Positions 1 to 18,147 of a stretch of 18,147 bases of DNA are shown one piece after another; the stretch's first letter is position 1; each line of letters opens with the position of its first letter. The DNA lies in IMG/VR virus record IMGVR_UViG_3300045988_003125, positions 1 through 18,147 of that record. One strand, 5' to 3'. Below the pieces are notes generated by a model, which saw only the letters and a list, made by a program, of their open reading frames with translations, searched no databases and was not told the origin of the DNA. The position numbers were made by a program, and so were the translations under genes. The DNA is from a virus.

Positions 1-10
1 TTTTGTCTCG

Positions 11-55
11 TAATCTAAGCGCGTAGTTTTGTCCATAATTTAAGCGCGTAGATTT
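11..55. repeat. Two 20-bp direct repeats inside the ITR, 25-bp phase
   Basis: TAATCTAAGCGCGTAGTTTT (11-30) and TAATTTAAGCGCGTAGATTT (36-55) are 18/20 identical, with core TAAGCGCGTAG at 16-26 and 41-51. Mirrored in the right ITR at 18118-18137 and 18093-18112. Confidence 0.9.
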
Positions 56-95
56 CTCGTTGTTTTTTGTTGTTCGGCGTGTTGTGTTTGTGGTG

Positions 96-104
96 TGCTA
101 TTAT
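96..104 (+). promoter_or_regulatory. Candidate extended -10 promoter inside the left ITR
   Basis: TGCTATTAT fits the TGnTATAAT-type extended -10. There is no convincing -35. It lies about 42 nt upstream of ATG 146 and faces inward. Confidence 0.5.
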
Positions 105-145
105 GTAACTATCAGCTAAAGGATATAGGAAGGATAGTGGCTGAG

Positions 146-406
146 ATGTGGTGTTTTACTGTTACGTCTGATGATTTTGTTGTGTTTGAGCTTACGCCTG
201 AGTATGTGCAGAAATATGGCCCGTATCCGGCGGATACGTTCAAGAAGGCATTAGATGGCGTGCTTGATGTTGTACGTAGTGCGTTTCTCGGGTTTGATGT
301 GTATGTTGGTTTTGCTCATTCCTCGTTTGACCCAGAAACGGGGTTTTTGAATGGTATTGTCAAGGTGTGTTTGCCGTTTGAGGGGGTGTTTGATGATGGT
401 GAGTGA
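146..406 (+). CDS. Hypothetical early protein (86 aa)
   Basis: The ORF track gives 95-406, but its GTG start at 95 lies inside the ITR promoter. AGGAAGGA (127-134) is followed by ATG 146. The stop at 404-406 overlaps the next gene. Confidence 0.6.
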   Translation: MWCFTVTSDDFVVFELTPEYVQKYGPYPADTFKKALDGVLDVVRSAFLGFDVYVGFAHSSFDPETGFLNGIVKVCLPFEGVFDDGE

Positions 407-659
407 TGAGGTTGTTGCCGTGTTTCCGTCTAAGTTTAAGGACGGTGAAGTACGGGTGGTGTATTGTCCTCATAATCGGATATATGAACTACGATATGCG
501 GCGCTGTCGCGCTCTCAGGCTGGCGGCAGGCGTCGTTTGGTTTGGTCGACTGTGGCGTTTGATGCGTGCGATTATGCGCAGGTGGCTCATATGCTGGTTG
601 ATGCGATGGCGTTTGCTGATACGTCGTTGGTAGAGAGAGGTGTTGATTATGAAGAGTAA
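393..659 (+). CDS. Hypothetical early protein (88 aa)
   Basis: GAGGGGG (380-386) lies 6 nt upstream of ATG 393. The gene overlaps the previous stop, which fits operon-style coupling. Confidence 0.55.
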   Translation: MMVSDEVVAVFPSKFKDGEVRVVYCPHNRIYELRYAALSRSQAGGRRRLVWSTVAFDACDYAQVAHMLVDAMAFADTSLVERGVDYEE

Positions 660-1158
660 TGATGACCGCACGAATTGGTTTGATGACGGTATTTTGGATG
701 ATGACCGTGTGCGCCGTGTCATTCGTGGCCGTCGGCGTAACCTGCATTTGCGTGAGTATAATAAAGGTGATGGCGATTGGGAGACATTGTGTCGTAGTAT
801 AGCACTACTCAAGGACTTTTATAAACCCCAAGGCGGTCAAGTGGCGTTTGCCGACAGCATCGAACACGCGGCGAACATTTGTCTAACCATTTCGCCTCAT
901 TCATCAACGTACGCCGCATTATCACGAACGCAGGACATTGAAATGTTGTCCGGGCTTATTTATTGTCCGGCGATGGTGGCGTGGTGCGCGGTCTGTCATG
1001 TCAAGGGCGCGACCTCCTATGAGATGTGCCGGGTTTGGGAGGATGATGAGTTCGCCCAGACTATCATCAAAATTGCGTGTCTCTGTTTTGACAATCTGAC
1101 TGACGCGCGGTATACTGATGAAGACATTGCAAGAATGTCACAGCAGCAGCAACACTAA
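649..1158 (+). CDS. Hypothetical early protein (169 aa)
   Basis: GAGAGAGG (633-640) lies 8 nt upstream of ATG 649. The gene overlaps the previous stop (657-659). No motif recognised. Confidence 0.65.
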   Translation: MKSNDDRTNWFDDGILDDDRVRRVIRGRRRNLHLREYNKGDGDWETLCRSIALLKDFYKPQGGQVAFADSIEHAANICLTISPHSSTYAALSRTQDIEMLSGLIYCPAMVAWCAVCHVKGATSYEMCRVWEDDEFAQTIIKIACLCFDNLTDARYTDEDIARMSQQQQH

Positions 1159-1171
1159 GAAGAAAGGCGGT

Positions 1172-1489
1172 ATGATTATGGCATACATTAAGCGAGCCAA
1201 GCACTATAGTATTGTGCGCGGTGTTACGCGCAGCGAAAACGGGGAACTCGTGGACGCTGAGGTGGTCGTGGACGGCGCGTGTCGCACGGCTGACATGGCA
1301 ATGAAAAAAGCTCGCAAGATTAATAAGGACATGCTACCCATGTCCGCTGAATATCATGCGCAGGTAACGCGCATGGATGAGGCAATCTATTGGGCTAATT
1401 GTGAATTTGGAGATGATACCATCATCGACTATCCGGGGTTGGTGAGCGGCAACGTGGTTGAAGATGATATTATCTCCGAGGAAAAATAA
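1172..1489 (+). CDS. Hypothetical small protein (105 aa)
   Basis: GAAAGG (1162-1167) is followed by ATG 1172, with an alternative ATG at 1178. The product is a charged small protein. Confidence 0.65.
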   Translation: MIMAYIKRAKHYSIVRGVTRSENGELVDAEVVVDGACRTADMAMKKARKINKDMLPMSAEYHAQVTRMDEAIYWANCEFGDDTIIDYPGLVSGNVVEDDIISEEK

Positions 1490-1520
1490 TTATTAACCCC
1501 TATAAGGAAAGGCAACACTA

Positions 1521-1958
1521 ATGGCTGATAACGAACTGACCGTAACGAACGGCAACAATTTTGCGGCGAACGGCGCTAACGCCGTGTCCCATTTCTTCGA
1601 TACCACCACTATGGACGGTAAAATGGCGCTGTACAACGCCATGCAGACCGTCGATAAAGTAGATGAACATCTTAATGAACCACTGCATGTTACTAATGTA
1701 CTGGCGCAGGCCATCGAGGTAGCCAATCAGGAAACGGGCGAAATCGATTCTTCTATCCGCGTTGTCATTCACTCGGAAGAAGGCGACTTCGCCGCCGCCT
1801 CCCCCACGTTGGCGCACGCTTTTGGTAATCTGTTCGCCATTTTCGGCACGCCGGACAAGTGGGCCGCGCCGCTCGTTCTCAAGATTGTGGAGAAGAAGAG
1901 CCGCCGTGGCTATAAGTTTTTTGATATCGAATTGGTGTCGGAAAAGGGTCGCAAGTAA
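1521..1958 (+). CDS. Putative phage ssDNA-binding protein (145 aa); function tentative
   Basis: AAGGAAAGG lies upstream of ATG 1521. The sequence pattern (N-terminal NELT, central ETGE..IRVV, C-terminal FG.P.KW..PL) recalls, from memory only, the phage-specific SSB family of lactococcal and streptococcal phages. Its position just upstream of the TP and DNAP genes fits a replication module. Confidence 0.55.
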   Translation: MADNELTVTNGNNFAANGANAVSHFFDTTTMDGKMALYNAMQTVDKVDEHLNEPLHVTNVLAQAIEVANQETGEIDSSIRVVIHSEEGDFAAASPTLAHAFGNLFAIFGTPDKWAAPLVLKIVEKKSRRGYKFFDIELVSEKGRK

Positions 1959-2022
1959 ACTACTTGTCCACATCATATGATAGTATAGTAACGTCCCTAT
2001 AGGGATGTTGCCGCCAAACTCC

Positions 2023-2054
2023 CCCCCCGCCGTTTCCATCCTTGCGGCGGGGGG
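2023..2054 (+). terminator. GC-rich stem-loop between the SSB-like and TP genes (attenuator or terminator candidate)
   Basis: CCCCCCGCCG (2023-2032) pairs with CGGCGGGGGG (2045-2054): a 10-bp stem with a 12-nt loop. Only a weak T run (TGTTT) follows. Confidence 0.4.
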
Positions 2055-2079
2055 TGTTTCATACTTGCGAGGGGGGGTT

Positions 2080-3024
2080 ATGGCGAAACGTAACAACAAC
2101 CGGCGCGCCAACAATCTGAAACGCAACGCCGCTATCAGGTCGGCACAGGTGCGCCGAGAGCAAGCGGTCAGGGACTATAGCACCGGACATCTCCCCAAGC
2201 AAATCACCGAAACGTTTCTGGGAAAACTCAGCGCCCAACAGCTCGAACAGGTCACACGCAGAATCGGACGGGAATTCGGGGAACAACAGCAAGCCTTGAG
2301 AGCCCGAGATAACGAGCCGTATCAGGTTACCCCAGACGTGCATGTCACGAAACTTGACCGTGAGTTGGCGGCGCGTCCGCTGATTACCGACGCGGAAATC
2401 GCCGCCGCCCCGTCAAAACGTCGGAAAACATTACGACAGCAACAGCGCCGCCGGATCGAGGCGCGGCAGAAAATCAAGCGCGCCCAACAATTCGAGGCGT
2501 TGAGCATGGCCCGCTACACCGTGGCCGAAATGCGTGAGATGGAACGCGCGGGAGAATCGCCGTTTGATGTGTTGGGCACTCACACGGTCGGCGGTTCGGC
2601 GCGCGACGAACTCACGCGCAACCGTGCTAACGTGTTTGGTACGGAGCGTGGCATAAGCCACGCGCGTATGATGATACGAGAAGGGAGCAGGCGGAGACTT
2701 GAACGAGAGATACTCGAATACGCCGGGCTTATAGGCCGAGCGCCATTGCATGCAGGTACTGGAAAAATTCCCGAGAACGAGGGGGTTGCGGATTTTGGCA
2801 GGGTCGCACAGCAGCTCGAAGCATTCGACTCCAATATCGCACAAAAATTCGCGTCTTTATCGAACCGTCAAAAACGATGGCTGATAAACAACACGAATTT
2901 CAGCATCGCGGTACGAGAAGCCGCATGGTATAATGATAAGACACATAAATGGGAAACAAAAGCGGATGCGGGCGATGTGGAGACACGACTTGATGAATGG
3001 ATGACCAGCGCGACACGACACTAA
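2080..3024 (+). CDS. Putative terminal protein (314 aa)
   Basis: A G7 Shine-Dalgarno run (2071-2077) precedes ATG 2080. The N-terminus is very basic (MAKRNNNRRANNLKRN) and a second RRK-rich block follows. The gene lies immediately upstream of the protein-primed DNA polymerase, as phi29 gene 3 does. The assignment rests on position and composition, not recognised homology. Confidence 0.55.
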   Translation: MAKRNNNRRANNLKRNAAIRSAQVRREQAVRDYSTGHLPKQITETFLGKLSAQQLEQVTRRIGREFGEQQQALRARDNEPYQVTPDVHVTKLDRELAARPLITDAEIAAAPSKRRKTLRQQQRRRIEARQKIKRAQQFEALSMARYTVAEMREMERAGESPFDVLGTHTVGGSARDELTRNRANVFGTERGISHARMMIREGSRRRLEREILEYAGLIGRAPLHAGTGKIPENEGVADFGRVAQQLEAFDSNIAQKFASLSNRQKRWLINNTNFSIAVREAAWYNDKTHKWETKADAGDVETRLDEWMTSATRH

Positions 3025-3036
3025 AAGGATGGAATC

Positions 3037-4497
3037 ATGAGAGAGCGTCGAACGGCGGCAACAGACGGCGCAACACTATTGACGGATGACGGCCCGGAAC
3101 CATTGACGGCAACCGCTGCCATCCGTCTCACCATGCTCGATCATCATACGCGCGTATGGTGCGCCCACGGATGGCAGGACATCAAACCCATAGCCGCCGA
3201 GCTGTTGACACGACTGCCGTTGCAATCGAACCCAAGCAAGGACGGTGTATGGGGCACGTTCAACATTCGTGGACACTTCTACAGTTTCCGCGTGCGCATG
3301 GGCGATATCACCGTGGATTTCATGGACGTGCGCAATGTCACGCGCGACGATGGTCTGAATGTTTCACGCGAAACATTCGGAGGTGCGGACGATTTGGAAA
3401 CCACGTGGAACATCGCGCAGGAATGCGCCGCCCTGAATCTCAAGGGCACTACGATAGCATCCATGGCGATGACCGACTATATCGACGGGGATTACGCCGG
3501 ATTCAAACGCCATTTCCCACCATTGGACAAGAATGATTATCATCGGATGCGCCCCGCCTACTATGGGGCGATAGTACACAGCAAGCCGGGCGAATACCGG
3601 GATTGCCGGAGCTGGGACGTAAATAGCCTCTATCCGAGTATCATGCGCGATGCACCCATGCCGGTAGGCTCACCCATATGGTACGACGGCGAATATCGAC
3701 ATGACAATGACTATCCACTGCATATCGATATCATTGCGTTTGATGCAAGATTGAAAACGGGGAAAACGGCGACGCTCACCAACATTCTCCCTGTATGGGG
3801 GTATGAGGGCGAACGCTTGGATAGTACGTTAGGCGTCGTAACTATGCCCGTCACGGATGTGGATTGGGGAACGCTGACCGAAAACTATGACATCCATGTG
3901 TGGGAGCATGTCGGCGGCTGGAAATTCCGCAAATCGCACGGACTTTATTACAACTATGTCGATAAATGGTTTCACATGAAACAAACCGCAACCGGAGAGC
4001 GTCGGCAAATGGCGAAACTGTTGCTGAACTCACTGGTGGGAAAATTCGGGGCCTCGCTCTACCGGCCCATGCTGCACCCGAAACCATCGGCGGATGGGGG
4101 TGTGGATTTTACCGTGGACAAGCCCGAGTCGGCCAACAGTCTGGCGTGGCTGCCGACCGCCGCCTATGTCAACGCCTACGGGCGTCAAACACTATCCCGT
4201 GCGATGAACGCAAACGCCGACCGCGTACTCTACGCCGACACCGACGGCATGATATTGGAAGAGTTGGACGCGCCCGAAGGTATGGAAACGGATGACCGGA
4301 AGCTTGGGGCGTGGAAAAACGACCATACCTATGAGAGGCTACGCATTCTTGGGAATCGCAAATATTGCGGCGTGGAAACGAATGGTGACACGGTAATGCG
4401 TTTGAGTGGCGTGCATCGTGCCGCTCCCATCCCCTATGATGAGTTTTTGCCGGGGTCACGTCATCTCAATGATGACGGCCATGTTTTTGTGCTATGA
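3037..4497 (+). CDS. Protein-primed family-B DNA polymerase (phi29 gp2-like), 486 aa
   Basis: Motifs found: pre-motif AYYGAIV; motif A DVNSLYPS (3616-3639); DYPLHI; motif B KLLLNSLVGKFG (4015-4050); Tx2GR-like PTAAYVNAYGRQ; motif C YADTDG (4231-4248); KxY-like NRKYCG preceded by KLGAWKNDHTYERL. The insertions between motifs A-B and B-C are consistent with TPR1 and TPR2. Confidence 0.95.
   Translation: MRERRTAATDGATLLTDDGPEPLTATAAIRLTMLDHHTRVWCAHGWQDIKPIAAELLTRLPLQSNPSKDGVWGTFNIRGHFYSFRVRMGDITVDFMDVRNVTRDDGLNVSRETFGGADDLETTWNIAQECAALNLKGTTIASMAMTDYIDGDYAGFKRHFPPLDKNDYHRMRPAYYGAIVHSKPGEYRDCRSWDVNSLYPSIMRDAPMPVGSPIWYDGEYRHDNDYPLHIDIIAFDARLKTGKTATLTNILPVWGYEGERLDSTLGVVTMPVTDVDWGTLTENYDIHVWEHVGGWKFRKSHGLYYNYVDKWFHMKQTATGERRQMAKLLLNSLVGKFGASLYRPMLHPKPSADGGVDFTVDKPESANSLAWLPTAAYVNAYGRQTLSRAMNANADRVLYADTDGMILEELDAPEGMETDDRKLGAWKNDHTYERLRILGNRKYCGVETNGDTVMRLSGVHRAAPIPYDEFLPGSRHLNDDGHVFVL
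3360..3375. promoter_or_regulatory. parS-like ParB binding site (15/16) inside the polymerase gene
   Basis: TGTTTCACGCGAAACA compared with consensus TGTTNCACGTGAAACA. Confidence 0.55.
3968..3983. promoter_or_regulatory. parS-like site (14/16) inside the polymerase gene
   Basis: GGTTTCACATGAAACA. Both GTTTCA/TGAAAC arms are intact; the mismatches are at position 1 and at the centre. Confidence 0.45.
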
Positions 4498-4509
4498 TAA
4501 TTGGTAGCG

Positions 4510-4630
4510 GGGTGTGCGTCCCAAGTCGATTCGATGGCCCGACCGTGAGGCAAATCGGTAAGGCGATTCGGTCGGAAGTAGACGTGCGCGCCAGCCAGCG
4601 CCCAGCGACGGCAAGGGAACCCGCACAGCC
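4510..4630 (+). other. GC-rich structured non-coding spacer (nested inverted repeats); candidate RNA element
   Basis: Closing helix 4510-4518 / 4622-4630 (8 of 9 bp). Inner helix CCGACCG 4539-4545 / CGGTCGG 4569-4575, which encloses AATCG 4553-4557 / CGATT 4564-4568. No credible ORF or ribosome-binding site on either strand. Confidence 0.4.
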
Positions 4631-4639
4631 TAGCAAACC

Positions 4640-4667
4640 GGCATGACGGCGTGATTGCCGTCATGCC
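4640..4667 (+). terminator. Stem-loop downstream of the polymerase gene
   Basis: GGCATGACGGC (4640-4650) pairs with GCCGTCATGCC (4657-4667): an 11-bp perfect stem with loop GTGATT. The following U tract is poor (CACTTACTTT). Confidence 0.5.
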
Positions 4668-4687
4668 ACTTACTTTAAGAGGTGATT

Positions 4688-5029
4688 ATGGACGATACCG
4701 AAAACGATGACAAGCCGGACATCACGCCCGACGCCGAACCGGACGCGACCGCCGACGACAATACGCCGAACCCGGAACCCGAGACGCAGGGCGACAGCGA
4801 ACCCGAAGACGCAGGCGATGACAAGACCGCCGACATGTCCGACCGTCTCAGCGCTTTGGAAGCGACCGTGGCGGAATTGTCTAAAACCATTGAGGCGATG
4901 CGCGACGCGGCAGCCGACCATGTGCTCAACGACGGCCCGGATGATGACGCGACGCCGGAATCGGCTGAAATGACCGACGATGACTACAACGGCACTTACA
5001 GTACATTCGATGATTTATTTGAAGACTAA
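4688..5029 (+). CDS. Highly acidic protein, putative scaffolding protein (113 aa)
   Basis: AAGAGGTGA lies upstream of ATG 4688. The protein is Asp/Glu/Pro-rich with a central helical segment (LSALEATVAELSKTIEAMRDAAA). It sits directly upstream of the capsid gene, as phi29 gp7 does. Confidence 0.55.
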   Translation: MDDTENDDKPDITPDAEPDATADDNTPNPEPETQGDSEPEDAGDDKTADMSDRLSALEATVAELSKTIEAMRDAAADHVLNDGPDDDATPESAEMTDDDYNGTYSTFDDLFED

Positions 5030-5051
5030 TGATTAGGAAGGAATGATTATC

Positions 5052-6779
5052 ATGGCAACCACTCCAGTGGTGACGCCGAAGCAGCAGCTTCGCCCGCTCA
5101 CCGAATTCAACAACGCGCAGATTCTCAATATGATTCGCAACGAGGCATCACCCGAATATCAGCGGCGCATGCCCCCGGCCACCCAAATGAACATGGATAG
5201 GCAGATGGCCACCCTCATGTCATCCACTCAGCTGAAGAACGAGTTTTACTCGGCGTTGGTGAACCGTATCGGCGGCACCTACGTGAACACGTGGCGTTGG
5301 AACAACCCGCTGAGCGTGTTCCAGCGTGCATCTCAGGCGTATGGCGACACGTGGCAGGAAATCGCCGTGGGCATGCCGCTCGCACAGGTCTATGACCCTG
5401 ATGCGGAATACTTGGGCGCGGACAACTTCCGTAAGTGGAAAATCGACGTGGATAGCCTCTATCATCGGCTGGACTTTGCTCACTTCTATCCCGCCACCAC
5501 GGAAGACAAGACGCTCCAGCGTGCCTTCACGTCCGAAAACGGTTTGGCGTCTCTCACTTCCCAGATACTCACCTCCTGCTACAATGCCGCTGAGGTTGAC
5601 TTGTTCGAGGCCATGTGCCACCAGTTCGTTGAGTATGCAAAGCTTGGCGGATATTGGCGCGTACACATGGACAATGATCTGAACAACATGGGCAGTTCGG
5701 AAACCGCCGCCCGCGACATGCTGCGCCAGATTCGCGCATGGGCCGACACCCTGAAGTTTGTCAGCACCCGATACAATGCGCGTCACATGCCGACGTTTGC
5801 CCGCCCGGATGAACTCGTGTTGTTCTGTTCGCCCGAAGTCAAGTCCGCGCTTGATGTTCAGGGTTTGGCGACCGTATTTCAGCGTACGGACGCGGAACCG
5901 ACCATTGACCGGATTATCGTCATCCCGCAGGACAGGTTTGGCATGGATGGCGTGCAAGCCATTCTCTCCACTGACAAGCTCCTTATTGACATCCCCGTTA
6001 TCAGTGAGATGACCCAGCAGACGAATCCGGTGAACATCAATTCGGTCAACCATTATCTACATATCCAGCACATCATCTCGGTGAGTGGTTTCGCCCCCGC
6101 CATCATGTTCTGGACAGGTAAGGGGTCCACCGCCAACGTGGTGACGCCTACCGGCACGACGGCCAAGACGCCGACCTTCCAACTCAAGCTTGCCATGTAC
6201 GGCGGCGGCACGGAAACCCCGGATAGCGTGTCTCGTGGTAGCGCGGTGCAGATTACCGCCGATACGACCATTGCCAACGATGGTACGGCCACGTTCCGGT
6301 CGAATGCTGTCGAGTATCGCATTGGTGATACCGTCAAACCGAAGAGCGATTATACGTATATTTCGCCTACCGGCGTGCTGGTGGTCGGTCTTGATGAGCC
6401 GAACACCGCTATTCCGGTTACGGCTACCGCCCTGTATACCAATCCGGCGACGCCGGAGGTGCCGGGCACCGTGTCCGCAGCTTTGGACGTGCCGGTGGTC
6501 GGTGATGGTGTTATCGGATTCAATCCGTCCATCATCGCGTCGATTGCCGTCAATGCCTCGGGTGTGACCGTGGGTCATACGGCACAGGCGACCGCTACGG
6601 CGACCATGATTGACGGCCGAACCGCTGATGTGACCGCGCAAGCCGCATGGACATCCGGCACCCCGGCCAACGCCACCGTATCCGAGTCGGGTGTTATCAC
6701 GGGCGTCAAGGCGGGCACGTCCGACATCACCGCCACGCTGTTCGGCGTGTCCGGTAAGAAGCAGGTGACAGTATCCTAG
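5052..6779 (+). CDS. Major capsid protein with C-terminal Ig-like (Big_2-type) domains
   Basis: AGGAAGGA (5035-5042) lies 9 nt upstream of ATG 5052; the ATG at 5043 abuts the Shine-Dalgarno sequence. This is the largest head-module ORF and follows the scaffold-like gene. The C-terminal region (about 6541-6776) has a Big_2-like signature (SGVITGVKAGTSDITATLFGVSGKKQVTVS), and phi29 gp8 carries such a domain. A second Ig-like stretch lies upstream (about 6190-6430). Confidence 0.85.
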   Translation: MATTPVVTPKQQLRPLTEFNNAQILNMIRNEASPEYQRRMPPATQMNMDRQMATLMSSTQLKNEFYSALVNRIGGTYVNTWRWNNPLSVFQRASQAYGDTWQEIAVGMPLAQVYDPDAEYLGADNFRKWKIDVDSLYHRLDFAHFYPATTEDKTLQRAFTSENGLASLTSQILTSCYNAAEVDLFEAMCHQFVEYAKLGGYWRVHMDNDLNNMGSSETAARDMLRQIRAWADTLKFVSTRYNARHMPTFARPDELVLFCSPEVKSALDVQGLATVFQRTDAEPTIDRIIVIPQDRFGMDGVQAILSTDKLLIDIPVISEMTQQTNPVNINSVNHYLHIQHIISVSGFAPAIMFWTGKGSTANVVTPTGTTAKTPTFQLKLAMYGGGTETPDSVSRGSAVQITADTTIANDGTATFRSNAVEYRIGDTVKPKSDYTYISPTGVLVVGLDEPNTAIPVTATALYTNPATPEVPGTVSAALDVPVVGDGVIGFNPSIIASIAVNASGVTVGHTAQATATATMIDGRTADVTAQAAWTSGTPANATVSESGVITGVKAGTSDITATLFGVSGKKQVTVS

Positions 6780-6788
6780 TGATACCAT

Positions 6789-6816
6789 GAGAGGGTAGCC
6801 GGTTGGCTACCCTCTC
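6789..6816 (+). terminator. Stem-loop 1 after the capsid gene
   Basis: GAGAGGGTAGCC (6789-6800) pairs with GGCTACCCTCTC (6805-6816): a 12-bp perfect stem with loop GGTT. No T tract follows. Confidence 0.55.
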
Positions 6817-6831
6817 TCACGGCGAATGCAG

Positions 6832-6876
6832 GACAAGGCCCGGAGCGCAAGCCACGTGAGCGCTCCGGGCCTTGTC
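6832..6876 (+). terminator. Stem-loop 2 after the capsid gene (17-bp stem)
   Basis: GACAAGGCCCGGAGCGC (6832-6848) pairs with GCGCTCCGGGCCTTGTC (6860-6876), with an 11-nt loop. No T tract follows. Confidence 0.55.
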
Positions 6877-6904
6877 ATACCGGAGGTTGGATGATGATTG
6901 ATGA

Positions 6905-7018
6905 CGCGAACCCCTAGTGGACAATACCGGCCTGATCACTGGAGTGGCCGCCGGTTCCACCAAGCTGACGGCCGCGCTGTTCGGTGTCAGCGGTCAGGAC
7001 ACTGTGACAGTCGCCTAA
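6905..7018 (+). pseudogene. Relic of a Big_2 domain C-terminus (paralog of the capsid 3' end)
   Basis: This frame reads ...VDNTGLITGVAAGSTKLTAALFGVSGQDTVTVA*, against the capsid end ...ESGVITGVKAGTSDITATLFGVSGKKQVTVS*. Similarity is also visible at the nucleotide level (GCTGTTCGG.GT...CGGT......GTGACAGT). There is no in-frame start and the frame differs from the capsid frame. Confidence 0.6.
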
Positions 7019-7031
7019 TCTGCGATATAAT
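7004..7031 (+). promoter_or_regulatory. Candidate sigma-70/sigma-A type promoter
   Basis: -35 GTGACA (7004-9, 5/6), a 16-nt spacer, then -10 TATAAT (7026-31, 6/6). The predicted start is near 7038. Confidence 0.45.
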
Positions 7032-7035
7032 AAAA

Positions 7036-7069
7036 GGGAGTGTTTCACGTGAAACACTCCCTTCTTTAT
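7036..7069 (+). terminator. Intrinsic terminator-like hairpin built around the parS palindrome
   Basis: GGGAGTGTTTCACGTGAAACACTCCC (7036-7061) is a perfect 26-nt palindrome followed by TTCTTTAT and preceded by an A-rich run. Confidence 0.65.
7041..7056. promoter_or_regulatory. Perfect canonical parS site (ParB/Spo0J binding palindrome)
   Basis: TGTTTCACGTGAAACA is a 16/16 match to the consensus chromosomal parS. Confidence 0.8.
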
Positions 7070-7081
7070 GAAAGGGATAGT

Positions 7082-9331
7082 ATGCTGAGAGATATCAACC
7101 CTAACGTCGAGGCGACGTTTAACTGGGCTCAATGGACGCCCAACACGTCGCTGAAACTCTGCAACGTGCCGTGGGATAGTAGTTACCGTGACCTAGCCCG
7201 GTTCGAATCACCGCAGAAACAACAGGAATGGTTTGACCGACGGCCCGGCATTGACAGGGTGCATGGAGTCATGCACATGTTCGGCCAACCCGTGCGCGTC
7301 GAACTGCCATTTAACGAGGCGTCCAACTACAACTATGTCGTGGTGTATAACGATTACCCCGACTTGGAGACGCCACGGTATTGGTATTATTTCATCAACC
7401 ACGTGGATTACATCAATGCGTACACTACTCAGCTCACCGTACAGTTGGACGTTTGGCAGTCGTTCCAGCATGTACTTAGGTTTGGTTCATGCTATGTGGT
7501 GCGGGGCCATATCGGCATTGCCAACGAAAACCAGATGACCGATTATGGTCGCAGTTATCTCGCACTACCCGAAGGGCTGGACACCGGTAGCGAAATGGTG
7601 ACGGTAAACCAACAGTACAAGTCTCTTATCGGCATGGACGGGAAAAATCTGAATTACGGCGTAATAGTCGTGAGCACGGTAGATTTGTCAGCGGACGCGG
7701 GCAATCAGGAAAAACCGTCTCTCACTACTGCGGGCGGCTCTCTGTTTGAGAACATGGCTAACGGTGCTGAAATACTGTACTTTAAGGACATCCAGTCTAT
7801 CCAAGTGTTTATGGGAGTGGGCTCTACTTTTTCATGGATAACACAGGGTATTGTAAACATGTACATGATACCCTCTTTAGATGATGACTTTCTTAAGCAA
7901 TCCGGCTATGTCGTAGATAAGCTGTTTGGGAAAACACTCCCTTCGGAATTACATAATCGTATCTACCGTTTCCCCCAGTCGGCCACAAATGCGCCCAGCA
8001 GATATGAAGACATTATTACCATTAATGACTTTCGTGATAATTTTAATATCCCTAAACGTTATAAAAACCTTAAAAAACTCAAATGCTACCCCTATTCTAC
8101 TGTTGAATGCACTTGCTTGAATGGCACTAATATCACCTATAAGCCCGAAAATATCCAAAGCGATAATCTGGTTATTAGAGAGGTGCATAATTACGCGCCC
8201 AATGGCGCGCGCTTGAACTTTTACCCGGTTGGGTACAATAAGGCGGGTGCAAGCGAGATTGCTCCTCTTGATAACAACAATGGGTTGCCCATTGATAGCG
8301 GGGAAATGTTGGACGCCGCGTTTGGCATCAGCAATTTCCCTCAATTTGTGATAGTCAACAATGGTGCCCAGTTGGCAATGGCAAACAGTGCCTACACTCG
8401 TTCCTACAGTCAACAGTCCGCTGACTGGGCGTACCAAAAAGCGCAGATGGGCGTCAGCCAGTCTCTTGCGGCTACGGCCATGCAAAACCAGTACAATACC
8501 CAAGCCAACAAACTCGCTATCGGCAACCGCAACGCCAATAACGCGATACAAGCAACCTCGCTTAACACCAGTCTGGACAACACGACGTATATCAACAATC
8601 AGCGAGCTGACCTCGCACAGCTGAATAACGTGGTTAACGGCGTGGTCGGGGTGGCGGGTAACGCCGCTTCGGGCAATGTCGGGGGCGCGGTATCGGCATT
8701 AGGCGGTGCGGTCATGAATGGTGTCAACACTGAAGCAAACCGCAGTATCAACAATACCGCCGCCCAACTTTCCACGGCGAACTCGCTGAGTACCAACGCG
8801 GCCACAACAAGTCAGGCCAACACATACGGCTCTCAGACTACAGCGCTTTCCAACCAGTTGGCCCAAAATATGGCGGATATGAACGCGGATTACGCGCAAC
8901 GTTCCGCGTTCGGAGACTATCAAAACACCATTGCGGGTATCAATGCACAGGTACAGCAGATGCAATTAACACCCCCGACCACATCCGGCGCTATCGGCGG
9001 AGACGGTTTTAACCTCGCGAACGGTATTGTCGGGGTGTTGGTTCGATTTAAGACGTGCGCACCCTCAGCTCTGCGGAGCGTCGGAGAGTACATGTTGCGG
9101 TACGGGTATTTTATCCAGCGTTTCATCACGCCGCCGCAATCGCTGGAATGTATGACAAAATTCACCTACTGGCAGATGCAGGAGTGTTACGTGCGAGGTG
9201 ATTTGCCCGAGCAGTATCGGCAGACCATTAAAGGCGTGTTCGAGTCTGGGACTACTATATGGACCAGCCCGGATGATATCGGCGTGACCGATTGGGCGGA
9301 TAACGACCCATTGCCGGGCATCTCATTCTAG
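7082..9331 (+). CDS. Tail knob / distal tail tube protein (phi29 gp9-like), 749 aa
   Basis: The start is moved to ATG 7082 (AAAGGGA upstream), because the ORF-track start at 7040 lies inside the hairpin. The N-terminal 150 aa follow the recalled gp9 pattern (L..VP....Y......F......Q..WF; LP.......NY....N.DY......W.YF......N...T......D..Q.W; then VVRGH against phi29 IVREH). The position before the portal gene matches phi29. Confidence 0.8.
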   Translation: MLRDINPNVEATFNWAQWTPNTSLKLCNVPWDSSYRDLARFESPQKQQEWFDRRPGIDRVHGVMHMFGQPVRVELPFNEASNYNYVVVYNDYPDLETPRYWYYFINHVDYINAYTTQLTVQLDVWQSFQHVLRFGSCYVVRGHIGIANENQMTDYGRSYLALPEGLDTGSEMVTVNQQYKSLIGMDGKNLNYGVIVVSTVDLSADAGNQEKPSLTTAGGSLFENMANGAEILYFKDIQSIQVFMGVGSTFSWITQGIVNMYMIPSLDDDFLKQSGYVVDKLFGKTLPSELHNRIYRFPQSATNAPSRYEDIITINDFRDNFNIPKRYKNLKKLKCYPYSTVECTCLNGTNITYKPENIQSDNLVIREVHNYAPNGARLNFYPVGYNKAGASEIAPLDNNNGLPIDSGEMLDAAFGISNFPQFVIVNNGAQLAMANSAYTRSYSQQSADWAYQKAQMGVSQSLAATAMQNQYNTQANKLAIGNRNANNAIQATSLNTSLDNTTYINNQRADLAQLNNVVNGVVGVAGNAASGNVGGAVSALGGAVMNGVNTEANRSINNTAAQLSTANSLSTNAATTSQANTYGSQTTALSNQLAQNMADMNADYAQRSAFGDYQNTIAGINAQVQQMQLTPPTTSGAIGGDGFNLANGIVGVLVRFKTCAPSALRSVGEYMLRYGYFIQRFITPPQSLECMTKFTYWQMQECYVRGDLPEQYRQTIKGVFESGTTIWTSPDDIGVTDWADNDPLPGISF

Positions 9332-9346
9332 TGCTATACTAGAGGC

Positions 9347-10303
9347 ATGTCTAGGTCGAGGAAAAATCAGAATCGTAGGGGCGGCGCGTTACATCCGCGC
9401 GGCAATTACGCCAAGGCGCGCGCCGCCGACCTTGACGCAATGTACTATCACCTGTTGACTGAACTGGCTTTGAACCGGTTCAGTTGGCGGGGGCTGCCGC
9501 CGACCGTGGATGAGCGATGGCTGGAAATGTGTCTGTGCGAATACGGTTGCGCGTTGTTTTTCGAGGACAAACGTATAGGCCGGTTCCTCGTGACACAGGC
9601 CGGATATCAAGGCCGATTGAACGTCTACAATAATCCGACGTGCTTCGAGCCGGTGGGCGTCAACTACCATTACAAGCAACTCAAGGCGGGCCGTGAATGC
9701 ATCCCTATTTGGGATAATCGCATGCGCATGTCATTCAAGGACATCTTATGGCAGTATGCGAGACGCCTTGCCGACATTGATAAAGCGTATGACGTGAATC
9801 TGGAAAGCCTGAAACTCCCCACCATCATCACCGCCGACCCGCGTACCAAGCTCACCGTGCAGAACATGCTACAACAGCGGCAGGATGGTCAGGACTATAT
9901 TATCGGCTACGATTCGCTGGACCCCGGTAGCATGTTCCAGCCGTGGCCGAACACAACACCTTACCTGTTGGATAAGTTCGTACAGCAGAAAGCGCAGGTA
10001 ACCAACGAGGTGCTGGGGTATTTGGGCATCCAGTCCAGCGGCACCGAAAAAAAGGAACGGCTCATTTCCGATGAGGTGGCGCAGGCCAATGAAAAGGTAG
10101 ACGTGTTTCGTTTGAGTTTTCTCAAGGCGCGGCAGGCGGCGGCGACCGAAATCAACCGACTGTGGCCGCAGCTGAACGTGTGGGTGGAGTATGCGGACGC
10201 GCAAAGCTCCGGAGTGCCCAACGCGCTGGATTCCAGCGCCAGCGGTACAACTGATATCGACATGCCCGCGTCATACGACGCGGGTATCGGAGGTGTATTG
10301 TAA
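9347..10303 (+). CDS. Portal / upper collar connector protein (phi29 gp10-like), 318 aa
   Basis: The basic N-terminus MSRSRKNQNRR resembles phi29 MARKRSNTYRS. NRFSWRGLPPTVDERWLE resembles FEWENLPPTINPSFLE. GTEKKERLISDEVAQ resembles LEKKERMVTDEVS. The size also matches (phi29 gp10 is 309 aa). Confidence 0.93.
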   Translation: MSRSRKNQNRRGGALHPRGNYAKARAADLDAMYYHLLTELALNRFSWRGLPPTVDERWLEMCLCEYGCALFFEDKRIGRFLVTQAGYQGRLNVYNNPTCFEPVGVNYHYKQLKAGRECIPIWDNRMRMSFKDILWQYARRLADIDKAYDVNLESLKLPTIITADPRTKLTVQNMLQQRQDGQDYIIGYDSLDPGSMFQPWPNTTPYLLDKFVQQKAQVTNEVLGYLGIQSSGTEKKERLISDEVAQANEKVDVFRLSFLKARQAAATEINRLWPQLNVWVEYADAQSSGVPNALDSSASGTTDIDMPASYDAGIGGVL

Positions 10304-11097
10304 TGACACAGGATTTCAGCGCCTATGCGATGGCAACGCCCGGCGAATACACGGAAACATTGGGCAATCTCATTGCGTTCGGATACGACACGGACGCCGA
10401 ACTACATCTCAGCGCCGACTATTACCCGATTTACGACGAATCTCACCGCGCCGAATTGAACGAGAAAATCATTCGCCATTACGCGCTTAGGGAGATTGGT
10501 CAGGAAACCGCCCAGCAGTTCATTTTTTACTTGGGGATGACGATGGCGGAAATCATGCCATATTTTAATGAGCGCTACAGGACGCTAGCGTTGAAATATG
10601 ACCCATTGAACACTATGGAAATGGTCAGTGAAAGCCTGTCCCATACTGTAGCCCAGTCCAGCGGCAAAACCAGTGCCTCTCAGGATAGTGCGACCCGAAG
10701 CTCCTCGGACGGCACCAGCTCAAGTAGCACCAAGTCCCAGTCTTACGACTCGGAAGTGCCCGCAACCGGCGTGCAAGGTGATTTTGCTCGATACGCGACT
10801 CATGCCAATCAGGCGCAAGCGGATACGGACGGCAGTAGCCATAGCACGCAAGATACCTCTTCTCAGTCCCATAGTACATCCAGCACGGAATGGCAACACG
10901 ACGCTACAGATGGGAGCACCAAATCCCACACGTCGGGCCGCTCCCAGTCCGCCATGAGCCTGATACAGGAGTACCGACAGGCGATTATCAATGTGGACAT
11001 GGAAATTGTGCGGAGCCTCGAACCGTGTTTCATGCAGGTGTGGGGCTCGTATGATACTATTTTCAGTAACTGCCATAACTATGGAGAATGGGAGTAA
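10303..11097 (+). CDS. Lower collar protein (phi29 gp11-like), 264 aa
   Basis: TAATG overlap with the portal stop, and GGAGG upstream. The block YPIYDESHRAELNEKIIRHYALREIGQET..F...L...MAEIMPYFNERY matches the recalled lower-collar signature. The central S/T/Q/H-rich region is low complexity. Confidence 0.78.
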   Translation: MTQDFSAYAMATPGEYTETLGNLIAFGYDTDAELHLSADYYPIYDESHRAELNEKIIRHYALREIGQETAQQFIFYLGMTMAEIMPYFNERYRTLALKYDPLNTMEMVSESLSHTVAQSSGKTSASQDSATRSSSDGTSSSSTKSQSYDSEVPATGVQGDFARYATHANQAQADTDGSSHSTQDTSSQSHSTSSTEWQHDATDGSTKSHTSGRSQSAMSLIQEYRQAIINVDMEIVRSLEPCFMQVWGSYDTIFSNCHNYGEWE

Positions 11098-11099
11098 TC

Positions 11100-11741
11100 A
11101 TGGTTGCCATTAACGCGCTGATTCCACGGCAACGCTTGTTTGACGGGGTGCCCACGTCGGTTCCTTTCACGTATCGGGACGGATTGACCGCGTTGCAGTT
11201 GATCGAATGCCTACGACATAATCTCGATACCCTCCAATGCGATTTGAGCAAGCTGGAAGAGACCACCACCGACCTCGCGGCATCCGTGGACAAGGCGCTT
11301 GCGGATACCGTGGCGCAAATCAACAAGGCTATGTCCGACCTGCGCGCGGAAATGCTGGCTCTGATTCATGAAATGGAACAGCAGGGCGTGGCAACCTCCC
11401 CGGTGTACGGCACCACGCAGCCGCTCGGGGACGTGCTTGGCGGCATGTATGACAATGCGCGCAATCACGGATTGTTCTGGGGCGACTATGACAACATGCG
11501 GTTGACCGCGCAGGAATACGATGGGCTTACGCTTGGCGCACGCGAGTACGACTTACGCGCCACTGCCGTGGATAATTGCGTTCCCGGCGATTTTCCCGGA
11601 CGTTCGCAATTCCCCTACGGCAAGAGCATGCCCGAGAATCCGCCCGCCGACATGTCGTTTATCACGCAGACGGAAGCCGATGCGCGCTACGTCGAACGCA
11701 ATCCGACCGTCGCCAATTTTGAAACCAAGGAGACATTATGA
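11100..11741 (+). CDS. Putative tail / appendage structural protein (213 aa)
   Basis: GGGAG (11089-93) lies 6 nt upstream of ATG 11100. There is a coiled-coil-like central region. The C-terminal ITQTEADARYVER resembles the fibre motif ITQTAADQRYLQL of ORF 12302. The stop overlaps the next start (ATGA). Confidence 0.55.
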   Translation: MVAINALIPRQRLFDGVPTSVPFTYRDGLTALQLIECLRHNLDTLQCDLSKLEETTTDLAASVDKALADTVAQINKAMSDLRAEMLALIHEMEQQGVATSPVYGTTQPLGDVLGGMYDNARNHGLFWGDYDNMRLTAQEYDGLTLGAREYDLRATAVDNCVPGDFPGRSQFPYGKSMPENPPADMSFITQTEADARYVERNPTVANFETKETL

Positions 11742-11842
11742 CCGCAACTGGCCATACCGCCAATTACGATTTATCGCAGTTCGCCTCGGAAGACCGGCCT
11801 ACATGGTCGGGCGACTATAATGGGGACATGGCGAAAATCGAC
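11734..11842. repeat. 109-bp direct repeat, copy 1 (ribosome-binding-site-proximal bases plus the 5' end of paralog 1)
   Basis: 107/109 identical to 12298-12406; the differences are C/T at two positions. Confidence 0.95.
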
Positions 11843-12292
11843 GCGGCCATATACAAGGCGGCTGACAAACAAGGCACCGCAGTATTCCCATATCGACATT
11901 GGGCTGACGGGGATTGCAATAAGGCGTTGGAAGCAGGGTTTTATGAATTGCGTGCAGACATCGCCCACGGACCGGCGTCTTCTAAAGACATGAGAGGCGC
12001 GTTGATTGTAGCCCACAACGCCGGGAGCACAATCATCTCTCAGGTCGGAATCATAGGGGACTTTCACAACGTAGGCGGCGTGTATTTCCGGTCTAGCGTT
12101 GACTCGGGGGGCTTATGGTCAAACTGGGATAAACTTGCACCGCTGTCCACCGTGGGATCATTGACACAACGTGTCGCCGCGCTTGAATCCAAACTGGCGA
12201 CAATATCCCCACCGACAACCGGCCTTACAGCCAAACAATATGATGAATCATACGCCAACAATTCCAATATCATTATAGCAGGTCAACAGTAA
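11738..12292 (+). CDS. Appendage / receptor-binding protein paralog 1 (184 aa, knob-like C-terminal domain)
   Basis: AAGGAGA upstream. It shares an N-terminal adaptor (MTATGHTANYDLSQF.SEDRPTW.GDYNGDMAKID) with the next two ORFs. The C-terminal part has a G.Y...(N)..G.L.V.....Q.....R....W..W pattern typical of fibre knob domains. Confidence 0.7.
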   Translation: MTATGHTANYDLSQFASEDRPTWSGDYNGDMAKIDAAIYKAADKQGTAVFPYRHWADGDCNKALEAGFYELRADIAHGPASSKDMRGALIVAHNAGSTIISQVGIIGDFHNVGGVYFRSSVDSGGLWSNWDKLAPLSTVGSLTQRVAALESKLATISPPTTGLTAKQYDESYANNSNIIIAGQQ

Positions 12293-12297
12293 GGAGG

Positions 12298-12406
12298 CAT
12301 TATGACCGCAACTGGCCATACCGCCAATTACGATTTATCGCAGTTCGTCTCGGAAGACCGGCCTACATGGTTGGGCGACTATAATGGGGACATGGCGAAA
12401 ATCGAC
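12298..12406. repeat. 109-bp direct repeat, copy 2 (5' end of paralog 2)
   Basis: 107/109 identical to 11734-11842, at an offset of 564 bp. Confidence 0.95.
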
Positions 12407-12664
12407 ACGCAGATGAAGAAGAACGCCGATGCCATCCAAGACGTTGCCGGAAACACGGGTATTACACAGACAGCAGCCGACCAACGCTATTTGCAATTGG
12501 GAGGACTCTCCAACACCAACACCGCACAATCGCTTAAAACCGAGATTGACGCAAAAGCACCGAAAACCGCAAGCCAGCCGGGCACATTGGGGTTGACGGT
12601 CAAACAATTAGACAGCATGTATGTGGACGCGAACGGCATCGTCCGCGTCGGTTCCATTAAATAA
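12302..12664 (+). CDS. Appendage / receptor-binding protein paralog 2 (120 aa)
   Basis: AAGGAGG upstream. The first 35 codons are almost identical in DNA sequence to those of ORF 11738. It carries the fibre-repeat-like ITQTAADQRYLQLGG. Confidence 0.7.
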   Translation: MTATGHTANYDLSQFVSEDRPTWLGDYNGDMAKIDTQMKKNADAIQDVAGNTGITQTAADQRYLQLGGLSNTNTAQSLKTEIDAKAPKTASQPGTLGLTVKQLDSMYVDANGIVRVGSIK

Positions 12665-12682
12665 CAGTAAAGGAGTAGAGCA

Positions 12683-13606
12683 ATGTCAACCACACAGCAT
12701 ACCGGGCATTATAATCTGCCGACATTTGGCGACAACCCGAACGACCGCCCGTCATGGCGCGGTGACTTCACCGACGCCATGACGAAAATCGACAATCAAA
12801 TGTACACCAACGCAACCAACACCACCACGGCGACGGCGGCGGCGAACAACGCGAACACGGCGGCACAGAAGGCAAAGGAATCCGCCGACAACGCGGCAAA
12901 GCTTGCACAGGCCAACAAGACCGACATCGCCAAACAGGAATCGTACTTCAGCGCGCTCGGCGTCACGTCGGTACCCACGGCGCAAAACCTGATGTCCACC
13001 ATCAACGGTAAGGCGGAAAACACGGCGTTGACGGCATTGAAGGGCACGGTGTCCACGCTGTCTGATACCGTGGTCGGCAAGGCGGATGCGGCGAACGTGT
13101 ACACCAAAGCGCAGTCCGATACGACGTTCACCGAGCAGGGCGGATATGCGGGGACCGCAAAAACGCTTGACGGCCGGATTAGCTCCAACGCCTCCAGCAT
13201 ATCGACAGTAAACTCGTCTTTAGAGTCGCTGAAGAAAAATGGAGTCGACCCTATCGATGTATATCATTCTATCGATAGTGTCTACGGAACAACGGTTGAC
13301 TACCACGCCTACTACTCTCCCATCTCAAAGCTTGTCTTACTGCGTGTTACCATAACCGGCTCGGCGACAAATTGGAGCAAAGGCCTAAATTCGGCAGAGC
13401 AGCCCGTGCCACCACAATACAGGCCAGCCGGAGGGCTTAGGGAACTGCTTGCTGTTTTCGTCGGGGTGGGGAATACCTTGCCGGCACATATTCTTTTCGG
13501 CATCGACTCCAAAGGATACCCGTACGTAGACCAAGAGGGCCCGAACCCCATAACGCAGGCAAATCTGGGTATGTCGGCAATGTTGTCATATTTTGCCAAT
13601 CTCTGA
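12683..13606 (+). CDS. Appendage / tail fibre protein paralog 3 (307 aa)
   Basis: AAAGGAG upstream. The N-terminus MSTTQHTGHYNLPTFGDNPNDRPSWRGDFTDAMTKID is a diverged copy of the same adaptor. A long A/T/N-rich helical shaft is followed by a globular C-terminal domain of about 110 aa. Confidence 0.75.
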   Translation: MSTTQHTGHYNLPTFGDNPNDRPSWRGDFTDAMTKIDNQMYTNATNTTTATAAANNANTAAQKAKESADNAAKLAQANKTDIAKQESYFSALGVTSVPTAQNLMSTINGKAENTALTALKGTVSTLSDTVVGKADAANVYTKAQSDTTFTEQGGYAGTAKTLDGRISSNASSISTVNSSLESLKKNGVDPIDVYHSIDSVYGTTVDYHAYYSPISKLVLLRVTITGSATNWSKGLNSAEQPVPPQYRPAGGLRELLAVFVGVGNTLPAHILFGIDSKGYPYVDQEGPNPITQANLGMSAMLSYFANL

Positions 13607-13624
13607 CAATACTCACTGACCCCC

Positions 13625-13662
13625 ATACCCCACGGCTTACCGTCGTGGGGTATAGTATTATT
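13625..13662 (+). terminator. Intrinsic terminator after the fibre gene
   Basis: ATACCCCACG (13625-34) pairs with CGTGGGGTAT (13644-53) and is followed by AGTATTATTT. Confidence 0.65.
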
Positions 13663-13686
13663 TATGGATAATATCTGGAATCCTCA

Positions 13687-13702
13687 TGTTCCATGTGAAA
13701 CA
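13687..13702. promoter_or_regulatory. parS-like ParB binding site (15/16), intergenic
   Basis: TGTTCCATGTGAAACA compared with the B. subtilis-type parS TGTTCCACGTGAAACA. Confidence 0.65.
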
Positions 13703-13731
13703 TACCCCGTCCGGTACGCCGGACGGGGTAT
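13702..13731 (+). other. 13-bp perfect stem-loop abutting the parS-like site and preceding the lysin start
   Basis: ATACCCCGTCCGG (13702-14) pairs with CCGGACGGGGTAT (13719-31), loop TACG. No T tract follows. ATG 13741 lies 10 nt downstream. Confidence 0.6.
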
Positions 13732-13740
13732 ACTAATAGC

Positions 13741-14955
13741 ATGGTAGACGTACAGGCATGGTTGGAGCGAACCCAGAACCAATATTGGGATATGGACGGG
13801 GCTTACGGTGCCCAATGCTGGGACTTATGGGCAAAGTACTGCATGGACAATTACAATCTGTCGTTAGGTGATTGCATCACCCCGACAGGCTACGCGGACG
13901 GCAATTACACCATGTTCCCCTCCACATCCGCCGTGGGGCGCGTTTTTGAAAAAAAAGACGCAAATTATACGCCCGGCATGGGCGATGTCGTGTTTTGGAG
14001 GTTCGGCAGTCAAAACTACCCCGGCAGTCACGTAGCCATCGTGTGGGGCGGTATCCAAGGCGACGGCATCGACGTGTTGACCCAAAACCCGACGCCCGCC
14101 GTACACCGAACCTTACCGCTTATGAGGGGTTCGCAGCTACTCGGCTATCTGCATCCGGCGGCATTGCCGAAACCGCCGGAATCCGGCGATAATCCGACAG
14201 GCGGCAATAATCCGGGCGCGAACGTGGTCGGCGATATCTCCGCGTGGATTCAATTGCAGGGCGACAATCTCGTATATCATAGCGGCTCAGGCACGACATC
14301 ATCGCAGGCCATTTTCTACAAGGCAAGCGCCCAGACTTGGGTGTATCGCGGCGGCACAGGTCAGCCGGACGCCGACCAAGGTCAGGGCACGCCAAGCGTG
14401 GGCAACGGGAAAAGCTCATACGCGCTCTATGTCATCGGCACCGTCGAATCATCATTACGCTGGGATGCCGTCGAATCAAATAATCAGGGTATCGGCATCG
14501 CACAATGGAGTTTCGGACGCCGTTTGCAGGTCCTGAATGCAATGAGGGCGGTGGACGCTGTAGGATATGAGGCGTTTGCCGCCGCCGCGCCGAGTATCGC
14601 CGCGCTCATGGAATCAGGCGGCACCTTCGATAGAGCGATGACCGGCAGCGAGGTTGCGGCATTCCGGACGTGGGCGCGACGCACGGAATCACGGCAAGGC
14701 CAGCGTAATCAGTTCGCACAGGATTACAAGAGCTACCCGCAGACGTATGATGATGCGAAAATGCAGATACTGTGGACTTGCGCTTATCACCAAAGCCCGG
14801 CAGGCGCGCTGAACGTGCCGCATTCCTCATCACTCACCCAACTGTATAATAATATCCTCAATACATCCCCGTTCGGACCATACGGGACACGCTACAACAC
14901 CGCCTATTCGCTCCTGAATGTATGGGACGGCACCAGCGCGCCGCCGAACTTCTGA
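13741..14955 (+). CDS. Tail-associated peptidoglycan hydrolase: N-terminal CHAP domain plus C-terminal lysozyme/transglycosylase-like domain (404 aa)
   Basis: CHAP signature: GAQCWDLW (Cys) ... GSHVAIV (His). A Pro/Gly/Asn linker follows (PKPPESGDNPTGGNNPG). The C-terminal part has VESSLRW...GIGIAQWS, which resembles the E-S...G-x-x-Q motif of lytic transglycosylases. The position corresponds to phi29 gp13. Confidence 0.8.
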   Translation: MVDVQAWLERTQNQYWDMDGAYGAQCWDLWAKYCMDNYNLSLGDCITPTGYADGNYTMFPSTSAVGRVFEKKDANYTPGMGDVVFWRFGSQNYPGSHVAIVWGGIQGDGIDVLTQNPTPAVHRTLPLMRGSQLLGYLHPAALPKPPESGDNPTGGNNPGANVVGDISAWIQLQGDNLVYHSGSGTTSSQAIFYKASAQTWVYRGGTGQPDADQGQGTPSVGNGKSSYALYVIGTVESSLRWDAVESNNQGIGIAQWSFGRRLQVLNAMRAVDAVGYEAFAAAAPSIAALMESGGTFDRAMTGSEVAAFRTWARRTESRQGQRNQFAQDYKSYPQTYDDAKMQILWTCAYHQSPAGALNVPHSSSLTQLYNNILNTSPFGPYGTRYNTAYSLLNVWDGTSAPPNF

Positions 14956-14961
14956 CACAAC

Positions 14962-14991
14962 GACGGACCGGTAGATATCTACCGGTCCGTC
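14962..14991 (+). terminator. Perfect 30-nt palindrome after the lysin gene
   Basis: GACGGACCGGTAGAT / ATCTACCGGTCCGTC, with no T tract. It could be a terminator or an operator. Confidence 0.5.
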
Positions 14992-15000
14992 ACTATCGTA

Positions 15001-15009
15001 TGATATAAT
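15001..15009 (+). promoter_or_regulatory. Candidate extended -10 promoter (TGATATAAT)
   Basis: A perfect TGnTATAAT with no good -35. It ends 7 nt before ATG 15017. Confidence 0.45.
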
Positions 15010-15016
15010 GGATATT

Positions 15017-16114
15017 ATGGAGAAGCTGCTAGGCGAAGGCGATTATTACGATTACGGGCGCGTGCTATCCTATCATGCGCCTTGGATGTTCGTCATCGGC
15101 GCTCGCGGCCTCGGCAAAACCTACGGTGCCAAAAAACTCGTCATCGGCGACTGGATTAAAAAACGGTGGCAGTTCATCTATCTACGCCGGACGGCGGAGG
15201 AACAGAAAAACAAGGGCACGTGGTTTGCGGACATCGCGGAGCGATACCCGGAATTGGAGTTCCGCGTGTCGGGAAATCAGGCCGAATGTCACTGGCTGGA
15301 TGATAGGGACGCCACCACGGACAAGCACGGCAAGACACGCCCAACATGGCATATCATGGGCTATTTTATTGCCCTCAGTCAGGCCGGACAAGTCAAATCA
15401 GTTGCATACCCCAAGGTGCGAACGATAGTTTTTGACGAGATTTTTCCCGACAACATGCGTTACCTTGGAGGAGAGGTTACGGCGCTTGAGGAATTCTACA
15501 ATACCGTTGACCGGTGGAATGATAGGGTTCGTGTCATCATGTGCAGTAACGCCGTGACCCTCGCTAACCCGTATTTCAGCGCATTCAACATCAATCTTAA
15601 GCCGCAAATGGATAATCACACGCAATACCAACGGTATTGCGATGGCTTTATTGTGGTGGAATTAGCTGATTATGGCGGGTTCAGCGCCAAGGTGGCCACA
15701 TCCAAATTCGGCACGTTCCTACGCAAATATGACGAAAATTATGCGAATTATGCAATCAATAATGATTTTAGGGATAACGCCAATACCCTTATCAGTGATT
15801 TTAACGACGCCGGCTATGCGTTCACATTGAGGACCACTGAATACGGTATTTTCAACGTATATCAACAATTAAGCGACACCGACGAGGTACTATATATCAT
15901 TACCAAAAAACAGCCGAGAATCACTAGGGATTTTACGTTTGATTACCGACTAGTCGATAATGATTGCATCATGCTCAAACGTTCCGATGACATGACGCAG
16001 AAAGTACTGAACGCCTATCGCGTCGGACGGTTACGTTTTGAAACACCGCAAATCAAGGCGGAATTCAGTATGATTCTTGGCGGCTTGCTACAACAATCAG
16101 GTATAAGGAAGTGA
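15017..16114 (+). CDS. DNA packaging (encapsidation) ATPase, phi29 gp16-like
   Basis: Walker A FVIGARGLGKTYG (phi29 has FVIGARGIGKSY), QFIYLRR, Walker B TIVFDEIF, and CSNAVTLANPYF. The start is ambiguous (ATG 15008 or 15017) and neither has a Shine-Dalgarno sequence. Confidence 0.93.
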   Translation: MEKLLGEGDYYDYGRVLSYHAPWMFVIGARGLGKTYGAKKLVIGDWIKKRWQFIYLRRTAEEQKNKGTWFADIAERYPELEFRVSGNQAECHWLDDRDATTDKHGKTRPTWHIMGYFIALSQAGQVKSVAYPKVRTIVFDEIFPDNMRYLGGEVTALEEFYNTVDRWNDRVRVIMCSNAVTLANPYFSAFNINLKPQMDNHTQYQRYCDGFIVVELADYGGFSAKVATSKFGTFLRKYDENYANYAINNDFRDNANTLISDFNDAGYAFTLRTTEYGIFNVYQQLSDTDEVLYIITKKQPRITRDFTFDYRLVDNDCIMLKRSDDMTQKVLNAYRVGRLRFETPQIKAEFSMILGGLLQQSGIRK

Positions 16115-16123
16115 GGAATATTC

Positions 16124-16489
16124 ATGACAACGCATGAACTCATCGTTATCGGCATTGTGTTTCTTTTAGCGGGCATCGACTACGTGACCGGCGTAGTAAA
16201 CGCAATCATGCACGGCGAATTGTCTAGCGAAAGAATGAGGCAAGGGCTTGGGCATAAATTCGCCTACCTTGCGATAATTTGCGTGGCGTTGATCGTGAAA
16301 TACGGTTCGGACTACATCAATCTTGGAATCGAATTACCCGTATTCACGCCAGCATGTGCAGGTATTTGTCTGATTGAAATCACGTCAATCATGGAAAACT
16401 GCATAAAAATCAACCCCGAACTATCCAAATCAAATATTCTCAATATTTTCAAAATCGACAAAAAGGAAAACAATGGCAAAGAAGATTAG
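16124..16489 (+). CDS. Holin (phage_holin_4-like, 121 aa)
   Basis: GAGGA lies 6 nt upstream of the ATG. Three hydrophobic segments are present. The pattern D..TG...A.....S......G...K plus IE..SI.EN is typical of the LL-H/TcdE-type holin family. The C-terminal tail is charged. The gene lies immediately upstream of the endolysin. Confidence 0.8.
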   Translation: MTTHELIVIGIVFLLAGIDYVTGVVNAIMHGELSSERMRQGLGHKFAYLAIICVALIVKYGSDYINLGIELPVFTPACAGICLIEITSIMENCIKINPELSKSNILNIFKIDKKENNGKED

Positions 16490-16498
16490 GGAGTAACC

Positions 16499-17206
16499 AT
16501 GAACGGCACTACATGGATAGGGTCCCCCAATCACTACAACGGGCGCAACGGCTACGCCATAAGCCACATCACCCTACACATCATGGTCGGCACCCTCGCC
16601 GGCACCGACAGCGTTTTTCAACGCGCCGGAGGCGCTTCAGCTCACTACGGCATCGGAGGCAACGGAGAGATACACCAGTATGTGAGCGAGAGCAACGGCA
16701 GTTGGAGCGACGCAAACTATGCGAGCAACAACAGCACCGTAAGCATCGAACACCAAGGCGGCATGACCGGCGTGCCCTGCACGCGCGCGTGCATGGACGC
16801 TTCAGCCCGCCTATGCGCCGATATCGCACGCCGTCAAGGCTGGAGGCGGCTGTGGCATGACGGACTCAACGGCAACGTGTGGCTACACCGCGAGATACCC
16901 GGCACCGACCACTACGGATGCCCCGACAAGGCCGTTAATGGCCTTGACGTCAACTATGTAATCAGCAAAGCAAACCAACTATTACAAAACACTGATGAGG
17001 AGGATATGATGCAGTGTATTATCCAGCCCAATGGAGAAAACCGTTTGGTTTATTTTGACGGCCAGCGTCTCCATACGCTGACCCACCCAGACCAAGTCAA
17101 GGCCCTACAAATGGTTGCCAACCAGTGCGGGCGCACCTTGCCATGCTTCGCTCTGGGAAGCAAGACCGCGCCATGGGCCACCCGACTTGAAGAAGCCTTG
17201 AAGTAA
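16499..17206 (+). CDS. Endolysin: N-acetylmuramoyl-L-alanine amidase (Amidase_2/PGRP type) plus a C-terminal domain of about 65 aa
   Basis: ITLHIM, SAHYGI..GEIHQYV, SIEHQGG and LHREIPGTDHYGCPD match the Zn-amidase_2 pattern (H...H...C). An acidic linker (TDEED) precedes a separate C-terminal domain. Confidence 0.88.
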   Translation: MNGTTWIGSPNHYNGRNGYAISHITLHIMVGTLAGTDSVFQRAGGASAHYGIGGNGEIHQYVSESNGSWSDANYASNNSTVSIEHQGGMTGVPCTRACMDASARLCADIARRQGWRRLWHDGLNGNVWLHREIPGTDHYGCPDKAVNGLDVNYVISKANQLLQNTDEEDMMQCIIQPNGENRLVYFDGQRLHTLTHPDQVKALQMVANQCGRTLPCFALGSKTAPWATRLEEALK

Positions 17207-17221
17207 ACGAAAGAAGGAATT

Positions 17222-17668
17222 ATGACAAACCAGAACACTAATACCGCCGACGTGACCAGCGTCGGCAACACCGCCACCGTGACCAGCGTCGGCAACACCG
17301 CCACCGTGACCAGCGTCGGCAACACCGCCGACGTGACCAGCGTCGGCGGTGTTATCGCCAACAACACGGTAAGCGACCCAACGACGGACACTACGCCGAA
17401 CGTCACAAAACTATCCAACACCGACATGGACAAAGTGCTCAACGCTTGGAGAGCGGACGTAGACAAGGCCAAGCACGCAGACGGCTACACGCCAGTCTTC
17501 AGCGATACCGTGCGCACCATCATCTACATCATCGCTTTGACCGCATCCGTGGCCGGCTTGGGCCTCATGACCTTCGGACATGCCGACATCGGCGGATTCA
17601 TCAGCACTGCTGCCGGCATCATCGCCGGCGGTTTCGGAGTAGCATACAACCCACTACGCCAAAACTGA
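17222..17668 (+). CDS. Membrane protein with an N-terminal 9-aa tandem repeat and two C-terminal TM helices (holin- or antiholin-like candidate)
   Basis: GAAGGA upstream. The repeat TA(D/T)VTSVGN occurs four times. Hydrophobic segments are IIYIIALTASVAGLGLMTF and GGFISTAAGIIAGGFGVAY. It is the last gene of the lysis cluster. Confidence 0.7.
   Translation: MTNQNTNTADVTSVGNTATVTSVGNTATVTSVGNTADVTSVGGVIANNTVSDPTTDTTPNVTKLSNTDMDKVLNAWRADVDKAKHADGYTPVFSDTVRTIIYIIALTASVAGLGLMTFGHADIGGFISTAAGIIAGGFGVAYNPLRQN
17243..17350. repeat. Tandem repeat, 4 x 27 bp, in frame
   Basis: Units 1 and 4 read ACCGCCGACGTGACCAGCGTCGGC(AAC/GGT). Units 2 and 3 read ACCGCCACCGTGACCAGCGTCGGCAAC. Units 1 and 4 contain the internal inverted repeat GCCGACG-N7-CGTCGGC. 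Confidence 0.95.
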
Positions 17669-17691
17669 TTACCACTTGAGACTTGAGACTC

Positions 17692-17728
17692 AAAAGCCCC
17701 CTAGGCATATAACCTAGGGGGCTTTTTT
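17692..17728. terminator. Bidirectional rho-independent terminator between convergent genes
   Basis: AAAAGCCCCCTAGG (17692-705) pairs with CCTAGGGGGCTTTT (17713-26), loop CATATAA. An A run lies on one side and T6 on the other. Confidence 0.9.
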
Positions 17729-17766
17729 CTATATCTTAACTCAAAACTCCTAACCAGACATCAACC

Positions 17767-18009
17767 TCACTCATAAACAGGTTCATCATCAATTACCTCA
17801 ACATCATATATGCAGTTAACACCACCTTTACTGCAACACGTACACGTATAATCACAATCACCATACCTACGTTCAAGAGCCGAGCGAAGAGCCATCTCAG
17901 TATCAATAGCGCCACAAACCATATAAAAAATTGGGTCATCTCCCATATCTATACAAACATCGTACAAATTATCTTCAAGCTCAATAACCAAAGCCTTAAT
18001 TCTAAGCAT
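17767..18009 (-). CDS. Hypothetical right-end early protein, Cys-rich C-terminus (80 aa)
   Basis: Its ribosome-binding site and spacing mirror the left-end gene (AGGAAAGGATAGTGGTTGATATG). The sequence is AT-rich relative to the rest of the genome. A CDYTCTCCSKGGVNC cluster is present. Confidence 0.6.
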   Translation of the reverse strand: MLRIKALVIELEDNLYDVCIDMGDDPIFYMVCGAIDTEMALRSALERRYGDCDYTCTCCSKGGVNCIYDVEVIDDEPVYE

Positions 18010-18028
18010 ATCAACCACTATCCTTTCC

Positions 18029-18147
18029 TTAGCTGATAGTTACATAATAGCACACCACAAACACAACACGCCGAACAACAAAAAACAACGAGAAATCTAC
18101 GCGCTTAAATTATGGACAAAACTACGCGCTTAGATTACGAGACAAAA
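18029..18147. repeat. Right inverted terminal repeat (ITR), 119 bp
   Basis: Exact reverse complement of 1-119. Confidence 0.97.
18044..18052 (-). promoter_or_regulatory. Candidate extended -10 promoter inside the right ITR (mirror copy)
   Basis: Same TGCTATTAT on the - strand because it lies within the ITR. It faces the - strand gene 17767-18009. Confidence 0.5.

Follow-up and report, generated by a model that had tools for sequence, protein, structure and literature searches.

Why would the genome of a small gut phage that encodes no partition proteins carry several copies of a sequence resembling the parS sites of bacterial chromosomes? The window, that is, the whole stretch of 18,147 nucleotides that was analysed, is a complete linear 18.1-kb phi29-like genome bounded by perfect 119-bp inverted terminal repeats (1-119 on the plus strand and its partner, 18029-18147, on the minus strand). 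The phi29-like genes identified were Phi29_MCP, gp9 tail knob, connector, gp16 ATPase, phi29-type SSB and DNA_pol_B_2. Three genes, all on the plus strand, recur below: the protein-primed type-B DNA polymerase gene (3037-4497; PF03175, E = 7e-36), the tail knob gene in its window-type allele (7082-9331) and the endolysin gene (Amidase_2; 16499-17206), which supplies the chief evidence on the host. No window ORF matched the ParA or ParB families in Pfam or PHROGs. The genome thus has no self-encoded ParABS cassette beside its parS sites, and a preceding inspection of the letters alone (the sequence-only reading) had rightly described it as phi29-like and devoid of par genes. For several small early ORFs no function could be recognised.

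The four sites and their chance expectation

All four parS matches announced by the sequence-only reading are present. Site 1 (3360-3375, TGTTTCACGCGAAACA, one mismatch) and site 2 (3968-3983, GGTTTCACATGAAACA, two mismatches) lie within the polymerase gene. Site 3, here in the form called 3a (7041-7056, TGTTTCACGTGAAACA), is intergenic and matches at 16/16 positions. Site 4 (13687-13702, TGTTCCATGTGAAACA), also intergenic, has one mismatch to TGTTNCACGTGAAACA and two to the T-version. Beyond these four, no further site with three or fewer mismatches was found in the window. Dinucleotide-preserving shuffles of the window gave an expectation of 0.08 such sites, and none of 200 shuffled copies reached four, in agreement with the earlier estimate that four sites are far beyond chance. 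In this genome only site 3 is perfect, since sites 1, 2 and 4 each carry one transition in the central CACGTG, and these three may bind weakly; most relatives have the unmutated CACGTG form at the same three sites.

Across the lineage, variation among 277 site instances is concentrated at positions 1, 5 and 16. These correspond to the outer bases and the N of TGTTNCACGTGAAACA, and the 14-bp actinobacterial core GTTTCACGTGAAAC is retained. This profile agrees with the known degeneracy of the parS consensus, whose published form is identical in C. glutamicum, M. smegmatis and S. coelicolor (PMC7022226). Judged by their match to the 16-bp palindrome TGTTNCACGTGAAACA with its 14-bp core, the four 16-mers are genuine chromosomal-type parS sites.

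Conservation, context and turnover

The comparison covered about 90 gut-metagenome genomes with 77-94% nucleotide identity, in which the sites occur at the same places and are usually nearer the consensus than in the window. At least two sites with one mismatch or fewer are present in 48 of the 54 near-complete genomes of the lineage. Site 1 spans codons N108-V-S-R-E-T113, where most relatives carry a perfect TGTTTCACGTGAAACA. Of 62 unique, diverged polymerase genes, 77% share one and the same 14-bp core here (rank 8 among 1445 windows), and the site is spelt with rare codons (GTT 18%, TCA 14%, CGT 20%, ACA 17%), a choice with a joint probability of 2.4e-4 given the peptide. Synonymous positions in the flanks are saturated, adjacent four- and sixfold degenerate codons reaching 1-1.9 bits of synonymous entropy. 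Site 2 is read in another frame than site 1 (W311-F-H-M-K-Q) and takes the form GGTT(T/C)CACGTGAAACA in relatives, its commonest variant affecting the N of the consensus (position 5). The peptide WFHVKQ at site 2 is found in this lineage alone, the outgroups having WSELKQ, WGDLKQ or WYGRKS; at site 1, too, outgroup polymerases have different peptides.

Site 3 forms the stem of a terminator-like hairpin (7036-7069, plus strand), in which GGGAG and CTCCC arms flank the parS sequence and a U-rich tail follows. The 13-bp stem has a predicted energy of -21.6 kcal/mol (z = -6.7), and the T-run is longer in some relatives. Directly upstream lies an element, GTGACA-16-TATAAT (7004-7031, plus strand), that is promoter-like by its 11/12 consensus match only; it precedes the tail gene (ATG at 7082) and is kept in most relatives. 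Conservation of site 3a could therefore be partly transcriptional, given the terminator stem and the adjoining promoter-like element. The tail knob gene occurs as two alleles (96% identity or more, versus 54-58%), and with them the position of the site changes. Site 3a is invariant in 48 relatives with the window-type allele. The 25 genomes with the alternative allele instead carry an in-gene parS, site 3b, encoding the peptide RFVSRETQ; at the homologous position the window allele reads RFESPQK and has no parS. The two forms are mutually exclusive, as no genome has both (48 versus 25 genomes).

Site 4 lies ahead of a CHAP/lysozyme tail lysin gene and adjoins a conserved hairpin, ATACCCCG...CGGGGTAT, followed by TATACT (13702-13740, plus strand; -31 kcal/mol for the segment), with 6 nt between TATACT and the ATG of the lysin gene. 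Hairpin and TATACT are probably a terminator plus a leaderless-type promoter. A site 4 with one mismatch or fewer was found in 17 of the 54 near-complete relatives. It occurs in at least four different upstream gene contexts, each time abutting the same hairpin, and several relatives have lost the palindrome core by a precise 10-bp deletion. An otherwise sister-type contig, MT836241, has a perfect site 4.

The sites are restricted to one lineage. With two or fewer mismatches allowed, 209 sites occur in its 1.25 Mb, versus none in the 1.33 Mb (80 phage genomes) of the sister lineage that served as background. No parS was found in the Bifidobacterium phages BP1, BD811P2, BadAztec1 and BadAargau2, nor in phages Av-1, Anjali, Reje, Cp-1 and GA-1. 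The lineage contrast indicates selection for parS itself within a single lineage of uncultivated phi29-like phages, and the rare codons, synonymous-site conservation and position turnover likewise point to selection on the DNA. The sequence-only reading would have fallen had related genomes conserved the sites no further than codon constraint explains; they are conserved beyond it. All sites have decayed in one sub-clade (L060, L062, L068, L071 and L078), and most of the changes responsible are synonymous (GAA to GAG or ACA to ACG, for example). Because this sub-clade has lost its sites and closely related Bifidobacterium phi29-like phages have none, the parS function is dispensable.

The host and comparable systems

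Aligned over about 98% of its length, the window endolysin is 73%, 71% and 62% identical to its counterparts in Bifidobacterium bombi, B. aemilianum and B. sp. SO1, and the B. bombi homologue sits in a prophage. The endolysin that B. dentium phage BD811P2 encodes matches it with 79% identity across 71% of the query. On the evidence of prophage endolysins and of the isolated phages closest to the window, the host is almost certainly a Bifidobacterium, an actinobacterium that forms no spores. ParABS is present in all actinobacteria examined, bifidobacteria among them (PMC4255298); homologues of ParABS exist in B. longum subsp. animalis YL2, where this same consensus served to detect parS (PMC10197239). 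Chromosomal parS sites number 10 in C. glutamicum, 3 in M. smegmatis and 21 in S. coelicolor (PMC7022226). They share with the window sites the GTTTCACGTGAAAC core within TGTTNCACGTGAAACA and the occurrence of multiple copies inside a few kb. Unlike these sites, which cluster at oriC, those of the window lie on an 18-kb phage genome, two in the polymerase gene and one in a terminator stem or tail gene.

The closest precedent is phi29 itself. According to Meijer et al. (2005), as cited in PMC2731898, phi29 has five parS sites and undergoes Spo0J-dependent segregation into the prespore; our scan found four perfect sites in phi29 and two in B103, likewise a Bacillus phage, and the sequence-only reading had invoked this precedent correctly. 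Phi29, B103 and the window phage are all protein-primed phi29-like podoviruses that lack par genes and carry several parS sites of host type. In phi29 as in the window phage, the sites lie partly within genes and partly beside a terminator (TD1, which adjoins the phi29 site at 17243), and the logic would be the same, namely hitch-hiking on host ParB. The hosts differ, however, as the window phage is assigned to Bifidobacterium rather than to an endospore-former with forespore segregation, and Spo0A boxes (TGTCGAA) do not accompany the sites (0 in the window, 2.7 expected). The spore entrapment proposed earlier on the model of phi29 is thus inapplicable, because the Bifidobacterium host does not sporulate. 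The core of the window sites is the T-version usual in actinobacteria; in phi29, each of the four reads TGTTCCACGTGAAACA. The window sites also occupy non-homologous positions, and the genes that hold them differ from those in phi29. These positions, together with intervening relatives that have no sites, speak against descent from the phi29 sites and indicate that parS was acquired independently in the window lineage. The window phage would be using the phi29 device in a host that forms no spores.

Other mobile elements resemble the window phage more loosely. P1, N15 and extrachromosomal mycobacteriophages also carry a centromere on the phage genome for episomal segregation. They are temperate, however, and their parABS cassettes comprise their own ParA and ParB and their own non-chromosomal parS, whereas the window phage has no par or lysogeny genes and has sites of host chromosomal type. 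SGI1, which is reported to hijack the ParABS of IncC plasmids (PMC10954446), likewise depends on the ParAB of another replicon, and differs in element, ParABS family and host.

What binding of host ParB might provide

The phage probably hijacks the segregation protein ParB of its host, and binding of host ParB to the phage sites is itself quite likely. Since the phage encodes neither ParA nor ParB, it would be host ParB dimers that nucleate on the sites. They would then become CTP-bound sliding clamps and spread across the 18-kb genome, and the terminal proteins covalently attached to both ends might act as roadblocks that keep the clamps on linear DNA. A phage genome coated in this way would mimic the chromosomal origin region, so that host ParA and the polar or SMC partners of ParB could place it and pass it to daughter cells. 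The phage genome would thereby stay in dividing cells whenever the lytic cycle is slow or put off, as it might be, for instance, when starved gut bacteria hold the phage in a carrier or pseudolysogenic state. The entire chain, from ParB binding to a role in positioning or partition of the phage genome, has somewhat less than an even chance of being correct.

The same sequence evidence is accounted for if the benefit of ParB binding is instead titration off the host origin. Hundreds of replicating genomes with three to four parS each would deprive the host origin of ParB and so also of ParA regulation and SMC loading, derailing host segregation and division and turning the infected cell into a non-dividing factory. 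Such a function, dependent on copy number and independent of position, fits the turnover of sites and needs no carrier state, and actinobacteria that lose ParB show strong defects in segregation and division (PMC7022226). At high copy, though, a single site per genome would suffice, yet two to four are retained, and the phi29 precedent concerns segregation, not titration; we regard this explanation as unlikely. Spreading ParB might also repress late promoters and delay lysis in a non-growing host, much as Spo0A represses phi29 and as CtrA sites might act in alphaproteobacterial phages. Site 3a does lie just downstream of the strong promoter-like element and site 4 about 40-55 bp upstream of the start of the lysin gene. 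Sites 1, 2 and 3b are deep within genes, however, 3b substitutes for 3a without any promoter context, and the spreading of chromosomal ParB usually has a mild effect on transcription. Repression of parS-adjacent promoters by ParB is known in some species (PMC5521831, PMC7022226) and speaks for this second explanation; the chance that it is right is small.

Two further explanations dispense with ParB. The sites could be operators of a phage regulator, or of a non-ParB host regulator, that merely resemble parS; the small early ORFs would offer candidates, and two sites adjoin promoter- or terminator-like elements. This is very improbable. It would be an extraordinary coincidence for an unrelated operator to match parS at 16/16 positions and to tolerate changes only where the consensus is known to be degenerate. 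Half of the sites are intragenic, and no HTH or other DNA-binding domain was detected in any window ORF. Moreover, homologues of orf95, orf351 and orf640, all early ORFs, occur in the sister lineage, which has no parS; the ORFs without a sister homologue are a coiled-coil scaffold-like one and variable tail or right-end ones. Still less credible is the idea that the palindromes serve only as structural signals, such as transcription terminators, that no protein recognises, even though site 3a forms a terminator-like stem and site 1 could form a 12-bp stem in RNA. Structure needs no identical 16-mer at five unrelated places, other hairpins of the genome have unrelated sequences, and site 2 folds no better than shuffles (z = -0.1). 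In the 3a stem, compensatory changes among relatives are found in the GGGAG and CTCCC arms, while the parS core between them is invariant.

Within the preferred reading, hitch-hiking on host ParB for partition, a more far-reaching possibility is that a supposedly strictly lytic podovirus persists as a faithfully partitioned, terminal-protein-capped linear episome by means of host ParABS. We consider this rather doubtful. It counts against the partition reading as a whole, too, that no independent sign of a carrier or episomal state was found either in 185,579 species-representative genomes, none of which contains the phage, or among the phage genes, which include no repressor, integrase or other persistence gene. 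If true, it would mean a carrier state without lysogeny genes in a dividing, non-sporulating Bifidobacterium, and it could account for the long-term persistence of 'lytic' phages with a keystone gut commensal and for vertical (e.g. mother-to-infant) co-transmission of phage and Bifidobacterium. The parS-free sister lineage and the sub-clade with decayed sites would provide natural controls.

parS sites, gene content and host of the phage

A motif search of the window identified exactly four sites with three or fewer mismatches to the parS sequence TGTTTCACGTGAAACA, starting at 3360, 3968, 7041 and 13687. Dinucleotide-preserving shuffles give an expectation of 0.08 such sites, and none of 200 shuffled sequences contained four, so that the sequence-only reading, which had regarded the four parS-like sites as far from chance, stands on this point. 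Site 3 (7041-7056) is intergenic and matches at 16/16 positions. Site 1 (3360-3375), inside the type-B DNA polymerase gene (pol), and site 4 (13687-13702), which is intergenic, each carry one mismatch to TGTTNCACGTGAAACA, and site 2 (3968-3983), with two mismatches, lies inside pol in a reading frame other than that of site 1. The central cores of the three variant sites are CACGCG, CACATG and CATGTG. At a distance of 20 bp on the downstream side of site 1, pol has another strongly conserved stretch with CACGTG, GGAAACCACGTGGAACA (3391-3409). The right half of this stretch is similar to CGTGGAACA, a half-site that occurs in some variants of parS; the left half has no match.

The window ends in perfect 119-bp inverted terminal repeats (1-119 and 18029-18147), which identifies it as a complete protein-primed linear genome; the repeats are far longer than the 6 bp annotated for phi29. 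Its phi29-like gene set comprises a phi29-type SSB, DNA_pol_B_2, Phi29_MCP, the gp9 tail knob, the connector, the lower collar, a CHAP/lysozyme tail lysin, a gp16 ATPase, a holin and an Amidase_2 endolysin, all on the + strand, including pol (3037-4497, +), which carries sites 1 and 2. Searches of Pfam and PHROGs, even at lax thresholds, matched no window ORF to ParA, ParB or HTH families. This agrees with the earlier claim that no par genes are present in this phi29-like genome, and a phage-encoded ParA, ParB or HTH binder was rejected. Comparison across relatives revealed no gene whose presence or absence follows parS status, and homologues of orf95, orf351 and orf640 occur in the sister lineage, the gut phages near BD811P2 that carry no parS. 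The polymerase is short, with 486 aa (445-471 aa in other Bifidobacterium phi29-like phages, 575 aa in phi29) and the DNA_pol_B_2 Pfam profile is matched only by residues 132-343 (profile positions 169-392 of 468); its N-terminal exonuclease region may have diverged or been reduced. Despite the gp16 packaging ATPase gene, an Rfam search of the window returned no family, that of the phi29 packaging RNA (pRNA) included; a pRNA, if there is one, would be too divergent for detection.

The host can be assigned with high confidence to Bifidobacterium, a non-sporulating actinobacterium, because of endolysin identities, the nearest isolated phages and leaderless-type gene starts. The endolysin (16499-17206) is 73% identical to that of Bifidobacterium bombi, whose copy is located within a siphovirus-type prophage, 71% to that of B. 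aemilianum and 62% to that of B. sp. SO1, each over about 98% of its length, and the BD811P2 endolysin is 79% identical over 71% of the length. By capsid protein, the closest isolated phages all infect Bifidobacterium: BadAztec and BadAargau (B. asteroides; 41-42% identity), BP1 (B. pseudocatenulatum; 36%) and BD811P1-3 (B. dentium; 36%). The tail lysin shares 56% identity with that of BP1. At several window genes TATACT is followed after 6 nt by ATG, without a Shine-Dalgarno sequence, which suggests leaderless transcripts, common in actinobacteria. Searches of 185,579 species-representative genomes with the connector and the endolysin recovered no copy of either, and hence no binned or episomal copy of the phage. 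The whole window, compared by megablast with GenBank phages, gave MT836241 as sole match (5%), and a search of IMG/VR for BadAztec relatives yielded the two isolates alone.

Conservation of the sites and selection on DNA

At least 136 relatives are present in IMG/VR, of which 90 were read (L001-L080 and L176-L185; 77-94% nucleotide identity to the window). Their parS sites occupy the same places as those of the window and are mostly nearer to consensus: site 1 is TGTTTCACGTGAAACA, site 2 is GGTT(T/C)CACGTGAAACA and site 3 is perfect. When sites were scored at one mismatch or fewer in the 54 near-complete genomes, site 1 was present in 47, site 2 in 40, site 3 in 45 and site 4 in 17, and 48 genomes had at least two sites. 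Across 277 site instances the variation clusters at positions 1, 5 and 16, that is, at the outer bases and the consensus N, and the 14-bp core is retained. This core is that of parS typical of actinobacteria (consensus table, PMC7022226).

Conservation in the relatives goes beyond what codon constraint explains, a possibility that the sequence-only reading had left to comparison. Site 1 is written in the codons AAT GTT TCA CGT GAA ACA (N-V-S-R-E-T), among which GTT (18%), TCA (14%), CGT (20%) and ACA (17%) are minority choices in this genome; for this peptide, the joint probability of such a codon set is 2.4e-4. Even so, 77% of 62 unique pol genes share an identical 14-bp core, which ranks 8 of 1445 windows, and the 4- and 6-fold degenerate codons that border it show a synonymous entropy of 1.0-1.9 bits. 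A plain entropy ranking of 16-nt pol windows places parS only in the top 8-9%; the clear signal comes from accounting for codon degeneracy and exact-core conservation. The amino-acid sequence itself has been bent to fit parS, because the peptides of the outgroup polymerases (BD811P2, BP1 and BadAztec1) differ from those of the lineage at both sites, as with WFHVKQ at site 2 versus WSELKQ, WGDLKQ or WYGRKS in the outgroups. These patterns indicate that selection acts on the parS DNA and not on the protein.

In a sub-clade of six relatives (L060, L062, L063, L068, L071 and L078) every parS position has decayed and the encoded peptides are kept. The changes, for example GAA to GAG and ACA to ACG, are mainly synonymous transitions and fit relaxed selection on a cis-acting DNA signal; the sub-clade is a natural loss-of-function set. 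Site 1 of L062 and L063 is CGTCTCACGTGAGACG, a perfect palindrome. Altered ParB specificity was considered for these two genomes and rejected in favour of plain synonymous decay, from which symmetric transitions are expected because, in that reading frame, every palindromic pair consists of third-codon positions; their remaining parS sites are asymmetric. Another relative, L081 (GCA_001292545.1, contig CYGL01000165.1; 34.9 kb), consists of the right two-thirds of a lineage phage, with the tail gene truncated, joined to an unrelated gene block that runs on the other strand. This contig is probably an assembly chimera, and the Logan assembly of run ERR975021 holds an ordinary 16.9-kb phage contig.

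The trait is restricted to this lineage. The window lineage has 209 sites with two or fewer mismatches in 1.25 Mb, and the sister lineage, represented by 80 BD811P2-related IMG/VR genomes that are comparable in size and GC content and derive mostly from the same gut data set, has 0 in 1.33 Mb. The positive control phi29 has four perfect parS sites and B103 has two. No parS with two or fewer mismatches was detected in BP1, BD811P2, BadAztec1 or BadAargau2, nor any parS-like site in Actinomyces Av-1, Arthrobacter Anjali, Curtobacterium Reje, Streptococcus Cp-1 or Bacillus GA-1. Because these intervening phages are without sites, the trait is an acquisition independent of the phi29 lineage and not a legacy of a phi29-like ancestor.

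Turnover of position and local anatomy

The position of site 3 depends on the allele of the tail knob gene, which exists as a window type (at least 96% identity) and an alternative type (54-58%). In 48 genomes with the window-type allele, parS lies in an intergenic hairpin directly upstream of the tail gene (site 3a); in 25 genomes with the alternative allele the hairpin is absent and a perfect parS is found within the tail gene, encoding V-S-R-E-T in RFVSRETQ (site 3b), where the window allele reads RFESPQK. The two forms never occur together in one genome. The segment ATGATGATTGATGACGCGAACCCCTAG (6893-7015) reproduces, in truncated form, the alternative allele's 5' end (MIDDVNPY... in L046 and L053), and the stretch that follows it is deleted in several relatives; the region looks like a recombination scar of a swap of tail allele and parS position.

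Site 3a is the central part of a 26-bp palindrome (GGGAG-parS-CTCCC) that folds into a 13-bp stem (-21.6 kcal/mol, z = -6.7) and has a U-rich run behind it, and a promoter-like GTGACA-16-TATAAT ends 9 bp upstream of the site. The hairpin would also serve as an intrinsic terminator, given the compensatory changes in its arms and the longer T-runs of some relatives. A purely structural hairpin role for parS is unlikely. A further strong hairpin, GGCCCGGAGCGC-AAGCCACGTGA-GCGCTCCGGGCC (6838-6875), with CACGTG in its loop, follows the capsid gene and lies directly 5' of the tail gene in relatives that lost site 3a.

Site 4 precedes the start codon of the lysin gene by 39-54 bp and stands beside a hairpin that is followed by TATACT. 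It always adjoins this conserved hairpin, even as the genes upstream are of at least four unrelated kinds. Comparison of L012, L041, L046, L055 and L080 versus L023, L026, L069 and L073 revealed that in several genomes a deletion of exactly 10 bp has taken out the core of the palindrome (CATG[TTTCACGTGA]AACAT to CATGAACAT). Such a deletion is typical of palindrome instability and shows repeated loss of site 4. MT836241 is of the sister type by its capsid gene, but shares the 12940-13897 module with the window at 80% identity. Its site 4 is perfect, in keeping with modular exchange. A recurrent gene-start layout (13625-13673, 13702-13743 and 9329-9349) comprises a GC-rich hairpin whose last bases are GGGGTAT, followed by TATAGT or TATACT, about 6 nt and ATG, without a Shine-Dalgarno sequence; this suggests terminator-promoter units giving leaderless mRNAs, as in actinobacteria.

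Probable recruitment of host ParB and its possible benefit

Chromosomal ParB is the only protein known to recognise this 16-mer, and no phage protein able to replace it was found among the window ORFs; a binder other than ParB is unlikely. ParABS is present in all actinobacteria examined, bifidobacteria included (PMC4255298), and one strain of B. longum carries ParABS together with parS detected with the same consensus (PMC10197239). On these grounds, recruitment of the host ParB is the best explanation of the sites and is quite likely. If it is true, GTTTCACGTGAAAC should cluster near parB and oriC in Bifidobacterium chromosomes.

The function of parS in phi29 and its close relatives is tied to sporulation, whereas the host of the window phage does not sporulate, which excludes the spore entrapment envisaged in the sequence-only reading. 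A device based on Spo0A boxes was also rejected, as the window contains none. A centromere-like role in positioning and partition fits, because selection does not depend on where the sites lie but responds to how many there are. ParB-CTP clamps would load at the parS sites, be held on the linear DNA by the terminal protein on each end, and couple the phage genome to ParA and to the polar/SMC partners of ParB, so that the genome would be positioned and partitioned when lysis is deferred, by analogy with phi29 parS (PMC2731898). Titration of ParB by the phage sites is a live alternative to positioning and partition. So is ParB-mediated silencing: sites 3a and 4 stand beside promoter- or terminator-like elements, a context in which ParB binding could affect transcription as a side-effect. 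Sites 1, 2 and 3b, however, lie deep inside genes, so that promoter proximity is not the conserved feature.

Host-type parS on phi29-family phages is already known, and host parS in virulent phages is not known to have been studied outside phi29 and its close relatives. Full-text literature searches that combined parS with either Bifidobacterium or lytic phage returned no relevant report, neither parS nor Spo0J comes up in a 2024 review of phi29-like diversity, and no description of parS on phages of non-sporulating hosts or on Bifidobacterium phages was found in these searches. The same cis-only device has emerged independently in phages whose host is a non-sporulating actinobacterial gut commensal, under clear selection and even written into polymerase and tail genes. 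ParB hijacking may then benefit phages beyond spore entrapment, whether the benefit is partition and positioning, titration or silencing. Phages with parS also give a directly testable approach to the persistence of "lytic" gut phages alongside their hosts, and the sister lineage without sites and the sub-clade with decayed sites provide natural controls in the same metagenomes. For ParB-CTP sliding clamps, linear DNA capped by terminal proteins is also a natural substrate of interest.
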